From contig JAZDNN010000024.1 in NCBI GenBank assembly GCA_043799675.1, positions 7,418 through 71,417 of the forward strand: a stretch of DNA of 64,000 nt, in the 5' to 3' direction. Below the pieces are notes generated by a model. That model searched no databases. It worked only from the letters and a program-made list of their open reading frames with translations, and had not been told where the DNA came from. This document shows, one piece after another, positions 1 through 64,000 of the stretch. Position numbers and translations under genes: made by a program. The DNA is from Candidatus Aenigmatarchaeota archaeon. GTDB taxonomy: Archaea > Aenigmatarchaeota > Aenigmatarchaeia > Aenigmatarchaeales > JACQIB01. The first letter of the stretch is position 1. Every line of letters starts with the position of its first letter.

Positions 1-485
1 GTATGATGACGGTGTCGAGCAGCTGGGCGGGATTCCGCCTCATGCCTGGTACATAACCGGTCCGCAGGCAATCTACATGAAACGGCAGGAAAAGAAACCG
101 ATCACTCCCGCGCAAAACAGGGAAGCGGTCAGAGAGATAAAGAAGATTTTCGGGATGAAATAATCAAGCAACGTATCTCGCTCTCAACGGCCTGCAATCG
201 AATTTGTTGTTGCGGTCATCCGACCAACTTGCTATTATATCGACTTCGGTAATCTGCTCGGGAAGATTCTGGGGAACAATCCTGACTTCGGCGGGCCGGA
301 AGCCGCTCATCACATAAACATGATGCGCATCCTGTTGACCGAATATCGAATTCAGGTCTTCAAACGTCTTGCCGGCCGCATATGTCGCTGCAATAAATTT
401 CATATATGTTGGCAATCTGTCGAACTGATCCGTCTTCTCAACACGTACGGGCATGAGAAATGTATGCAGGATAAAGAATAAATAA

Positions 486-1661
486 TCAACCCAGCAAGCC
501 GTCAGCGACCTTCTTGGCATCGAACTTCTGCAGGTCCTTGTAATCCTGGCCGACACCGATGTACAGGATGGGCTTCTTGATTGCCCAGGCGGTTGAAAGA
601 ACAGCACCTCCCTTCTCGTAAACGTCGGCCTTTGTGAGAATGACACCATCCACTCCAACAGCCGCGTTGAAGGTCCTTGCCTGCTCGACGGCATCGTTGC
701 CTGTCAAACAATCGACCACCAGAATCTTCAGGTCGGGCTTGTTCACCCTGATTATCTTCTTCATCTCGTCCATCAGGCCCGCGTTGGAATGGCTCCTTCC
801 GGCAGTATCGGCAAGCACAATGTCCAGCTTCCTGCTCTCCGCCGCCTTTACCGCATCAAAGATAACGGCGGCAGGGTCCGCGCCGTACTTGTGCTTCACC
901 ACCGGGATGCCCAGCTTCTCACCATGGATTTCTATCTGCTCCTGGGCTGCGGCGCGCCATGTATCGGCTGCAGCAAACAACGGGCTCAGGCCTTTCTCCT
1001 TGAGCATGTAACCCAAACGGGCAATCGTGGTCGTCTTGCCTGTCCCGTTGAAACCAAGAAAAATGACCTTCAGCGGCTTCTTTGTCTTGACCAGTTCGAA
1101 AATATCGACATCCGGCTGGTTAAGTATTTCATAGACGGACTTCCTCAGGCTCTCGCGGATGGTGCTTTCCACCTGCCCGCGGGAAATGCTCTTGCCAACA
1201 AGGGCACTCTTAAGATCATTAACAATCTTCTCAGCGACCTCCAAGGCGACATCGGATTCCAACAGGCCTGTCTGGATATCGCCCAGGACAGGAAGAACGT
1301 CCTTCTCCTCGATTTCCTTTTCGGTGATCGCTTTCTTCAGGCGCTCGAACAGGCCGCGCTTGGGCTTCTGCTCTGCCGCATGCTCAGCAACCGCCTCCTT
1401 GACGTCCTTGACAATCTCCTTCTTCACTTCGGGCGGGACTTCCTGAACAGTCTCCTCGGGAACGAGCTCCTCTTCTATCGGCAGTTCGGTCGCGCCCGCC
1501 TTGGCTTCAACTTCAACGGGGGCAGGTTCAACAGGAACGGGCTTCGCTTCCTCAATCTGCTCGGCCAGGTGCTCCTCGGCCTTCTGCCCATCCTCTCCCC
1601 TGATGGCCGAGGCTATCTTCTCGACAGATTCCTTCAACTTCTTCTTCAGGAAGCCGAACAT
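486..1661 (-). CDS. ftsY: signal recognition particle receptor FtsY
   Basis: C-terminal SRP GTPase domain with GTGKTTT P-loop, DTAGR and TKADV motifs; charged N-terminal domain. Confidence 0.9.
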   Translation of the reverse strand: MFGFLKKKLKESVEKIASAIRGEDGQKAEEHLAEQIEEAKPVPVEPAPVEVEAKAGATELPIEEELVPEETVQEVPPEVKKEIVKDVKEAVAEHAAEQKPKRGLFERLKKAITEKEIEEKDVLPVLGDIQTGLLESDVALEVAEKIVNDLKSALVGKSISRGQVESTIRESLRKSVYEILNQPDVDIFELVKTKKPLKVIFLGFNGTGKTTTIARLGYMLKEKGLSPLFAAADTWRAAAQEQIEIHGEKLGIPVVKHKYGADPAAVIFDAVKAAESRKLDIVLADTAGRSHSNAGLMDEMKKIIRVNKPDLKILVVDCLTGNDAVEQARTFNAAVGVDGVILTKADVYEKGGAVLSTAWAIKKPILYIGVGQDYKDLQKFDAKKVADGLLG

Positions 1662-1690
1662 AACCGGAAAAGAGCGCAGAACCTTTTAAA

Positions 1691-2146
1691 TCATCGTTCC
1701 TGCAGCATCGCTTCTATCTGGGGCTGGAGGCGGACCAGATCCGATTCAACGGCCGAGAGCTGCTGGCTGAGCTTGTTCACGTGCTTCTGCAGTTCCTCGA
1801 GCTTGCCGTCCAGAATCCTGATTGCCTCGGCGCGCGGCTTCTTCAGCACCGCACTGCCGCCTATGCTTATCACGACCTTGTCGGCCTTCTCTATCCTGCC
1901 CGGAACGAAGTTGTCGCAGCCTATGGGGAGCAAAGCATCTGCCGGCTTGATATCGCCCAACAGCTCAAGCGTGGATTTTGTCTGCGCAATCTCGTTGGCC
2001 TTCGTCACGGCCTGCTCCAGCTGCTGGCGCAGGTTCTGGTGGGTGTTCTGCAGGACCTGGAACTGCATCATCTTGGTCTGAAGCTGCTGCTCCCTCTCGG
2101 CCTTTTCATTAGCCATACGCATAGCAACTCCCGCCTTCGGCGGCAA
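1691..2146 (-). CDS. pfdA: prefoldin alpha subunit
   Basis: about 150 aa coiled-coil/beta-hairpin/coiled-coil layout; conserved archaeal neighbourhood with ftsY and rpl31e. Confidence 0.75.
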   Translation of the reverse strand: MPPKAGVAMRMANEKAEREQQLQTKMMQFQVLQNTHQNLRQQLEQAVTKANEIAQTKSTLELLGDIKPADALLPIGCDNFVPGRIEKADKVVISIGGSAVLKKPRAEAIRILDGKLEELQKHVNKLSQQLSAVESDLVRLQPQIEAMLQER

Positions 2147-2223
2147 AATTGTTATTGGCAGCTCTGCTGCTCATGCCACATTGCACCTGCAGCCTTCGGC
2201 TGCCAATCATCATTTGCGTATAA

Positions 2224-2676
2224 TCACTTCTTCTCTTCCATCTCGGACTTCTGTTTCACCGGCTCTGCCTGCTTTTCAGCGGCTCCCTTCTCTTCCTGTA
2301 TCTCCTTCTCGAGCGTCATCTTCTTCCTCTCCTTCCTCTCTTCCTTTATCCGCTGCTTCTTCTCCGCCTTCTTTTCCTTCTTCTTCTTCTCGTCGGCTGC
2401 GGTGGGCGTCTTGATATCGATACCGACCAATTCGCTGTAAACTATGCCCTCATGCCTGCGGACATGAATCCTGACCTTGCGCGGCGGGTGCTGGATGCCG
2501 CGGGTCCAAAGCATGTCATTTATCGAAGTCCCTATCTTCACGTTGTCGCTCTTCATGTGCTTCTCCAGGAACTTGCGGACAAGCAACGCGGCCTTCTTGG
2601 CCCTGCGCGTCCTGGGAGCGAGCCAGGCGTCGCGAAGCGGCACCATGTAGATCCTTTCTTCGGTCTTTTCAGCCAT
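2224..2676 (-). CDS. rpl31e: ribosomal protein L31e with lysine-rich C-terminal tail
   Basis: L31e core (VRIHVRRHEG) followed by K/E-rich extension. Confidence 0.8.
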   Translation of the reverse strand: MAEKTEERIYMVPLRDAWLAPRTRRAKKAALLVRKFLEKHMKSDNVKIGTSINDMLWTRGIQHPPRKVRIHVRRHEGIVYSELVGIDIKTPTAADEKKKKEKKAEKKQRIKEERKERKKMTLEKEIQEEKGAAEKQAEPVKQKSEMEEKK

Positions 2677-2745
2677 CTAGAAGCACCTGCCGCCTCTGGC
2701 GGCCAATTGTTCTTGGTTCAATTCATGAACATGCATACCATTCAC

Positions 2746-2913
2746 TTACCTTTGCAATCGTCCCTTCCTCCAATGCTTGGTCTCGCTGACACGTATGCGC
2801 CTGGTCTTCGCCCGCCTCCCGAACTTCTTCAGGTCGGCCCAGCGGGGGGCGCCCTTCTTCTTGCCCGCGGCTATGAGCCTGAGCTTTTTCTGCTTGAACT
2901 TTACCGGTCCCAC
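2746..2913 (-). CDS. rpl39e: ribosomal protein L39e (55 aa, GTG start; too short for the ORF track)
   Basis: my translation of the minus strand gives VGPVKFKQKKLRLIAAGKKKGAPRWADLKKFGRRAKTRRIRVSETKHWRKGRLQR, matching the L39e pattern KKLRLAKA..P.W...K..R...RR.WRR; expected position between rpl31e and rps19e. Confidence 0.55.
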   Translation of the reverse strand: MGPVKFKQKKLRLIAAGKKKGAPRWADLKKFGRRAKTRRIRVSETKHWRKGRLQR

Positions 2914-3158
2914 AAAATCACCCGTAATACTCCTTCAGTATCTTCTCCCTCACGCATGAACTTATGTCTTCACGCAGCCCGGGCATGTCCTCATCGTCCG
3001 CATACTTCCCGGCCTTGGAAGCTTCCGTTATTCCCATCAGAACGGCATACCTCACGGTCTGAATATGATCCGATTCCGCAAGGTCCGCGGGGGTGCATTC
3101 CGGAGCCTGGCGATGCCCGAATGCAGCCTGCCTGCCTTTTACTCCTGCTTGTGTCATA

Positions 3159-3419
3159 TCAACGCCTGATTATCTTGGTCTCTCGCTTGGTCACGAGGGT
3201 GTCCAGTATCTGCCTCAGCTTCGCGTCGGTAATCGTTTCCTTCAACTGACCCGCCTGCATGAGCTGGAGCAGGTACAGTTCCAGCTGGCTTGCAAGCATC
3301 GGATTTGCCATCCTGACGCGGCCGAGCCTCTCGATGGCCGCATTGTCGAGTATCTTGCTGAGCATCATCTTCTTCGCGACCTCGAGGTGCATCTCATCCG
3401 CTTGGGATTCCATGTTCAT
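3159..3419 (-). CDS. PDCD5/TFAR19-like dsDNA-binding protein
   Basis: 86 aa helical protein of the archaeal DNA-binding family usually adjacent to rps19e. Confidence 0.6.
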   Translation of the reverse strand: MNMESQADEMHLEVAKKMMLSKILDNAAIERLGRVRMANPMLASQLELYLLQLMQAGQLKETITDAKLRQILDTLVTKRETKIIRR

Positions 3420-3835
3420 GCCGAAGCACCCGCAAGCCTGTCGAGCAGCTTCTGCGCCTTCGGCGTGATTACCCTGCCCTTCCTCGGCTTCTCGACCTTT
3501 GTCACGAATCCGGCAGCCTCGAGCTGCTGCAACATGAGCCTGATGAATTTCCCGCCGGTCTTCGCATGATGGGCCGGCTTGTGGCCGCGCCTGTGCCTGC
3601 CGCCGAAAGCGGTCCTGAGCCTCTGGGTCCCGACCGGACCGGTGAGGTAGATCTTCCTCAGGATTGCGGCGCTCCTGATGTACCAGAAATCGGCCTGCTC
3701 CGGCGGCCTTTCGTTGCTGACACCCGACTTCGTAAATCCGGCCGCCGGGTGCGGCTTGATGGTCTCGATCTTTTTCAGTTCAGCGGCAAGCGCCGGAATG
3801 AGCTTATCCGCCGAAACTTCCTTTGCACTTGGCAT
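3416..3835 (-). CDS. rps19e: ribosomal protein S19e
   Basis: S19e-like sequence (FWYIRSAAILRKIY, RLRTAFGGRHRRG). Confidence 0.85.
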   Translation of the reverse strand: MPSAKEVSADKLIPALAAELKKIETIKPHPAAGFTKSGVSNERPPEQADFWYIRSAAILRKIYLTGPVGTQRLRTAFGGRHRRGHKPAHHAKTGGKFIRLMLQQLEAAGFVTKVEKPRKGRVITPKAQKLLDRLAGASA

Positions 3836-3903
3836 AATAGTTCAGCCCAAATACGACGCCCAATCCTTTTTAAGGTTGTTCGGAGGGGTGCCGACCTCGA
3901 AAA

Positions 3904-4137
3904 TCAAACGTGCGGGGTGGTGGTCTGATAACCCTGCTTTTTGAGCGTGTCAATCAGCTTACCGTATTCGGATGAGTTTGCAACCGAATCGTCAATCGGG
4001 TATATTTCCATCAGCTTGTGGGTCGGATGCGCCACGCAAACCAGACAGCCCTTTTTGTAAAAGCTGACGAACACGCTTTCCTCCGATTTGAATCCATGAG
4101 CCTCTCCGATATTCTGCAAATCCGTCGTATCTACCAT
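3904..4137 (-). CDS. hypothetical small protein
   Basis: 77 aa ORF, no recognisable motif. Confidence 0.35.
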   Translation of the reverse strand: MVDTTDLQNIGEAHGFKSEESVFVSFYKKGCLVCVAHPTHKLMEIYPIDDSVANSSEYGKLIDTLKKQGYQTTTPHV

Positions 4138-4223
4138 GGCAGATATCCGACAGAAAAGGATTAAAAGGGCATGGTGCGCCGACCGCGCGGACTGATGTCC
4201 GCTGAGTCGACCTCAGGAAAATT

Positions 4224-4400
4224 TGGTGCGCCGACAGGGATTCTCATAGCACTGCAACCCGAAGGCTGCCAAAACGCCTCTTGGCGCTTCGCGCTCATTT
4301 GAACCCTGGTCATCAGCTATCCTCTTTCTGGTGCAGGTCTTTGCCGTCAGGCAAAGAAGTGCCATGGAAGGCTGAGGTCCTACCACTAGACTATCGGCGC
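4224..4400 (-). tRNA. tRNA-Gly(UCC) candidate, about 177 nt, with a canonical 37/38 intron (about 46 nt) and a T-loop intron (about 55 nt)
   Basis: minus strand reads GCGCCGA-TA-GTC..GAC-C-TCAGC-CTTCCA[intron]A-GCTGA-TGAC-CAGGG-TTCAAAT[intron]CCCTG-TCGGCGC-A-CCA; acceptor, D, anticodon (UCC) and T stems all pair once two insertions are removed. Confidence 0.65.
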
Positions 4401-4430
4401 AGAGAAGCTTTGCGCACGACCCTCAAAAGC

Positions 4431-5123
4431 TTATTGCTTGCGGTAGAAAAGGTACGAGCGGCTCCTGGAAACGTCGGCCCTGTATTCGAGACCTATGTCC
4501 AGTTCCTTCATCGCGGCCTCGCTGACGATGACATTCATGTTGGTCCCGTCGTTGTCGGGCGCGGTCAGGCCGGCCCACTGGCTGTTCTTTATGTTGTCTA
4601 TGACCATCAGCCCGCCGCGGTTCATGTTCTTCGCCATGTTGGCCACGGCAAGCAGCCTCTGGCCGTCGATATCAGTGTCCGACCCGTTCCCTATGTGCTC
4701 GAAAACGTTGAGGCATTCGACATAATGGAAGGGGCCCAATCCGCTCAGGTCGGCGGTGACTATGTCACCCTGCACGCAATTGGTGCGAAGGCCGCCTCTT
4801 TCCCTGGCTTCCTCAAGCGCGGCGGCATCCACGTCCAAAACGTGTACCACGAAATCCTTCTCGTATTCCGCGAACTTCCTTGCAAGCTCCACGTGGCGGA
4901 TTGCGCACGTCTTGTCCTGGGCGGACTTCTTACCGACCCCAACAAGGAGGGCGTTCATCTCTCCACCGACGTTGTGAAGGAAACCGTCCAGATAGTCGTC
5001 CACCTTCAGATGTCTGTCCGGATATGAAACGTCAGAAATCATGTCAAGCGAATGGGGCCTGTAACTTCCCCTCACTTTCTCCTGCCACTCAGGCGTCAGA
5101 AGCGCTGCCATGCTTATATTCAC
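4431..5123 (-). CDS. class I SAM-dependent methyltransferase-like protein
   Basis: LNVFEHI motif typical of the class I MTase C-terminal region; 230 aa. Confidence 0.45.
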   Translation of the reverse strand: MNISMAALLTPEWQEKVRGSYRPHSLDMISDVSYPDRHLKVDDYLDGFLHNVGGEMNALLVGVGKKSAQDKTCAIRHVELARKFAEYEKDFVVHVLDVDAAALEEARERGGLRTNCVQGDIVTADLSGLGPFHYVECLNVFEHIGNGSDTDIDGQRLLAVANMAKNMNRGGLMVIDNIKNSQWAGLTAPDNDGTNMNVIVSEAAMKELDIGLEYRADVSRSRSYLFYRKQ

Positions 5124-5148
5124 TGTGTAGTAGTATATAAAGTTATCC

Positions 5149-5586
5149 TTACTCGAGCGCTTTCCGTATCATGTCGGCGGCCTTCTCCATCTGCTCCTTG
5201 GACATCTGCTTGCGGGCGGTCCAATTGATGGCCTCCCCGTGGCCGTCATCTGCAAAGCGGGGGATGAGATTTATGTGAGCGTGCTGGACCAGCTGGCCGA
5301 CCGCCGCCCCGACCACCCATTCTGTGCCCAGGCCCTTCTGCATCGCCTTCGCCACCTTCCTGGCAAACTCGAAATAGGATCCGGCATCCGGGATGTCCCA
5401 GACCCAGCGGCAGTGGTCCTTCGGAATGACAAGCACGTGGCCGGGATTCAGCGGGGTTATGTCAAGGAACGCTTCGAAATCCCCGTCCTTGCAGATGCTG
5501 AAGGACGGTACCTTGCCTTCCACGATCCTGCAGAAGACGCAGTTGGGGTCCCTCTTGGCGCTCGGATGTGGCTTGTATTCGGGCAT
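5149..5586 (-). CDS. HIT family hydrolase
   Basis: histidine triad HAHINLIP, about 145 aa. Confidence 0.8.
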   Translation of the reverse strand: MPEYKPHPSAKRDPNCVFCRIVEGKVPSFSICKDGDFEAFLDITPLNPGHVLVIPKDHCRWVWDIPDAGSYFEFARKVAKAMQKGLGTEWVVGAAVGQLVQHAHINLIPRFADDGHGEAINWTARKQMSKEQMEKAADMIRKALE

Positions 5587-5590
5587 ACGC

Positions 5591-5881
5591 TCACTTCAGC
5601 AGATAGGCATAAAAATGCGTGCTATCCGGAAAGATCGAGAGAATGAACTTTTCGGCTTCTGCAACATCCTTGGACTGAGGGGAAATCTTCCGCCAATTGT
5701 TTTGGAAGAATTCGTCGCCAAGGTCAAAGGGGACGACACTGCCTATAGACTTTCGCAGAATACGGCGACCGCACTGGAAGACCGCATTTTCACCATGAAG
5801 CAGGCGGGTGCGGACCTCGATGGTCTTGCTGCCGGCCTCCAGCGTCTCGAACACCGGCTTGTACACGCGGAACAACGGCAT
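5591..5881 (-). CDS. ASCH domain protein
   Basis: YKPVFETLEAGSKTIEVRTR resembles the ASCH N-terminus; start trimmed to an internal ATG because the upstream extension overlaps a tRNA. Confidence 0.45.
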   Translation of the reverse strand: MPLFRVYKPVFETLEAGSKTIEVRTRLLHGENAVFQCGRRILRKSIGSVVPFDLGDEFFQNNWRKISPQSKDVAEAEKFILSIFPDSTHFYAYLLK

Positions 5882-5882
5882 A

Positions 5883-6046
5883 TGGTGGGGTCGGAGAGAT
5901 TTGAACTCCCGTCCGCTGGTATCACCATCGGGCAATCATCACGGTCATATTTGGCCGCTCATCGCTCCAGCAACATTCTGGAGCCAGCTATCCTGCCTGG
6001 CTTTGTCAGACGCAAGACCTAACTTGCGCCTTTAGACTACGACCCC
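5883..6046 (-). tRNA. intron-containing tRNA (about 164 nt, at least 2 introns, anticodon unresolved)
   Basis: 5' GGGGTCG pairs with 3' CGACCCC-A-CCA; T arm GGGAG-TTCAAAT-CTCTC; internal hairpins interrupt the D and anticodon regions. Confidence 0.55.
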
Positions 6047-6253
6047 ATTGCTTTCAGAGGACGGGAGTATAAAAAGCGGAGTGGAGCCTTTAGTCTCCAC
6101 GCCACTTGCGAAACCCAAAAAAAGGTGGAGTGGAGCCTCGGGAGGGAATTGCACCCTCGACCTGCTGTTTGCTTGGTTGCTTACAAGACAGCCGCTCTTC
6201 TGCCTGAGCCACCGAGGCAAGAGATTTAATAGGCCGAGTCTTAAAAGCTTGGC

Positions 6254-6952
6254 ATGAAAGCAAGGGTCTCGGTCGTGGTTTGCGCAAGGAACGAGGAGAA
6301 GGTCATAGGAGCCTGCCTGGAAGCGCTCAAGAAACAGACGGCCTGCCCGGAGATAATCGTCATTGACGGACACTCGACGGACAGGACCAGGGAGATAGCC
6401 AAGAAGCATGCGGACAGGGTCATCCTGGACAACGGGAAGGGAATAGGGGATGCGAGGAACATCGGCTGGAAGGCGGCAACACACGGAATAGTGGCCTTTT
6501 GCGATGCGGATGCGAGACCGCCGCCGGACTGGGTGGAGAACATAGGAAAGCTGATTGACGACAACGCGGCCGTCAACGGGCCCCTCGTGCCTTACGATGC
6601 GCACAGATTCAGGACAAAGCTCACGATGAAGATATGGACGGACATTTTTTTGAGGGCGGGCTCGGCTGTCAGATACCCTATAGTGTGCGCGGCCAATGTG
6701 GCTTTCAGGAAAAGCATGCTGGAAAAGTATCCGTTCAGGCTCAACGCGCCCACCGAAGACTTCGATGTGGGCAGGAGGATGAGGCACGCGGGCAGGATAA
6801 GGTTCTTCAGCGAACTCCGTATGCCCATATCCGGCAGGAGATTCGAGAACAAGTTCTACAGGCGGACGGCCGTGATTTACCTAAGGAACTATTTCAGGGT
6901 CACGGTAGGGAAGGAAGCGAAGGACTTCGGATATTTCGAAAACAAGGGCTAG
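6254..6952 (+). CDS. family 2 glycosyltransferase
   Basis: N-terminal GT-A fold signature (VVVCARNEE, IDGHSTDRT, DADA). Confidence 0.8.
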   Translation: MKARVSVVVCARNEEKVIGACLEALKKQTACPEIIVIDGHSTDRTREIAKKHADRVILDNGKGIGDARNIGWKAATHGIVAFCDADARPPPDWVENIGKLIDDNAAVNGPLVPYDAHRFRTKLTMKIWTDIFLRAGSAVRYPIVCAANVAFRKSMLEKYPFRLNAPTEDFDVGRRMRHAGRIRFFSELRMPISGRRFENKFYRRTAVIYLRNYFRVTVGKEAKDFGYFENKG

Positions 6953-7326
6953 AACAGGAGAATTATCCATATCGTAAGGGCTATCAGGAAGCCCGAACCG
7001 AACGCTATGCCGAGCGGTATCTCGATGGGGACGCGTCCGCAGACATCATAGAGACAGGACTTCTGATACTTCCACCAGCCCTTCCCTGTCCCCCAAAGCT
7101 CCCATAAAATGTCAACGATGAAGGCGATGACACCGAATTCTACCATCAGCACAGACCTCAGTACCGCAAATGCAAAAGAGAAGAAAATCACGGCGATGAT
7201 CAGTCCCTTCAACAGGAAGGTCTGCTCGCTCTTCAGGAGCAGATATTCCGGTCTTTTCAACGCAAGCCTGTACTCGTGCCTGAGGGCGTCATACTTCCGC
7301 TTCAGCAACCGGTAATCCCGCATCAT
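6949..7326 (-). CDS. membrane protein, tandem paralog 2
   Basis: basic coiled N-terminus plus 2-3 TM helices; paralogous to the upstream ORF; start set to an internal ATG to avoid overlap. Confidence 0.45.
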   Translation of the reverse strand: MMRDYRLLKRKYDALRHEYRLALKRPEYLLLKSEQTFLLKGLIIAVIFFSFAFAVLRSVLMVEFGVIAFIVDILWELWGTGKGWWKYQKSCLYDVCGRVPIEIPLGIAFGSGFLIALTIWIILLF

Positions 7327-7327
7327 A

Positions 7328-7717
7328 TCACAACCCGAACATCCTGACAAGCACGAATGTGGCAAGGGAGGCCCCGGAGAAGAAATAGAAGACCGGTATC
7401 CCTATCGGCACCCTTCCGGCAATCATGTGCACTGAGTTCTCGTAGTTCCAGCGGCCGTTCTTGGTCGCGTACAACTCCATCACGAGCTCGCCGGCGGATA
7501 TCAGCGCACCCATTATGAAAATCACCGGATGATGATACCAGACGATGCCGAACACCGCGATTACCAGGAACGGGATGACCAGGGACCGCTTGCTCACAAG
7601 GGCGACCCTCTTTCTGGTAGGGAGGCGCCTTTCGTACCTTGCCCTCAGGTTCTTGTAGCGGATCTTCAGCTCCGCATATTTGCGCTCGAGCTTCCGGTAT
7701 GCGGCATCCATCTCCAT
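7328..7717 (-). CDS. membrane protein, tandem paralog 1
   Basis: same architecture and GRVPIGIP motif as the neighbour. Confidence 0.45.
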   Translation of the reverse strand: MEMDAAYRKLERKYAELKIRYKNLRARYERRLPTRKRVALVSKRSLVIPFLVIAVFGIVWYHHPVIFIMGALISAGELVMELYATKNGRWNYENSVHMIAGRVPIGIPVFYFFSGASLATFVLVRMFGL

Positions 7718-7807
7718 AAGAGACCTGTTTCGGCGGCGGGCTTATAAAAATAGCTGAACGGCCGGAAGGGTTATAAGAGTTCTGGCAGCGTTATTGAAGC
7801 GAAATGT

Positions 7808-9124
7808 ATGGGGTATGACCTGGTCATAGCGGGCTGCGGAACGGCCGGAGCGGCCGCGGCCCTGACTGCGGCAAAAGCGGGGCTGAAAGTCTGCGTCGTA
7901 GAACGGAAGGACAGGGCGGACATAGGAAGGAAGACCTGCGGGGACGCAATCCACGTGGACCACCTCGAATTCGCAAAAAAGCTCGGCGTGCAGTTCGGTG
8001 AGAAGGAGCTCCTTAACAAGATAACCGGAATGTACCTGATTGCGCCGAACAAGAAGGACATGATTTACGTCGAGGACGAGGGATACTGCGTAAACAGGCG
8101 GTTGTTCGGGCAGAAGCTCGTTTCCGAGGTGGAAAAGGAAGCCAAGCTGCTGAAGGTCAGCGCGATGGGACCCATCGTCGACGGGGAGAAGGTCACCGGA
8201 ATAATCACGGACAGGGGAAGGCTTGATGCGACCGTCACCATCGATGCGACCGGAGTGACGGGCATCCTGAGAAAGCAGATACCTTTCCAGACCGATTTCC
8301 CGAAGGAGATGCAGGTCAACGATTTTGCAAAGGCCTACAGGGGCATAGTGCAGATAGAAGGCGAGTTCGATACGCCGCAGGCGATCAAGATAGAATTCAA
8401 CAACGAAGTGGCTCCCGGAGGTTACATCTGGTATTTCCCGAAGGCAAAGAACGTCCTGAACATCGGAATAGGGCTGAAAGGAAATTCTTCCGCACAGGAG
8501 AACTACAACAAGTTCGTGGCAAGCCAGTTCGGAATAATAAAAGTGCTGGACGCGTCCGCATGGGCGCTGCCGATAAGGCGGCCGCTGGACGGGTTCGTGG
8601 CCAACGGTTTCATGATAATAGGGGATACCGCCTCACAGGTCAACCCGCTGGACGGGGCGGGAATAGGCTATTCGATGCGCGGCGGGGCGATGGCGGCCGA
8701 AGCCGCAACAGAAGCGGGAGAGCAACCGACACGGGAGAGGCTGTGGAAATACAACCACCGGTTCCAGACCGAAATAGGGATCAAGCACGTGCAATCGGCG
8801 ATATTCGTGGAAGCGCTTGCTTCTTTGAGCAACGAGGACCTGAACTTCGTTTTCGGTAAGAAACTGATAAACACGGACGACATTAAGCGGTCCTACACCG
8901 GCAGCATGAAGCTCAGCACTGCGCAAAAACTGAAGAAGGTGATGGCCGGGGCGGGAAGGCCGGAAGTGCTGTCCAAGCTCTACAAGGTGGTGAGCCTGGC
9001 CAACGAGGCCAAAGAACACTACAAACGGTATCCTGAAACGCCTGCAGACCTGCCGATGTGGGCCGCACTCTCCAAACGAATATTCGAAAGGTCGGCACAG
9101 GCGTTCCCGGCTTTCGGCACGTGA
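7808..9124 (+). CDS. geranylgeranyl reductase family FAD-dependent oxidoreductase
   Basis: N-terminal GxGxxG FAD fold (DLVIAGCGTAGAAAA), CGDAI motif; 438 aa. Confidence 0.8.
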   Translation: MGYDLVIAGCGTAGAAAALTAAKAGLKVCVVERKDRADIGRKTCGDAIHVDHLEFAKKLGVQFGEKELLNKITGMYLIAPNKKDMIYVEDEGYCVNRRLFGQKLVSEVEKEAKLLKVSAMGPIVDGEKVTGIITDRGRLDATVTIDATGVTGILRKQIPFQTDFPKEMQVNDFAKAYRGIVQIEGEFDTPQAIKIEFNNEVAPGGYIWYFPKAKNVLNIGIGLKGNSSAQENYNKFVASQFGIIKVLDASAWALPIRRPLDGFVANGFMIIGDTASQVNPLDGAGIGYSMRGGAMAAEAATEAGEQPTRERLWKYNHRFQTEIGIKHVQSAIFVEALASLSNEDLNFVFGKKLINTDDIKRSYTGSMKLSTAQKLKKVMAGAGRPEVLSKLYKVVSLANEAKEHYKRYPETPADLPMWAALSKRIFERSAQAFPAFGT

Positions 9125-9128
9125 TGAG

Positions 9129-10193
9129 ATGGAAAACGAACGGATGTGGTCGCTGGACACCTCGACCAAGGTAAAGGGCCTGACCTGGTGGTGGTGGTGG
9201 TGGCTTTTCTTCATCGACAACCCTTCGAACCCAGCAAGGCCGAGGCAGTTGATGATACTGTGGTCGACCAAGAACTGCAAGAAAGTAAGGATTGACGATT
9301 ATGATTGGAAACGGAAGCATGATGCGCAGAAAGAAGGCAATAACCTGAAGTTCAACGGGATGGCCGCGGCCTGGTACTTCGATGGGAAGCAGATGCACGA
9401 CCCCCTGCTGCTGGACGAGCACGAGCTAAAGGCAGAATGGTCTGACAATGCCGGAAAACTACATACTGATGGGGCAACAAGGCTGTTCGAGGGCAATGAC
9501 AAGGAATACAAGGTCAAGATAGAGCACAACGGACAGAACTTCGACTTCAAGCTGTTGCCGTGGACAAATTTCCAGTCGGAGCCGCATTATTCCGGGCGGA
9601 AATATGTAGGCAAGCTGGGCTACGACATCCTGAAAGTCCGCGGAGTAAAACTTGATGGAAAGATAAACGGAGAGCATGTGACAGGCACTGCATACTTCCA
9701 GAAGGTGATGGTGAACGCCCCTGCGGTGCCGTGGTACTGGGGCATGTTCCATTTCGAGGACGGCTCCTACTTCGATTATTTCATGCCACACGTGGGACTG
9801 CAGTGCCTCAGGAGGTCTGATAAACCGAAGAGCGCGTGGGACCGCGGGCATGTGTTCATGGCACGGAATGCACAATTTTTCCATGAGCCGACCGGGAAGC
9901 ATTACACGTTCAAGAAAGCGGGAATCAAAAAACTGGTCGAGAACGGCCTGCCGATATTCCAGCTGACTGCCAAAGAGAACGGAGTCAGCATCAAGGCAAA
10001 CATGGCGGCATACAGCCGCGCATGCTGGAGGTTCGAGCAGAAAGCCTTGGGGCTCAAGACGAAGCTGTTCTACAACGAATATCCCACGGAGATGCTGGAA
10101 TTCGAGCTGAAGGATAAGGAAAGGACAATTACCAAGAAAGAACTTGGTCAGAGCAAAGGCAACACGGAGCATGCATGGGGGACGCTGGCGTAA
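9129..10193 (+). CDS. CrtC/AttH-like (hydroxyneurosporene synthase family) lipocalin-fold protein
   Basis: N-terminal W-rich motif LTWWWWWWLFF resembles the EWWYF signature of CrtC hydratases; about 350 aa as in the family. Confidence 0.45.
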   Translation: MENERMWSLDTSTKVKGLTWWWWWWLFFIDNPSNPARPRQLMILWSTKNCKKVRIDDYDWKRKHDAQKEGNNLKFNGMAAAWYFDGKQMHDPLLLDEHELKAEWSDNAGKLHTDGATRLFEGNDKEYKVKIEHNGQNFDFKLLPWTNFQSEPHYSGRKYVGKLGYDILKVRGVKLDGKINGEHVTGTAYFQKVMVNAPAVPWYWGMFHFEDGSYFDYFMPHVGLQCLRRSDKPKSAWDRGHVFMARNAQFFHEPTGKHYTFKKAGIKKLVENGLPIFQLTAKENGVSIKANMAAYSRACWRFEQKALGLKTKLFYNEYPTEMLEFELKDKERTITKKELGQSKGNTEHAWGTLA

Positions 10194-10232
10194 GTCATAG
10201 AGCATAAATACTCTTCGGCAGCTAATCTTTCC

Positions 10233-10889
10233 ATGATAAAATTCATCATCAACGGCGACGACTTCTGTGCAAGCAAGGTGTTCAACGGGAAAATACTGAA
10301 TCTCCTCGAAAAGGGCTACATCAAATCGACCACCGTCATGGTCAACAGGGTCACCGAGGAACAGGAAGGGCAGATAAGGCAGCTATCCAGGCTATACAAT
10401 GAAAGAATAGTAGGTGTCGGACTTCACCTTGAGTACGACGAAAAACTACCGGTCCGCAAAGCCGTCGAATCGCAATACGGGAGATTCGTCAGAATTTTCG
10501 ACTGCCCGCCTAGCCACATCGATTTTCATAAGGGAAGGGGCATGCCGGAGGCCCAATTCATTAAGATGTTCACGGCCGGCGACAAGTTCGCAAAGGAGCA
10601 CGGCCTTCCCGCAAGGAATCGCGGGACGGCAATGACGGCAAGACACACCGCCTATCCGGCATTCATGTGCAAGGACATAACCCTGGATTTCGAGGAAGTG
10701 ACGGGATTTCTCCTTGGCGTGAAGGACGGCAGCAGCTGTGAGCTGATAACCCATCCGGGCGAATATGACCCCTTCAGCAAATCCAGCCGGAACAGGGAAA
10801 GGAAAGTGGACTATGACGTCATAGTCAGGCTGCAGGACTTCCTCAAGACGCACCCGAATTTCAGGAACATCAGCTATCTTGAGCTGTAG
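10233..10889 (+). CDS. YdjC/ChbG-like carbohydrate deacetylase family protein
   Basis: GLHL and ITHPGEYD motifs. Confidence 0.5.
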   Translation: MIKFIINGDDFCASKVFNGKILNLLEKGYIKSTTVMVNRVTEEQEGQIRQLSRLYNERIVGVGLHLEYDEKLPVRKAVESQYGRFVRIFDCPPSHIDFHKGRGMPEAQFIKMFTAGDKFAKEHGLPARNRGTAMTARHTAYPAFMCKDITLDFEEVTGFLLGVKDGSSCELITHPGEYDPFSKSSRNRERKVDYDVIVRLQDFLKTHPNFRNISYLEL

Positions 10890-10898
10890 AGAATTAGA

Positions 10899-11151
10899 TG
10901 GTGTCGGGGATGGGGTTTCCAGTGAACTTCGTTCACAGTCAAGCGAACGGAGTTCCGCTTTGAACCCACGACCTCGCGATCTCTCACAGACTCATAGCTC
11001 CGCCGCAAGCGGCAAATTGCTTTTGCCACCTTCGGTGGTTAAGCGAGTCTCAAATCTCATAATCTTGTTATGAGTCGCGCGCTTTTGGTTATCGAATCTA
11101 CCAGGCTTTGCCGGCTGCATGACGCATCATGCGACCATGAGCCACCCCGAC
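10899..11151 (-). tRNA. tRNA with at least 3 introns (about 253 nt, anticodon unresolved)
   Basis: perfect 7-bp acceptor GTCGGGG/CCCCGAC-A-CCA; D-arm pieces GCTCA..GCC-TGGT-AGA..GAGC separated by insertions (one 31 nt); T arm GTGGG-TTCAAA[insert]CCCAT. Confidence 0.5.
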
Positions 11152-11182
11152 TGTTCTGATTGAATGCAAGAATTCAAATAGG

Positions 11183-11623
11183 TTAGCCAAAGCTCTCGAG
11201 GGGCGGCATTACCCGGGTGTTTCCGTCCCACAGGCCGAAATAGTTCCGGAAGAGCGGGTCATGAACCTTTGGCCTCAGTTTTCCATAATTGGTATGTCTG
11301 AATATCTTTTCGATTGCAGCAGCCTTCGCCGCCCTTTCTTTTATTTTATCCCTGCTGACGTCGAACCCGCAGACGAAGCATTTCAGGTAATAATCCGTCC
11401 CGATGGAATCCTTCCCGGTGAACACCTTCACCATGCCCAGCGGGAATTCCGACGACGGGATGCCCTCGTCCGGCCACCCGTTGGAAGGCTCCGCTTCCAG
11501 CTCGGCGGAAATCGCGTTCTTGACCATGTCGTAAACGATGCCGTTCTTTTCGTGCTTCTTGCCAACGGGCGTCAACGAGCCGCATCTCATGCAGGGGTCC
11601 TTGGTCAGCCAGTACATCAACAT
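11183..11623 (-). CDS. hypothetical protein
   Basis: ORF trimmed to an internal ATG because the annotated N-terminus overlaps the tRNA at 11654-11850. Confidence 0.35.
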   Translation of the reverse strand: MLMYWLTKDPCMRCGSLTPVGKKHEKNGIVYDMVKNAISAELEAEPSNGWPDEGIPSSEFPLGMVKVFTGKDSIGTDYYLKCFVCGFDVSRDKIKERAAKAAAIEKIFRHTNYGKLRPKVHDPLFRNYFGLWDGNTRVMPPLESFG

Positions 11624-11653
11624 CGTTGTGTGAGAAAGGGATAAATCGACGAG

Positions 11654-11850
11654 TGGTGGGCCCAACGGGACTCTCGTAGCACTGCCGCGCTGGCGGCAAA
11701 AGCGCTTTTGGCGCTTCGCGCTCATTCGAACCCGCGACCTACCGGTTTCTCCAGTCACCGAACCAAAATGATGGTTCTCTTTTGGCTCCATTAAGAGCCG
11801 GTCGCTGATGGCTTGGTTTTAACCAATCTACCAGACTGAGCTATGAGCCC
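11654..11850 (-). tRNA. tRNA with multiple introns (about 197 nt); its T-loop intron is near-identical to that of tRNA-Gly
   Basis: GGGCTCA-TA-GCTC-AGTCTGGTAGA..; 3' end GCGGG-TTCGAAT[GAGCGCGAAGCGCCAA...GTGCTACGAGAGT]CCCGT-TGGGCCC-A-CCA. Confidence 0.55.
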
Positions 11851-11884
11851 GAACTATTCAGAAGTCGCGGAGTATTAAAAGCCT

Positions 11885-12172
11885 CTACTTCTTTTTCTTT
11901 TCTTCAGCCTTCTTTGCCAAGCTGTCCGCAACTTTCGGTTCCTTGTAATCGCAGTCCTTGCATAACTTAAGCAGTTGCGGCTCTTCGGGCCCGGTTCTGA
12001 CCCCTTCGTACCATCCCTCCAGCGCGCCCATGACTTCGGCGGTCGCCTGATCCCTGGCGATGATGGCCAGATATTTTATGTCCATAGCACCGAGACACAC
12101 GCCAGATGTATCTTTGTCATATGCATGGCACAGCCTGCAGAATTTTTCCGCCCTCGCAAGTGAACATGGCAT
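11885..12172 (-). CDS. hypothetical Cys-rich protein
   Basis: ORF trimmed to an internal ATG to remove overlap with rpl37e. Confidence 0.3.
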   Translation of the reverse strand: MPCSLARAEKFCRLCHAYDKDTSGVCLGAMDIKYLAIIARDQATAEVMGALEGWYEGVRTGPEEPQLLKLCKDCDYKEPKVADSLAKKAEEKKKK

Positions 12173-12204
12173 GAGAGCAATACAGGAGAAAAGGATAAAT
12201 AGAA

Positions 12205-12390
12205 CTATCTGGTGCGTTGCCTGCTGACCGTGCCCTTCCACTGCCACTTGAATGAGCGGGTCCTGGCCGCGGGGAAGCCGCAGGAGGCGCAAGTCTTCTT
12301 ATTGATATGGTAGGCGTTCCTGCCGCAGCGACGGCAGCGTATGTGGGATACTTTGTTGTGTTTGCCGAAACTGGGGGTTCCTTTTGACAT
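12205..12390 (-). CDS. rpl37e: ribosomal protein L37e
   Basis: [22 protein letters not shown] zinc-ribbon L37e signature. Confidence 0.9.
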
Positions 12391-12466
12391 CTATATCACA
12401 TCACAGCATGCCAGCGAAGCTGGGCAAAACTGTTAACCAGAGCATGCTTGGCGGACTATTTGAACC

Positions 12467-12688
12467 TTACTCTGCGGGGCTTGCGTAGATTATCGTGTCG
12501 CCCCTGACCAGCGTCGCGCCGAGCTTCACGGTCTTGTCATCCTTCCTGTCCTCGGCGTCGTCCAGCCAGATATTCAGGTGCAGATCAAATGCTTGAAGCA
12601 CACCGTTTATCTCCGAGCCGTTCTTCAGCTTCAGGATTACCCGTTTGCCCTTCGCGCGGTCCAAAACATCCAAAGGCCGCGAATTCAT
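12467..12688 (-). CDS. Sm-like (LSm) archaeal protein
   Basis: 73 aa Sm fold; conserved rpl37e-Sm pair. Confidence 0.75.
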   Translation of the reverse strand: MNSRPLDVLDRAKGKRVILKLKNGSEINGVLQAFDLHLNIWLDDAEDRKDDKTVKLGATLVRGDTIIYASPAE

Positions 12689-12725
12689 ATCAATCGATTG
12701 CTATAGAACTGGGTTGGATATAAAG

Positions 12726-13046
12726 ATGCCGCCAAGGCAAAGCATTCTTAAGGTTTTGTTTCCTATGCCTATCATGGACAGATGCAGAGGCTGCGGCGAC
12801 ATGGGCCGCTTTTACAATGACCCTATCGGCGAATTGGAAAATCCGTCCCAGCCCCCGTCGTTTTATCTCAGGCTGGCGATGGAGCATTTCGACGATATGG
12901 AGCTGAGGCATATCAATTTCTTCATTGCCAAAATGGCCGTCAAAAAGCATTTTCCCAAAGACTATCCCAGCGTTCAACCTCTGAAGAGCGAACGTTTGTC
13001 AATGGAACAACTGGACCGATTGATCAAGAAATATCCTTCTTCCTAG
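12726..13046 (+). CDS. hypothetical protein
   Basis: ORF only. Confidence 0.25.
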   Translation: MPPRQSILKVLFPMPIMDRCRGCGDMGRFYNDPIGELENPSQPPSFYLRLAMEHFDDMELRHINFFIAKMAVKKHFPKDYPSVQPLKSERLSMEQLDRLIKKYPSS

Positions 13047-13086
13047 ACTCCGATTAGTTTAAAAGGGCTAAAGGGGAACAGCACGC

Positions 13087-13470
13087 ATGCAGAAGCAGTT
13101 CAGGTCGCAGAGAAAGCCCACAGGCGGGCTTTACCACAAGCTGCGCAAGATGAAGAAGAGGGACCTTGGAAGGGACTTCGTGGCTGTGCACATGGCCCCG
13201 GCCAAGACCAAGAAGATCTGGGCTTACGGCGGAAACGTGAAGATGGCCATGCTGTCCGCCGATTATGCGAACGTTCTGGACCCGGCAACGCACACGGTCA
13301 GGAAAGCAAAGATAATCACGGTCAAGGAGAATCCGGCGAACCCGCACTTCGTCCGAATGAACGTCATCACCAAGGGAGCCGTGATTGACACCGAGGCCGG
13401 GATGGCAAGAGTCACTTCAAGGCCAGGGCAGCACGGGATCGTCAACGCCGTTTTAATTAAGAAGGCTTAA
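13087..13470 (+). CDS. rps8e: ribosomal protein S8e
   Basis: RKPTGG motif, 127 aa. Confidence 0.85.
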   Translation: MQKQFRSQRKPTGGLYHKLRKMKKRDLGRDFVAVHMAPAKTKKIWAYGGNVKMAMLSADYANVLDPATHTVRKAKIITVKENPANPHFVRMNVITKGAVIDTEAGMARVTSRPGQHGIVNAVLIKKA

Positions 13471-13547
13471 TTAGTCGGCCGGGCCGACACGTCGGATATT
13501 AAATGTATGCCAGACACTACGAATCGTTAAATTTATAGCCGACATAT

Positions 13548-14774
13548 ATGTACAGTATGAAAAACCCGAATTTGGTTGAGGCGGCCACCAAACCCGATAT
13601 AAGGTTCAACCCGAAGCGCTACACGTATAGTGTAGACCATCATTACTTCAAGATGTGGACGCCTCAAATGGCGTATATTTTAGGGTTCGTGTTTGCGGAC
13701 GGCGGAATAGAAAGGAACAATACGACCCTTGCCTTTGAGTTGCAGATGCGGGATAAAGAGATTTTACGAAAAATAAGAGCGGCTCTAAAATCTACCCATC
13801 CGATTTCAGCGACCAAAGCAGGCGAGTATGTACGATTACGGATCAATAGCCGTCAAATAGTTGACGATTTGAAGAAGCTTGGAGTAACGCATAATAAAAG
13901 CAAAGATTGCACATGTCCAGATATCCCTCAGCGGCTGTTGCCGCACTTCGTGAGAGGGTTCGTGGACGGTGATGGCTGGATTATTCAAAGAACCGGCAAT
14001 AACAGACATGAAATAAGCGCGGGTTTCTGCCATGGTTCTAAGGGGTTCCTTAGATCGCTGGTAAATCAGATTCGAGCGGCGCTTGATATCAAGGCATTTA
14101 ATCTACGGGCTAAGTATAAGGCAACTAGCAGCGGCAAGAGGTCGTGCACATATAGCATAGAATGGTATTCACACAACGCGTCGAAATTTTTAGATTGGAC
14201 ATACAAAGACGCAGACATCTTCTTGAAAAGAAAATACCAAAGCTATCTGAGAAGCAAACGGCTTTTTGAGGAGTTTTCTTCAAAAACGCGGCTTTGGAGA
14301 AAGGTCGAAACCAAACACAGAATGCCGCTAAGAGCCATCCTCGACGGCATGTTGGCCCGGGGTTCGAGCACCTGTCAGATTTCGGGGAATGTCGGAGTTT
14401 CATCGGCTACGATTTACAGGTGGTTAGACAAAACTGACATAAGGAAACCGGTGAAGAGGGTGTCCAAAGCGCCTGTTCTCATGAAGTGCCAGACCTGCGG
14501 TGACATTTTCAGAAAGTTTAAAGAAAACGCCAGCTATTGCTCACTTTCCTGTGCGGCGAAACATATGGCAGTTTCTAGATTGTCTGGGAACAACGTCACG
14601 TGCGCTGCATGCGGTAAACGTGTTTATAGGCCGAACTGGTGGTTTGCGATAAACAGTCGCGCCTTCTGTTCCAATAGTTGTCACGGGAAATGGCAAGAGA
14701 CCCGTTTGGCGACCAATTCGCTGCAACGCTGCAGGACCGATGGCCGCTTCCTTCCTGCTTCAGGGAGGCTATAG
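13548..14774 (+). CDS. free-standing double-motif LAGLIDADG homing endonuclease with C-terminal HTH and Cys-rich zinc-binding region
   Basis: motifs ILGFVFADGGI and FVRGFVDGDGWI about 100 aa apart. Confidence 0.8.
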   Translation: MYSMKNPNLVEAATKPDIRFNPKRYTYSVDHHYFKMWTPQMAYILGFVFADGGIERNNTTLAFELQMRDKEILRKIRAALKSTHPISATKAGEYVRLRINSRQIVDDLKKLGVTHNKSKDCTCPDIPQRLLPHFVRGFVDGDGWIIQRTGNNRHEISAGFCHGSKGFLRSLVNQIRAALDIKAFNLRAKYKATSSGKRSCTYSIEWYSHNASKFLDWTYKDADIFLKRKYQSYLRSKRLFEEFSSKTRLWRKVETKHRMPLRAILDGMLARGSSTCQISGNVGVSSATIYRWLDKTDIRKPVKRVSKAPVLMKCQTCGDIFRKFKENASYCSLSCAAKHMAVSRLSGNNVTCAACGKRVYRPNWWFAINSRAFCSNSCHGKWQETRLATNSLQRCRTDGRFLPASGRL

Positions 14775-14776
14775 AA

Positions 14777-15316
14777 ATGAGCAGTTTTTCACTCAAACGA
14801 ATCACGGATTCGGTCATAAGATTCGGTGAAATACACAACAAGAAGGTCATACCCGGCGAGGGCCCCTCTAACGCAAAATTGGTAATGGTCGGTGAAGCCG
14901 GCGGAAGGGAGGAAGAGAAATTGGGTCGGCCATTTGTTGGCAGAGCTGGGCGCTTTCTAAACAAAAGCCTCTCCGAGGTCGGTATCGACAGAAACAAGAT
15001 TTACATAACCAATGTGGTTAAGATGCGCTGGCAGGGTCGGCCACCTCCATCTGCTATCGAGGAGTGGCTACCGCTGCTTAAGGAAGAACTGGAGGCGGTA
15101 AAACCGCGGATAGTGGTATTACTAGGCGACGTCGCCGTCAAGGCAGTGCTGGACAAGAGCTACACTATAGGCAACAATCATGGCCAGTTGATACGGAAGG
15201 ATGGTCAGGGCTTTCTGGTGATGCCGCATCCGAGCGCGGCGATGAGGTTCAACAGGATGCGGCTGATGTTCAAGTCGGACATGGACGGACTCAGGCAGTT
15301 GCTGGGTGAAAAATAA
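14777..15316 (+). CDS. udg: uracil-DNA glycosylase family 4
   Basis: GEGP..AKLVMVGEAGG...GRPFVGRAG motif; internal ATG chosen after the upstream stop. Confidence 0.8.
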   Translation: MSSFSLKRITDSVIRFGEIHNKKVIPGEGPSNAKLVMVGEAGGREEEKLGRPFVGRAGRFLNKSLSEVGIDRNKIYITNVVKMRWQGRPPPSAIEEWLPLLKEELEAVKPRIVVLLGDVAVKAVLDKSYTIGNNHGQLIRKDGQGFLVMPHPSAAMRFNRMRLMFKSDMDGLRQLLGEK

Positions 15317-15563
15317 ATAAAACGCTTTAATAGCTTTGCCGGCATGCATAGAATCGTGTCCACGACAAAATCCTGCAGGAGCCGGAACAGCCCGTATTTT
15401 GGAATGATTGTGGATGCGAGTGCAAACGGAGTTTGCCTTAACAAAGAATGCCCCATATACAAAATACGTTGCGAACAGCTATACACAAGTTCTTGACCGT
15501 GATGCCGTTCTGGAGACCTGACAGGCTTTTAAGCTGGCCTCACGAAAAGCAGTCAGTGAAAAT

Positions 15564-16229
15564 ATGATCGGACAACTATTGAAAGGACTCATAGCCGATC
15601 CCGGAAACGCAATCGTTTCAGGCAAGCACGAACACAACATGAAGCAGACATGGACGTTGCTGGGCATAGAATGGGCAATTGCGGCAATATCCGTGCTGAT
15701 AGCCGGAGATGCCGTTGGCAATGCGCTAGGATCGTTTAAAAGCCTGGCCACAATGCTCGGCGGCATAGCGGCAATCGCGGTGCTGATCGGAGGCATCCTG
15801 GTGACCGTGTTCATCGCCTTCCTGCTGAAGGTCACGGTGAACGCGCTCGGAGGCAAGGGAACATACTTCGACGGACTGAGCGTCCTGGCATACATGATAT
15901 GGCCCCTGGCACTCGGCGGCCTGTTGGCATCGGTACTGCTGATGATACCCGCGCTCGGTGCCTTCCTCGCAGGATTGTCACTGGCATTCCTCGGCGTGCT
16001 CGCAGGTGCAATTGCGTTCCGCAGCATAAAGGAAATGTTCGGCGTCGATTACATAACCGCATTGATAGCGCTGGCGGTCCTAGGAATAGGACTGAACCTG
16101 GCGGCAGCCGCCGCCACTTCAGTTGCCGCGGCAACGCTCGCACTCAACTTCGTGCAAATGTTGAAATCGATGCTGGGAACGTTCCAGCTGCCGACAGGCA
16201 TGACGCTGCCTGGGATAATTCCGGGTTGA
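15564..16229 (+). CDS. polytopic membrane protein (Yip1-like)
   Basis: 5-6 predicted TM helices, Gly/Ala-rich. Confidence 0.45.
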   Translation: MIGQLLKGLIADPGNAIVSGKHEHNMKQTWTLLGIEWAIAAISVLIAGDAVGNALGSFKSLATMLGGIAAIAVLIGGILVTVFIAFLLKVTVNALGGKGTYFDGLSVLAYMIWPLALGGLLASVLLMIPALGAFLAGLSLAFLGVLAGAIAFRSIKEMFGVDYITALIALAVLGIGLNLAAAAATSVAAATLALNFVQMLKSMLGTFQLPTGMTLPGIIPG

Positions 16230-16274
16230 ACAGAAATTCATTTTCTTTTCTTTTTCGCGGCCTAGCGGGAGCCG

Positions 16275-17590
16275 TCACTTCTTCCTTGCGCCGCCCGGAC
16301 TGGAAAACCGCCCGTCCAGCAACCGGTACCTTTTCACCACCGCATACACCGCGATTATCGTGATCAGATAGACCGCCACTGTCAGGGGCCCGATCGGGAA
16401 CTCAAGCGGCTGCTCCTGCACCGGTCCGATGGCATAGGTATGGGATGCCGTACTTGCGAATATCTTCTGTGAATCTATGGCGAATGATGCAATCAACGGC
16501 TCGCCCGTATCATAACTCCACAGAACCTCACCGTTGGAGACCGACAAACCGTAAATGTTACCGTCCTGAGAACCGGCCAGTATGAACGCATCCGTTATCG
16601 CTGGAGATGCCGTCACTGCATCGCCGGTCAGGTGACTCCATGTGATGTCGCCGTTGTCCCCGTCGAGCGCGTAAACGTAACCGTCATTGGAACCCACGTA
16701 AATCACTCCCGTCCTGTTGTCAAGAGCGATAGTCGATTCAACGGCGGAAGACATCGTCCTGCTCCATTCTACGTTACCGTTGTCCCCGTCCAGGCTGTAA
16801 ATCGCCCCTGTTCCGTCGCTTCTAACCACGCCAAAAAAAAGCATGTTCTGGGAAGACACCGTCGGCGAGGACCTTATCCGGCCGACAGCCTGCGTCCTCC
16901 AAACCAGGTCGCCGCCGGTTGCGGAGAGGGCATACATGTAGCCGTCGTCCGAGCCCGCATAGACCGTCCCGCTGTCCAGTGCGGGCGAAGACTTCACCGC
17001 GCCGCCGGTCTGGTAGGTCCATTCAACACTGCCCGCCTGCGCATCAAATGCGTACACGTTGCCGTCGTCCGAACCGATGTAGAACATGCTCCCGTCAGGC
17101 AAAGCTGACGGGTTTGAGTTGAACTGGGCGGTCGCACTTCCGGTATAATCCCAAAGCTGCTGGCCTGTATACACGTCAAGGGCCACCACGTGGGAACCTG
17201 AGCCGAAAATAAGCCTGCCGTCCAACTGCAACGGCGTGGTCTTTGTTCCTGAATAAGCGTCGCTCTGCCACACGGTCGACCAGTCGGTGTCGCTGAGCGC
17301 ATACACCCTTCCGTCGTTCGATGCCACAAAGACGTTGCCTTCGTAGACGGTATCATCGACGGTGTACCTGTACGCCGGGGAGGCCTTTTCGACGCCCACG
17401 TCCCATGTGTTCAGGTTCACGATATTACCGGACATATCGCATGTCGAGCGGCCGCTGTGGTGCCAGTTGTGCTGGAAGGAATACCACACTCCGCCGCCTC
17501 CGGCGCACGCGAACGCCTCCACTGCGCCGAAAATTACGAACGAAACGACCAGCGCAGAGAGCAAAGTTGCAATTCGAGCTGCTGACTTCA
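16275..17590 (-). CDS. secreted PQQ-like beta-propeller repeat protein with C-terminal TM anchor
   Basis: signal peptide, then repeated D-G-x-VYA(L/F) blades (GSDDGNVYAFD, GSNDGYVYALD), TM plus basic tail. Confidence 0.65.
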
Positions 17591-17647
17591 TGGTCAGAAT
17601 ACGGACATTCTTACTTAAAAAACAATCGGTAATTTCTGCCTTAAAAA

Positions 17648-18927
17648 TGTCCGACTTTTTTTTAAAGGTTGCGGTACCAATCAGAAGCATGGTTTTAACC
17701 AAGTACGACCGCGGACTGCTGGAAATGATGTACCTGCTCACGAGGAAGCAGAGCCACATGAACCCTTCGGGGGTGGCAAGATACCTTTCCGAGCAGGGCA
17801 TACGGGTGACGGACAGGACAGTGAGGAGATGGTTCAACTACCTCCAGACGCACCGTTTCGACTACTTCCCGTACCCGAAATTCAAGGCGATGGGCCTCAC
17901 TCCCGTGTGGGTTTTCACGGATTTCAACGAAAAAATACTTGAAGCGATTCCACACAAGGTGGCAATAGTAAGCGGATTCGACCTCAGGAACCTCGAGAAA
18001 CGCCTGCTGGGCCTTTACTTGGTTCCGACGGAGCGGCTGAAGGATTTCAGTAAATTGTGGGCGGATGCCGTGGACGCAAAGGCGTTGAGCTTCTGCCAGC
18101 TGCTTGAAGTGGGCTCAATCAACTCCTTCTATTCGCCCTTCCACAAGCTGGTTGACCGTAACGGCATCGCCGACTTCGTGGATGACCACGAGCCGGACAA
18201 TTCCTACTTCACGGACATGCTGCGGAAGAGCACCGGCACGGAAAGCAGTGCCGGGATGAGCCCGCGCATATGCAAAAACCCGCTGATAATCCCGGTAATA
18301 TGGGAATCGTTCAGGAAGAACGCGTCGTCGCAGAAGATATGGAACTCGTTCGAAAGGAGGGCGGGTAAAGCCGCATGGGATTACATAAACAACCCGAAGG
18401 TGAGGAGAGAAAAGAAGACCGGATGCGGGATAAGGCACGTGCAGAACACCATGAGGGAGATGCAGGACAATTTCGGCGAGTTCTTCCAGCAGATGAGAGT
18501 GTCATACAATCCCCTGTACACGCACCACAACAGCATGTTCTATATGCTGCTGAAGCTGAAAAGAAGGGAAGACATCGTGCCGCTCTCGGAACTGCTCTCC
18601 AAACAGGCAATCTCAATCGTGGCGTACCCGCCCAGGGACGCGAAGAGCAGCCTGATGATGTACTACATCCTCACCAATGCCAAGGAAAGCGTCAATATCA
18701 TCAGCGACCTCATACAACCGTACATCGACAAGTCGTTCGACAACAGGATAATCACGGAGGACTTCAAGGGAACGGCGAAATACAGGAACCCGAACATGCG
18801 TCACTGGAAGGAGAACTACATGATGTCCTGCTACCACAAGCTGTTTGACCCCGTGACATGCACGTGGAAGTTCGATACCAAGGCGTACGCCAAAAAGCTG
18901 AACGCTGCCGGCATCAGACAGGGCTGA
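17648..18927 (+). CDS. hypothetical protein with N-terminal HTH
   Basis: HTH-like segment PSGVARYLSEQGIRVTDRTVRRWFNYL; start uncertain. Confidence 0.4.
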
Positions 18928-20335
18928 TGTTCTTCTCCAGCAGCTTGCAGATGAAGACGCGGAAATCCGGAGGAAGTTTTGATAGCATTGTGATAACCGG
19001 GGCACCGCTGGCAACGGTTGATTTCAAAAGGGCAGATGCTATGTGGCTCGGCATTCCTTTGCCCAAAAGAACATGCTCGGGCTGCGCAAAGAACGATTTC
19101 AGGTAATCCAGGGCGACCGTGTGTTCCCTCTCCGTTTCGGTGACCCAGCAGTCCTTCTCTATCCAGCACTTCTTCTCCCTGTAATGCTCCAAAAAGGCCT
19201 TTGCCTGCTTGTGCGACCAGATGGTCGGGCCGACGTGCTTCACCACCCGAGGAACCTGCCACACCTCGAGCTCGAACAGCAGGATGCAATCCTTTCCGTC
19301 CGCCCACACGTCCCTCCTGAGCACGCGGAATCCGCCGTCCGCCAGGAGACCTTCCAGGGAAGCGGAGGCCTTCCGCATCTGCGGCCACAGGGTATCATCC
19401 ACCAGATTCATCGGACGGTCGAACCTGACAAGGTACCAGCGGGTGCGCCTCCTTGCTATGGCTGCAGCCACTTCCTTCACGCTGTACGGCCTGGCGCGGG
19501 GAGGGAAGAACCACTTCTGATGGGGCAACAAAATGAAATCCCTGCACGCCCTGGCAAAAGCAAAGAAGCTGTCTGCCGAGACCGCCGCGGCAACGTTGCG
19601 GTTCGGGTCCACCGGATCTATCACCATCATGGGGGCGCGGAACTTCTCCAAAGCGGCCTGATAATCAACGGCCTTCCGCTCAAGGTCTATCAGGAGGCCT
19701 GCCTCCCATTTCTGCGCCTCGGCCGCGCAGCGGGCAAAACTGCCGTAATGAATGGCAAGCAACTCGCAAAGGTAGCCGGAGAAGCCCTGCGTCTTCACGT
19801 CGGCGCCATAAGCTCCTGCAGCTTTTGCGAAAGCCTTGATGAGCCTCGCGGTGTCGGACAGGTCCGGAGTGAAACGCTTCTTGATATAGGAAACGTGGTG
19901 CGGGGTCCTATCGACCGCGGACTTTATCCTCGACGGATCGGGAACGTCATACGCGGGCACGACGTCTATCGCATAATCCAGCTTTCCCGACTTCATCGAG
20001 CCGCGGAGGTAGGGATGCTCGGCATAGGCTATCTCCCACTTGCCGTTGAGGGTGGAAATTATCTTCTTCGCGAGGTCAAGCCCCTTCTTCTCAAACTCTT
20101 CCCGGCTGACGGCGGGATTGAAAAGCAGGAACAGGTCGAACTCGCGCTTTCCGGCAAGCCAGGTGCCCTTCTCCACCGAGCCGCACATCACGGGCACGGC
20201 CGTGTTTCCCGCTATCTTTGAGGCGACCTGCATCACGGCATTCACGGCCGATTGCATGGCTGACTGGTCGGAAGCGGAGGGGCGTATTTTCTTCAGAACG
20301 GAAGTAAGGACCTTCTCAACCGGCTGCGCTGGCAT
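18914..20335 (-). CDS. cca: CCA-adding tRNA nucleotidyltransferase (archaeal class I)
   Basis: GSVEKGTWLAGKREFDLFLLF polymerase-beta NTase motif; N-terminus trimmed where it is antisense to the CBS gene. Confidence 0.8.
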   Translation of the reverse strand: MPAQPVEKVLTSVLKKIRPSASDQSAMQSAVNAVMQVASKIAGNTAVPVMCGSVEKGTWLAGKREFDLFLLFNPAVSREEFEKKGLDLAKKIISTLNGKWEIAYAEHPYLRGSMKSGKLDYAIDVVPAYDVPDPSRIKSAVDRTPHHVSYIKKRFTPDLSDTARLIKAFAKAAGAYGADVKTQGFSGYLCELLAIHYGSFARCAAEAQKWEAGLLIDLERKAVDYQAALEKFRAPMMVIDPVDPNRNVAAAVSADSFFAFARACRDFILLPHQKWFFPPRARPYSVKEVAAAIARRRTRWYLVRFDRPMNLVDDTLWPQMRKASASLEGLLADGGFRVLRRDVWADGKDCILLFELEVWQVPRVVKHVGPTIWSHKQAKAFLEHYREKKCWIEKDCWVTETEREHTVALDYLKSFFAQPEHVLLGKGMPSHIASALLKSTVASGAPVITMLSKLPPDFRVFICKLLEKNISPV

Positions 20336-20381
20336 ACCTTTAATTGACAGCCTATAAATAAAGGCTAAGGAAAGATTCGGT

Positions 20382-20813
20382 ATGCTGGTCTCGGAAGTGA
20401 TGAACAAGCGGGTCAGGACCTGCCGGAAGGACGACACTGTCCGCCAGGCAGCGCAGGAAATGAACAAGTGGCACATAGGGAGCCTGATCGTGGTGGACGG
20501 CCCGGGAAAGGTCATAGGAATAATAACGGAGAGGGACATCCTGACCGAAGTGGTGGCCAAAGGCCTGCGGAGCGATGACGTGGATGTCAAGGAAATAATG
20601 ACCGGAGACGTGATAGAGGTCGAGTCCAGTGCCACCCTTGAGGATGCGGCCGAGATAATGACACTTAAAAAAATAAAGAAGCTGCCGGTGGTGAGGAAGG
20701 GGCAACTGGTCGGCATCGTGACGGCGACCGACCTGATAATGTACGAGCATTCGCTGATAGAAAAAGTGTCAACCCTGCTGCAGACCGGAAAAAAGGCCGC
20801 TGTGTGCGGCTAA
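20382..20813 (+). CDS. CBS domain pair protein
   Basis: two CBS motifs (HIGSLIVVD, KKLPVVRKGQLVGIVT). Confidence 0.8.
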   Translation: MLVSEVMNKRVRTCRKDDTVRQAAQEMNKWHIGSLIVVDGPGKVIGIITERDILTEVVAKGLRSDDVDVKEIMTGDVIEVESSATLEDAAEIMTLKKIKKLPVVRKGQLVGIVTATDLIMYEHSLIEKVSTLLQTGKKAAVCG

Positions 20814-21511
20814 GCTGAAATCACTTTCTCGTCCGGATAGACCTCGATGCCCCTGCTGGTGATTTCCGCGGCGACTATGCTCCTGTCATGGCTTGTCCCG
20901 CGCATCTTCCTGACGGCGATCGCGTGGCGGAAGTAATTTTCAAACCGTATCTCCATGATGCTTATGACCCCGTCGGCAACGAACTCCTCGAACCCCCACG
21001 TGCTCAGTTCGTCGCGGCCGTGCGATTCGCTGGTGAGGATGCCGGTGCAGCCCAGGCTGCTTATCGCATTGGAAAGATCGAGCAGAGCCTCGCGGCGCTG
21101 TGCGGGCGTTTCTATCATGGAAAGCATTCCGTTTATGCTGTCGAAGGCGACGCGCTTGGCCCTGTTCGCCCTCACCACTTCCCCTATCTCCGCGATTATG
21201 TCCTGCCAGTTGGCCTTCACCTTCCGCCTCCAGTGCTCGAGTTCGGCGGCGTTGCCGCCGAGCATGGTGAAGCCCCTCAGGTCTATTCCCACGCCCTGAA
21301 GGTCGGCCTTGAGCTTCTCCCTGTCCTCCTCCATCGTTATGAAGACGCCCGGTTCGCCGTGCCTGACGCCGGCCTCGATGAAATGCGCGGCAAGCGTGGT
21401 CTTTCCGGTGCCCGCGGGCCCGGTAACAAGGACTATCTTCCCGGCCGGTATTCCGCCATTAAGCATCTTGTCCAAACCGCGGACTCCCGTGCTCACTCTT
21501 TGCATGCTCAT
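20810..21511 (-). CDS. KaiC/RadA-like single-domain ATPase
   Basis: Walker A GPAGTGKT; 233 aa KaiC-domain layout. Confidence 0.7.
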   Translation of the reverse strand: MSMQRVSTGVRGLDKMLNGGIPAGKIVLVTGPAGTGKTTLAAHFIEAGVRHGEPGVFITMEEDREKLKADLQGVGIDLRGFTMLGGNAAELEHWRRKVKANWQDIIAEIGEVVRANRAKRVAFDSINGMLSMIETPAQRREALLDLSNAISSLGCTGILTSESHGRDELSTWGFEEFVADGVISIMEIRFENYFRHAIAVRKMRGTSHDRSIVAAEITSRGIEVYPDEKVISA

Positions 21512-22041
21512 ACATGTATCTTCCTATTTGTAAAGGTTGCGCTTGCCCCCGCAATGAAGCCCGCAAGGTGAAAAACGTCGGACCTGACCGCAATCATCCG
21601 GCCCGCCTCGAAGCTGTTCACCACCGAAACGCCGAAGATGAACATCACGACCATGGGATATGAGAACTTGACAGGTATCATCCCCCTTGCGCGGTCCAGC
21701 GAGACCGCAAGTGCGCCGAATATCGCGGTGCTGTTTCCGGCTATCACCGCCCCGGGGAAGAAGAACAGCAGCGGGACTGCTATGAAAGCGCCCAGCGCAT
21801 AGGCTGTCATGAACCTTGTCGGATTGATATCGAGTTCGATTGCGAGGGCGGCGGTGAGCAGGAGACCCATCAGATTCTCAATCAGGTGATAGACGTTGAA
21901 GTGGGCGAACGGGAACAGCAGGAGGGCCTGCGGATGAAAGTTGGTGAACGAAAGGGATATATCGTCAATGGGTATGGTCAGGAAGGCGAAAACGTTCATT
22001 ACCGCCATGGCTGCTGCGAAAAGGGCTATCAGATTCACCAC
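21508..22041 (-). CDS. rhomboid-like intramembrane protease (6 TM)
   Basis: GNSTAIFG (GxSG-like) and HLAGFIAG motifs in TM helices; overlaps the KaiC gene start by 4 nt. Confidence 0.45.
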   Translation of the reverse strand: MVNLIALFAAAMAVMNVFAFLTIPIDDISLSFTNFHPQALLLFPFAHFNVYHLIENLMGLLLTAALAIELDINPTRFMTAYALGAFIAVPLLFFFPGAVIAGNSTAIFGALAVSLDRARGMIPVKFSYPMVVMFIFGVSVVNSFEAGRMIAVRSDVFHLAGFIAGASATFTNRKIHV

Positions 22042-22185
22042 GGGTTCAATCCTCCAGCGCCTTCTTTATCCGTTCATAACGCAGGACGGAGTGGCGGAGC
22101 TTGTTCTTCTGATACCTGATGAACAGAAGAAGCACCATCGCCAGGACCGCACCGCCGAGACCGAATTCAAGCAGCATGGGTGATA

Positions 22186-22419
22186 TCATCGCATCTTCCT
22201 CCTCTTCACAAACAGGAAAATCATGAGCAGCATACCCAGCAGCGGGATTCCCGCCGCCCCGATACCCAGTTCCACGGTCTGGCCGTTGGCGGTCACCACC
22301 GGTATGAGCGGGACGTTGAAGGCCGCAGCGTTTATCACGAATACAGCAAGAATTGCGGCAAGCCCTGTCAGGAACGGACTGTCGAACGCCCTTGACTTTG
22401 AGCGCTTTTGCATCCTCAT
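22186..22419 (-). CDS. small membrane protein with C-terminal TM plus KRRKMR tail
   Basis: ORF; TM segment followed by basic tail. Confidence 0.3.
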   Translation of the reverse strand: MRMQKRSKSRAFDSPFLTGLAAILAVFVINAAAFNVPLIPVVTANGQTVELGIGAAGIPLLGMLLMIFLFVKRRKMR

Positions 22420-22518
22420 CCTTGTCAGAAATCATATTTAAACCTAGACCAATGGGCTCCGGACTATCCTTCCTGACGTTAACGTATCGGATAAATCCAG
22501 CATCGTATAACAGGTTGC

Positions 22519-22911
22519 ATGCAGATTGCGTGGAGGATAGCTCTCATCCTCCTGACCGGGTTCAGCTTCATCCTGATGCACGAGCTCGGACACTGGACGG
22601 TCGCGGAAGCGTTCTCACTCGACCCCCAATTCGTGCTCGGAGGGGCCAACAGCGGCATACTCGGACTGGCGGTGGGAGTGATGCACAATCCCGCATCGGC
22701 GGGGGAACAAACGATGATAATCCTGGGCGCGACCCTGCTGCCGATGCTGGTGGTGGTTGCGGCCGCCGGGGCGGCCCATTTCACCGGAAGCGAGACAGCC
22801 GTGATGGTCGCCGAGATATACCTCCTCCTTATAGTGGTAAACCTCGTACCGATACCGGGCGTCGGGCAGCTTGATTCGAACAGGCTGATGGCCGCGGTAC
22901 TGCCGCCCTGA
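22519..22911 (+). CDS. membrane-embedded HExxH metalloprotease-like protein
   Basis: HELGH within a TM helix, 130 aa. Confidence 0.4.
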   Translation: MQIAWRIALILLTGFSFILMHELGHWTVAEAFSLDPQFVLGGANSGILGLAVGVMHNPASAGEQTMIILGATLLPMLVVVAAAGAAHFTGSETAVMVAEIYLLLIVVNLVPIPGVGQLDSNRLMAAVLPP

Positions 22912-22922
22912 AGCATAAATAA

Positions 22923-23396
22923 ATGTGCATGATGCTAGTGATTGTCATGCGAATCGTTTTGCCTTTGGCTTTACTGCTGATGGTCCCGGCGGCCGCATTT
23001 GCCGGTGCCGGCGCGCAGGCGACGGCAACTGTGTACGTGTACACCCCTCCGCAGATGATGGTGCAGATAAGCGAGAATTCTTCCGGCCTCACGTGCGGCT
23101 GGACCATCACCGACCCCGATGTAGGCGACACGTTCAGCTCTACTGCGGAATGGTCCGTTGACGGGAAGCAGATGCCCGAGCTGAGCTCCGAAGTCAACGA
23201 CTGCGTTGCAGGAAAGGCGTGTCATTCTCCCTTGCTTTCACCCGCAAAGGAGGATGAGGAATGGACATGCAAGGTAAAGGTGACCGACAGCTACGGGGCC
23301 GTCGGAAACGGGGAAACGAGTTACACCATCGTCCCGCTGGGATTCTTCGGCGGACTTTTCAAGGAAATCGCATGCAACTGGTTCAAGTGGTGCTGA
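22923..23396 (+). CDS. secreted hypothetical protein
   Basis: signal peptide, Cys-containing. Confidence 0.4.
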   Translation: MCMMLVIVMRIVLPLALLLMVPAAAFAGAGAQATATVYVYTPPQMMVQISENSSGLTCGWTITDPDVGDTFSSTAEWSVDGKQMPELSSEVNDCVAGKACHSPLLSPAKEDEEWTCKVKVTDSYGAVGNGETSYTIVPLGFFGGLFKEIACNWFKWC

Positions 23397-23457
23397 AATA
23401 ATCCGGCAACAAGGACCGGCGGCAAAAACGAAAGTATATATTCAACCTCTCCACTCT

Positions 23458-23868
23458 TTGCCCTATATGGCGACGACCAAGGTGGCAATCAAGACCCTGA
23501 AGAACGGGAAGTTCTGCATGATTGACGGGGAGCCGTGCAAGGTCCAGAACCTTTCCACGTCGGTCCCGGGCAAGCACGGCGGAGCGAAGGCCAGGCTGGA
23601 TGCTGTCGGTCTCTTTGACAACCGGCACCGCTCGATAGTCAAACCGGCGGACACGGAGATAGAGGTCCCCATCGTTGAGAAGAAGACGGCGCAGGTGGTG
23701 GCCGTCAACCCGCCGAACGTCCAGCTGATGGACCTGGAGACCTACGAGACGTTCGATGCAATAATCACCGATGAGCTGAAGGACAAGCTCCAGACCGGGA
23801 TGGAAATCAACTACTGGGACATCGAAGGCAGGAAGATGCTCATCGGAATCCGCGCGGAAAAGGAATGA
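23458..23868 (+). CDS. aIF5A: translation initiation factor 5A
   Basis: hypusine-loop PGKHGGAKARL. Confidence 0.85.
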   Translation: MPYMATTKVAIKTLKNGKFCMIDGEPCKVQNLSTSVPGKHGGAKARLDAVGLFDNRHRSIVKPADTEIEVPIVEKKTAQVVAVNPPNVQLMDLETYETFDAIITDELKDKLQTGMEINYWDIEGRKMLIGIRAEKE

Positions 23869-23877
23869 TTACAGACC

Positions 23878-24165
23878 TCAATCGATCGTTCTCTGGACGG
23901 GACCTTTCTTCAGCCTTCCGTAAAGCGTGCCAAGGCCGCCCTCACTGAACATGTATTCCCATCTGCCTTCGCACGGGACCATCTCCGCCTCGCTGCCCTT
24001 TATCATTTCCTTCAGCAGGTCCCTGACGATGCGCGGGGGCGCCCGGAGCGTCAGAACGACCTGCTCAAAGGAGTAAGGACCGGACTGCGGAAGCTCCCCT
24101 GTCGGGTCCTCGGCGAAGGCGTATATGCACCTGAGGGCGTTCGTGATGTCGATTGGTCCGGTCAT
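23878..24165 (-). CDS. hypothetical protein
   Basis: ORF only. Confidence 0.3.
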   Translation of the reverse strand: MTGPIDITNALRCIYAFAEDPTGELPQSGPYSFEQVVLTLRAPPRIVRDLLKEMIKGSEAEMVPCEGRWEYMFSEGGLGTLYGRLKKGPVQRTID

Positions 24166-24195
24166 TCAATCGCTGGGAATTGCCCGAAAACGGAT

Positions 24196-24405
24196 TTAAG
24201 CCTTCTGCTTGCCGCTGGCTGAGAAGACGTCTTCTGCTGTGATCGTCTTTCGGCCTGCGCGTCTGGCTGCCAATGCCGCATCCAACGCAAGCTCAAAACC
24301 TATCTCATCGACCGCTTTCTGGAGCGCCTTTAATGCTTCGGGGGAAATCTTCTCCACCCCGGCGTTCTTCACGATTTTTTCCATGGATTCGACCGGCAGA
24401 GGCAT
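24196..24405 (-). CDS. archaeal histone (HMf family)
   Basis: 69 aa histone fold: IVKNAGVEKISPEA...AGRKTITAEDV. Confidence 0.8.
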   Translation of the reverse strand: MPLPVESMEKIVKNAGVEKISPEALKALQKAVDEIGFELALDAALAARRAGRKTITAEDVFSASGKQKA

Positions 24406-24440
24406 TCGGTTTATAAGCCGCTTAACTAAATAAAGACACT

Positions 24441-24842
24441 ATGGCACGTGCGAAGCGCAAGGCAAGGCATGCCGGGAGAACTGTGCAGGGGAAGCGGAAG
24501 GCTGCCGTCAGGGAGCCGACCGTGCAAAGGGTCTCGTTTTCAACCGCGGGGCGGGACGCGCAACTGCGCATGCTGAGGGAGAAGTTCAAGGAAGAGCTTG
24601 GGGAGATAATGAACACGGCGGCGCAAAAACGGAAGAAGGCAAAATCCAAGCAGCTCCAGCAGATAATCCTTTGGGAAATGGACCAGATACGGCACGCGGA
24701 CGCGAAGTACAGGACCGCCATTGACAGGTTGACAAAGGACGTGCCGGCAGGCGACGAGGAGCAGCGGAAGAACGCCCCGATGTTCAACGAATCTAAGACG
24801 GACAAGAGGCCCGCCCCGAAGGAACAGAAGATGGCCGACTAG
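24441..24842 (+). CDS. basic hypothetical protein
   Basis: K/R-rich 133 aa ORF. Confidence 0.35.
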   Translation: MARAKRKARHAGRTVQGKRKAAVREPTVQRVSFSTAGRDAQLRMLREKFKEELGEIMNTAAQKRKKAKSKQLQQIILWEMDQIRHADAKYRTAIDRLTKDVPAGDEEQRKNAPMFNESKTDKRPAPKEQKMAD

Positions 24843-24903
24843 CTGAAAACAATTGCCTTTTGGCGGGAAAGCATAAGCTTAAAAGGGTTAACGGAGGATA
24901 GCG

Positions 24904-24911
24904 TTTTATAA
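24904..24911 (+). promoter_or_regulatory. TATA box candidate (TTTTATAA) about 40 nt upstream of tfb
   Basis: archaeal TATA consensus TTTAWA seen in the sequence; coordinate +/-1. Confidence 0.4.
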
Positions 24912-24949
24912 GTTTGTATTTTCGCTTCACTACATTAGGGTAGCTAACT

Positions 24950-25945
24950 ATGCCAACCAAAAAGAAGCCTTCGAAACCCGCCAAGGAGGCCAAGCCGGTC
25001 AAGCCGGCAGGAAAGGCCGGCAAGGGCGTCAGTAAATGCCCCGAGTGCGGGACGATGCAGTTCTTCGAGGACGAATCGCGGGGTGAAAGGGTCTGCGCGC
25101 GGTGCGGACTGGTGCTTGAGGAAAGCATGGTCGATACCAGCCCCGAATGGCGTGCTTTTGACGAGGACCAGAGAGGAAAACGGACCAGGACGGGAGCACC
25201 CCTCACAAGGACCAAGCACGACATGGGAATGACCACCGAGATAGGGAGGGGCAAAGGGGAATTGTTCAGGGTCACGCCGGAGAAGAGGGCGCAATACCAC
25301 AGGCTCAAGATATGGCAGAAGAGACTGGTCGAGAGCAAGGACAGGAACCTTTCGTTCGCATTGTCGGAGCTTCAACGGCTCGTGAGCTTCCTGGGGTTGC
25401 CGAAGGGAGTGCACGAGGAAGTGGCAAAGAAGTACGAGCAGGCGGTCGACCGCGGCTTGGTCAGGGGCAGGTCGATGGAATCGGTCATTGCTTCATTATT
25501 GTACGCGGTCACCAGGGAACTGGGGACGCCAAGGACGCTCGAGGAAATTGCCGAAGCAAGCGGCGTGGAAAAGAGGGAAATCGGAAGGACCTACCGTTAC
25601 ATCGCAAGGGAACTGCATATCAGGATACTGCCGGCTCCGCCGGAAGACTATGTGCCAAGATTTGCCAGCATGCTCGGCCTTTCCGACAAGGTGCAGGCAA
25701 GGGCGATACAATTCTTGAGGAGCGCCAAGCGCGATGAGGTGACGGCAGGCAAGGGCCCTACCGGAGTGGCTGCGGCCGCCCTTTACATCGCGGCTGTGCT
25801 TGAGGGCGAGAAGAGGACGCAGAGGGAGATAGCGGATGCGATAGGCGTGACTGAAGTGACAATCCGCAACAGGTTCAAGGAGCTCGTTGAGAAGCTCGGA
25901 ATAGAGAAGGAAGTCGAGGCAAAAGTAAGGGAAATCGGCGGATGA
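24950..25945 (+). CDS. tfb: transcription initiation factor IIB
   Basis: N-terminal Zn ribbon CPECG...CARCG, B-finger, two cyclin repeats. Confidence 0.95.
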   Translation: MPTKKKPSKPAKEAKPVKPAGKAGKGVSKCPECGTMQFFEDESRGERVCARCGLVLEESMVDTSPEWRAFDEDQRGKRTRTGAPLTRTKHDMGMTTEIGRGKGELFRVTPEKRAQYHRLKIWQKRLVESKDRNLSFALSELQRLVSFLGLPKGVHEEVAKKYEQAVDRGLVRGRSMESVIASLLYAVTRELGTPRTLEEIAEASGVEKREIGRTYRYIARELHIRILPAPPEDYVPRFASMLGLSDKVQARAIQFLRSAKRDEVTAGKGPTGVAAAALYIAAVLEGEKRTQREIADAIGVTEVTIRNRFKELVEKLGIEKEVEAKVREIGG

Positions 25946-25951
25946 AAGGAA

Positions 25952-26185
25952 ATGATTGGAATGAATCTTAACAAGGCCGCGGAAATAGAGAAATTCAGGC
26001 AGGCACTTTCGGAACGAACCAAAAGGCCCGTTGTTTACGACGCCCAGATAGACGCGTACAGGTCCGGGCCTGACGGGAGCGTCCTGAAAATAACGAGGGA
26101 TGCGCAAGGCACCGCGGGCAGGATTGAAATAGACGGGGAGACCTTCCCGTTCGAATACGATCCGCAGACCGGACGTTACACATAA
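25952..26185 (+). CDS. hypothetical small protein
   Basis: ORF. Confidence 0.3.
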   Translation: MIGMNLNKAAEIEKFRQALSERTKRPVVYDAQIDAYRSGPDGSVLKITRDAQGTAGRIEIDGETFPFEYDPQTGRYT

Positions 26186-26205
26186 TTTTACATATAAAAG
26201 CTTAA

Positions 26206-26538
26206 TCAGAACCGCTTCAGCTTTTCCTCGATGAATTTCAGCCTGGCATCAATCGTGTCCAGCTTGCTGAGAATCAGCTCAAGCCTGTCATTCTCGGCGT
26301 GGGCATGCCTGGGCTCTTCCTTCGGCTTCTCGCGCTCGGGCGGGGGCTCGGGATGCTTGCGGGGTATGGTGATATCGAAGCCGCCTATCTCCGGCTCGTG
26401 CCTGACCAGCGGGTCGCCCAGCTCGTCTTCCGGAACGTCCTCGGGACCGGGCAGTCTGAGTTCCCTCTTTACCCTTTCCAGCCCTCCGGGCAAGTCGTCG
26501 TCAAGGGAGCCCTTCTTCCTCTTCAGGCGTTCGAACAT
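26206..26538 (-). CDS. hypothetical acidic Pro-rich protein (P3 of operon)
   Basis: internal ATG overlapping the upstream stop as ATGA; C-terminal coiled coil. Confidence 0.4.
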   Translation of the reverse strand: MFERLKRKKGSLDDDLPGGLERVKRELRLPGPEDVPEDELGDPLVRHEPEIGGFDITIPRKHPEPPPEREKPKEEPRHAHAENDRLELILSKLDTIDARLKFIEEKLKRF

Positions 26539-27059
26539 CAGCCTGGCCTCCTGTTGACGGATTCGCGGACATGCGCGTGGGTTATCCCGAACCTTTCGCG
26601 GAGCTCCGCATCGAAGCTGCGCACCTTCGCCTGGGAGTCGGCCAGGTACCTGCGCAGGACGGGCTTGTAGAACGTGTTGAAATACATATAGTAAAGCATG
26701 CCCGTGAACGGATTGTGCCATTCCAGCTCGGTGGTCATGGTAGGCTTCACCCTGACGACTATGTTGCCCGTCTTGGTCTTCTTGTCATACGTGCCCTGGC
26801 ATGCGACCTTTATCCAGATTGTCGTCCAGACGTCCTTCTTGTCCTTGTAGCGCCACTCGCCGTACCAGTGGACAGGGTCGCCGGTCACGTCCCATTCCAG
26901 CCGGTCGGTGAAGGTGCATGAGCTGGAGACGCGCCAGTTCCATTTTGCAATATCATTCATCTCGGCAATCACGAAAGTGGGCTTCGGGACGTTCTTGAAC
27001 TCGCCCGACCAGTCGCGGTTCGGTGCCAGCACGTCCTGCTGGAACTGTATCTTCGACAT
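26538..27059 (-). CDS. hypothetical protein P2 (paralog of P1)
   Basis: shares motifs with P1 (K.Q.QDDLL.P, EW..G...W..KD). Confidence 0.45.
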   Translation of the reverse strand: MSKIQFQQDVLAPNRDWSGEFKNVPKPTFVIAEMNDIAKWNWRVSSSCTFTDRLEWDVTGDPVHWYGEWRYKDKKDVWTTIWIKVACQGTYDKKTKTGNIVVRVKPTMTTELEWHNPFTGMLYYMYFNTFYKPVLRRYLADSQAKVRSFDAELRERFGITHAHVRESVNRRPG

Positions 27060-27060
27060 C

Positions 27061-27588
27061 TCAATCTTCCTTCCGCTCGTTCGTGATTTTCTTTACCTCG
27101 TCAACGAAGTTCGCTATCATCCGCCGCCCGTTGCGTATCCACTGCTCGCGCTTCCTCTCGTAGAACATGGAATGCCAGACCATCCTCAGCACCTCGTACA
27201 GCAGGCTCCTCTCCCAGACGGTGTCCTGCGGGTATTCGGTCCTCAGGTTTGCCTCCTTGACCGCTATCTTGACGGTGCCGTAGCCCTTGTTCTCGCTCCC
27301 GCTCAATTCCACCTCAATATAATAATAGCTGAAGTTGTCGAGGTCCTTGTCGGCCTCCCAAAGGACGCTGAACTTCTCGGTCTCCCCTTTCGTCCAGCTT
27401 ATCTTCTTCTCCTGAATCTGCCCGGTGTGCACCTTGAACGCGGTGGCCATCAGGTTCGGTATTTCCTTGTAAAGCTTCGACGGTTCCGGGCCCGTATAGG
27501 TTATCTGGACCATCGGCCGCGGGCGCAGCAGATCGTCCTGAAGCATCAGTTTGGTCCGCGCAATTGTCATCAGCAAACCTCCGTGCAA
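27061..27588 (-). CDS. hypothetical protein P1
   Basis: see P2. Confidence 0.45.
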   Translation of the reverse strand: MHGGLLMTIARTKLMLQDDLLRPRPMVQITYTGPEPSKLYKEIPNLMATAFKVHTGQIQEKKISWTKGETEKFSVLWEADKDLDNFSYYYIEVELSGSENKGYGTVKIAVKEANLRTEYPQDTVWERSLLYEVLRMVWHSMFYERKREQWIRNGRRMIANFVDEVKKITNERKED

Positions 27589-27750
27589 TTGTCATGTTTG
27601 CGGGACTGCAAGCATGCCTGCTTGCGTCCAGGAACGAAGTTCCTTGATGCCGAAACATTGAGGATGTTTCTCATACGGAGAGATTGCTTAGTCGGAATAT
27701 AAGTATTCGCATGAGGGTAACGCTTTAAGTATCGGCTGCCATCTTATGGC

Positions 27751-28014
27751 ATGTCCTCTCTTTTCGAGCGGATGGAAACCAACATGCAGACCGGACGGGT
27801 GTTCCTGGTGTTCGTTGCGATCGTCCTGTTCGCATGGGGACTGGCCAGCATAAGCCTCAAAATCCTGGGGGTCGCGGTCGCGACGCTCGGGTTCGCATTC
27901 CTGATATGGTTCCCGGGAAGAATCGAGCACCAGAGGAAGCTCTACACAAACGCGATAATAAAACTGGGAGTGCTCTTGGTGGCTGCCGGGCTGCTGATGC
28001 TGATATTCGGGTGA
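27751..28014 (+). CDS. small 2-TM membrane protein
   Basis: ORF; start of a plus-strand operon. Confidence 0.4.
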   Translation: MSSLFERMETNMQTGRVFLVFVAIVLFAWGLASISLKILGVAVATLGFAFLIWFPGRIEHQRKLYTNAIIKLGVLLVAAGLLMLIFG

Positions 28015-29829
28015 ATGAATGACAAGCAAAAACCGGGGAATGATGGGATGAGCGACGGAGAAAAACCGTTCTTTCCGCTGCTTGCGTCAGGCACGAAAGG
28101 CAAGTTTGAGACGCCGATGAAGGCCGACCTCAGCAACCAGGACAAGCCGGGAATAATCACAAGTGCCGGCAACAGTCCCTGGTCGAGCAGGCTGTTGTGG
28201 GCCGGCGAAACACTGCCGCCAAGGAGGGAGATCGGAGGCAACCAGTTCATAGCCCTGGACTACACAGGGCCGCCAGGCGAGGGAAGCGGGATCTACTACA
28301 GCCTCATGTTCCAGATGCTCAAGTGGAGATGGAACATCGTGAAGGTGGACGAGAGCATAGAGGTCAGCCCGACCCACCGCGAATACTACGAAAGGACCAT
28401 AGCCACGAAGGGGGCGCTGGAAGGGACCATCAAGGAGGGATTGCGCAGCGCGGCCCAGGCGGTGGCGGATTACGAACTCATACTGCACGACATCCGAAAA
28501 TACAAGGAGATAATGGACTACTTCGAGGCGGTCGCAAAAGCCAGGCAGACCAAGGACAAGGAGGAAAGGAAGAAGAAGGTCGCTTCGGCGGAGCATGTGC
28601 TGAAAGCAATGTACGCGGATCAGGTGGACATCCACACCGGAAACAGCAGCATCGTCCAGATGGCGCAGACGCGGTGGCCGACCATCCTTTCGGACTTCAT
28701 GCGGCTGACCGAAGACATGGACACCATGGACAGGATAAAAGGGGACCTGAAAATCAGCGGCGCGGAAGCTTTGGTGCTCAAGACCAAGAACGACCTGTTC
28801 AGGGAGTGGCTGAAAATATTCGGCCGGGCCGTCCAGGAAAGGTACGAAAGGCTGACCGGGATAACGATCGCAAGGAAGCGGTGCGTCGAGGAGTACAGGG
28901 AATGGATCAAGCCTTACGTTACCAGGTTCAAGGCGATGAAGACCGGGTCGAACCGGGAGGCGTTCAAGTCGTTCATCGACATAACCGGCCAGGCGCTGTA
29001 CAGCAACGAGATAAAGCTGTGGGCGTGGCAGCCGTACAGGGCGGTCGAGATACACAAGGCGCCGATGGTAAAATCGGGCGACTTCACTGTCGAACCCGCG
29101 GACCCGTGGACGGTTGAGCACTACATAAAATCGCAGGTCACCGGTCTCGCCCACAAGGATTATTATCCGTGGCTGCTGCAGGAGGAATCCCCGACGTTCA
29201 AGAAGGCGTCGGATTATCCGTGGCTCGCCGGATTCAGCACCGAAAAGAAGGTGACCATGGCCGACAACATGATAGCCAGGATACGGAACAACTGGAAGAA
29301 GGGGGAGATACCGTGCACGGACCCCAACGACAACTACTACCTCTTCATCACCATGGACATCGACCGGGCGGGGAGCCGGCTGCCCGTAGGAGAGCTTGAG
29401 GACATATTGTTCGACATGCGCATGCACGTCATCTCGCACAACGCGCTGCTGATAAAGATGGTGGAGCTCGACTGCCGGGAAAAGGAGATTGACAGGTACA
29501 TAGAGGAAATACTGGGCATCAAGAAGGACGACAAGAGCATAGAAGAGCTCGTCAAGAAGGAGTTCCCGGACCTGTTCGGGGTACAAAAACCGAAGGAACC
29601 GACTCAGTTCGAACTGTTCAAGAAGGAATGGAGCGACACCATAAACGGTTTCATGGCGCCGTTCAAGAGCGCGAACAAGACGCTCACGAAATCACGCCCG
29701 TGGCTGGTCAAGACCGGCCCGTACGAGACCGACTGGGACGAAAGGATAACCAAGCACTACCTCATCCCGTCCGGGCAGGTGTTCGGCATGGTCACCGGAT
29801 ACCTTATGTCGAAGATGGGCATCGAATAA
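28015..29829 (+). CDS. large hypothetical protein (604 aa)
   Basis: balanced composition; the antisense 499-aa ORF is rejected. Confidence 0.5.
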   Translation: MNDKQKPGNDGMSDGEKPFFPLLASGTKGKFETPMKADLSNQDKPGIITSAGNSPWSSRLLWAGETLPPRREIGGNQFIALDYTGPPGEGSGIYYSLMFQMLKWRWNIVKVDESIEVSPTHREYYERTIATKGALEGTIKEGLRSAAQAVADYELILHDIRKYKEIMDYFEAVAKARQTKDKEERKKKVASAEHVLKAMYADQVDIHTGNSSIVQMAQTRWPTILSDFMRLTEDMDTMDRIKGDLKISGAEALVLKTKNDLFREWLKIFGRAVQERYERLTGITIARKRCVEEYREWIKPYVTRFKAMKTGSNREAFKSFIDITGQALYSNEIKLWAWQPYRAVEIHKAPMVKSGDFTVEPADPWTVEHYIKSQVTGLAHKDYYPWLLQEESPTFKKASDYPWLAGFSTEKKVTMADNMIARIRNNWKKGEIPCTDPNDNYYLFITMDIDRAGSRLPVGELEDILFDMRMHVISHNALLIKMVELDCREKEIDRYIEEILGIKKDDKSIEELVKKEFPDLFGVQKPKEPTQFELFKKEWSDTINGFMAPFKSANKTLTKSRPWLVKTGPYETDWDERITKHYLIPSGQVFGMVTGYLMSKMGIE

Positions 29830-29927
29830 CCTTTTGCTCGCTGCTTACCGCAGCTCCAAAAGGTTAATCAAAACATTTACTGAGCCTGTTTCATAAAAGC
29901 TAAATACCAGACAGACGAACCCATGTC

Positions 29928-31559
29928 ATGGCTTATGTTTTGGGCGTGAGCACGGGAACCTTCGGGATAGCCCGGTCCGCCGACCCGGAGACCAGGCACG
30001 AATACATCGGAATCCCGAAGAAGGCGCTCTGGAGCATCACCAAGGGGGTGAACTTCGCCCAGGTGGACATGGAGAGCGTGTCCGAGTTCATCGAGCCGGA
30101 CCTTGAGAAGCAGATAGCCGCGCTTGAGAGGATAGGCATCGACGTCGGCATACACGGGGAGGCGAAGGAATACACGAGCGTGATGCCGTACCTGGACAGC
30201 GCCCTGTTCGAAGAGTGGCACCGGAGCCATGACAGGCTGATAAAGTCCCTCACCGGCGCCGGAAAGGACATCCATGCGAAATACTTTTTGCTTCACAGCT
30301 CGGCGAGCACCAGCTGGCAGACGCTCTGGCACGAGTTCCAGCCTACTAATCTGGCCGACATCTGGGGGCGCAGGCTGGACAAGTTCCTTGAGGACAATCC
30401 GGACGTGCAGGAATGGGCGATATCCTCGGAAAGGGTGATGGAGGTCGCCGGCCACCGGACAACCATCATGCCGAAAATTGAGGACCAGAAGAAGGAAGCG
30501 TTCGAGAACTACGTGGAAAGATGGAAACAAGGGCACGAGGGGAAGGAGCTCAGCTCCGATGAGCTTTCAAAAATGAAGAAGGAAGCGGAAGAGGCGACGG
30601 TGGAACAGTTCAAGCGGATACTGGAAAAATTTGTCACCACCTCCGAGCAGACCTACGGAAGCGAAAGGGTGGCCTACTATTGCATCGGGTACTGGATGCA
30701 GGAAGGAAGGAGATGCCCGGTACAGCTGAGGGAAATCTGGAAGAGCATCTGCGGAAGGGGAAATGTATCAGATCATAAATGGGCGGAGGCGGCGGGAGGG
30801 AACAACTGGGTCCCGGCGGTGACTTGCGCTTATACCTGGGGTCACTTCAACCCGGACAAGTGCCCGTCATGGCCGAGCGACCTGAAGAGGCCGGAAGACC
30901 CGAAGCCCATCCTCGAAAAATACAACCTGCTGTTCGTACTTGAAACCCCGGTCGCGGGGGCGGGCGAGGAGGAGCTGCTGAGGCTTGCCAAGCCCACTCA
31001 CATCTACGCACTGGTCAAGAATATGGGCTCGCCGAATGTCGGGGTGGCGTGGGACTCTGAACACCAGCTCTGCGGGGGGATAGACCCGATGAAGGAGGCG
31101 GACAGCCTGCCCGACGGGGCGGGAAAGATGGTAAGGGTGATACACGTCGGGTATCCGGCGGTCCTTGGGCCGGCGCACGTCCCGATACCGCTGGGGAGCG
31201 AGGCGCAGGAATACATCTACAGGATGCTGTGGAAGCTCCGCAAGAAGGGTTTCAAGGACGGGTGGATAATATTCGAACGGGGCGCCGGGCAGGAACCTGT
31301 CAAAGAAAGCGTTATCTCCCTGAGAAAGATAATCGAGTTCCTGGACAAGGAAATCGTTCCTGAAAAGCTGCCTGACGAATTCTACGGGATGGAGAAGGGC
31401 GGGGTGAGGCTGACCAGGCAGGAAGTGGCCATAAAGGACCACGCGATGGACCCGCTGAAAGGGCTGCTGGTGATACCGGAGGAGGAATACGGGTTCCTTT
31501 CAACCGCAGCGGCGGCCAAGGGCAAACTTGAGGAATGGAAGAAGGCCGAGCTGAAGTGA
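29928..31559 (+). CDS. hypothetical protein (543 aa), possibly TIM-barrel-like
   Basis: segments reminiscent of xylose isomerase-like barrels (VRVIHVGYP, WIIFE); weak. Confidence 0.4.
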   Translation: MAYVLGVSTGTFGIARSADPETRHEYIGIPKKALWSITKGVNFAQVDMESVSEFIEPDLEKQIAALERIGIDVGIHGEAKEYTSVMPYLDSALFEEWHRSHDRLIKSLTGAGKDIHAKYFLLHSSASTSWQTLWHEFQPTNLADIWGRRLDKFLEDNPDVQEWAISSERVMEVAGHRTTIMPKIEDQKKEAFENYVERWKQGHEGKELSSDELSKMKKEAEEATVEQFKRILEKFVTTSEQTYGSERVAYYCIGYWMQEGRRCPVQLREIWKSICGRGNVSDHKWAEAAGGNNWVPAVTCAYTWGHFNPDKCPSWPSDLKRPEDPKPILEKYNLLFVLETPVAGAGEEELLRLAKPTHIYALVKNMGSPNVGVAWDSEHQLCGGIDPMKEADSLPDGAGKMVRVIHVGYPAVLGPAHVPIPLGSEAQEYIYRMLWKLRKKGFKDGWIIFERGAGQEPVKESVISLRKIIEFLDKEIVPEKLPDEFYGMEKGGVRLTRQEVAIKDHAMDPLKGLLVIPEEEYGFLSTAAAAKGKLEEWKKAELK

Positions 31560-31571
31560 TCCGCGCTCTAT

Positions 31572-32036
31572 CTATGTGAAGAGACTAATGATATCAACGA
31601 GCTGGATCGCCCACCAGAAAAACAGTCCCGTATTTATCAACGCACCGATGCCGCAGACAGCCACGTCCCTTTTCGAAAAGACGTTGAGATTATTACTTGC
31701 CTTGGTAACGGCGCTGTAGCCCAGGATGGCACCCAGCCCCCAACATACGGGCGGGAAGATGAACAGGCCGATGATGGCAAGGAACCATGCGGCAGATGAT
31801 GTTCCCAGCACGCCATTTCTCATCGCGGGAGACGGCTTCTGCGGCGCATTAGTGGCAGCAGGAGCCGCCTGAGCCTGCGCCTTCGACGTCCCGAACACCT
31901 TGTCAGCGTCGCCCTTGCAATAAAGTTTGCCCCCGATCTCTACCGAGCATTTCTTGCAGATTCCTTCTCCGCATTCGCGGCAGACGCCGACGGCATTGAC
32001 CTTGGGATGCTTGTAACACTTCATGTTGCCACACAC
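31572..32036 (-). CDS. zinc-ribbon membrane protein
   Basis: N-terminal C4 ribbon CYKHP..CREC..CKKC then 3 TM helices. Confidence 0.5.
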   Translation of the reverse strand: MCGNMKCYKHPKVNAVGVCRECGEGICKKCSVEIGGKLYCKGDADKVFGTSKAQAQAAPAATNAPQKPSPAMRNGVLGTSSAAWFLAIIGLFIFPPVCWGLGAILGYSAVTKASNNLNVFSKRDVAVCGIGALINTGLFFWWAIQLVDIISLFT

Positions 32037-32092
32037 TTAATGGCGAAAGCCCGCTTAAATATCTTATTTTACATTCACACCCGCAATAATCT

Positions 32093-33013
32093 TCACTTTT
32101 GTGCCGTAAGGTTCAGGCAGATTCCTTTCATGCCGTATTCCGTGCTCTTTATTTCGTTACAGAGAGCTGTGTCCCTGTTTTCGATTGCGTACCATTGGAT
32201 GCACAGGTCCTGCTGGATATCGATATTCTCCATGGCGCAGGAAATGTCGCATGTGATTTTCCGGCATTGCGTCCAATCCCTGGTCGCCTTGGCCTTGCAA
32301 AAGCCCTTGGTCTTCGGCATGCCGGTAAGGTCGCATACGGAAACATCCCCCGTGGCGAGCGCATAGGCCCTGATGCAATCCTCCTCGCCAAACGTGGTCG
32401 AGTTGAACAGTTGGTATACCAGATTGCAGGCGCCTGGGTTCCTGAATTCGGCTGCAATCTTTGCCACGCATCCGGCAATCTTGCCTTCGCGCGACCATCC
32501 GTTCACATCAACAACCGGCTCGGCCATCAGGCGGCTGCAATTGCTCCTGACCGCCTGCTCGAGCTTTGCCTTCTCCAACATCGTGTCGAGTATGGAAATG
32601 CTGGTCCTCGCAACCACGGTCCCGCTGCCGCCCCTTATTGTAAGAAGCTCGACCGTGTATTTTCCCGGCCCAAGGTCGCGATAATATTTGTTTGCTTCCA
32701 CCCAATCGACCGCCTTTGCAGTGAACGTTTCATACACCGGCATGGTCACAAATCCGTTCGCATCGATGACCCTGAACCCGTAGGTTGTCCCTTCAGGAAG
32801 CCCTTTTTGCTGGAGAAAGAACCATTCGCCCGTTCCGAGGGATGTCACCGCATTATGGTCGTTGTTCAGGACGAACACCCCGACGCCGGGTGAGATGCCA
32901 TCGGAAACGGTCAGGTTCAATCCCGGCGGTAGCGTGGCGGGTATCATGCCGTTGAGGATGAACAACGCCAGAGGTATGAAAACAACGCACAGAAGCAGAT
33001 ACTTCTTTTTCAC
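32093..33013 (-). CDS. secreted Cys-rich protein
   Basis: signal peptide; C-terminal Cys cluster. Confidence 0.45.
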   Translation of the reverse strand: MKKKYLLLCVVFIPLALFILNGMIPATLPPGLNLTVSDGISPGVGVFVLNNDHNAVTSLGTGEWFFLQQKGLPEGTTYGFRVIDANGFVTMPVYETFTAKAVDWVEANKYYRDLGPGKYTVELLTIRGGSGTVVARTSISILDTMLEKAKLEQAVRSNCSRLMAEPVVDVNGWSREGKIAGCVAKIAAEFRNPGACNLVYQLFNSTTFGEEDCIRAYALATGDVSVCDLTGMPKTKGFCKAKATRDWTQCRKITCDISCAMENIDIQQDLCIQWYAIENRDTALCNEIKSTEYGMKGICLNLTAQK

Positions 33014-33122
33014 ATGCCTGATTTACAGATGCCGGCTTAAAAATGCGGCCACCGCTAAAGCGTGTGATAAAGCAGGACCGATGTAAAAGCCATTTAAAAG
33101 GATAGCTGCCATATTTGGTTCG

Positions 33123-34604
33123 ATGAGCAGACCAAAAAAGAAAACGGTGAAAAAGCAGAAAACGATGCTCCCCAACGTGCCGGCCGAGCTGGCGGAAAAG
33201 GCGAACATAGGATTCAGTGATATGGGCAGCGAAGCTGCCAAGGACGGCATTGCCGCCAAGGGCGGACATGCCATGAAGGGCAAGCAGCCGGTCGGGCAGA
33301 AGCTCAGGAAGTTCTCGCTGGAGACGAGGCTGAAAAGCTCGAACGAGTTCACGGACAAGGTCGTCAAGACGTTCAAGGACTACATCAAATCCGTGGTGGT
33401 TTGGGGTTCAATAACGAGAGGGGACTTCACCGGCAAGAGCGACGTCGATTTGTACGTGATATTTGATGATACCAAAATGCCGCTGAAAAAGTTTGATGAA
33501 CTGAGGGAGAAGATAGACAAGGACCTGTACAAGATGGCTTCCGATACCGACCCGAGGCTGCACGTACAGCCTGTGCTTGCCCTTACCGAGTTCTGGGACG
33601 GAATAAGAACCTGCCATCCCCTGTTCTACAACATCGTCAGGGAAGGGTATGCACTTCATGATACCGGATTCTTCATCCCGATGAGGAAACTGCTTGAGTG
33701 GGGCAAGTTCCCCGCGACCATGGAAGCGGCCGAAATCAGGATGGAAGGGGTGCCGAAGAGGATAAGCAGAGTCCAATCGGTCAAGCTGTACATGATTGCC
33801 GAGGACCTGTACTATGCAATCACCGATGCCGCGCAGAGCGTGCTGATGTACGTCGGGGTCGGGCCGCCGGCACCGAAGGTCCTGGCGAAGGAAGTGAGGA
33901 AGCACCTGGTCGAGACCAAGCTGCTGGAAGAGGAATGGGCGAAGCTGATTGAGGATGTCATGAGCTTCAGGAAGGCGGTGGAGCACAAGGAAATCAAGGA
34001 AATCACCGGGCAGGAGCTGGACAATTGGATAGCAAGGACGGACAAGTACGTCAAGAGGATGGGGGGGCTGCTGGACAACCTGGAGATCGAAAGAAAGGCA
34101 TATGACATCAAGAAGAATTACGAGGTCATGATAAAGGCGAGCGTGGCGGCATTGAAGGCAATCAACAAGCTACCGCCTGAGCCGGAAAAGCTGCCCGCAG
34201 CGTTCAAGAAATACCTGATCGAACCCGGGCTGGTGGCTCCATGGTATTCGGAGGTTTTCGGAAAGGTCATCGAGATGCGGAAGATGCTCGAGGACAAGAA
34301 GATGACGGACATCCCCGAAAGGGACGTCTACATGAGCAAGGAGTACGTGAGACGTTTCATCATGGACGTCAGGCGGGTGGTGGAGAGCAAACGACCCGAG
34401 CAAAAGCAGATGGAGATACCTTCAGAGCCGATTGACAAGATGTCCGAGGCCGGCGCAATGATCAACACGGCCAGGGAAATCGGCATGCAGCAGGAGGCGG
34501 TCGCGGGCATGAAACTTCCTTCTTCCGCCGACAGCAAGGTCAGGAAGATAGCGGAAAAGATTGAGAAAGGCAAGAAGGAAGCGCACAAGAAGCGCGGGGA
34601 GTGA
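33123..34604 (+). CDS. nucleotidyltransferase domain protein with helical C-terminal (HEPN-like) extension
   Basis: minimal NTase motif GSITRGDFTGKSDVDLYVIFDD. Confidence 0.6.
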   Translation: MSRPKKKTVKKQKTMLPNVPAELAEKANIGFSDMGSEAAKDGIAAKGGHAMKGKQPVGQKLRKFSLETRLKSSNEFTDKVVKTFKDYIKSVVVWGSITRGDFTGKSDVDLYVIFDDTKMPLKKFDELREKIDKDLYKMASDTDPRLHVQPVLALTEFWDGIRTCHPLFYNIVREGYALHDTGFFIPMRKLLEWGKFPATMEAAEIRMEGVPKRISRVQSVKLYMIAEDLYYAITDAAQSVLMYVGVGPPAPKVLAKEVRKHLVETKLLEEEWAKLIEDVMSFRKAVEHKEIKEITGQELDNWIARTDKYVKRMGGLLDNLEIERKAYDIKKNYEVMIKASVAALKAINKLPPEPEKLPAAFKKYLIEPGLVAPWYSEVFGKVIEMRKMLEDKKMTDIPERDVYMSKEYVRRFIMDVRRVVESKRPEQKQMEIPSEPIDKMSEAGAMINTAREIGMQQEAVAGMKLPSSADSKVRKIAEKIEKGKKEAHKKRGE

Positions 34605-35419
34605 ATCCGTTGCGCATCCTGGTGATGGGGGACTTCGAGGGAAGCGTCCCGAATGGTTTGAAGAACTTTGTTAAGAGAGAGAAAATAGACTGCATGATAA
34701 GCCCCGGGGATTTCTCGGACACGGCGGAAATAAAGAAAATCGAGTTCGGCAACTGGGGCAAGAGATGGGCCGGGATTGTCGGTAAGGAAAAGGCGGAGAA
34801 ACTGATTGAAAAGTCGTTCAGGAACGGGATTGCAACGCTTAAGGTGCTTGATAATATCGGCATTCCGGTTTATTGCGTCTACGGGAACAATGACGTGTAT
34901 AGAATCGGAAATAAAAAACACCCGTTAAGCAGGAAAGTTTCAAGCATGAAAAACGTCAGGATGATCGGAGGCAAAACGGTGATGCTCGACGGCTTCACAC
35001 TGGCCGCGCACGGCGGCTACAGGGGGTTCGGGCAGAAAAAAGACAGGTTTGAGAAAGTGGATGCGAAGACCGCAAGGAAAATCGAAGACATCAGGAAAAA
35101 ATGGCGCATGCAACTGAGGAAACTGCTGGAAGGAAAGAGAAATGTCATGCTGCTCACGCACGACGTGCCGTACATGTGCAAGCTGGATATGATCCGGAAC
35201 AAGAAATCGCCGCTGGACGGCAAGCACATCGGCGACGAGCTCATCCGGGAAGCCATACTCAGGTACAAACCTGTGATTCACTTGTGCGGGCACATGCACG
35301 AGAACCAGGGAACATGCAGGGTAGGGAAAACAACGATAATCAACGGCGGTTTTGGTCGGTTGGGGCAGGCTGCAATCCTGGAACTGCCGGAAAAATCGGT
35401 AAAGTTCGTCAGTATCTGA
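34601..35419 (+). CDS. calcineurin-like metallophosphoesterase
   Basis: GDFEGS...GNND...GHMH metal-binding motifs. Confidence 0.6.
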   Translation: MNPLRILVMGDFEGSVPNGLKNFVKREKIDCMISPGDFSDTAEIKKIEFGNWGKRWAGIVGKEKAEKLIEKSFRNGIATLKVLDNIGIPVYCVYGNNDVYRIGNKKHPLSRKVSSMKNVRMIGGKTVMLDGFTLAAHGGYRGFGQKKDRFEKVDAKTARKIEDIRKKWRMQLRKLLEGKRNVMLLTHDVPYMCKLDMIRNKKSPLDGKHIGDELIREAILRYKPVIHLCGHMHENQGTCRVGKTTIINGGFGRLGQAAILELPEKSVKFVSI

Positions 35420-35658
35420 ATTGCCTGTCAAAAGTTTTGGAAAAACCGCGCCAAGCTTTTATAACGATGTTATAAGAACCCGCCGATGATAGTAAAAATA
35501 GTTTTAAAAGGGGTTAAATGTGGCCGTGGGCCGATAATCTTATATGCTAATCGGTAGATTACTAAAGGATTAAGAAAAGCTGATAAGACCAGAAGTGATC
35601 ATATGCAAGTCAACAAAGTTGACCAAACAACAATTGGCTGCCAGAGGCAGCAGGTGCT

Positions 35659-35922
35659 ATGAGTATGGGAGACACAAAAGGCATTATCGTCACCTACCAC
35701 ATCGCCTATACCAAGGAGGTGCTGGTGCGGGTGCCCGGAATCAACAGCCGCAGGGACGCGGCGAAGCTAGTGGGCAAAAGGGCGACATGGTCCGACCCTA
35801 AAGGGGAGAAATATACGGGCATGGTCAATGGATTGCACGGGACCGCAGGGACGGTGAAGGTCAAGTTCAAGAGCCCGCTTCCTCCGACAGCCTTGGCGAA
35901 GCCCATTGACATAGCGGGCTGA
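35659..35922 (+). CDS. rpl35ae: ribosomal protein L35Ae
   Basis: 87 aa L35Ae-like beta-barrel sequence. Confidence 0.6.
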   Translation: MSMGDTKGIIVTYHIAYTKEVLVRVPGINSRRDAAKLVGKRATWSDPKGEKYTGMVNGLHGTAGTVKVKFKSPLPPTALAKPIDIAG

Positions 35923-35971
35923 CAAAAACACGCCCAATACGCCGAAGCTATTTATGTAAACGGCTTTATTC

Positions 35972-38668
35972 TTGTCCATGAAAAACGGCATTGACAAAGG
36001 AAGGCTGTTTTTGTCTCTCATGGTTATAGCCGGAACGTTTCTGCTGACCGGCGTCGGGGGAGTCAGCGGTTATCTAGTCATGACCGACACCATCCAGCCT
36101 GACAGCGGCGGGAAGGACGCCCATATGATATCGGGTTCCCCAAATTTCAATTACGGTGCGGATACAGGGATGGACATAAGAGGCGACGATAACAGGCGCG
36201 CCCTGATAGAGTTCAACCTTTCGAACGCATCGGCGTACACCAACATGATTTCCGCCACCATGAGGCTTTACGCGACCGCAAAGGGGTCCGCAGACCCGGT
36301 AGTGTACGTACACAGGGTGACCAATCCGTGGGTCGAAGGCAGCGGCACGGGTTCCAAAACGGGTGACGGCGTCACATGGAACAACCGGTCCGGCTCGCAG
36401 GCATGGACTTCGTCGGGCGGCGACTACGATCAGAACATCATTACGAACACCACGGTAACGGGCACGAACGCGTGGTTCAGCTGGGACGTGACCGACCTGG
36501 TACGAGGCTGGGCAAACGGGACGTATTCCAACTACGGCCTGCTCATCAGGACGAACACCACCAGCAGCGCCACGACCACCTTTTCCACCAGCGACAACGC
36601 GAATTCGAGCAGGCGGCCCGTCCTTGAAATAAGGTATTTCATACCCCTCAATATCGGTTTTGTGAGCCCGACCCCCGACAGCGGGAGCACGGTGAACCAG
36701 ACATGGGTGTATGTCAACGTGACCCTGTCCAACGGCAACGCCACTGCGGCAAAACTGGAGTTCAACGGGACAAACTACACGATGAGCAACGCCTCCGCAA
36801 CACCCGGCGTCAGGTGGTTCTACAACAAGACAAACATGGCCAACGGGAACTACACGTACAGGGTCTATGCCAATGACACCGATAACAGGGTTTTCTATAA
36901 TTCCTCGGTCAGGACCGTCACCGTCAATGTCTATACGGATTCCACACCGCCGCAATGGAGCAATGCAAACAGTTCAACACCGGCAACATATTCGACAACT
37001 TCATCATCGTTCAACGTCGCATGGACAGACAATGCAGGCATCTCCATTGCGCTGTTCGAATCGAACTACAGCGGAACGGCAACGAATTACACCATGTCCG
37101 GCTCCGGCACCTACAGCTATAGCGCCGTATTGCCGGCCGGGACGTTCTACTGGAAGAGCTATGCGAACGATACCAGCGGTAACCGGAACAGCACGGGCAT
37201 TCGGTACTTCACAATAGGCAGGGCAGACAACCCCGTCAACCTTTACCTGAACGGAAACAGGAACAGCAATATTACGATCGCTTACGGAACGCAATCCAAC
37301 GCCACGGGAACTGCCCAAGCAGGAACCGCGACCATGTTCAGAAACGATGCTTCAATCGGCAACCCTGAAACGGCCATATTCGGTGTCAACGCTGCCGGAC
37401 ATGCATACAAGGTCAACGCCACCGGAAACGCCAACTACTCAGATAACACCACCGGCATCACATATTACCTGATTATCAGCAAGGCGGCCTCGGCAGCTTC
37501 GTTGACGTTTTCACCGGCCTCGCCGGTCTCATATGGCACCGCGACAACTGCAAGATGTTCTTCAACAAATCCGGAAGGTGCGGCCAGGCTTTACAGGGAC
37601 GGCACGGATGTGACGACCGAGAACAATACCGCAATAATCCTTGGCGCAGGCACTTACGGGTATGTGTGCAACGCCAGTGCAACGCAGAACTACACGGCTG
37701 CAAACAGCAACAGCAGCTACGTTGTGAACAAGGCGGCCACAACTACAGCCTTGTTAATAGACGGGACACAGGCCGACAAGACCGTGACCTACGGCACGCA
37801 AACCAACGTGACGGCAACGACGTCCACCGGATCGTTGACACTTTACAGGAACGGGCTGGTCGTATCCAATCCTGACATCACAAACCTCGGGAACGGAACG
37901 TACAACTACACGGCATACAACTACGGAAATGCCAACTTTTCCGGCAGCTCGGTGACACGATGGGTGACCGTGGGCAGCATGACCTCATCCGTCCTGCTCA
38001 TGCTCGACGGGCAGCAGGCCGACCTGTCCGTGACCGCGGGGGATTCGGTCAACATAACCGCGGTTCTGGTCTCGCCTGCGGCAGGGAACCTGAACCTGGC
38101 CATGGACGGCACGACCATCGATTCCGGCCCGTCGCCGCTGCAGAACATCACACTCTTTGCTAATGCAGGCACGTTTTTCATCAATGCGAGCTATGCGGGC
38201 AACGCCAACTATACCCCGGCCAACGCGGGCCTGTACGTGACGGTGCAGAACTCAAAAGCACCCTCCAAAAAAGCGCTAGTGGTCCAGGCGGGCCCGGACG
38301 CGTGCCTGAGATGCCCGCCCCTGACCGACTGGTCCGCATGCGCTGACGGGAAGCAGACAAGGACCGCCTATGATTGCGCCAGCACCACCGCCTATCGCTG
38401 CATCCCGAGGACCGAGGAAAACGCCTGCACCAATCCTGCGCCCCCGATAGTCCAGGAAAACCGGCCGGCCCAGACCGCGCAAGGGGCAGCCGGAAATGCC
38501 AACAATCCGGCGGGCGGGACCGCCCCGCTGGCCGCAGTGACGGGCGCGGCAGGCGCCATGCCGGGCCTGGAACTGATTGCCGGCCTGGCAATCCTGGCCG
38601 GAGGCATAGGGCTGGTCTGGATGAGGCGTACACGGCATCCGCACAGACCGTCAAAAAGGCCCCGCTGA
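35972..38668 (+). CDS. large surface glycoprotein with DNRLRE-like domain, many N-x-S/T sequons, C-terminal TM anchor
   Basis: signal anchor; GDDNRRALIEFNL; more than 40 N-x-T/S sites; C-terminal PGLELIAGLAILAGGIGLVW-MRRTRH resembles PGF-CTERM sorting signals. Confidence 0.6.
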   Translation: MSMKNGIDKGRLFLSLMVIAGTFLLTGVGGVSGYLVMTDTIQPDSGGKDAHMISGSPNFNYGADTGMDIRGDDNRRALIEFNLSNASAYTNMISATMRLYATAKGSADPVVYVHRVTNPWVEGSGTGSKTGDGVTWNNRSGSQAWTSSGGDYDQNIITNTTVTGTNAWFSWDVTDLVRGWANGTYSNYGLLIRTNTTSSATTTFSTSDNANSSRRPVLEIRYFIPLNIGFVSPTPDSGSTVNQTWVYVNVTLSNGNATAAKLEFNGTNYTMSNASATPGVRWFYNKTNMANGNYTYRVYANDTDNRVFYNSSVRTVTVNVYTDSTPPQWSNANSSTPATYSTTSSSFNVAWTDNAGISIALFESNYSGTATNYTMSGSGTYSYSAVLPAGTFYWKSYANDTSGNRNSTGIRYFTIGRADNPVNLYLNGNRNSNITIAYGTQSNATGTAQAGTATMFRNDASIGNPETAIFGVNAAGHAYKVNATGNANYSDNTTGITYYLIISKAASAASLTFSPASPVSYGTATTARCSSTNPEGAARLYRDGTDVTTENNTAIILGAGTYGYVCNASATQNYTAANSNSSYVVNKAATTTALLIDGTQADKTVTYGTQTNVTATTSTGSLTLYRNGLVVSNPDITNLGNGTYNYTAYNYGNANFSGSSVTRWVTVGSMTSSVLLMLDGQQADLSVTAGDSVNITAVLVSPAAGNLNLAMDGTTIDSGPSPLQNITLFANAGTFFINASYAGNANYTPANAGLYVTVQNSKAPSKKALVVQAGPDACLRCPPLTDWSACADGKQTRTAYDCASTTAYRCIPRTEENACTNPAPPIVQENRPAQTAQGAAGNANNPAGGTAPLAAVTGAAGAMPGLELIAGLAILAGGIGLVWMRRTRHPHRPSKRPR

Positions 38669-38712
38669 CATAACCGCCAACGGAAGAAGGCAACGCATTT
38701 TATAAGCCAGCT

Positions 38713-39435
38713 TTGTTAAAATTACATGTGGTAAAGAAAGCCGGAAAAACCGAGGAACGCCCGACACTTCAGCGGGTGACGACAGGCATCACGGGGCTTG
38801 ACAAGCTTCTGGAAGGCGGCCTGGTGAAAGGCAGCACCGTCCTGCTCGCCGGCGGACCCGGCACCGGAAAGACCATTTTCTGCGCCCAGTTCCTGATGGA
38901 GGGGCTGAAAAGGGGCGAAAAGTGCCTTTACATAACGCTTGAAGAAAGTCCCGAGGACATAATCGACGACTGCATGCGGTTCGGGTGGGACCTTTCCAAA
39001 TACCTGGCCAACTGCCAGCTGAAAATCGAATTCAAGGACCCGCTGGAAATGGTCGACGTCAAAAGGGAGTTTCTGGACAACCTGTGCCGGCTGAAAATGG
39101 ACAGGGTGGTCATAGACAGCACATCGGTGATGGGGCTCTACTTCAAGAACCCGTCCGACATCAGGAAGAACCTGTACCAGACCCTGCAGGCCATCAAACG
39201 GAGCGGCGCGACCACGGTAGTAACAGCGGAAGCGCCGGAAGAAGGGAAGACCATAACGCGATTTGGGGTGGAGGAATACGTGACGGACGGCGTGATAACC
39301 ATGCATTTTGTCGGATTCGGTGGCGCTTCCTACCACAGCCTCCAGATACGGAAGATGAGACGGACCGACCACGGCAAGGACATCTACCCGATGTTCATCA
39401 ACAGGAACGGTATCGAAATAAAGAAACTGGAATAA
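38713..39435 (+). CDS. KaiC/RadA-like single-domain ATPase (second copy)
   Basis: Walker A GGPGTGKT. Confidence 0.7.
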   Translation: MLKLHVVKKAGKTEERPTLQRVTTGITGLDKLLEGGLVKGSTVLLAGGPGTGKTIFCAQFLMEGLKRGEKCLYITLEESPEDIIDDCMRFGWDLSKYLANCQLKIEFKDPLEMVDVKREFLDNLCRLKMDRVVIDSTSVMGLYFKNPSDIRKNLYQTLQAIKRSGATTVVTAEAPEEGKTITRFGVEEYVTDGVITMHFVGFGGASYHSLQIRKMRRTDHGKDIYPMFINRNGIEIKKLE

Positions 39436-39437
39436 AA

Positions 39438-40811
39438 TTAGAACTTCTTGACTATACGAAGGCGCTTGGGGGTGCCGTTTACCACAAGCATCTTCTGGAA
39501 TTCGTCATGCGGGACGGGATGAACGTTAACGTTCAGTATTCCCGCTTCATACGCCTGGAACAGCTGCTCCGTACGCTGGTCCTTTGAGAGGCTATCCAGG
39601 ATGGCATCGGTTATCCGCCCCTTGTCAAGCCCGCCATTGTCAATCAGTATGTCGAACTTGTGGGTCTTGCCTTCGGAATCCTTGCTCCAATGTATCTGCC
39701 AGTCGGGTATCAAATACTCCTGTCCGACCTCCTCGAACCTGCGCTCTATGTGATTCTCATAGGTCTTGGCCCCGCCTATGTTCAGCACCTTGTCTGTCCT
39801 CGATATCACGCGGGCGTTCGGCGCGGTTATGCCGCACGGGCATTCGGTATCAATGATCTCGATGACGTCCCCTATATCATAGTTGATGAGCGCAAAGGCC
39901 TCCCTGTTCGGGGTTGTGGCACGCAAGGGCCCGATGTCCCCTTTCTTGCATTCCCACAGCCACTTGGGTCCCTCGTCGGTCATGAGCTGGTAGATGTTAT
40001 CATCGAGAAACATGTGTGAACCTCGATGATGCTTGCATTCGACCGCCGGGGACGAAAGCTCGGCGGAGCCGTACATCTCGTATGCCTCGACTCCGAACCT
40101 TCCGAACGCTTCCCTCTGCTTCCCGTTCATCGCCTCGCCTGCCATCACGGCCATCCTCAATTTCGGGAACACCTTCTTCAGCGGGGCGGGAATCTTTTCG
40201 GCCATCGTATCCAAGAAGCGTATGCCTATCGGGGGCACCCCGGTCAGCCCGACTATGCTGCCCGCGTTCTTCATCAGGCTGCCCATAAGCTCCTGGGGTC
40301 TTGCCATGATTCCCCTTGTCACCGGTATGCTGCCGAGACCGTACGCGTCGGACGTCCAGCCGGACATTATCTGGGAACAATGGGGTGGCTCCGCTCCGAT
40401 GTTGATGACCACGTCGCCCTTTGAAAGCTCCGACATGAATGCATACCTTGACCCATAGGCCCCCAGCCTCCTGGTATCATACTCGCTGAACGGATAGAAC
40501 TTCATCTTCCTGCTGCCGGTGGAACATAACCAACCGTCATTGGCCTGTTTCACCGGTCCGGATGGGATGAGAGGGTCGCGTTCCTTGAAGCCCGTGTAGA
40601 AATCCGGCGTAAGAACCGGAACCTCCTGAAGGACGGCGAGCTCGGCAGAATAGCTTTTCCCGCCCCAGAGAAGCCTGTAGACCTCGGATTTCTTCGCACG
40701 CTCCATGACTTCCGATTCGGCGAGCATCGTCTCCGCCTGCTCCCTGAACTTGGAGCGCGGCATGTACATCGCTTCTTTCACTTCATCCAAAGAGGGTATC
40801 GGTCTCATCAT
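39438..40811 (-). CDS. phenylacetate-CoA ligase / coenzyme F390 synthetase-like adenylate-forming enzyme
   Basis: PaaK-like layout; start set to MMRPIPSL after the V4R stop. Confidence 0.55.
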   Translation of the reverse strand: MMRPIPSLDEVKEAMYMPRSKFREQAETMLAESEVMERAKKSEVYRLLWGGKSYSAELAVLQEVPVLTPDFYTGFKERDPLIPSGPVKQANDGWLCSTGSRKMKFYPFSEYDTRRLGAYGSRYAFMSELSKGDVVINIGAEPPHCSQIMSGWTSDAYGLGSIPVTRGIMARPQELMGSLMKNAGSIVGLTGVPPIGIRFLDTMAEKIPAPLKKVFPKLRMAVMAGEAMNGKQREAFGRFGVEAYEMYGSAELSSPAVECKHHRGSHMFLDDNIYQLMTDEGPKWLWECKKGDIGPLRATTPNREAFALINYDIGDVIEIIDTECPCGITAPNARVISRTDKVLNIGGAKTYENHIERRFEEVGQEYLIPDWQIHWSKDSEGKTHKFDILIDNGGLDKGRITDAILDSLSKDQRTEQLFQAYEAGILNVNVHPVPHDEFQKMLVVNGTPKRLRIVKKF

Positions 40812-40813
40812 AA

Positions 40814-41347
40814 TCACTTCACTTTCAGCACGAACTCGCAGTAAGGCGCGCCCATCGCGAGGCACCTGGTCTCCTCGCACCCGAACTTCTTGCCCTTGAA
40901 GGCGCTCTCGAACACGCCGACCATGGTGCCGCAGAAGAACCAGTCGACGGGGAACCTGGTCTTCCCGTTCAGCTTCAGCACCTCGCGCGCCATGGTGGAA
41001 TCCCTTATGTGCACCGTGGCTTCGCCGCTGAACGGGTCGTACTTGGTGACCTCCATCAGGCCGATGCCCATCATGTTGCTGCTGTCGGCCATCTGGTCGG
41101 AGAACTTCTGCTTGTCGACGCCGAAGTGCTCCATGGAGACCTTGCCTATGAGACGGCCGTGGTTCATGCCCGCTTCGTAGAACATGTCGAACGCTTTCTT
41201 GCCCTCCGTCTTGTAAATCTTCAGGAATATTTCCGCAAGGACGGGCGAGGAAACTATCACGGCACCGACGCCCATTATCTCTATCTTGCCCTCATCGAAG
41301 CTGGCGAGGTTGGCGAAAATCATCTTGTTCATGAACTTGGAAAACAT
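40814..41347 (-). CDS. V4R domain protein
   Basis: 177 aa, C-terminal Cys pattern C...C..C typical of V4R. Confidence 0.5.
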   Translation of the reverse strand: MFSKFMNKMIFANLASFDEGKIEIMGVGAVIVSSPVLAEIFLKIYKTEGKKAFDMFYEAGMNHGRLIGKVSMEHFGVDKQKFSDQMADSSNMMGIGLMEVTKYDPFSGEATVHIRDSTMAREVLKLNGKTRFPVDWFFCGTMVGVFESAFKGKKFGCEETRCLAMGAPYCEFVLKVK

Positions 41348-41439
41348 ACGATACCAGTCTTACGATACCTATTTTCACAAATAAAGGTTCCTCCCGACAA
41401 AAGTTAACGGGATTTATCCTTTGCGCCTGAAGTATCCGC

Positions 41440-43065
41440 ATGGCGAGAGTGTTCCTGAGCCCGATATACGGCGACAAGAAAACGCAGACGTTCGACTGCC
41501 TGACGCCGAATCCGGGTCCGGCAATGCTGGCAGCCTCGCTGCTGAAGGAAGGCCAAACCGTCCGCATCTACGACCCGAACCTTCCGCGCAACAGCATGAA
41601 GGGGCTTGAGACTTGCATAGACGGGTACGACCCCGACCTGCTTGCCCTCAGCGTCTACCAGAACGGCTTCTTCGACACGATAGACCTGGCAAAGAGGGTC
41701 AAGAAAAAACACCCGGAAATCAAGATAGCCGCCGGCGGACCGCAGATAACCACATGGGACTCCTACGTCTACAACGTGACCGATGCGTTCGACGTCCTCG
41801 GCATCGGGGAAGGCGAATACACGATAACCGGCCTGGCGGATTGGGCGGACGGCGGTAAGCTGGGCGAAGTTCCCGGAATAATCTACAAGGAAGGGGGAGA
41901 AATCAGAAGGAACCCGCCGAAGGTGTTCACGAACCTTGATGAGCTTCCCTCACCCGCATGGCAGCTGTTCGAGCTGGACAAGTACCTGCCGATGTTCCCT
42001 CTCGAGCTCGGAAGGAGCTGCCCATGGGCCAAGTGCGCATTCTGCGTGCACGGAAAGCTCTCGGGAAAGAGGAGGGAACGCTCGCCAAAAATCTCTGTCG
42101 ACGAAATGGAGAGAGACATAAAGGAATACGGAATGACCAACTTCAGGATAACCGACTCATCGCCCACACATCGCACGCTGGAAGGCTTTTCGGACGAGAT
42201 TCTCAACAGAAAACTGAAGGAGAAGTATGACGTCAAGTGGTGCACCCTGGTAAGGGCCAAGGAAACGGATTTCCCTTTATCGAAGAAGATGCATGCGGCC
42301 GGATGCGTTGCCGAATTCATCGGTGCGGAGTCCGGGGACGACCAGATGCTCCGGCGCATGAACAAGGGCGAAACAGCTGACGAAAATCGCAAGGCAATCA
42401 TGGCGGCAAAAGATGCCGGGGTGAAGGCGTCTGTCAGCACCATAATCGGCTTCCCGGGGGAGACCGAGGAGAGCATCCAGAAGACGGTCAATCTCATTTA
42501 CGAGACCATGCCGGACTCTGTCATGATATACCCGCTGGGCGTGATGCCCAGCACGCCGCTGTCGGGAAACCCCGAAAAATACGGAATCAAGCTGCATGAA
42601 GACTGGAAAGAAAAGTTCATGAAAACCAGTGTCAAGCTGATAGGCGGAAGGATGAAGGTGCCCCATTATTTCGATTACGCGGACGGGAAGCCGAACACTT
42701 ATTACGGCAAGAAAGTTGGCAAGCTCCTCATGAAGAACGCGAAGGCGCTGGTCCGGAAGGGGGTGCTCATCCAGGTACCGGAGCACCTGTTCCTGTTCGC
42801 GGAAATGCTGGAAAAGGAGAAGGCCGGAAGGCTCATCAACAATCCGGAGGCGGCATACGAATCCAAAATCAAGAATGCCTGGACCACCGTGAAAAAGAAG
42901 GCCGTGAAAGCGATGGGCAAACCGGATTTCCCGTACGAGATGAAAATGATGAACGGCTTCCACAGCTGGCTGAGGAACGGGTATGCCGAGGGCGTTGAAG
43001 AGATTGTCGGCATGATGTGGGAAAACAGCAGGGCCCGGGCCGGGGGCAAAGCGAAGGCATTATAA
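41440..43065 (+). CDS. B12-binding domain radical SAM protein
   Basis: N-terminal cobalamin-binding Rossmann region then CPWAKCAFC radical SAM cluster motif. Confidence 0.75.
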   Translation: MARVFLSPIYGDKKTQTFDCLTPNPGPAMLAASLLKEGQTVRIYDPNLPRNSMKGLETCIDGYDPDLLALSVYQNGFFDTIDLAKRVKKKHPEIKIAAGGPQITTWDSYVYNVTDAFDVLGIGEGEYTITGLADWADGGKLGEVPGIIYKEGGEIRRNPPKVFTNLDELPSPAWQLFELDKYLPMFPLELGRSCPWAKCAFCVHGKLSGKRRERSPKISVDEMERDIKEYGMTNFRITDSSPTHRTLEGFSDEILNRKLKEKYDVKWCTLVRAKETDFPLSKKMHAAGCVAEFIGAESGDDQMLRRMNKGETADENRKAIMAAKDAGVKASVSTIIGFPGETEESIQKTVNLIYETMPDSVMIYPLGVMPSTPLSGNPEKYGIKLHEDWKEKFMKTSVKLIGGRMKVPHYFDYADGKPNTYYGKKVGKLLMKNAKALVRKGVLIQVPEHLFLFAEMLEKEKAGRLINNPEAAYESKIKNAWTTVKKKAVKAMGKPDFPYEMKMMNGFHSWLRNGYAEGVEEIVGMMWENSRARAGGKAKAL

Positions 43066-43087
43066 GCGGCAGAATGCTTTTTCTCTG

Positions 43088-44743
43088 ATGTCGTGGCACG
43101 AGCTGAAGGCGGAAATTGCGAAGCATCTTGATGTGCCGGAGCAGGAAATAGAAGAGCCCGGCAAGGAAGGTTTCGGGGACTTTGCGTGGCCGGCATTCTC
43201 GAAAGCAAAGGCAGAAAAGAAGAACCCGGTCGAGATTGCAAAGGCACTTGCAGCCAAGCTCAAGGTGAAAGGGATAAAGGAAATCAAGGCGGTCGGGCCG
43301 TACGTCAACTTCTTTGTCGACTGGGCTGCGCTTGGGAACGACATTCTGAAAGAGGCCGGATCCGGCTACGGAAAAGGGAAGGAAAAGAAAAGAGCGGTCA
43401 TAGACCTGAGCAGCCCGAACCCCGCACACCCGTTCCACATGGGGACGGTGAGGAGCACGGTGATAGGCGAGGCGGTAGCAAGGACACTTGAAAGCAGGGG
43501 ATGGAAGGTCGACAGGCTGTGCTATGTCAACGACCTTGGAAAGCAGGCAGCCACTTTGCTTACAGGATACCTGCGCTATGCGAACGGGCAGAAACCGGAA
43601 GGAAAGCCGGACGTCTGGCTCGGCAAGCTTTACATGAAAATCAACGAGGAGAGCGAACAGATAGAGGACGAGGTGTTCCAGAACCTGCACAAGTACGAGC
43701 TCGGCGACAAGACGATGAGGGAGCTCGGAAGGAAGGTTTTCGGCTGGTGCCTTGAAGGGTTCGGGCAGAACTGGAAGCTGCTCGGGGTTAAGTTCGACCA
43801 CATGTTCTGGGAATCCGACCTGGTCGGGGAGAGCAAACTGATAATCAAGGAGCTCGAGAAGAAGAAACTCACGTTCGAATCGGAGGGGGCGATGGTGCTG
43901 AATCTTGAGCCGCACGGCCTTCCGAACACCATAATCCAGCGGAAGGACGGCTCCGGTCTCTACCTCTCAAGGGACATACCGCAGGCGATATGGAGATGGA
44001 AGAACATGAAGCCCGACCTGAACCTGTACGTGGTCGCGGAGGGGCAGAGCACCCACTTCAACCAGCTGTTCAAGACGCTGGAGCTGCTCGGCCACGGGGA
44101 GCTGGCAAAGAGGAGCAGGCATCTCGCTTACGGGACGGTGCTACTTGAGGGGGAGAAGATGTCCTCAAGGAAGGGCATCACGGTCCTGTGGGACCAGCTG
44201 CTTGAAGAGGGGATAAAGCGGGCCAAAGAGGAGATAATCGGGCGCTGGCCCGACCTGAGCGAGAAGGAAAGGAATGAAAGGGCGGAACAGATAGCGGTCG
44301 GCGCAATCGTATATTACATCCTAAAATATTCACCGGAGAAGACGGTCAACTTCACCTGGAGCGAGGCAATGAGGTTCGAAGGGGACACCGGACCATACCT
44401 GCAATACACCCATGCAAGGGCCAAGAGCATACTCGCAAAGGAGAAGGCAAAATCGTTCGATGCCAAGCACCTCACGGATGAAAAGGAGAAAAACCTGCTG
44501 AGGATGCTTGCCCAGTGGCCTTCCGTGCTGAAAAAATCGGCAGCGGACCTCCAGCCTCATCAGGTCGCCGAATACCTCCACAGGCTTGCCGATTCATTCA
44601 ACGAGTTCTACCAGACGGTAAGGGTGATACAGGCGGAAAAGAACGAGCAGAAGCAGGCGAGGCTGAAACTGGTCGAGGCGGTCTCCGAGGTCCTCAAGAC
44701 GGCGATGACACTGCTGGCAGTTCCTTCACCTGACAAGATGTGA
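43088..44743 (+). CDS. argS: arginyl-tRNA synthetase
   Basis: class I HIGH-like PFHMGTVRS and KMSSRKG motifs; 551 aa. Confidence 0.85.
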   Translation: MSWHELKAEIAKHLDVPEQEIEEPGKEGFGDFAWPAFSKAKAEKKNPVEIAKALAAKLKVKGIKEIKAVGPYVNFFVDWAALGNDILKEAGSGYGKGKEKKRAVIDLSSPNPAHPFHMGTVRSTVIGEAVARTLESRGWKVDRLCYVNDLGKQAATLLTGYLRYANGQKPEGKPDVWLGKLYMKINEESEQIEDEVFQNLHKYELGDKTMRELGRKVFGWCLEGFGQNWKLLGVKFDHMFWESDLVGESKLIIKELEKKKLTFESEGAMVLNLEPHGLPNTIIQRKDGSGLYLSRDIPQAIWRWKNMKPDLNLYVVAEGQSTHFNQLFKTLELLGHGELAKRSRHLAYGTVLLEGEKMSSRKGITVLWDQLLEEGIKRAKEEIIGRWPDLSEKERNERAEQIAVGAIVYYILKYSPEKTVNFTWSEAMRFEGDTGPYLQYTHARAKSILAKEKAKSFDAKHLTDEKEKNLLRMLAQWPSVLKKSAADLQPHQVAEYLHRLADSFNEFYQTVRVIQAEKNEQKQARLKLVEAVSEVLKTAMTLLAVPSPDKM

Positions 44744-44814
44744 GCCCCGAGAGAACCTAGGTTCCCTTAAGGGTTTATTCCTCCTAAATTGGCTGCGGCC
44801 ATAATGAGAAAATA

Positions 44815-45225
44815 TTATTTCTTTTTTCCGGCGCGCAATATCCTGTAGACATCCTTGTCGACAAGGCACGGGCATTTGTCGCAGGTTTCGTTCCTGCACT
44901 TGTAGCCGACAATCTTTTCTTCCGATTTCACTATCTTGGGGTCTCTTGAATCCGGGAGCTCGGCCTCAAGGTCTTCAACCTCTGAAATGGAGTCTTCGTT
45001 CTCAGGCCTCCTTTCATACGTGAGCGTCATGGTGATGGACGCTTCGCGCACGGAAAGTATCGGAGAGGTCGTATCTTTAAAGTATTTTATCAGGGCCTTC
45101 TTGCCCAGATAAGCCGGCAACGCGCTGACAACCTCATTGTCGTCCCTTGAGTCGCCCGTCTTAAAACCGAAAACACACCTGCAGTCCTCGTATTCAGCCA
45201 TATTGTTGCCTGAAATCAGTTGCAT
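44815..45225 (-). CDS. hypothetical protein with C-terminal zinc ribbon
   Basis: CRNETCDKCPC. Confidence 0.35.
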   Translation of the reverse strand: MQLISGNNMAEYEDCRCVFGFKTGDSRDDNEVVSALPAYLGKKALIKYFKDTTSPILSVREASITMTLTYERRPENEDSISEVEDLEAELPDSRDPKIVKSEEKIVGYKCRNETCDKCPCLVDKDVYRILRAGKKK

Positions 45226-45387
45226 GGAAAAGGATTTAAACGGGCATCATCCGCTTGCAGAAAACACCGCTTCCGTCGGAAATGATTCCTTCCTATTTCC
45301 GCTTGTGCTTCGCCTTGAGCTTACCCATGAACGTATTTCCGGCATTCAGCTCATTCGATGCATCATCGAAATCGTTTATCATCATGA

Positions 45388-45891
45388 TCACGAGCAGCTC
45401 AGCAGGGCCTGCAGCTTCTCGGCCGAGCTGAAAATGTTGTTGAGATTGACGCCCACGATGGGAATCTGGTAGCGCTTGCCGTGCATCGCCGTTTCCAGCT
45501 CCTCGATCAGGACCCCCTTGCCCGGAACGTTCCTTGTGCCGTTGGCGAGCTGATGGACCGCCCAGGTCGGGTTGAACTCGACCCCTAACACCCCAACTAT
45601 CTGGTATTTTGATTTCATGTAACTCTCAATCTGCCTGACAATATCGTCGGCGTGCTTCTTGCAGGTGCCCCTGTAGGCCTTGGTGTCGAGCGCCTCCTTC
45701 CCTTTCGACTTGCGGTCAAGGCCGAAGCACTCGAGCTCGGGATCAGGAAGCTGTATTATGCCTATTCCGGATTCCCCCAGCAGTTCAAGCAGTTCCTTGA
45801 CGGCACCCGGAGCGCGTTCGCAACCGGCGGCAGCCGCGTTCTGGTTCAGAAGCAAGTGCGAAACAAATATTACTTTTCTGCTCCTTTCCAT
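45388..45891 (-). CDS. DUF523-like protein
   Basis: VSHLLLNQNAAAAGCE motif; internal ATG chosen. Confidence 0.4.
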   Translation of the reverse strand: MERSRKVIFVSHLLLNQNAAAAGCERAPGAVKELLELLGESGIGIIQLPDPELECFGLDRKSKGKEALDTKAYRGTCKKHADDIVRQIESYMKSKYQIVGVLGVEFNPTWAVHQLANGTRNVPGKGVLIEELETAMHGKRYQIPIVGVNLNNIFSSAEKLQALLSCS

Positions 45892-46099
45892 GATCAAACC
45901 ACTCAATAGGGGGGTCCGTTTTGCAAAACCCCAGAACCGCCCTGACATATACTGTGGCCAACACGTATTTAAAGTTTACTCGGATTGTGTAGTGAACAGA
46001 ACAACCGTTCGGCAATGGTCGAAGCGATACGACGAGCTTTTATCCATTGTGACGGAACAACATAATCCGGATTGAAGCTGCCGAAAGAAGGAATGAAAA

Positions 46100-46963
46100 A
46101 TGCCAAAGGAAACGGATGAAGAACTGCTGGACGACATGACAGCGGCGGAAATAGACTTCATACGCTACAGCGAGATTGTGGACTGCCTGAAGGACGTGAA
46201 CGGACCGAGAGGTCCGCCGCTGAAGAACGCGAACGACATGTACACTTTCTTCATGCGATATGCGCGCGACCATACGGATGATCCTTACAACAAATTCTCA
46301 TGGTATCCCGAAAGGGACGGGCCGAACGGATACGTGCGCCGCCTGGATGATTCCATAGAGAAGGCGGAAAAGAGCGTGTTCGAAATAAGCGGTGACGGGG
46401 ACTTCGCAAAGAGCGATGAACGGATGGCGATGTACAAACGGAAAATAGCCGGCGAGGTCGTTTCGACGGTAAGGAAGGCGGAAGACGGCAGGGACGAAAC
46501 CGTACAGACGGAAAAGAAAGGGATACAGATGCGCTTCATGCTCGATGTCGAGGAGGGCTGGCTTAAATCGCTTGACAACTTCGAGCGGTTGGTGGAAGCC
46601 GGCGCGGAGATAAGAAATTTCATACCCGGCACGCCCTATGGAAAGTCCCATTTCGGCGTAATCGACGATAAAATGTTCTTCAGCATAACCAGGCAGCAGA
46701 CGCCGGAATCCACCATATCAAAGACCGTCGGGGAACCGCAGATGGAAAAAAGCATCAAGGAGAGCACCGGCGAGACCATACAGGAAATGAGATACGCCAT
46801 GTTCACAACCGAGCATCCTGTCGTCGTGAAGACGGCGAAAGGCGTGCTCAAACGCTGGTGGGCAAACGCCGAAGAGTACGAGCCTGCCGTGAAAAGACTC
46901 GGAGGTTTTCACGAGGAGCATTCGGTAATCAACGGCGCCAACGGCAACGGAAAGCGATATTAA
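46100..46963 (+). CDS. hypothetical protein
   Basis: ORF, 287 aa. Confidence 0.4.
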   Translation: MPKETDEELLDDMTAAEIDFIRYSEIVDCLKDVNGPRGPPLKNANDMYTFFMRYARDHTDDPYNKFSWYPERDGPNGYVRRLDDSIEKAEKSVFEISGDGDFAKSDERMAMYKRKIAGEVVSTVRKAEDGRDETVQTEKKGIQMRFMLDVEEGWLKSLDNFERLVEAGAEIRNFIPGTPYGKSHFGVIDDKMFFSITRQQTPESTISKTVGEPQMEKSIKESTGETIQEMRYAMFTTEHPVVVKTAKGVLKRWWANAEEYEPAVKRLGGFHEEHSVINGANGNGKRY

Positions 46964-46973
46964 ATTCTGAAAA

Positions 46974-47801
46974 TCATTTCAGCTGCTTCCAGCAATTCTC
47001 GAAATTCTCGCGCAGGGCCGTAACAAGCGGCTGGCTATCGATGGTCATGAACTCGTAGCGGAACTCGGAATCGGTCCCGGGCTCGCCGGATGAGATTTCG
47101 GCCCCCTTCACCAACGGTATCTTGCTTATCACTATCGCCATGCAGCTGTCGGCGACATGCGCGCGGAGGTCGCCTGCATAGCCCGAGCGGACGGACAGGC
47201 CGAGCTGCTTCGCCTTCCGTATGTTCTCGGCTATCTTTTTGTTGCCTGTCGGGTCCTTCAAAATGACACGGACATGGATGCCCTTGCGGACCATGCTGCG
47301 AAGGACATCAGAGGACTCCCATATCCAGGACATGTCACCGGCGAAAATCGCGACGTCCTTCCTTGCGCACTTTTTTATCTCGTCAAGGAGCTTGCTGACG
47401 TTCGCCCTTTTCTGGGTCGACCAGATGTTCGAGCTGTCATCACCGACCACGAGCTCCGGCTCTATGTGCGAAAGGACCTCGGCGGCATCCTTCACGCGCG
47501 CCTTCATGGTCTCGAGCTGGGCGGTCAGATGCTTGTTTCTGGTCTCGGTGTAACGCTCAAGGGCGGTTGCAGCCGGGACGGCCTTGAACACCTTCGGCCT
47601 GGTCTTGCTGACCAGAACAAATCCTTTCCGCTGGAGCTCGGTTATGGTATCATAAACACGCGGAAGCGGGATGTGAGCCATCTCGCTTATCTTCTCGGCA
47701 GTAAGGGTGCCGTAACGCAAAAGAGACACGAACGCCTTCGCCTCGTACTCCGTGAGGCCTATCGACTTGAGCACCGCTTCCGGCTGTTCCATTTCCCCCA
47801 T
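46974..47801 (-). CDS. TrmB family transcriptional regulator
   Basis: N-terminal winged HTH LTEYEAKAFVSLLRYGTLTAEKISE...RVYDTITELQRKGFV plus sugar-binding-like C-domain. Confidence 0.7.
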   Translation of the reverse strand: MGEMEQPEAVLKSIGLTEYEAKAFVSLLRYGTLTAEKISEMAHIPLPRVYDTITELQRKGFVLVSKTRPKVFKAVPAATALERYTETRNKHLTAQLETMKARVKDAAEVLSHIEPELVVGDDSSNIWSTQKRANVSKLLDEIKKCARKDVAIFAGDMSWIWESSDVLRSMVRKGIHVRVILKDPTGNKKIAENIRKAKQLGLSVRSGYAGDLRAHVADSCMAIVISKIPLVKGAEISSGEPGTDSEFRYEFMTIDSQPLVTALRENFENCWKQLK

Positions 47802-47861
47802 TAACCCACCATCAGTTTAATTCGCTGCGGCGTAATAGCTCCATAAAAGGTTATAAAGCTA

Positions 47862-48353
47862 TTGGACTGGCGCAAGGCATTTCACGACCGGTCATTTAAG
47901 AGCCGGAAAACAAAGCTGCTCATGCCGAAGTTCAGGTTCATTCCCGAGATAGCGATAGCTGATGTAGCCTTCGAAGCGGAAGGTAAGGACATCAATGAGC
48001 TGTTTGTGAACTGCGCCCTTGCAACCGAGGAATCCATGGTCAACACAAAGAAGGTGAAGCCGAAGGTCAGCAAGACCATAAAGCTGGAAGCGGATGCGCT
48101 GGACAGACTGATGATTGACTGGCTGAACGAGGTGATTTACTACAAGGACGCGGAGGGGCTGCTGTTTTGTGAATTCATCGTCAAGGTATTGCAAAAGGGA
48201 AAGAACTGGACGCTTGAAGCCACGGCAAAGGGCGAAAAGAGGGACCCGAAGAAGCACGAGCTCAGGGCGGATGTGAAGGCGGCGACTTGGCACCTTTTTG
48301 AACTGAAGCAGGAAAAGGGCAAGTGGAAAGCGAGGATTGTAGAGGATATCTGA
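47862..48353 (+). CDS. archease (RtcB activator)
   Basis: FIPEIAIADVAFEAEGKDINELFVNCALA matches the archease N-terminal signature. Confidence 0.6.
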   Translation: MDWRKAFHDRSFKSRKTKLLMPKFRFIPEIAIADVAFEAEGKDINELFVNCALATEESMVNTKKVKPKVSKTIKLEADALDRLMIDWLNEVIYYKDAEGLLFCEFIVKVLQKGKNWTLEATAKGEKRDPKKHELRADVKAATWHLFELKQEKGKWKARIVEDI

Positions 48354-48362
48354 TTACAACGC

Positions 48363-49196
48363 TTAGCTGCGTATTCCGCGGATTGTCCCTGTCGTGAACA
48401 CATTGTTGCCCTGGTCGACGTAATCTATCCGCACCGACACGCTGTACGGGTCCCCTGCGTTGCCGTTATTTCCCCGGCCGACATACCATGCGCTGTAATC
48501 GGGTTCCAGAGTTGGCGCGTTGATGTTGCTCAATAACGTTCCGTTCAGGGATACCAAGGCAATAGTTATAGCGTAATTGAAATGGGAATTCAGCAGGAGC
48601 ATCCTGAAAGTGCCGTTATGCGAGTAATCTGCATCGATCACGTCTATGCTGCCGAAATCGGATATCATCTTCGGCGTGCATGCCTGCGATTCCTGCGGTT
48701 TTGTATTATTCAGACCGCACGAAGCGGCATCAACACACGTACGCGTCTGCATCGCATTGGCGCCGCAAACCGACCACGCGCTGCACTGCCATACCGGGGC
48801 GCACGTGCATGCATCGCTTTCGGATGGCTTGCCTACGGTCGTCCCGCAGTGGTTCGAATCGCTGCACGTCCTTGTCTGGGTTCCCCCGACGCACAGGGAC
48901 CACGCACCGCAATACCAGTTCGGCGTACAATGGGTCACCTGCGCACAGCCGTTGGTTTCCTCCGGCCTGCCCGTGTTCGTACCGCAGGAGTTCTCATCAA
49001 CGCACGTCCTGGTCTGGACTCCGGAGACCGAGCATGCGCTCCATGCGCCGCACTGCCAGTCCGGCGTGCATACAGCTGGTGTCGGTTCGGGTTCAATCGG
49101 CCTTACAATAAACTGCATGACGAATACCAACGCAAGCGCGATGAGCATCAGGGACAATATCAGGATGACGGCGTTTTTGCTTCCGAATTTCAGCAC
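48363..49196 (-). CDS. secreted Cys-rich repeat protein (4 repeats of CxPxWxCxAWSxCxxxGxQTRTCxDxNxCG)
   Basis: signal anchor; repeats directly visible. Confidence 0.55.
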   Translation of the reverse strand: MLKFGSKNAVILILSLMLIALALVFVMQFIVRPIEPEPTPAVCTPDWQCGAWSACSVSGVQTRTCVDENSCGTNTGRPEETNGCAQVTHCTPNWYCGAWSLCVGGTQTRTCSDSNHCGTTVGKPSESDACTCAPVWQCSAWSVCGANAMQTRTCVDAASCGLNNTKPQESQACTPKMISDFGSIDVIDADYSHNGTFRMLLLNSHFNYAITIALVSLNGTLLSNINAPTLEPDYSAWYVGRGNNGNAGDPYSVSVRIDYVDQGNNVFTTGTIRGIRS

Positions 49197-49260
49197 AACT
49201 GAAATGGTGATTATCGCTTAATAAAGAAAAATTTCGGCTTTGCTATCTGATTGCAGGCGC

Positions 49261-50127
49261 TTAGCTGCGCTCTCCGGAAACCGTTCCGGTAACTGAAAAC
49301 CCGTTACTGCCGCTATCCAAGTATGTCATCGTTACAGCGAGGGTATATGGATCTCCAACGTGGCCATTCACTCCCATGGTATTTGTGCCTGTCAGCCATA
49401 CCCTTTCCAGAGGGAATAAGTTCATGGGCACGTTCATGGATGGTATTTGTAAACCGTTGACGCTTACAGACGTAATGCTGATGGTATCGCCAACCCTGTC
49501 CTCCACCCACAATTTTAACGTACCATTTGCAGCGTAATCGACATCCAGCACACCTATGTTCGTGAAGCCGCTGATTGTCTTGGGAGTGCAGGTCTGTGAT
49601 TCCTGCGGTTTGCTTGTCGTTGTCCCGCAAGAATTCGTGTCAATGCATGTTCGCATCCGCGTTCCGCCGGCACCGCACGCGGACCATGCATCGCATTGCC
49701 AGTTAGGAGTACATGTACATGGTTGTGTTTCCAAAGGCCTGTCGCTAAACAGATTGCATCTGTTTGCATCCGTGCATACCCTGCTCTGATTTCCCGAATT
49801 ACTGCAATTGGTCCATGCACTGCACTGCCAGTCAGGCACGCAGGGTGGCGTGCAGAACTGGGTTTCAACAGGCTTGTTATAATTCACGCTGCAGGAATTC
49901 GCATCTATGCATGTCCTTGTCTGCGTTCCTGAAGCGGAGCATGCATTCCACGCCCCGCACTGCCAATCAGGCGTGCATACTGGGGGCATCAGAGGCCCAC
50001 TTGGCTTAATCAGGGATTGCACAATATACAACGATGCAAGCGCAACGATTATTACAGCCAGAACCAAGATAATGACGTTTTTCTTTTCGGATTTAGGCAC
50101 ACCTATTTTCTTTTCTGACTTAGGCAC
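49261..50127 (-). CDS. secreted Cys-rich repeat protein, paralog
   Basis: same repeat module. Confidence 0.55.
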   Translation of the reverse strand: MPKSEKKIGVPKSEKKNVIILVLAVIIVALASLYIVQSLIKPSGPLMPPVCTPDWQCGAWNACSASGTQTRTCIDANSCSVNYNKPVETQFCTPPCVPDWQCSAWTNCSNSGNQSRVCTDANRCNLFSDRPLETQPCTCTPNWQCDAWSACGAGGTRMRTCIDTNSCGTTTSKPQESQTCTPKTISGFTNIGVLDVDYAANGTLKLWVEDRVGDTISITSVSVNGLQIPSMNVPMNLFPLERVWLTGTNTMGVNGHVGDPYTLAVTMTYLDSGSNGFSVTGTVSGERS

Positions 50128-50210
50128 ACCAAAAATGACTATTACCGCTTAATAAAGATGAATTTTGGCTTTGCTGCTTGATTTATTAGCGGCGCAAACG
50201 ATTAGCTGGC

Positions 50211-51795
50211 ATGGAGCAGGAACCTGAAAAGCAGACAGGCAGTCTGCCGAAGGAAATCAAGAAAATCAGCGAGGTCGTCTGGGAACTGCCCACCAGCTAC
50301 AAGAAAGGCATGCGCGTGCCGGCAAGAATATATGCGACCAAGAAGCTGCTCGATGCGATGGACGCGGGAGTGTTCGAGCAGGTCACCAACGTCGCGACCC
50401 TGCCGGGAATCGTCAAGCATGCGTTCTGTATGCCGGATGGGCACTGGGGTATGGGTCAAGTCGCGGCTTGATTCACTCAAATATGGGTTCCCAATCGGCG
50501 GCGTGGCTGCATTCGACCCGAAGGTCGGCGTGATCAGCCCGGGCGGCATCGGGTTCGACATCAACTGCGGCATGAGGTTCGTCACTACCAACCTTACTGT
50601 CAAGGACGTCAAACCCAAGCTGAAAGAACTGGTGGATATCCTGTTCAGGACGGTTCCCGCGGGCGTGGGCGGGGAAGGGTTTGTAAAATTAAGCCGCAGC
50701 CAATTCGACGAAATAATGGTCCAAGGGGCCAATTGGGTCATCGAGCACGGCTACGGTTGGAAAGAGGACACGGAAAGAATAGAGGAGTACGGCTGCATCA
50801 AAGGTGCTGATCCGTCAAAGGTCAGCGACAAGGCAAGGACCAGAGGCATCACGCAGATGGGGACGCTCGGCTCAGGGAACCATTACCTGGAAATCCAGAC
50901 TGCCGAGAAAATTTTCCTTCCCGAAGTCGCAGAGGCATTCGGCGTGAACGAACAGGGGCAGATAGGGGTGATGGTGCACTGCGGCTCGAGGGGGTTCGGC
51001 CACCAAATCGGAACGGATTATCTCAGGATATTCGACATGGCAATGAAGAAGTACAACATCACGGTGCCTGACAGGGAGCTTGCCTGTGCGCCTTTTGCGA
51101 GCCAGGAAGGACAGGATTATTATCACGCGATGGCCTGCGCGGCAAACATGGCTTTTGCCAACAGGCAGGTGATTTTGCACAGGATACGCGAGGCTTTTGC
51201 AAAGGTGTTCAGGAAATCCCCCGAAGACATGGAAATGCACCTGGTGTACGATGTCGCGCACAACGTGGCCAAGGTGGAGAAACACCTGGTCGACGGTCAT
51301 GAAAAGGAACTGGTGATGCACCGGAAGGGGAGCACGCGCTGCTTCGGTCCGGGTAGGCCGGAGATTCCTGAAGCTTACCGCAAGGTCGGCCAGCCGGTGA
51401 TTGTGGGCGGCAGCATGGAAACGGGCAGCTTTTTGTGCGTGGGCACGGACAAGGCTCTGACAGAAACATGGGGAAGCACCATGCACGGCGCGGGCAGAAC
51501 CATGAGCAGGACTTCAGCGAGGAACCAGGGCTCGGGCTTGGCGTTGCAGAAGAAGATGGCCAAGGAAGGGATACTGGTGGAAGCCACGAGCATGAGCGGG
51601 CTTGCAGAGGAAGCGGGCTTTGCCTACAAGGACCTGAACGAAGTGGTCGAGACCATGGAAATCGCGGGCGTGAGCAGGAAGGTCGTTCTGCTGAGGCCTT
51701 TGGGTAATATTAAAGGCACCGCCCGGGCCTCATACAGCCTTTTAGCTTTCCCCATACTTGTCATGGTCTTGGCCTTGATTTCGTCCCTTATCTGA
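50211..51795 (+). CDS. rtcB: tRNA-splicing ligase RtcB, interrupted by a 31-nt frame-breaking insertion (candidate BHB mRNA intron about 50451-50481); C-terminus extended past the usual ...IKG end
   Basis: N-terminal ORF (50211-50471) ends ...AFCMPDGHWGMG*; second frame continues YGFPIGGVAAF...; deleting the 31 nt restores MPDGHWGYGFPIGGV. Confidence 0.8.
50451..50481 (+). other. 31-nt insertion in rtcB (candidate archaeal BHB-type mRNA intron, or pseudogenising indel)
   Basis: flanked by direct repeat TATGGG; exon UGGG (ending 2 nt before the junction) pairs with intron CUCA 2 nt before the 3' junction; internal hairpin UCAAG/CUUGA. Confidence 0.5.
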
Positions 51796-52859
51796 ACGAT
51801 AAGCGGTTCGACCTGTTTCCACCTCGTGATGTTCTTGCCGATTATTTCGAGAATCAATTCCTTTTTGGCCGTTTTCTCGGGATGCCTCAACGGCAGCAAT
51901 TCGAGCATCCGACGGACATCGGCCTTCCTGAAGATTTCTAAGGCGAAATAATCCTTGCTGTATCTTATACTGACCCCATGAGTGTCTCTGCCGTCCCCGC
52001 GCCTGAAAATCCTGTATAGAATTGGATTAAAGCCCTGTTCCCTTAGTTGCCGTTTTATCCTACCAAGCAAGGTTTTATTTTCGGTGCCTATCCGCATACA
52101 ACACTGCAAATTTTCCCTGATTTTCTTGACCAGAAGCGACCCTTCCGCATCGAAGTAGCCGGCCAGGAACGACAGGAAAACATTCCGTTCGGATTCGACC
52201 AACTCTGAAATCAATCGTTTCCTGTTTTCCAGCAAGAGGAAGTCGAAGCTGTTGTCGAGGTCTGCGGATGTCGTCCACATGTAATTTCCAAAAGTTCTGT
52301 TCTTCGCAGGATATGTCCTTACCTTCGCATATCCTTTGAACAGGCTCTCGAAGACATCCAGGAATCCTTCATGAGTCGTGTTGGTTATGGCCCGAATGGT
52401 ATGCTTCGATCTTCTGAAGGCTGTCACATCACCCTCCACGAAACCAACCATGTAAGCCTTTTCTTCATCCTTTCCATCAAAACTTTGCCGTTCATGTTTC
52501 CTGTTTGTCAGCAGGATAGCCTCATCGTTTCCACGCACCCGAAAGCCGTTTTCTTCCAGCACCTTATGCAACGTGCCTTTGGAAGAACCAAATTTCTTGG
52601 CCAGCTTTTTCAACGATATTTTCTCCGTGTCATAAAGTCTCAGAATTTCCGTCACAGGCAGGTGTTTCCTGTGAGACAACGAATGTGCCTGACTGAGATT
52701 CCTTATCGGTATGTCAAGTTTGATGAACCGTTTTCTTACGGCCGACCACGATATATCGTCTCCGAGCTTAACACTCAATATCGCCGCCACTTCTTTGAAC
52801 GTCTTACCGGACGAATAGAGACTCTCGGCTTCCTTCAGGAGTTCGCTGTTCAGCTTCAT
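51624..52859 (-). mobile_element. free-standing LAGLIDADG homing endonuclease gene (HTH N-terminus, two LAGLIDADG motifs)
   Basis: YMVGFVEGDVT and FLSFLAGYFDAEGSL; 3' end overlaps antisense to the extended 3' end of rtcB. Confidence 0.7.
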
Positions 52860-52914
52860 GGTCGTCTATTATATCCCGTTAGGCACTATAAATTGATATA
52901 TATTCTCGAGCACA

Positions 52915-53991
52915 CTAATCATGCAGAATACATCCAAAAATATTATTATACCTTCCAGCGAGCGCATTTCTCAACCTGAACGTGTCGCCCTGCGCCGCAT
53001 AGGCCATCCAGCCCTCAAGGCTTTTCGCAGCCTGTTCTGCCGAAATCTCACCGGATTCGTACTGCAGTCTGAGTGCCGTCATCCTTTTTTCGAGCTTCAG
53101 CAGGTTCCTCCTTTTTGGAATCCTGTAGTGGTAGAACACCCTGAAGCCGAGCAACGATATCCCCTTATGCAAAGGGTAGACCTGCGATTTTTCCTCATGC
53201 AACTCTAGCTTTAACCGTTGTTTGAGGAACCCGTTTATCCCGCTCCTGAACTGCATCAGCGCGGCCTCAGACCTGTCCAGAATCACGAAGTCATCTACAT
53301 ACCGGAGATAGAACCTTGCCTTAAGCACGTGCTTCACGAAATGGTCCAGCTCATTCAGGTAGACGTTCGCGAAGAACTGGCTCGTCTGATTGCCTATCGG
53401 CATCCCCTTCGGCAGGGCAGGGTCGTTGTTCGACAGGATTTTCCGTACCAGCCAGAGCACGCTTTCGTCCCTTATTTTTCTCCGTATGATGCCAATCAGG
53501 ACATCGTGGTCGACGCTCGGGAAATAGTGCCTTATGTCGGCCTTCAGTGCATAGCCGACCACCATGTTGTTGTCCTTCGCGCCGTGCACCAAACGGCCGT
53601 TCCCGGAAACCTTTCGCTTGAAGCAATCAAACCTGTCCAATGCTGCCAGGCCGCCCTTTCCCTTCCTGTTGGCGTAGCTGTCGTGGATGAACGTTTTGTC
53701 GAAAATCGGTTCGAGCACGTTGCATAACGCATGATGGACAACACGGTCCCTGAAATGCGAGGCATGAATTACCCGTGTCTTGGGGTCGCGGATGATGAAC
53801 CGTTTCAACGGGCGCGGCGAATACGTACGATTTTCAAGCTCAGTTTTCAAATCTGCCAATTCGCCATCAAGATTAGCTTCGAATCTTTTGACATACCATT
53901 TCTTCGACTTGCCCTTCCTCGCCTTTCTGAATGCCAGCAAAAGGTTCTCTGGCGAGCAGACCTTTCCGTAAAGGTTGTCAAATGTTTTCAA
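52915..53991 (-). CDS. diversity-generating retroelement reverse transcriptase
   Basis: RT motifs including the DGR-specific motif-4 IGNQTSQ (IGxxxSQ) and YVDD; about 358 aa, no maturase or endonuclease domain; TTG start. Confidence 0.85.
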   Translation of the reverse strand: MKTFDNLYGKVCSPENLLLAFRKARKGKSKKWYVKRFEANLDGELADLKTELENRTYSPRPLKRFIIRDPKTRVIHASHFRDRVVHHALCNVLEPIFDKTFIHDSYANRKGKGGLAALDRFDCFKRKVSGNGRLVHGAKDNNMVVGYALKADIRHYFPSVDHDVLIGIIRRKIRDESVLWLVRKILSNNDPALPKGMPIGNQTSQFFANVYLNELDHFVKHVLKARFYLRYVDDFVILDRSEAALMQFRSGINGFLKQRLKLELHEEKSQVYPLHKGISLLGFRVFYHYRIPKRRNLLKLEKRMTALRLQYESGEISAEQAAKSLEGWMAYAAQGDTFRLRNALAGRYNNIFGCILHD

Positions 53992-54021
53992 AAATATCCC
54001 CTATCGGCGGCCCGTGCTATT

Positions 54022-54196
54022 GGCGCAGACCCCGTTGTCATTCAGGCTTCCCGCCAAAAGGCAATGAGGAAGTTTCCTGTTCGAGGGCCTGTTCGCATTT
54101 ATGCCGGCGGAACGTTTCCTTCCAACCGTTCGCATTGAAGCACCCTTGACGGCCCGAAGGCTCTCGTCCGTGTTCCAATCCGACCTGACGGAAGGG
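54022..54196 (-). ncRNA. DGR template repeat (TR), 175 nt unspliced; carries three BHB introns (plus-strand 54146-54162, 54099-54129, 54041-54073); spliced length 94 nt
   Basis: homologous to the 3' ends of the three target genes; Asn-codon (AAC/AAT) rich; see findings. Confidence 0.75.
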
Positions 54197-54436
54197 TTTC
54201 GGTAGCCTCTCCACCGACATGACACCGCGGCTTCAATCTTCGGGAACCTACCAACTGAAACCGCTGAATTTAATGGCACAAGCATTCGGACGGCATGAAA
54301 TGCCATCGCACCATCTTGCGCTCTATGGAAAGGCGTATAGCGCGGGCCTTTGCCGGGAGAATGAAATACCCGCCCCCCGATTGGGAAGGAAAGAACTCTG
54401 TCATGCAAAAATTGAGGGACGAAACGATTTATGCGC

Positions 54437-55183
54437 CTATTTTGAGGTCTTAACCGCTTTTTTTGCGGCGCAGACCCCGAGGTCATGCCTGAGCGAGGGC
54501 CCGCCCGCATCCGCATCGAAGCACCCCCCGTCGGAGTGCCAAGTCGACCTGACGGAAGCCACTTCAACCGGGATTAAGGCTTCTGTTTCGATTTCTACTA
54601 TATCCAGTTTGTTGTCTTTCATCCTGTAAGAAGCCGCTTTCTGTTTGGCCAGCTTTTGGATGACCTCAAGATTATGATTCCAGTAATCGTCCATCGTTGC
54701 CTTGTATTCCTTGTCGGAATTCATCAGTTCAGCCGACTCCTGTGCCTTGAAGTGTCTTACTCCAAAGTCCAGCTTGAACTCCTCGGGTATTCTCTGATAG
54801 ACCAGTTCCTGGATTATCCTGTCCGCATTGGCGATGAACCCTTTGCGTTTATAGTCCCTGAACTTTCCTGCGTCCCCTTTGGCCATCAGGAGCGCATAGC
54901 CTTTCTTTTCAAGGTCCTTTTCCAGCCTCTTTCCGTCAATTATGGCCAATATTTCATCGACCTCTCCCAACCTTTCTTTTACAGAAAAATCATCATCAAA
55001 TATTACAGAGCCATTGTAAGCGGCCAGCTTCGAATCATACGCGCCTGCTGCACGCAGATAATCGAGAACACAGCCTTCAACAGTTACAGGCACGGCTTTT
55101 CCCGTGAACCTGAATTCCCCGTCGATAATCCTCACTTCAGGCTCGGGCATCACGACCGTTGTTATTTTGCTCATGATAATCAT
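54437..55183 (-). CDS. DGR target protein A (variable region at C-terminus, plus-strand about 54467-54560)
   Basis: C-terminal ...SVRSTWHSDGGCFDADAGGPSLRHDLGVCA aligns to the spliced TR with differences at TR adenines. Confidence 0.75.
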   Translation of the reverse strand: MIIMSKITTVVMPEPEVRIIDGEFRFTGKAVPVTVEGCVLDYLRAAGAYDSKLAAYNGSVIFDDDFSVKERLGEVDEILAIIDGKRLEKDLEKKGYALLMAKGDAGKFRDYKRKGFIANADRIIQELVYQRIPEEFKLDFGVRHFKAQESAELMNSDKEYKATMDDYWNHNLEVIQKLAKQKAASYRMKDNKLDIVEIETEALIPVEVASVRSTWHSDGGCFDADAGGPSLRHDLGVCAAKKAVKTSK

Positions 55184-55186
55184 TCT

Positions 55187-55912
55187 TCAGAAGTGCTTCT
55201 TCACGACTTCGAGGTCTTTCATCAAAGCGTCATATTTCTTTGACTTTTCCAGAAGCTCCCGGTATTCGCTCTCCGCGACCTCGCACATCTTCGGAAGCTC
55301 GGCCTTCTCGTCCGTTTTAAGGAGGGCGCAGACCCCGTCGTCAGCCCAGTGCGAGGGCCTGCCCGCAGTCGCATTGAAGCACCCCTCGCCCGTGGTCCAA
55401 GCCGACCTGACGGAAGCTTCACCGTTTTCAAACGAGATGCTTCCCCTCCAGACCTTCTTTTTCGGTTTCTTGAACAGCCCGGCATTCACGAGTGTATCAA
55501 AGACGTCCGATTTGCTTATCCCGGCCCTTGTTCTTTTGCCGTCATATTTGAGTTCACCGTTCACTTCCTTCACGACGGGGTCGGCTATTATCTCGCCCTT
55601 CTCAAGGGCGACTTCCCTGTTGTGCAACCAATAATCAATATTCATTTTCTTGAACGACTTGTCCTCGTGCACCAAATCGTAAGAAACCTGCAACGGCAGG
55701 AGCGTGTAGCGCTCGCCGACCTTCTTTGATACTTCCTGACCGAGAAGCGTCATCTGCCTGTGGTCGAGGTTCGCCACGAGGCCATTGCCTTTGTAGTCGT
55801 TGTGCCCTTCGGCAGGACTTCCCTTCCATTTCGGGAAATACACCGTTTCCTTGCCCGTGGGCGGCACTATCTTTCCCGCTATCTCATGGACGATTTCGGC
55901 CTGTGTTACCAT
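55187..55912 (-). CDS. DGR target protein B (VR plus-strand about 55325-55416)
   Basis: paralog of A; VR differs from the spliced TR only at adenines (11 of 11 differences). Confidence 0.75.
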   Translation of the reverse strand: MVTQAEIVHEIAGKIVPPTGKETVYFPKWKGSPAEGHNDYKGNGLVANLDHRQMTLLGQEVSKKVGERYTLLPLQVSYDLVHEDKSFKKMNIDYWLHNREVALEKGEIIADPVVKEVNGELKYDGKRTRAGISKSDVFDTLVNAGLFKKPKKKVWRGSISFENGEASVRSAWTTGEGCFNATAGRPSHWADDGVCALLKTDEKAELPKMCEVAESEYRELLEKSKKYDALMKDLEVVKKHF

Positions 55913-55972
55913 GAGGACAATACCACCGCAAAGGATTTAAGCGGAAGACTGAACGTAAACGGCTTGAACTAC

Positions 55973-56695
55973 TCAATCGCCGCATTCGTCCAAAGCCGCT
56001 TTCCTAAAATCCAACGATTTAGGAGGGTCCTTCAGAAACTGTTGATATTCGCTCTCCGCAATCTTGCGCACCTTCGGCTTCTCAACGGCCTTGCCCGTTT
56101 TCACGAAGGCGACAACCCCGCGGTCAGGCCCGGAGGAGGGCCAAGACGCACCCACAGCGAAGCACCCAAAACGGTTTCCCGACTTGACGGAAGAAATGCC
56201 GTCATTCTCGTAAATGATGCCCCAATCACAGACGTTGTGATTGAGCTGCTTGAACAGTTTTGCGCTGGCAAGCGTCTTTATCACGGACTCTGCGTCAATG
56301 TTCGCCTTTACGCTCCTGCAACCATCATTGAGCCTGAGCTCGCCGTCGACTTCGCTGACAATCGGGACGGAAATAACATCCCCGTTTCTCCGTATGACTT
56401 CCCTGTTGATTATCTTATAATCGGCCATCATTTTCTTGAAACTTCTGTCATTATGCACCAAATCATAACTCGTCTGAAACGGAAGTTCGGCATAACGCTC
56501 GCCCACTTTCTCGGATATCATCTGACCCAAGAACACGGACTGCCACTTATCGAGAGTCGCAACAAAACCCTTACCGTAACGATCGTTGCGTCCTTCTATC
56601 GGACTTCCCTTCCACTTCGGAAAATACGCCGTTTCCTTGCCGGTAGGCATCCTAATCTTGTCCAAAATTTCATAGACGATTTCAGCTTCACCCAT
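55973..56695 (-). CDS. DGR target protein C (VR plus-strand about 56108-56195; more diverged)
   Basis: paralog of B; VR-like C-terminus with adenine-site pattern plus extra divergence. Confidence 0.65.
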   Translation of the reverse strand: MGEAEIVYEILDKIRMPTGKETAYFPKWKGSPIEGRNDRYGKGFVATLDKWQSVFLGQMISEKVGERYAELPFQTSYDLVHNDRSFKKMMADYKIINREVIRRNGDVISVPIVSEVDGELRLNDGCRSVKANIDAESVIKTLASAKLFKQLNHNVCDWGIIYENDGISSVKSGNRFGCFAVGASWPSSGPDRGVVAFVKTGKAVEKPKVRKIAESEYQQFLKDPPKSLDFRKAALDECGD

Positions 56696-56771
56696 TATAA
56701 CTAACTAGTGGTGATAGTATTTAAGGTTTCTTTTTGGGCTGGTTTATAAACCTCGGAGCAGAAAGTGGCAC

Positions 56772-57056
56772 ATGCCAATCTCGGGAGCACCGTACACGCG
56801 GCAATGGGAGCACCACAAGGGGCGGGGACACGAATCCTCGGTCACATGCGGCTACTGCGGAAGGCTTGTGCCTCGGTACAAGACGTTCACCAAGTTCAGG
56901 GGCTTCAGAATCACCGATCCCACGATACTTCAGGCGGTGGACAGGCAGTTCATCCACACCTTCAGCCAGAAGATATACGTCTGCCCGAGCTGCGCGCGGT
57001 CCCACAAGATAGTGCAGAGAGGCAAAACGAAGCAGAAAAGCCACATGTTCAGATAG
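56772..57056 (+). CDS. rps26e: ribosomal protein S26e
   Basis: KGRGH..CGYCGRLVPR...CPSCAR pattern as in S26e. Confidence 0.65.
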   Translation: MPISGAPYTRQWEHHKGRGHESSVTCGYCGRLVPRYKTFTKFRGFRITDPTILQAVDRQFIHTFSQKIYVCPSCARSHKIVQRGKTKQKSHMFR

Positions 57057-57096
57057 GATTAAAAAGAACGGTTTCTATATACTGGAGCAGATAGAT

Positions 57097-57423
57097 ATGA
57101 AAGTCATCGAAATACAACCGACGACCATGGCGGAGGCCAAGGAGATAGTGCTCGCGAAGGAGAAGGACAAGGAGCTGGGCTACGAGCAGAAGCTCGCGGC
57201 GGAGCACCTGAAGAAGTTCACCAAGCTGAAGCGCGAGGATGCCAAGAAGTTCATGAACGAGCTGACTTCCGTGCTGAAGGCCTCGCCCGAGACGCTGGTG
57301 ACCATAGCGAACGTCCTCCCGCAAACCACCGATGAGGTACGGCTGATTTTTGCCAGAGAGAAGTTCAGCGTGAAGGAAGACGAGATTTCCAAGATACTGG
57401 AGATAGTCAAGAAGTTTGTTTGA
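57097..57423 (+). CDS. rpoF: RNA polymerase subunit Rpo4/F
   Basis: 108 aa helical protein at the head of the conserved rpoF-DUF655-ksgA cluster. Confidence 0.6.
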   Translation: MKVIEIQPTTMAEAKEIVLAKEKDKELGYEQKLAAEHLKKFTKLKREDAKKFMNELTSVLKASPETLVTIANVLPQTTDEVRLIFAREKFSVKEDEISKILEIVKKFV

Positions 57424-57432
57424 GGGTTTTCT

Positions 57433-58005
57433 GTGGAAAGAGACGAATGGGCCGTAGTTCTAGACTTCCTACCTAAGGGAAAAGCATCCGGCAAGCCTGA
57501 GCCATTGGCACAAGTGCTCGGTACCTTCCGATTCGGCCTGCTGGAAGTGGTGGTAAGGGAAGGGGTCATACTCAAGCCGGGCGAGAGGCTGTACATCGGG
57601 GAACAGGAAAGGAAGGAAGTGGACCACATCAAGCGGAGGATAGCCTCCAACGAGCTGACCTCCTTTGCCCGCAATGACCTGCCGTTCGCGGTGGAAAAGA
57701 TAGTCAGGGCGGAAGAGGCGAGGTTCGTGGACTTCTTCAACAAGGCCACTTCCATCTCCGTCAGGACCCATCAGCTCGAGCTGCTTCCGGGAGTCGGAAA
57801 GAAGCACATGTGGGACATAATCAACGAGAGGAAGAAGGGGCCGTTCAAGAGCTGGGACGACATCAAGAGCAGGATAAGCCTGCTGCCGGATCCTGCCAAG
57901 CTCATAGTCCAGAGGATTCTCAAGGAGATAGACAACGACGACGAACGGTTCAGGATATTCGTGGTCGGGCCGCCGAGGCCCGAGGACAGATGGGGCAGAC
58001 GCTAG
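57433..58005 (+). CDS. DUF655 family RNA-binding protein
   Basis: conserved neighbour of rpoF; OB plus HhH-like C-terminus. Confidence 0.6.
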   Translation: MERDEWAVVLDFLPKGKASGKPEPLAQVLGTFRFGLLEVVVREGVILKPGERLYIGEQERKEVDHIKRRIASNELTSFARNDLPFAVEKIVRAEEARFVDFFNKATSISVRTHQLELLPGVGKKHMWDIINERKKGPFKSWDDIKSRISLLPDPAKLIVQRILKEIDNDDERFRIFVVGPPRPEDRWGRR

Positions 58006-58012
58006 TGATTTT

Positions 58013-58771
58013 GTGCCAAGAAAGCTCGGCCAGCATTTCCTGAAGTATCCGGAGATAGCGGAGCGGATGGCTGCGCTGGCCATAGTCGATGATTGTGATA
58101 TCGTTCTTGAGATTGGACCGGGCCATGGAGAGCTGACCCAGGTTCTTGCCTCCAAGGCCAAAAAAGTGATTGCGATAGAGAAGGACAAGATGCTTGCCGA
58201 GGCACTGGAAGGCAAATTGAGCAATGTCGAGGTGATTGCCGGGGATGCGGTAAAGCTCGAATGGCCGCACTTTGACAAGCTTGTGGCGAACCTGCCATAC
58301 GAAATAAGCAGCCCGGTGATGGAGAAATTGTTCGAGAGGAAGCACTGGAAGGTCGCTGTGCTGATGCTGCAGAAGGAGTTTGCGAAAAGGCTGACTGCGA
58401 AGGAAGGGAGCGAGGAGTGGAGCAGGCTCGGGATGGCTGCCAGTTATTACGTTGACGCGAAGCTGATTGCGAAGGTCGGGCGGGGGGCGTTCAGGCCCAT
58501 GCCCAAGGTCGAGAGCGCGATAGTGCTGATGAAGCCCAGGGAGCACCCGTTCAAGACGGACAGCCTGTTCTGGCTGGTGACAGGGAAGCTGTGGCAGCAC
58601 CGGAAGAAGCAAGTCAGAGCTGCATTGAAGCACCTCGGCAGGTACGACGGCTGCGGCGTCGGGATAGATTTTGTGCCTCACGGGATTGCGGAGAAGAGGG
58701 TGGAAAGATGCTCACTTGAGGACTTCAGGCTGATTGTTGACACGCTGAGGGAACACCTGGGGAGCGGTTGA
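58013..58771 (+). CDS. ksgA: 16S rRNA (adenine1518/1519-N6)-dimethyltransferase KsgA/Dim1
   Basis: LGQHFL, VLEIGPGHGELT, NLPY motifs. Confidence 0.9.
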   Translation: MPRKLGQHFLKYPEIAERMAALAIVDDCDIVLEIGPGHGELTQVLASKAKKVIAIEKDKMLAEALEGKLSNVEVIAGDAVKLEWPHFDKLVANLPYEISSPVMEKLFERKHWKVAVLMLQKEFAKRLTAKEGSEEWSRLGMAASYYVDAKLIAKVGRGAFRPMPKVESAIVLMKPREHPFKTDSLFWLVTGKLWQHRKKQVRAALKHLGRYDGCGVGIDFVPHGIAEKRVERCSLEDFRLIVDTLREHLGSG

Positions 58772-59014
58772 ATGGACCTGACCAACGAGAGCTATGTTAT
58801 TCTGATACACACCAAAACGGCCACCGAGCGGTACTACCGGGACAGACAGGGTTGGGTGAAGGTAAGCACCAGAGACAGAAAGTTCCGGGCGACCGCGGAG
58901 CAGGTCCTGAACCACCTGCTGCCCGCGCTGGCCGGACTCAAACCGAACGTGACGGTCGAGGTGAAACACCGCGAGGCAAGGGGCACAAGCCCGAGGGCAA
59001 TCGGAAGCGGTTGA
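58772..59014 (+). CDS. hypothetical small protein
   Basis: ORF. Confidence 0.25.
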   Translation: MDLTNESYVILIHTKTATERYYRDRQGWVKVSTRDRKFRATAEQVLNHLLPALAGLKPNVTVEVKHREARGTSPRAIGSG

Positions 59015-59077
59015 CTGCAATTGTCGACAACGGTTTCGTCAATCTGCGTTTTTAACAGACGCGAAAAAGGCTTTTAA

Positions 59078-59302
59078 ATGGGCGAATGGAATCTAGCGCA
59101 AGGTGAACCAATGAAATACGACCTATACTTCGTCGTGAAGCTGTTGACCATAATCGGTGCCATACTCTGGCTACCGTTGGCCTTCGGCTACAATGTGATA
59201 GGGACCTTATTCAGCGCCATACCGGTGCTCGTCCAAGCGATATATGTTATCATCGGATTGTGCGGTCTCTACAAGCTGTACCTGCTCTTTACAAAGAAGT
59301 AG
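59078..59302 (+). CDS. small 2-TM membrane protein
   Basis: ORF. Confidence 0.3.
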   Translation: MGEWNLAQGEPMKYDLYFVVKLLTIIGAILWLPLAFGYNVIGTLFSAIPVLVQAIYVIIGLCGLYKLYLLFTKK

Positions 59303-59329
59303 GTGCGGAATTTCCTTTTTATTCTTTTG

Positions 59330-60130
59330 TCATTCAGGTGCAGACGGGGGAATGGCGTACAAGGTTGACAGTTCCGCAGGCTTCTTTCCGGTGAGCTGGC
59401 CGACTATCTCAACGTAAGCGTCGTATTGGGCATCCACCTTTTCCTTCGGCCTCCGCTTCGGATCGTAGCTGCCGTTCTCTATCTTCACCACCGGAGCGCC
59501 GAAGCCGAGCTTTCGTGCAAGCAGAGGCATCGCGACGTCGAAGCCCCAGCGCCTGTTGTAATTCCTTATCATCGGCTGGTCAAGCAGGGTTGCCATGGCC
59601 TTCCGGCTGTAAAGCTGGCTGCCAGCGGAAGGGGGATCGAACTCGGTCAGGCCGAATTCCTCCTTCAGTATCCTGAGCATGTCCTCCCTGCGGTCGACCT
59701 CATGGGAATTCTCCGCCCTGCTTATCTCCCTCCACCTGATTCCTGCAACCGCATCGGCGCCGTTCACTACGAACGGCATTAACCTCTCAAACACGGTCTG
59801 CTGGTTGAAATCCGCATCGAGATCGGTCTTCAGGAAATAGTCCGGGTTGAACTGTGAAAGTATCCTGATGTACGCATCGTGGACGGTCCTTGCGATGCCC
59901 AGGTTCTTTTCGTTCCGGTAGGGAATCGCGGGCAGTTCGTAATCGGCACAACAACGCACCATCACATCGTAGGTGCCGTCGGTACTTCCGTCATCTATCG
60001 GGAACAGCTTGAATGAATTATCATAAAGCCTACGAAACTCATCTATCCCGTCCTTTATGTTTGCAAAGGGTTTCTTCAACCCGTCCGCCTCGTTGAAAGC
60101 GGGAAGCACGACGGCAACGGTCTTCGGCAT
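59330..60130 (-). CDS. family 2 glycosyltransferase (dolichol-phosphate sugar synthase-like)
   Basis: VVLPAFNE..., DDGSTDGT, DAD motifs. Confidence 0.75.
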   Translation of the reverse strand: MPKTVAVVLPAFNEADGLKKPFANIKDGIDEFRRLYDNSFKLFPIDDGSTDGTYDVMVRCCADYELPAIPYRNEKNLGIARTVHDAYIRILSQFNPDYFLKTDLDADFNQQTVFERLMPFVVNGADAVAGIRWREISRAENSHEVDRREDMLRILKEEFGLTEFDPPSAGSQLYSRKAMATLLDQPMIRNYNRRWGFDVAMPLLARKLGFGAPVVKIENGSYDPKRRPKEKVDAQYDAYVEIVGQLTGKKPAELSTLYAIPPSAPE

Positions 60131-60232
60131 GCACGTAAATGACCCGCAGACCCTTTAAATATAACTACTTGTTAGGAATATCTTTATATATCACTTCGAC
60201 ATATATGTTGTTACAACTGTTTTGGTGCATAC

Positions 60233-60595
60233 ATGACGAACATGAAACTTCCGTTAACGAAACCCGTGTTTGAACCGTTCTTCGGCCTTGTGAGACCGAA
60301 GCAGCCGCTGTTCAACATAGGCGGCACCGATTACAGGCAGATAACGCCGAAGAGGCCGATGGTCATACGGAAGGGATACAGCGTGAAGAGCTGCTTCTAC
60401 TACCGCGGGACAAAGACCTGCATGGGCGTGCAATGCTACTGGCCGAAGGTAGGAACATGCTCATTATACGACAGGCTGTATGCAAACACGAAGGGCGGAA
60501 GGATTGCGGCGATAAAGACCGACAGAATAAAGTTAATCAGGGCGAAACGTGCCAGGATGAAGGGCAGGCCCGCGAAGCCGTGGGGGAAGTCCTGA
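60233..60595 (+). CDS. small Cys4 protein, tandem paralog 1
   Basis: module RPMVIRKGYSVKSCFYYRGTKTCMGVQCYWPKVGTCS. Confidence 0.45.
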   Translation: MTNMKLPLTKPVFEPFFGLVRPKQPLFNIGGTDYRQITPKRPMVIRKGYSVKSCFYYRGTKTCMGVQCYWPKVGTCSLYDRLYANTKGGRIAAIKTDRIKLIRAKRARMKGRPAKPWGKS

Positions 60596-60846
60596 TGCCG
60601 GTGCTCCGCCCGACCCCAAGAAGGCCGGAGCCGCGCTGCCCGACATTCATGCCGATGATAATCAGGGCCGGGGAATACAACAAGCTGGATTTCAAGAGAC
60701 CCGCGGTGTTGAGGAAGGGAAACGACGTGATAACATGCTATCTCTGGGAAGGGACCAAGCAGTGCCTGAAGGATGCGTGCTTCTGGCCGAGGTCAGGGAA
60801 GTGCAGCATTTTCAGCAAGATAGTCAAGAACGGCAAGAAGAACTGA
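60595..60846 (+). CDS. small Cys4 protein, tandem paralog 2 (TGATG overlap with paralog 1)
   Basis: module RPAVLRKGNDVITCYLWEGTKQCLKDACFWPRSGKCS. Confidence 0.45.
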   Translation: MPVLRPTPRRPEPRCPTFMPMIIRAGEYNKLDFKRPAVLRKGNDVITCYLWEGTKQCLKDACFWPRSGKCSIFSKIVKNGKKN

Positions 60847-61938
60847 TTATAACAATAATTTCTTCAGTTCCTCGTAGCCTGCATCCGTCTTTATCGCCGT
60901 GCAATCGAAATGGGTGCGGACAGCCAGCCTTCCGCTTTCATGCAACCTGAGCATCACATCTTCCGTGCCCTTTGCGGGCACCTTGAGCTTCGAAGCCAGA
61001 ACGTGCAGGTCCCAGTAGAAGGGAGGGGCATCAGCCTCTTCCATAATCTGGGAAAGCATCTTCGCCTCTGCCGGTTTTTGTTTGAAGTCCCTGCCTTTGA
61101 TATCATCGAGGACTTCATTGACGAATACCTTGTCCTGTATCGGACCCAGATAGATGGGGCCGGCGAACTGCCAGTTTTCAATGGGTTGTGAACCTGTGCG
61201 ATATTCGCCTGTCTTTGGATTGTAACTCACGAATTTGAACTTCTTCAGCAGACCTTCTATCTCGCCTGCATGCCCGATCCTTCCGTAGCAACGGAAATAA
61301 TGGCGCGTGGAATGGGAAAGCACCGGAACAAAAGCCCTGTCCCGGCGGGCGAACGTGAGGATTATGAACGAAACGAGGGTCCTCAGTCCCAATTCGGAAT
61401 AGAACGGCGCGCCCTTGAAGGTGACGATGCCGTACTTGCGGAAACAGGCGGCCGGGGCGGAGCCGCTCAGCGGGGCGGTGTCGGTGGCAGTGACGGCCAC
61501 GAAGCCCTTGTGCCAGACGCTGCGTGCAGCACCATCCAGGAAAAGATTGGGGGAACCGAACGGGTCGATGTCGATGAAATCGAACAGACGGTCATGGAAC
61601 AGCCTGTTCGCATCAACACAGGACGTCCTGCATCTTTTCTGAAGTTTGTTGAGCGTGATGTTCTTTTTGATTACTTTGACCGCGAACGGGTTCTTGTCGT
61701 TCAGCACTACCTCCTTCAGTCCTTCGACTTCGGCTGCATAGCGGAGGCCGCGCATCCCGGCGGCTGCCAATGCGTCACAGACCGTGAGCTTCTGCCTGCT
61801 GATTCTCTGCCAGGTCTGAAGGACGGAAATCGAGATGTCGCGCTGGAACTCGGCCGCGGGATTGTAGAACGCGCCCTTGCCGAGCGCAGGGGAGGCCCAG
61901 ACTTCGACCTTCCCTTCCCGGACTTTCTCAACACTCAT
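60847..61938 (-). CDS. trm1: tRNA (guanine26-N2)-dimethyltransferase Trm1
   Basis: IDIDPFGSP and Trm1 N-terminal motifs. Confidence 0.8.
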   Translation of the reverse strand: MSVEKVREGKVEVWASPALGKGAFYNPAAEFQRDISISVLQTWQRISRQKLTVCDALAAAGMRGLRYAAEVEGLKEVVLNDKNPFAVKVIKKNITLNKLQKRCRTSCVDANRLFHDRLFDFIDIDPFGSPNLFLDGAARSVWHKGFVAVTATDTAPLSGSAPAACFRKYGIVTFKGAPFYSELGLRTLVSFIILTFARRDRAFVPVLSHSTRHYFRCYGRIGHAGEIEGLLKKFKFVSYNPKTGEYRTGSQPIENWQFAGPIYLGPIQDKVFVNEVLDDIKGRDFKQKPAEAKMLSQIMEEADAPPFYWDLHVLASKLKVPAKGTEDVMLRLHESGRLAVRTHFDCTAIKTDAGYEELKKLLL

Positions 61939-62174
61939 ATGCCCACCAGAATCTTCCTGGCACCCTTCCTCTCAATTCTGGATTCCATGACATGCGAGAG
62001 GAAGCTCAGCAACCAGCAGGCAAGTGCAAGATAAGCGAACAAAAAATCGGAACTGCCTATCGCCATTACCGTGAAAACCGCTATGCCGTAGAAACCTATA
62101 TGTTCCAGCAGACCGAACAACCTGACCGCTTGCATATTACGATTGACGTAGGGACACCTTATAACTATAAAAGG

Positions 62175-63215
62175 ATGTGCACGCGTCAGTTGCGCATGCC
62201 CGTGGACTTCCTGAAAGTTCTGGCGGAGAAGAAGAACTTCGTCTGGCCGGAGCTGCAGAGCTATCTGCCGAAAGACGGCTGCCTGCACAGCAGGATGATC
62301 AGGGACTATCCGGAAAGGGGAGGAAAATACGTGCGTTCGGGCCTGGTGATGCTCGCCTGCGAGGCGTTCGGCGGGGACCCGAAGAAGGCGATAAAGACGG
62401 CGGCGGCGATGGAAGCCAGCCAGAACTGGATACTGATTCATGACGACATAGAGGATGATTCCGACGACAGGAGAGGGAAGCCAACGCTGCACAAGATGTA
62501 CGGAAGCGAGCTGGCAATCAATGCGGGCGATGCCCTTCATGTGCTCCAATGGAAGATGCTGGCCGACAACCGCCAGGTGCTCGGGGACGCGATGATGTGC
62601 AAAGTGCTCAATGAATTTTACAGCATCCTGGAAAGGACCACGCTGGGCCAGACCATCGAGATGGAATGGATAAAGAGCAACAACTTCAATTTCACCGAAA
62701 AGGACTACTACGTCATAAGCGATTCCAAGACAGGACTTTATACGATAACCGGGCCGATGAGGCTGGGCGCGATAATCGCGGGGGCCCAGGAACATGAAAT
62801 GGTCGCATTGGGAAAGTTCGGCATCCCGTTCGGGCGGGCGTTCCAGATACAGGACGACGTATTGAATCTGACAGCCGAACAGGCGAAGTACGGGAAGGAA
62901 ATCGGCGGAGACATCCTTGAGGGAAAGAGGACGCTGATGGTGGCACATCTTCTTGCCAACACCGACGGGCATGAAAAGCAAAAGGTGATTGAGATTTTCT
63001 CGAAGCCGCGCCAGCAGAAGACGCAGGAAGAGACGAAATGGGTGCTGGACATGATGAGAAGGAAAGGTAGCATAGATTTCGGGAAGCGGAAGAGCCTGGA
63101 ATTCGCAAGGGAAGCGGAACAAATCTTTGACAGGGAGATGGGGTTCCTGAAGGACAGCCCTGCAAAGGAAGCGCTAAGGGCGGGAATAGAATTCGTGGTC
63201 AAACGCGACCTTTAG
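62175..63215 (+). CDS. geranylgeranyl diphosphate synthase (short-chain trans-prenyltransferase)
   Basis: two aspartate-rich motifs HDDIEDDSDDRRG and QIQDDVLN; internal ATG chosen. Confidence 0.8.
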   Translation: MCTRQLRMPVDFLKVLAEKKNFVWPELQSYLPKDGCLHSRMIRDYPERGGKYVRSGLVMLACEAFGGDPKKAIKTAAAMEASQNWILIHDDIEDDSDDRRGKPTLHKMYGSELAINAGDALHVLQWKMLADNRQVLGDAMMCKVLNEFYSILERTTLGQTIEMEWIKSNNFNFTEKDYYVISDSKTGLYTITGPMRLGAIIAGAQEHEMVALGKFGIPFGRAFQIQDDVLNLTAEQAKYGKEIGGDILEGKRTLMVAHLLANTDGHEKQKVIEIFSKPRQQKTQEETKWVLDMMRRKGSIDFGKRKSLEFAREAEQIFDREMGFLKDSPAKEALRAGIEFVVKRDL

Positions 63216-63228
63216 CCGCCTTTTAAGC

Positions 63229-63936
63229 GTGATTTTTTTAATACGGCAATCGGTGAATAAGGCAATTGTCGCGGTCTGCGTTATGTATGGAAAGGACGTG
63301 GATGTTGTGATGCCGAACCGGTCGATTCCGAATATGATTGGACGAAGTATTGCTTTCACGGACTGCACCGACATGTACATGGACGAGGTGAGGCCGCTGG
63401 CGGAAAGGTTCGGTCTTTACGGGGCGTACATGGAATCCAAGTCCAATCTTGACGGAAAGAAACTGAAGAAATACTCGATGCTTCTGCAAGGGCACAGCCT
63501 CGGCGAGGTGGAAGGCATGATGACCGCCGAACCGTTCGAGGGCGCCAGGGGCGTCATACACGCCCTGAAGAACTCGGGCTACGAGGTGCATGTGATAAGC
63601 GACAACCCGCTGCTTACCCTCCCCGGGGCGTCCAAGAAGCTGTACCAGCTCGGTATAGGATACATCCATCCGACCATCAAGCTGGACGTCAGGAACGGCT
63701 GTTTCACCGGCTATCTGGACAGCTACAGGCCGAAGGAGGAGATAGTGATGGAAGTGGTGAGAAAGATGCAGCCCGACCGCATTATCGGGATAGGGCACGC
63801 GAACAACGACAGGGACATGCTGGAAATCGTGAAGGATCTTGAGGGGACCACGATAGCCATCGGGAAAGAACTCGAAGCCGACCACAACGTGAATGATCTG
63901 GACGAGCTCGCCCGCCTGATTCCGATGCTCCCATGA
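63229..63936 (+). CDS. HAD-superfamily hydrolase-like protein (start uncertain)
   Basis: IGIGHANNDRDML resembles HAD motif III/IV; motif I atypical. Confidence 0.35.
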   Translation: MIFLIRQSVNKAIVAVCVMYGKDVDVVMPNRSIPNMIGRSIAFTDCTDMYMDEVRPLAERFGLYGAYMESKSNLDGKKLKKYSMLLQGHSLGEVEGMMTAEPFEGARGVIHALKNSGYEVHVISDNPLLTLPGASKKLYQLGIGYIHPTIKLDVRNGCFTGYLDSYRPKEEIVMEVVRKMQPDRIIGIGHANNDRDMLEIVKDLEGTTIAIGKELEADHNVNDLDELARLIPMLP

Positions 63937-64000
63937 ACTTTTAAACACCGCAAAGCATCTGCAGCGTATGCTCAACCAAAGGGTGATGGTCACCGCGGTG

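Follow-up and report, generated by a model that had tools for sequence, protein, structure and literature searches.

In canonical DGRs, such as that of Bordetella phage BPP-1 and those of nanoarchaea and ANME viruses, the template repeat (TR) and the variable repeats (VRs) are collinear. At the 3' boundary, a pattern of IMH GGGGT versus IMH* GGAAT has been described (PMC4372165). The RNA intermediate of DGRs was proved with an engineered intron. When a self-splicing td group I intron was placed in the Bordetella TR, the DGR reverse transcriptase (RT) used the spliced TR RNA (PMC5703328 and earlier work cited there). Differences in length between TR and VR are found in 7% of DGRs, and Wu et al. 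(2017, PMC5758913) put them down to slippage at AAC repeats. In PMC4372165 and PMC5758913, introns come up only in connection with the group II relatives of the RT.

Archaeal bulge-helix-bulge (BHB) introns are known from pre-tRNA, pre-rRNA, cbf5 pre-mRNA and the 5' UTR of Haloferax HVO_1309 (PMC4090602, PMC7714728, PMC2738675). The substrate of EndA is defined as a helix of 4 bp with a 3-nt bulge at either end, one on each strand (PMC4090602), and EndA processes such motifs outside tRNA in rRNA precursors, one mRNA and a 5' UTR (PMC7714728; PMC4090602). Relaxed BHB forms are substrates of some EndA types (PMC7714728, PMC5829648), and BHB introns of cbf5 mRNA have been described from Crenarchaeota (PMC2738675). 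A further RNA relevant to this study is RT-16, one of nineteen orphan motifs located beside RT genes. Weinberg et al. (2017, PMC5737381) guessed that some of the RT motifs belong to DGRs, and RT-16 was left without an assigned role.

DGRs and BHB introns are thus each well known, and within the literature searched their combination is new. No full text in that search joined DGRs with the bulge-helix-bulge motif or with a splicing endonuclease, a 2017 study of CPR and DPANN DGRs being outside its coverage. Here we describe a chromosomal DGR of an Aenigmatarchaeota (DPANN) archaeon in which the two appear to be combined. The stretch of DNA analysed, referred to as the window, is 64 kb long, and all DGR features lie on its minus strand.

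Reverse transcriptase and leader RNA

The DGR-type RT gene (52915..53991, minus strand) encodes a protein of 358 aa (Pfam RVT_1, 3e-16) and begins with a TTG codon. The protein is 100% identical to a Candidatus Aenigmatarchaeota MAG protein in NCBI, for which the same 358-aa call and the same start are given. The TTG also aligns with the ATG of the relatives (MKTY...). An earlier note on this DNA had placed a TTG start directly against the TR. The start codon was correct, but the gene begins 30 nt past the TR end. The intervening spacer (53992..54021, minus strand) contains AAUAG, a TR-specific motif present in all related TRs. By similarity search, the closest RT relatives adjoin TR/VR pairs in DPANN and CPR genomes. 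Among them is L018, which is the nanoarchaeal single-cell genome SCGC AAA011-D5 (SCGC AAA011 series).

Upstream of the TR, 177 nt (54197..54373, minus strand) matched the Rfam family RT-16 (RF03019). The cmscan score was 57.2 bits against a gathering score of 50, and the match covered the full model (1-158). The 3' end of this RNA, GGCUAC cgaaa, runs straight into the TR, and the Rfam model ends exactly at the TR start. In 15 related loci, among them L010 and L040, which have no introns, RT-16 likewise immediately precedes the TR. Because the motif abuts the TR in these loci whether or not introns are present, RT-16 can be regarded as the leader of the template RNA of this family.

Many DGRs, though not all, have an Avd protein. 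None of the ORFs between the targets and the RT had a Pfam match, nor had the TR-overlapping ORF, and tblastn with the bAvd domains of relatives gave a best hit of only E = 0.35. This agrees with the earlier observation that no avd-like ORF lies between the targets and the RT. In some relatives, a bAvd domain is fused to the RT. The TR-overlapping ORF (54001-54567, 188 aa) was rejected both as a gene and as Avd because it lacks a Pfam match, the region consists of the RNA motif and the TR, and the gene calls of relatives at this place are inconsistent. It remains open through the unspliced TR because the introns sum to 81 nt. A scan for bacterial promoters and terminators, which is unsuited to archaea, found nothing.

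Targets and the interrupted template repeat

Three tandem paralogous target genes of ~240 codons lie upstream of the TR, each with a VR near its 3' end. VR-A (54467..54559, minus strand) is located at the 3' end of target gene A (ORF 54437-55183, 248 aa), VR-B (55325..55417, minus strand) in target gene B (ORF 55187-55912, 241 aa), and VR-C (56108..56193, minus strand) in target gene C (ORF 55973-56695, 240 aa). The target proteins form a small family with 15 database relatives, all of them unnamed and all from Aenigmatarchaeota. The VR has the motif ASVRSxWxxxxGCFxAxAxxPSxRxDxGVxA, in which the x positions vary among members. The usual fold of DGR variable domains is C-type lectin/FGE-like. 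The AlphaFold model of target B was confident (pLDDT 85.5). Comparison with PDB and BFVD gave no significant structural match; the weak ones, far below significance, included C-type lectins and FGE-like proteins.

As encoded in the DNA, the TR is 175 nt long (54022..54196, minus strand). It becomes collinear with the VRs of the three targets only once three segments confined to the TR (17, 31 and 33 nt) have been taken out. In a MAFFT alignment these segments separate four blocks of TR-VR homology, which a repeat finder returns as short blocks. This arrangement of four blocks and three TR-only insertions supported the central proposal of the earlier note, a DGR with a TR that corresponds to its VRs only when spliced. 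We refer to the blocks as exons and to the insertions as introns. Exon 1, CCCTTCCGTCAGGTCGGATTGGAACACGGACGAG (54163..54196, with VR homology beginning at 54194), is followed by exon 2, GGGTGCTTCAATGCGA (54130..54145), exon 3, ATGCGAACAGGCCCTCGAACAGGAA (54074..54098), and exon 4, TGACAACGGGGTCTGCGCC (54022..54040), all on the minus strand. The spliced TR is 94 nt long and translates to SVRSDWNTDEGCFNANANRPSNRNDNGVCA, with 7 Asn codons.

VR-B is the best-kept copy. Over 92 nt it aligned to the spliced TR with 0 gaps and 11 mismatches, 11/11 of them at TR adenines. VR-A, compared over the same length, differed at 14 adenines and at 2 other positions. VR-C is 6 nt shorter than the spliced TR and carries many non-A changes; it has decayed and, to judge from these differences, is probably no longer diversified. 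The adenine-only relation between TR and VR appears after intron removal only. The 7 Asn codons had been described as lying exactly at the variable sites. Their number stood, but the variation follows TR adenines generally and extends to Asp, Thr, Glu and Arg codons.

Exon 4 contains the A-free 3' block GGGGTCTGCGCC, which is common to VR-A and VR-B. Exact copies of this block occur three times in the 64 kb, at 54022 (TR), 54467 (VR-A) and 55325 (VR-B). The chance expectation is 0.53, and three copies were reached in 0 of 100 shuffles. The counterpart in VR-C is GGGGTTGTCGCC (56108-56119). The block is therefore identical in TR, VR-A and VR-B and diverged in VR-C, as had been noted before. Its assignment as IMH/IMH* needs to be qualified, since a block identical in TR and VRs makes no IMH/IMH* pair by itself. 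The family-wide TR-specific 3' motif is the AAUAG at 54017-54021, just past GGGGTCTGCGCC. At this boundary the relatives have AA in the TR versus GG in the VR, a contrast that matches the IMH/IMH* pattern of PMC4372165. The same position in the window VRs is CT, GC or TT. We also considered the introns as a substitute for the IMH/IMH* distinction. This was not cleanly supported; the two-intron loci L181 and L184 keep GG in the VR versus AA in the TR.

Bulge-helix-bulge geometry of the insertions

Each of the three introns has a perfect 4-bp helix, two 3-nt bulges on opposite strands, each 3' of a helix strand, and an inner helix. In intron 1, AGCCUUCGGGCCGUCAA (54146..54162, minus strand, 17 nt), the helix is GACG/CGUC, the bulges are AG|A and AA|G, and the inner hairpin is GCC-UUCG-GGC. 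Intron 2 (54099..54129, minus strand, 31 nt) is formed by the helix AUGC/GCAU, the bulges GA|A and AA|A, and the inner pairings CGGU/GCCG and GGAA/UUCC, with an outer helix of 2 bp. The conserved GCAUAA at its 3' end consists of the helix strand followed by the bulge. Intron 3 (54041..54073, minus strand, 33 nt) has the helix CAGG/CCUG, the bulges AA|A and AA|U, and the inner elements CUUCCU/GGGAAG and GCC-UUUU-GGC. The outer helix is absent from introns 1 and 3, which gives intron 3 the relaxed HBh' form. Judged by sequence and predicted pairing, the TR insertions are canonical archaeal BHB (tRNA-type) introns.

The known geometry of pre-tRNA introns places the cut after the second nucleotide of each 3-nt bulge. 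Applied to the TR, these canonical cuts reproduced the TR/VR junctions, as read off the VRs, at all three introns. Intron 2 discriminates between this rule and plain alignment. The BHB rule gives AAU at the junction, whereas plain alignment, 2 nt off, gives AAC. All three window VRs have T at the discriminating position, as do the VRs of the related loci L001 and L178, which fits AAU. The earlier note had given no splicing mechanism; the BHB introns supply one, and it is conserved in related archaeal DGRs.

The same cut rule was applied to two RNAs of other kinds. As a positive control, tRNA-Thr(UGU) in the window (6131..6218, minus strand) contains a canonical 12-nt BHB intron at 37/38, with the helix CUUG/CAAG and the bulges UA|A and CA|A. 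The rule recovered this intron, the anticodon stem serving as the outer helix. In L181, it identified a 15-nt cbf5 intron with the bulges AG|A and AA|A, the removal of which restores the frame and the conserved GHGGTLDPAVTGVLP motif.

Folding calculations gave a mixed picture. The thermodynamic fold of the whole TR was no better than that of shuffles (z = -0.84). The whole-TR minimum free energy (MFE) fold contained the intron 3 motif only, and forcing all three motifs cost ~8 kcal/mol. A local MFE fold reproduced the intron 2 motif. The internal exons are 16 nt and 25 nt long, and the weak outer helices would do little to hold them for ligation. A BHB motif enclosing the whole TR, which would allow excision or circularisation, was also sought by eye. 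Only a short candidate helix, GCUA/UAGC, was seen, and it lacked BHB geometry, so this idea was dropped.

Conservation of the introns in related DGRs

An RT-based scan with one genome per species gave 53 loci, the closest of which were from Aenigmatarchaeota, Nanoarchaeota, Woesearchaeota and Pacearchaeota MAGs. Plain blastn recovered full-length contiguous TR/VR pairs in most loci whose RT was ~50% identical. In the closest relatives, it returned only TR/VR fragments of 23-54 nt. BHB introns, one to three each, were found in 17 further DPANN loci, mainly Aenigmatarchaeota and Nanoarchaeota MAGs or metagenomes, with RTs ~52-84% identical. Splice-aware alignment placed three TR-only insertions at the same places in L001, L002, L003 and L016, and two in L004. 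L011 and L049 have one intron each. Ten loci found with the help of a DNA pattern or by looking up exact proteins (L174, L175 and L178-L185) have two or three introns each, without exception (10/10). Loci with two or three introns carry them at homologous TR positions. The insertions, 15-55 nt long across loci, were in every case confined to the TR and missing from the VR. Another 16, more distant DPANN loci had a contiguous TR with no introns.

A 14-nt scan of viral contigs with GCATAAATGCGAAC gave chance matches only, and the RT-based scan of viral contigs gave one distant match only. A 33-nt degenerate pattern detected 3 loci in metagenome contigs, one of them identical to L002.

Thirteen loci could be scored against a VR, giving 34 introns. 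The central helix was free of mismatches in 31/34 and had one mismatch in the other 3/34. We then required 0 central-helix mismatches and an inner helix of at least 3 bp. This strict BHB test was passed by 28/34 introns, versus 10/9331 slid registers and 1/680 slid registers of the same length. Introns were located by two routes, one that took the alignment gap and then searched for a BHB and one that took BHB candidates and then fitted them to the VR. The two routes agreed at 27/34 scored gaps, including 2/3 in this window, and elsewhere the aligner had split or misplaced the gap. With the introns taken out, the 13 TR-VR pairs were gap-free; 163 of their mismatches fell on TR adenines and 4 on other bases.

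The helices were preserved while the sequence changed. The hairpin sequences are unrelated between lineages, and UUCG and GCAA tetraloops are swapped between relatives. The central helix of intron 1 occurs as GACG/CGUC, AACG/CGUU and AAUG/CAUU, and that of intron 3 as CAGG/CCUG, CGAG/CUCG, UUCG/CGAA, CUUG/CAAG and UGCG/CGCA, in each case with compensatory changes. Over 40 pooled introns, pairing was 97.9% in the central helix and 97.1% in the inner helix, where many pair types occur. All introns had an inner helix (2-13 bp), and the outer helix ranged from 0 to 5 bp and was 57% paired. The covariation score was 0.985, versus 0.21 for shuffles and at most 0.17 for slid partners. These pair counts lean towards the model, as the 40-intron alignment was built in the BHB register and the introns found BHB-first were chosen by their fit to the VR.

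Proposed splicing of the template RNA and its alternatives

The window encodes two components of the tRNA-splicing machinery 1-6 kb from the DGR. The tRNA-splicing ligase RtcB (50332..51795, plus strand; Pfam RtcB, 3.6e-157) is 1.1 kb from the RT gene, and its cofactor archease is at 47862..48353 (plus strand; Pfam Archease, 7e-39). L178 and the more distant L003 likewise have RtcB at 2-4 kb from their DGR, in contrast to L001 and the others, and this proximity is suggestive at most. No endA was found among the window ORFs scanned. To our knowledge all archaea have EndA, and the gene is therefore expected elsewhere in the genome. The window also encodes TFIIB, a TrmB regulator, the ribosomal proteins S8e and S19e and the RNA polymerase subunit Rpb4, which identifies it as part of an archaeal chromosome and not of a virus.

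The sequence thus shows a TR that is interrupted, insertions with BHB geometry that covary and are conserved in relatives, a gap-free, adenine-only relation between spliced TR and VR, and genes for RtcB and archease. Given this combination, we consider it very likely that host EndA, together with RtcB and archease, splices the BHB-interrupted template RNA before mutagenic reverse transcription. In the proposed mechanism, a single transcript would carry the RT-16 leader, the interrupted TR, the 30-nt spacer and the RT frame. Host EndA would cut each BHB after the second bulge nucleotide, at six sites in total, and RtcB with archease would join the four exons into the 94-nt template. The DGR RT would then copy the spliced template with adenine-specific errors, and the cDNA would replace the VRs of targets A and B, target C looking retired. 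The assignment of cutting and joining to EndA and RtcB, the order of splicing and reverse transcription and the present activity of the system are inferred from the genomic data.

The strongest competing explanation dispenses with splicing. The RT might skip the three hairpins on the unspliced RNA by jumping across the bases of their stems. The insertions form stable hairpins, so that the template bases on either side meet at the foot of each stem, and RT slippage has been invoked for TR/VR length differences in other DGRs by Wu et al. (PMC5758913). However, such a jump needs only a stem, not BHB geometry, and the BHB architecture was kept in 34/34 scored introns despite the change in sequence. 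The junctions always fall after the second bulge base. At intron 2, which is flanked by the 9-nt direct repeats AAUGCGAAC, a jump between the repeats would remove 6 nt that are kept in the VRs. Moreover, a tRNA and a cbf5 mRNA of this lineage are spliced by way of the same motif and bulge pattern. Hairpin skipping by the RT is therefore improbable.

A less likely explanation still is that the DGR is dead, the insertions having accumulated in the TR once homing had ceased and the VRs being relics of an earlier, contiguous TR. The clear decay of VR-C would fit such a history, as would the identical VRs of L002 and L176, the sole near-identical pair of loci. Decay, however, would not be expected to yield three independent insertions that are all canonical BHB elements, and these occupy homologous positions in lineages with RT identities of no more than 55-65%. 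The helices have been maintained through compensatory changes, and neither the adenines nor the reading frame of the exons has been lost. This preservation of helices, adenines and frame implies purifying selection on a spliceable template, and we give a dead DGR very little credence. Equally implausible is a second, contiguous TR elsewhere in the genome that templates the VRs and makes the interrupted copy a bystander, an idea that draws on the analysis covering 64 kb of the genome. The window contains no contiguous copy, the interrupted TR of all 18 intron-bearing loci is in the canonical place, with the RT-16 leader on one side and the RT gene on the other, and a hidden copy would be required in every one of them.

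Splicing of the template by the host machinery, as the preferred explanation, raises the question of how the donor copy of a DGR is protected. We can offer only a tentative idea, which we think is possible but rather doubtful. The introns might have been selected as part of the logic of the DGR, with the donor divided into blocks of at most 34 bp, its adenines shielded, and splicing acting as an obligatory licensing step under host control. In blocks of this size, the donor would be unrecognisable both to cDNA derived from spliced RNA and to homologous recombination with the VRs. The introns would then take the role that IMH* has in other DGRs, and RtcB beside the DGR in two separate lineages could be a trace of coupling between splicing and diversification.

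If the splicing model is true, this would be the first natural retroelement template matured by the host tRNA-splicing machinery, and it would tie DGR biology to archaeal RNA processing. The VRs would represent a DNA record of spliced RNA, from which BHB junctions could be read in uncultivated DPANN genomes without a transcriptome. The combination of DGR and BHB introns alters the view of template production, of the search strategy that such DGRs require and of the nature of the RT-16 RNA. Standard DGR finders seek near-collinear TR/VR repeats. Since blastn gave only 23-54-nt fragments in the closest relatives, this archaeal DGR clade is likely to have been under-called or reported as RTs without repeats. 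The orphan RT-16 motif, in turn, gains a role as the leader of an archaeal DGR template RNA.

Comparison with known systems

In its general organization the locus resembles the canonical DGRs, including Bordetella phage BPP-1 and the nanoarchaeal and ANME-virus elements (PMC4372165). The RT adjoins the TR, the VRs are in the 3' parts of the targets, nearly all mismatches fall on adenines of the TR, AAY codons abound in the template, several genes are targeted and the 3' boundary is rich in G. It differs from them in that TR and VRs are not collinear and three host-type introns have to be removed, in the lack of an Avd gene, and in a 3' block that is identical in the TR and the VRs (VR-A and VR-B).

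As in the DGRs with unequal repeats described by Wu et al. (2017, PMC5758913), the two repeats are of different length here, with junctions beside AAY codons. In contrast to those length differences, the elements found here are structured, 15-55 nt long, restricted to the TR and equipped with an RNA-processing motif. With regard to RF03019, the 177 nt 5' of the TR match the full RT-16 model above the gathering score; here, this RNA is a leader that runs into a DGR TR, and the Rfam model excludes the introns.

The closest functional parallel is the Bordetella TR with the td intron, of which the present system would be a natural counterpart. In both, the intron is lost at the RNA level, as far as the splicing model holds for this locus, and the ligated exons alone reach the cDNA and the VR. 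The td intron was artificial, single and self-splicing, whereas the introns described here are natural, multiple, conserved in a clade and of the BHB type, which suggests splicing by proteins.

Finally, the TR introns share with known BHB introns the 4-bp helix with two 3-nt bulges, the cuts within the bulges, the occurrence of several introns in one RNA and the relaxed forms in which one flanking helix is missing. Their length of 15-55 nt compares with 11-129 nt for known tRNA introns. Similar to the intron of HVO_1309, they are in effect located within a 5' UTR, that of the RT mRNA. What sets them apart is the RNA that carries them, which in this case is the template of a retroelement, so that the spliced sequence would be written into DNA at other loci.

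The RT-16 leader of the template RNA

The Rfam orphan motif RT-16 (RF03019) occupies 54197-54373 on the minus strand, immediately 5' of the template repeat (TR, 54022-54196, minus strand). It has the same placement in 15 related loci, both where the TR carries introns and where it does not. This placement puts the motif in context: it forms the leader of the template RNA in an archaeal DGR. The 3' end of the leader reads GGCUAC, at 54200-54205 of the minus strand in the window and at the equivalent place in related loci, and AAUAG(C) comes right after every TR of this DGR family (54016-54021, minus strand, in the window). By eye, these two ends might pair as GCUA/UAGC, as GGGCUA/UAGCCC in the related locus L016, and as GGCUAC/GUAGCC in L175. 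Pairing of this kind could bring the two ends of the TR together into a loop, possibly in competition with the final RT-16 helix.

Reading frames in the TR and VR-C

A 188-codon ORF in the target frame (54001-54567, minus strand) reaches from where target A ends across the leader and the entire unspliced TR. It runs through the TR without interruption because the three introns sum to 81 nt. Gene callers annotate similar ORFs in the related loci L178, L179 and L183; nevertheless, this ORF is very likely not a gene. The variable repeat of the third target, VR-C (56108-56193, minus strand), is missing 6 nt immediately before the equivalent of the exon 1/exon 2 junction and contains numerous non-adenine differences. 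Target C seems to be out of diversification, with its reading frame retained.

BHB introns in tRNA-Thr and cbf5

The tRNA-Thr(UGU) gene at 6131-6218 (minus strand) owes its length of 88 nt to a 12-nt BHB intron of the canonical kind, located at position 37/38. This intron served as the positive control within the window for the rule of cleavage after the second nucleotide of each 3-nt bulge. In a related Aenigmatarchaeota contig, gene calling had split cbf5 (L181, 3270-3420, minus strand) into separate DKCLD and TruB_N ORFs. Between them lies a canonical 15-nt hBHBh' intron that contains an in-frame stop and has an outer helix of 9 bp; its removal restored GHGGTLDPAVTGVLP. BHB introns in cbf5 were already known from Crenarchaeota (PMC2738675).

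Genes surrounding the DGR

The genes for the tRNA-splicing ligase RtcB (50332-51795, plus strand) and archease (47862-48353, plus strand) lie 1-6 kb from the window DGR. Among the relatives, RtcB adjoins the DGR in L178 and is about 2 kb away in L003; it is not close in the others. Between RtcB and the RT, a free-standing LAGLIDADG_3 plus HTH ORF of about 410 aa (51624-52859, minus strand) overlaps RtcB 3'-to-3' on the opposite strand by about 170 nt. Another of this kind and size is located at 13548-14774 (plus strand), and L184 also has a LAGLIDADG ORF near its DGR. Two paralogues of about 280 aa (48363-49196 and 49261-50127, both minus strand) encode a hydrophobic N-terminal segment and 3-4 Cys-rich repeats (CTPDWQCGAWSxCSxxGxQTRTCxDxNxC); neither had a Pfam match.

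Accessory protein and 3' boundary

A search of the window for the accessory protein Avd found none, and the window RT lacks a bAvd-like domain. Some related RTs of 469-523 aa (P0090, P0106 and P0119) have such a domain (PF22296) fused at the N-terminus, and the P0106 gene call begins within translated TR (FWNDDNGPFNANANRR).

At the 3' boundary, a set of relatives (L006, L009-L015, L017-L019, L028, L038-L041, L045, L049, L181 and L184) have AA in the TR versus GG in the VR at the identical position (GGAAT and GGGGT, respectively). This difference is fixed and non-random in at least 20 loci, and nanoarchaeal DGRs have been described with the same IMH/IMH* pattern (PMC4372165).

Follow-up and report, generated by a model that had tools for sequence, protein, structure and literature searches.

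The window, a 64,000-nucleotide stretch of a Candidatus Aenigmatarchaeota (DPANN) MAG, carries three tandem target ORFs (A, B and C) on the minus strand, upstream of a DGR reverse transcriptase (RT). A template repeat (TR) and a structured RNA lie between the RT and the first target gene:

52915–53991, minus strand: DGR reverse transcriptase, 358 aa, TTG start; Pfam RVT_1 (E = 3e-16); IGNQTSQ motif
54022–54194, minus strand: template repeat (TR), 173 nt of DNA, comprising four exons totalling 92 nt and three predicted introns
54197–54373, minus strand: RT-16 structured RNA (Rfam RF03019); 57.2 bits in cmscan (gathering score 50; E = 4.4e-7), full model 1–158
54437–55183, minus strand: target gene A, 248 aa; a separate subfamily whose N-terminus differs and which lacks the C-terminal helix
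55187–55912, minus strand: target gene B, 241 aa; of the targets, the one rewritten most recently; C-terminal helix at residues 211–238
55973–56695, minus strand: target-family gene C, 240 aa; ORF intact, variable region decayed and no longer templated

The RT is encoded by an intact ORF that adjoins the TR. It is of the DGR type and has more than 7900 homologues, for the most part in DPANN; it shares 55% identity with the RT encoded on the published AAA011-G17 contig of Nanoarchaeota (locus L029). A search of the whole window for a second, collinear TR found none. No Avd-type gene was seen in the cassette; between target A and the RT, the ORF list holds no small ORF apart from frames that span RT-16 and the TR. 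RT-16 abuts the 5' end of the TR, and the same placement is seen in 16/16 other DPANN DGR loci tested, with RT-16 ending 0–3 nt before the TR. This consistent position makes RT-16 the 5' element of the RNA of archaeal DGRs. The motif had been reported as a candidate RNA located close to RT genes, in a study that gave such RT motifs no role, except for RT-10, which was linked to a DGR (Weinberg et al. 2017, PMC5737381). The orphan Rfam motif thereby acquires a position within the element, flanking the archaeal TR on its 5' side.

Target genes and adenine-specific variation

The three ORFs exist as the initial annotation had described them. The core motifs that it had ascribed to all three, PTGKETxYFPKWKGSP and SYDLVH.D.SFKKM, are common to B and C (51% identity); A lacks PTGKET..KWKGSP, differs over its N-terminal 70 aa and aligns with B over 197 aa at only ~28% identity (tblastn E = 4e-11). 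The C-terminal motif SVRS.W....GCF.A.A..PS.....GVCA is confirmed in A, B and C. The nearest relatives of A (41–54% identity) are DGR targets encoded in other genomes, at loci L008, L009 and L088. The suggestion of a recent tandem duplication has to be given up, since identities among the three proteins are only 28–51% and A is closer to these targets from other genomes than to its own neighbors.

Each gene carries a variable region (VR) or its remnant near the 3' end:

54467–54558, minus strand: VR-A, 92 nt, in the region of A equivalent to that of VR-B in B; 14 differences at TR adenines and 2 at non-A positions
55325–55416, minus strand: VR-B, 92 nt, amino acids 167–196 of B; 11 differences, all at TR adenines
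56108–56193, minus strand: VR-C remnant, 86 nt; against the spliced TR, 15 mismatches at A, 11 at non-A positions and 6 gap columns

Differences were counted against the spliced TR, which has 92 nt with 22 A and 70 non-A positions. VR-B shows no mismatch at the 70 non-A positions and, with VR-A and VR-B taken together, 25/27 differences fall at the 22 adenines of the 92-nt template. The two non-A states of VR-A are those of the TR of a related locus (L006), and A thus retains two states of an older TR version. The TR, VR-A and VR-B share the invariant 3' boundary GGGGTCTGCGCC. The remnant in C departs from this adenine-only pattern, with 11 non-A mismatches as well as indels, and its 3' end reads GGGGTTGTCGCC in place of the present GGGGTCTGCGCC.

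A and B are real DGR targets. The idea that A, B and C are ordinary paralogues, with neutral C-terminal variation that has nothing to do with the RT, draws on their paralogy alone and has next to no probability. In fact, neutral divergence, which the initial annotation had named, together with clear homology to a known non-DGR family, as the outcome that would overturn its reading, is contradicted by the concentration of the differences at template adenines; a DGR-type RT is adjacent, and the variable columns across homologues coincide with the AAY codons of the TR. The same comparison bears out two further points of that annotation, namely that VR-C is more diverged and two codons shorter (6 nt) and that homing activity differs among the genes: B is perfect at non-A sites, A lags with older TR states, and C has decayed. 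The proposal that one RT and one TR serve three targets stands for A and B and fails for C. The locus preserves three life stages of a target: active, lagging and dead.

Protein family and likely fold of the targets

By sequence, the family is indeed as unrecognised as first described. Searches of Pfam, PHROG and PDB sequences with A, B, C and 86 family members returned nothing, with 0/86 members matching a relevant Pfam family (e.g., FGE-sulfatase or DUF1566). A PDB search with profiles A3 and A4 revealed no chain at E < 0.1. The family is small, with 121 cluster representatives among 1.84 billion proteins. The reported absence of a signal peptide or TM segment also holds: the maximum Kyte-Doolittle 19-residue mean is 1.10 for A, B and C.

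An AF2 model of B (pLDDT 95.9) has a secondary-structure order that can be read as CLec-like. With this model, Foldseek matches at probability > 0.1 are only CLec-fold proteins, PvdO (E = 0.023) and the TC14 C-type lectin, and both matches are weak. PvdO is FGE-like, and FGE is the CLec subclass to which Mtd and TvpA belong (PMC5006420). AvpA, whose CLec fold is established by crystallography, is ~250 aa long, and its VR of ~27 aa lies close to the C-terminus, with a helical tail behind it (PMC5006420). When the L029 target was used to search the PDB, the AvpA chain was not recovered, and the likeness to AvpA is thus one of layout. In a fold of the AvpA kind, the beta4'-loop segment would carry the variable residues, with the invariant 3' end of the VR encoding the closing beta5 strand.

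The initial annotation had considered the proteins unlike C-type lectin targets and a candidate for a new diversified binding scaffold outside the CLec fold. This proposal is consistent with the lack of any sequence family match, with the lack of a Foldseek match at E <= 0.001 in PDB or BFVD, and with AvpA being missing among the Foldseek matches. We nevertheless consider a novel scaffold unlikely, because the architecture matches that of AvpA and the only, weak, fold matches are CLec-fold proteins. The proteins are most likely small, soluble and ligand-binding, with a divergent C-type-lectin fold like that of AvpA. The targets themselves are therefore the more ordinary part of the locus: orphan target genes in Nanoarchaeota DGRs have already been published (PMC4372165), and this is one more orphan family of DPANN variable proteins, probably CLec-like.

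Template inserts with bulge–helix–bulge geometry

Bulge–helix–bulge (BHB) introns of archaea occur in tRNA, rRNA and a few mRNAs (e.g., cbf5), where they are cut by the splicing endonuclease EndA and the exons are joined by RtcB. Three stretches of the TR, 17, 31 and 33 nt long, have no counterpart in VR-A or VR-B. Because of these TR-only inserts, the TR spans 173 nt against 92 nt for the VR and the two are not collinear; the initial annotation took the TR as ordinary and overlooked them. Below, square brackets enclose the strands of the central helix and a slash marks the junction:

54163–54194, 54130–54145, 54074–54098 and 54022–54040, minus strand: TR exons, 92 nt in sum
54146–54162, minus strand: TR intron I1, 17 nt, [GACG]AG/A GCC-UUCG-GGC [CGUC]AA/G
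54099–54129, minus strand: TR intron I2, 31 nt, [AUGC]GA/A CGG..hairpin..CCG [GCAU]AA/A
54041–54073, minus strand: TR intron I3, 33 nt, [CAGG]AA/A CUUCC...GGAAG [CCUG]AA/U

The VR sequence serves as a proxy for the spliced product and fixes the exon junctions. At a VR-compatible boundary, the central helix of each insert is fully paired (4/4), the bulges are 3 nt long and the intron helix has 3–6 bp. The junction falls after the second bulge nucleotide, and sliding the 3' boundary by 1–3 nt destroys the fit. The exon-side outer helix has 0–2 bp, and I2 and I3 have a weak one or none, which corresponds to the relaxed HBh' form; this form needs a broad-specificity endonuclease, for which an epsilon2 or alpha2beta2 subunit type is expected. 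The predicted exon junctions are GACGAG/GGGUGC, AAUGCGA/AUGCGAAC and CAGGAA/UGACAAC, and the spliced TR of 92 nt would code SVRSDWNTDEGCFNANANRPSNRNDNGVCA.

The MFE fold of I2 contains the 4-bp helix, a 3-nt bulge and then a helix, and that of I3 is a BHB half-motif (z = -2.0). Folding energies are otherwise unexceptional (z = +0.67, -0.96 and -2.0 for the I1, I2 and I3 segments and -0.84 for the whole TR region). Since energy alone fails to single out the introns, the evidence for them is geometric and comparative. We note that a de novo BHB scan of TR regions under relaxed criteria yields false positives as well, which makes the VR-defined boundaries essential.

Analysis of related loci reveals strict BHB geometry in 37/64 TR-only inserts (13–60 nt) from 25 loci, that is, 24 related loci and the window. 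The number expected by chance is 0.84 for random placement (maximum 6 in 2000 trials) and 1.4 when the 3' boundary is slid by 1–3 nt. At least one strict BHB insert is present in 23/68 loci with a confident TR/VR pair, and such an insert is found in 17/21 loci whose RTs are at least 56% identical to the window RT, the window locus included. I1, I2 and I3 occupy identical exon positions in the window, L006, L167, L169, L009 and L008, while L088 has I1 and I3 only; the RTs of these seven intron-sharing lineages are 62–100% identical. The interior sequences and lengths of the introns vary between lineages and the changes in the central helix are compensatory, as seen in I1, which combines a loop swap with the series GACG/CGUC to AACG/CGUU to AAUG/CAUU. 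The AAA011-G17 locus (L029) has an 18-nt BHB insert of its own.

Each non-A state that is peculiar to the spliced TR of one lineage recurs in that lineage's own VR; transfer therefore continued after intron gain. This mirroring weighs heavily against a dead element, in which the inserts would be junk gained after inactivation and the VR differences would be old. The clear decay of VR-C and the two non-A mismatches of VR-A are what one would expect of such a relic; seven lineages with inserts at identical positions, the intact RT ORF and the unblemished non-A positions of VR-B are not. We regard a dead DGR as very improbable.

The same BHB rule applies elsewhere in the window. It excises the canonical 37/38 intron of a tRNA-Thr, and it applies to a gene that lies 1.2 kb from the RT gene:

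50211–51720, plus strand: RtcB RNA ligase gene, the presumed exon ligase, with a 31-nt BHB-type intron at 50451–50481

Removing the 31 nt yields a gap-free RtcB that is 95% identical over 492 aa to the uninterrupted L167 RtcB. A sequencing frameshift was considered for this frame break and rejected, as the 31 nt show the complete BHB geometry and can be excised exactly. The adjacent RtcB gene would thus itself need such splicing.

The inserts could also be lost without splicing, if the DGR RT jumped three stable hairpins in an unspliced TR RNA and so produced a cDNA that lacks them. All three inserts do contain hairpins, and template switching is possible for group-II-like RTs. However, jumping does not predict a 4-bp helix between two 3-nt bulges with the junction exactly after the second bulge nucleotide, which is found in 37/64 inserts against about one expected. 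Some inserts, for example those of L094 (13 nt) and I4 of L090, have almost no intron hairpin yet a strong exon–exon helix, and the tRNA-Thr and RtcB introns follow the same rule with no RT involved. Jumping is therefore improbable, and the TR RNA is most likely spliced before reverse transcription.

Proposed template maturation and comparison with known systems

From these sequence comparisons, we propose that a single transcript would contain the RT-16 element and the TR, probably together with the RT ORF. The host tRNA-splicing endonuclease (EndA), for which the window shows no gene, would cut within the 3-nt bulges of each intron, in each case past the second nucleotide, and RtcB, encoded next door, would ligate the exons to a 92-nt template; this removal at the RNA level by EndA and RtcB is the step that we infer. 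The RT would then copy the spliced RNA with adenine-specific errors, and the cDNA would replace the last ~90 nt of the variable region in gene B and, less recently, in gene A. Gene C would be an older paralogue in which rewriting ceased as its VR and 3' recognition end drifted.

Taken as a whole, the locus is quite likely a chromosomal DGR of a Candidatus Aenigmatarchaeota archaeon with a TR split by three BHB introns and a spliced TR that is copied into the targets. There is, likewise, a good probability that the template RNAs of Aenigmatarchaeota-like DPANN DGRs are matured in this manner, with EndA and RtcB removing 1–3 BHB introns before mutagenic reverse transcription. As for the purpose of the introns, it is possible that they break the homology between TR and VR and thereby protect the master template, which could otherwise be replaced by its own cDNA or through recombination with VRs.

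If correct, this proposal would add an undescribed step to DGR biology and a new class of host RNA for BHB introns, and the archaeal splicing endonuclease would gain a new class of substrate. Diversification would be tied to RNA-splicing capacity, and the dependence of retrohoming on host RNA processing would constitute a new control point. The system would also be a natural case of an RT that regularly inserts into a genome the intron-less version of a template that has introns. On the practical side, TR/VR detection that assumes collinear repeats may miss or truncate such elements, in which case DPANN DGRs are probably under-counted.

Among the closest known systems are the Nanoarchaeota/DPANN DGRs (Paul et al. 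2015, PMC4372165; Handa et al. 2016, PMC5006420). They have an RT of the same clade with no Avd gene beside it, and targets of ~250 aa without signal peptide or sequence family, with a VR of ~30 aa near the C-terminus and a helical tail. In contrast, the target family described here is separate and small, has no sequence link to PDB chains, and is present in three tandem copies at different stages of activity. Neither PMC4372165 nor PMC5006420 mentions TR introns, and no paper was found in the searchable literature that combines DGR with bulge-helix-bulge, BHB or splicing endonuclease.

The DGRs of BPP-1 (Mtd) and Treponema (TvpA) share the adenine-specific transfer from TR to VR, the location of the VR at the target ORF's 3' end, the AAY template codons, the invariant GC-rich 3' end and the IGxxxSQ motif of the RT. 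Their TR, however, is collinear with the VR, whereas the TR in the window is interrupted by three introns (173 nt against a VR of 92 nt). BPP-1 has a 3' spacer element, RT-10/Sp (PMC5737381), whereas the window has RT-16 on the 5' side of the TR, and no Avd gene was seen in its cassette.

Similarly to known archaeal BHB introns, the TR introns combine a 4-bp helix with two 3-nt bulges, splicing after the second bulge nucleotide and lengths of 12–60 nt. They differ from those of tRNA, rRNA and mRNA in that most are of the relaxed HBh' form and that they interrupt a retroelement's template, the spliced product of which would, in the proposed scheme, be read by an RT and written back to DNA.

Target genes, template and variable regions

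The cassette lies on the minus strand, with the reverse transcriptase (RT) downstream of target genes A, B and C, which are present just as the initial annotation stated.

52915-53991, minus: RT, 358 aa; RVT_1 E = 3e-16, DGR-type IGNQTSQ motif
54022-54194, minus: template repeat (TR), 173 nt, between A and the RT
54197-54373, minus: Rfam RT-16 (RF03019), match ending 3 nt before the TR
54437-55183, minus: target gene A, ORF of 248 aa
54467-54558, minus: variable region VR-A; 16 differences, 14 at template adenines and 2 elsewhere
55187-55912, minus: target gene B, ORF of 241 aa
55325-55416, minus: variable region VR-B; 11 differences, all at template adenines, 0 at the 70 other positions
55973-56695, minus: target gene C, ORF of 240 aa

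A hypothetical protein from a Candidatus Aenigmatarchaeota MAG matches protein B at 100% identity; among the neighbouring genes are RtcB and a tRNA whose intron is of the archaeal type. The cassette holds no Avd-like ORF, and A, B and C are all free of hydrophobic segments, in line with the reported absence of TM segments. The conserved core previously ascribed to all three proteins is found in B and C (51% identity), whereas A lacks PTGKET..KWKGSP, has a different 70-aa N-terminus and is only ~28% identical to B. Its closest relatives (41-54% identity) are targets of other DGRs, in loci L008, L009 and L088. This divergence and closer kinship elsewhere mark A, as judged from sequence, as a second subfamily of the target family; no duplication among A, B and C is recent, contrary to the recent tandem duplication first proposed.

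The TR is the sole template-like repeat in the window. Its excess over the 92-nt VR consists of three TR-only inserts, I1, I2 and I3; their removal leaves a 92-nt template with 22 adenines, coding SVRSDWNTDEGCFNANANRPSNRNDNGVCA. Both non-A states of VR-A are those of the TR in the related lineage L006, so the latest rewriting of A drew on an older template version. VR-C, already described as more diverged and two codons shorter, is indeed 6 nt short with 11 non-A mismatches, and its 3' end (GGGGTTGTCGCC versus GGGGTCTGCGCC in the TR) has lost the match; gene C is thus intact, but its VR is dead. Comparison of the three VRs with the TR therefore reduces the proposed one-RT, one-TR service of three targets to A and B, while the suggested differential homing is supported: VR-B is clean at non-A sites, VR-A stems from an older template and VR-C is dead.

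RT-16 is a candidate RNA near RT genes, from a study that gives such RT motifs no role except for a link between RT-10 and one DGR (PMC5737381). It occurs at the same place in 16/16 other DPANN DGR loci tested (L006, L008-L012, L017, L029, L049, L081, L088, L093, L106, L118, L167, L169), with TR introns present or absent, and ends 0-3 nt before the TR wherever the TR was mapped. Given this constant position, RT-16 appears to form the structured 5' part of archaeal DGR RNAs.

At L006 2520-4307 (GCA_038999215.1), a tyrosine integrase gene and a pair of tRNA genes lie ahead of the cassette (target, RT-16, TR, RT), which suggests that in some lineages an integrative element carries the DGR; window positions 50000-64000 contain no integrase. 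Two further loci (L001 6733-7282; L003 6739-7287) carry target-family homologues with diversified VRs and no RT or TR nearby. These homologues are flanked by a Phage_integrase gene and ~550 nt of non-coding DNA composed of two similar GC-hairpin-rich units; they may be served by a template located elsewhere in their genomes, or this region may encode another RNA.

Intron geometry in the template and in neighbouring genes

As RNA, all three TR inserts have the anatomy of archaeal bulge-helix-bulge (BHB) introns, a 4-bp helix (square brackets) between two 3-nt bulges, and the exon junction that the VR requires (^) lies, in both bulges, directly after nucleotide 2.

54146-54162, minus: I1, 17 nt; [GACG]AG^A GCC-UUCG-GGC [CGUC]AA^G
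54099-54129, minus: I2, 31 nt; [AUGC]GA^A CGG...CCG [GCAU]AA^A
54041-54073, minus: I3, 33 nt; [CAGG]AA^A CUUCC...GGAAG [CCUG]AA^U

The outer exon helix is weak in I2 and I3 (relaxed HBh' form), and folding energies of the TR introns are unremarkable. As a check within the window itself, the splice-site rule excises a tRNA intron ([CUUG]UA^A GCAAC [CAAG]CA^A; anticodon stem of 5 bp), and it also removes an insert from the adjacent RtcB gene.

6131-6218, minus: tRNA-Thr(UGU), 88 nt; 12-nt canonical BHB intron at 37/38
50211-51720, plus: RtcB RNA-ligase gene, split over two reading frames by an insert
50451-50481, plus: RtcB insert, 31 nt; [UGGG]GU^A, 9-bp hairpin, [CUCA]AA^U; full BHB geometry
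51624-52859, minus: LAGLIDADG_3 + HTH ORF, 411 aa, between RtcB and the RT; Pfam E = 3.3e-9

Without the 31 nt, RtcB aligns gap-free with the uninterrupted L167 RtcB (95% identical over 492 aa); the ligase of BHB exons would then be made from an mRNA that itself requires BHB splicing. In L167, RtcB and the RT are 28 nt apart. Insertion of the LAGLIDADG_3 ORF, probably a free-standing homing endonuclease, replaced the RtcB stop codon and lengthened the protein by 25 aa; in L009, a homologue of this ORF (39% identity) is next to RtcB and a DGR target of the A type. At least four independent lineages (the window, L167/L168, L009, L011, L134) have RtcB no more than ~6 kb from the DGR RT, in differing orientations, which could reflect inherited synteny or functional linkage with TR splicing. 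Also nearby is a 288-aa ORF (49261-50127, minus) with an N-terminal hydrophobic anchor and three ~45-aa Cys-rich repeats (C.PDWQC..W..CS..G.Q.R.C.D.N.C), which has no Pfam match.

Conservation of template introns and a model of splicing

We surveyed 160 loci with related RTs, together with close relatives found via proteins, aligning a 500-nt segment just upstream of every RT with the remainder of the locus, template-adenine changes being tolerated and long TR-only gaps permitted. A strict BHB geometry (4/4 central pairs and two or more pairs in the intron helix, at a boundary that the VR allows) is present in 37 of 64 TR-only inserts (13-60 nt), against 0.84 expected from random placement (maximum 6 in 2000 trials) and 1.4 when the 3' boundary is slid by 1-3 nt. 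At least one such intron occurs in 23/68 loci with a confident TR/VR pair, and in 17/21 loci, the window's included, that share 56% or more RT identity with the window. BHB geometry is also seen in an 18-nt TR-only insert in the published DGR of Nanoarchaeota SCGC AAA011-G17 (L029 1716-1733, AQRL01000028.1; [CUCG]AA^A UCU-AAAAA-AGA [CGGG]AC^U).

In the seven closest lineages (the window's, L006, L167, L169, L009, L008, L088), exon positions of the introns are identical; I1 and I3 occur in 7/7 and I2 is absent only in L088. Intron interiors vary in sequence and length: I1 measures 17, 17, 17, 21, 33, 33 and 26 nt, its loops include UUCG (one lineage) and GCAA (others), and its helices include GCC/GGC (some lineages) and ACAG/CUGU (one other). 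The central helices carry compensatory changes, both in I1 (GACG/CGUC, AACG/CGUU, AAUG/CAUU) and in I3 (CAGG/CCUG versus CGAG/CUCG). Every lineage-specific non-A substitution of the spliced TR is mirrored in the same lineage's own VR. TR-to-VR transfer therefore continued after intron acquisition, and the introns must have been bypassed in each round. Both this mirroring and the conservation across lineages contradict the view that the inserts are junk gathered after the death of the DGR.

The best explanation of these sequence patterns is that the TR RNA is spliced before copying: the tRNA-splicing endonuclease would cut it at the introns, RtcB would join the exons, and the RT would then copy the product. 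That the RT instead jumps over insert hairpins on unspliced RNA seems improbable, as jumping does not predict the BHB register and leaves unexplained those inserts with scarcely any hairpin but a strong exon-exon helix (e.g., the 13-nt insert of L094). The introns divide TR/VR homology into 16-32-nt blocks, and we speculate that they are kept because this could protect the master template against recombination and overwriting by its own cDNA; alternatively, they may be tolerated passengers of an intron-rich genome.

Full-text literature searches yielded nothing relevant on DGRs with BHB motifs, splicing endonuclease or splicing; a mention in Paul et al. 2017 is possible. The 2015 nanoarchaeal DGR paper (PMC4372165) leaves TR interruptions, including the 18-nt L029 insert, unmentioned. 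The intron-bearing template is a new DGR variant, and the interest of the locus rests on this putatively spliced template more than on the three genes.

Target family and predicted fold

No member of the target family matches a relevant Pfam family, PHROG family or PDB sequence, and an exhaustive profile search of 1.84 billion proteins retrieved just 121 cluster representatives; at the sequence level the family is thus unrecognised, as the initial annotation held. The AlphaFold model of B (pLDDT 95.9, 86-sequence alignment) comprises strand 45-47, helices 51-65 and 74-93, and several beta strands, followed by strands 165-173 and 178-184, a loop, strand 197-200 and a long helix (211-238). The VR corresponds to residues 167-196, spanning the final two sheet strands and the loop, and its invariant 3' end encodes the closing strand. 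The expectation of a novel scaffold unlike C-type lectin targets therefore gives way to a CLec-like fold as the more probable reading. Taken alone, the target genes are a further example of already known proteins: orphan, probably CLec-like DPANN variable proteins in a multi-target cassette. The predicted layout of B is that of AvpA, the CLec-fold variable protein of Nanoarchaeota (PMC5006420), in which the VR likewise covers the last sheet strands and loop and its 3' end forms the closing strand.
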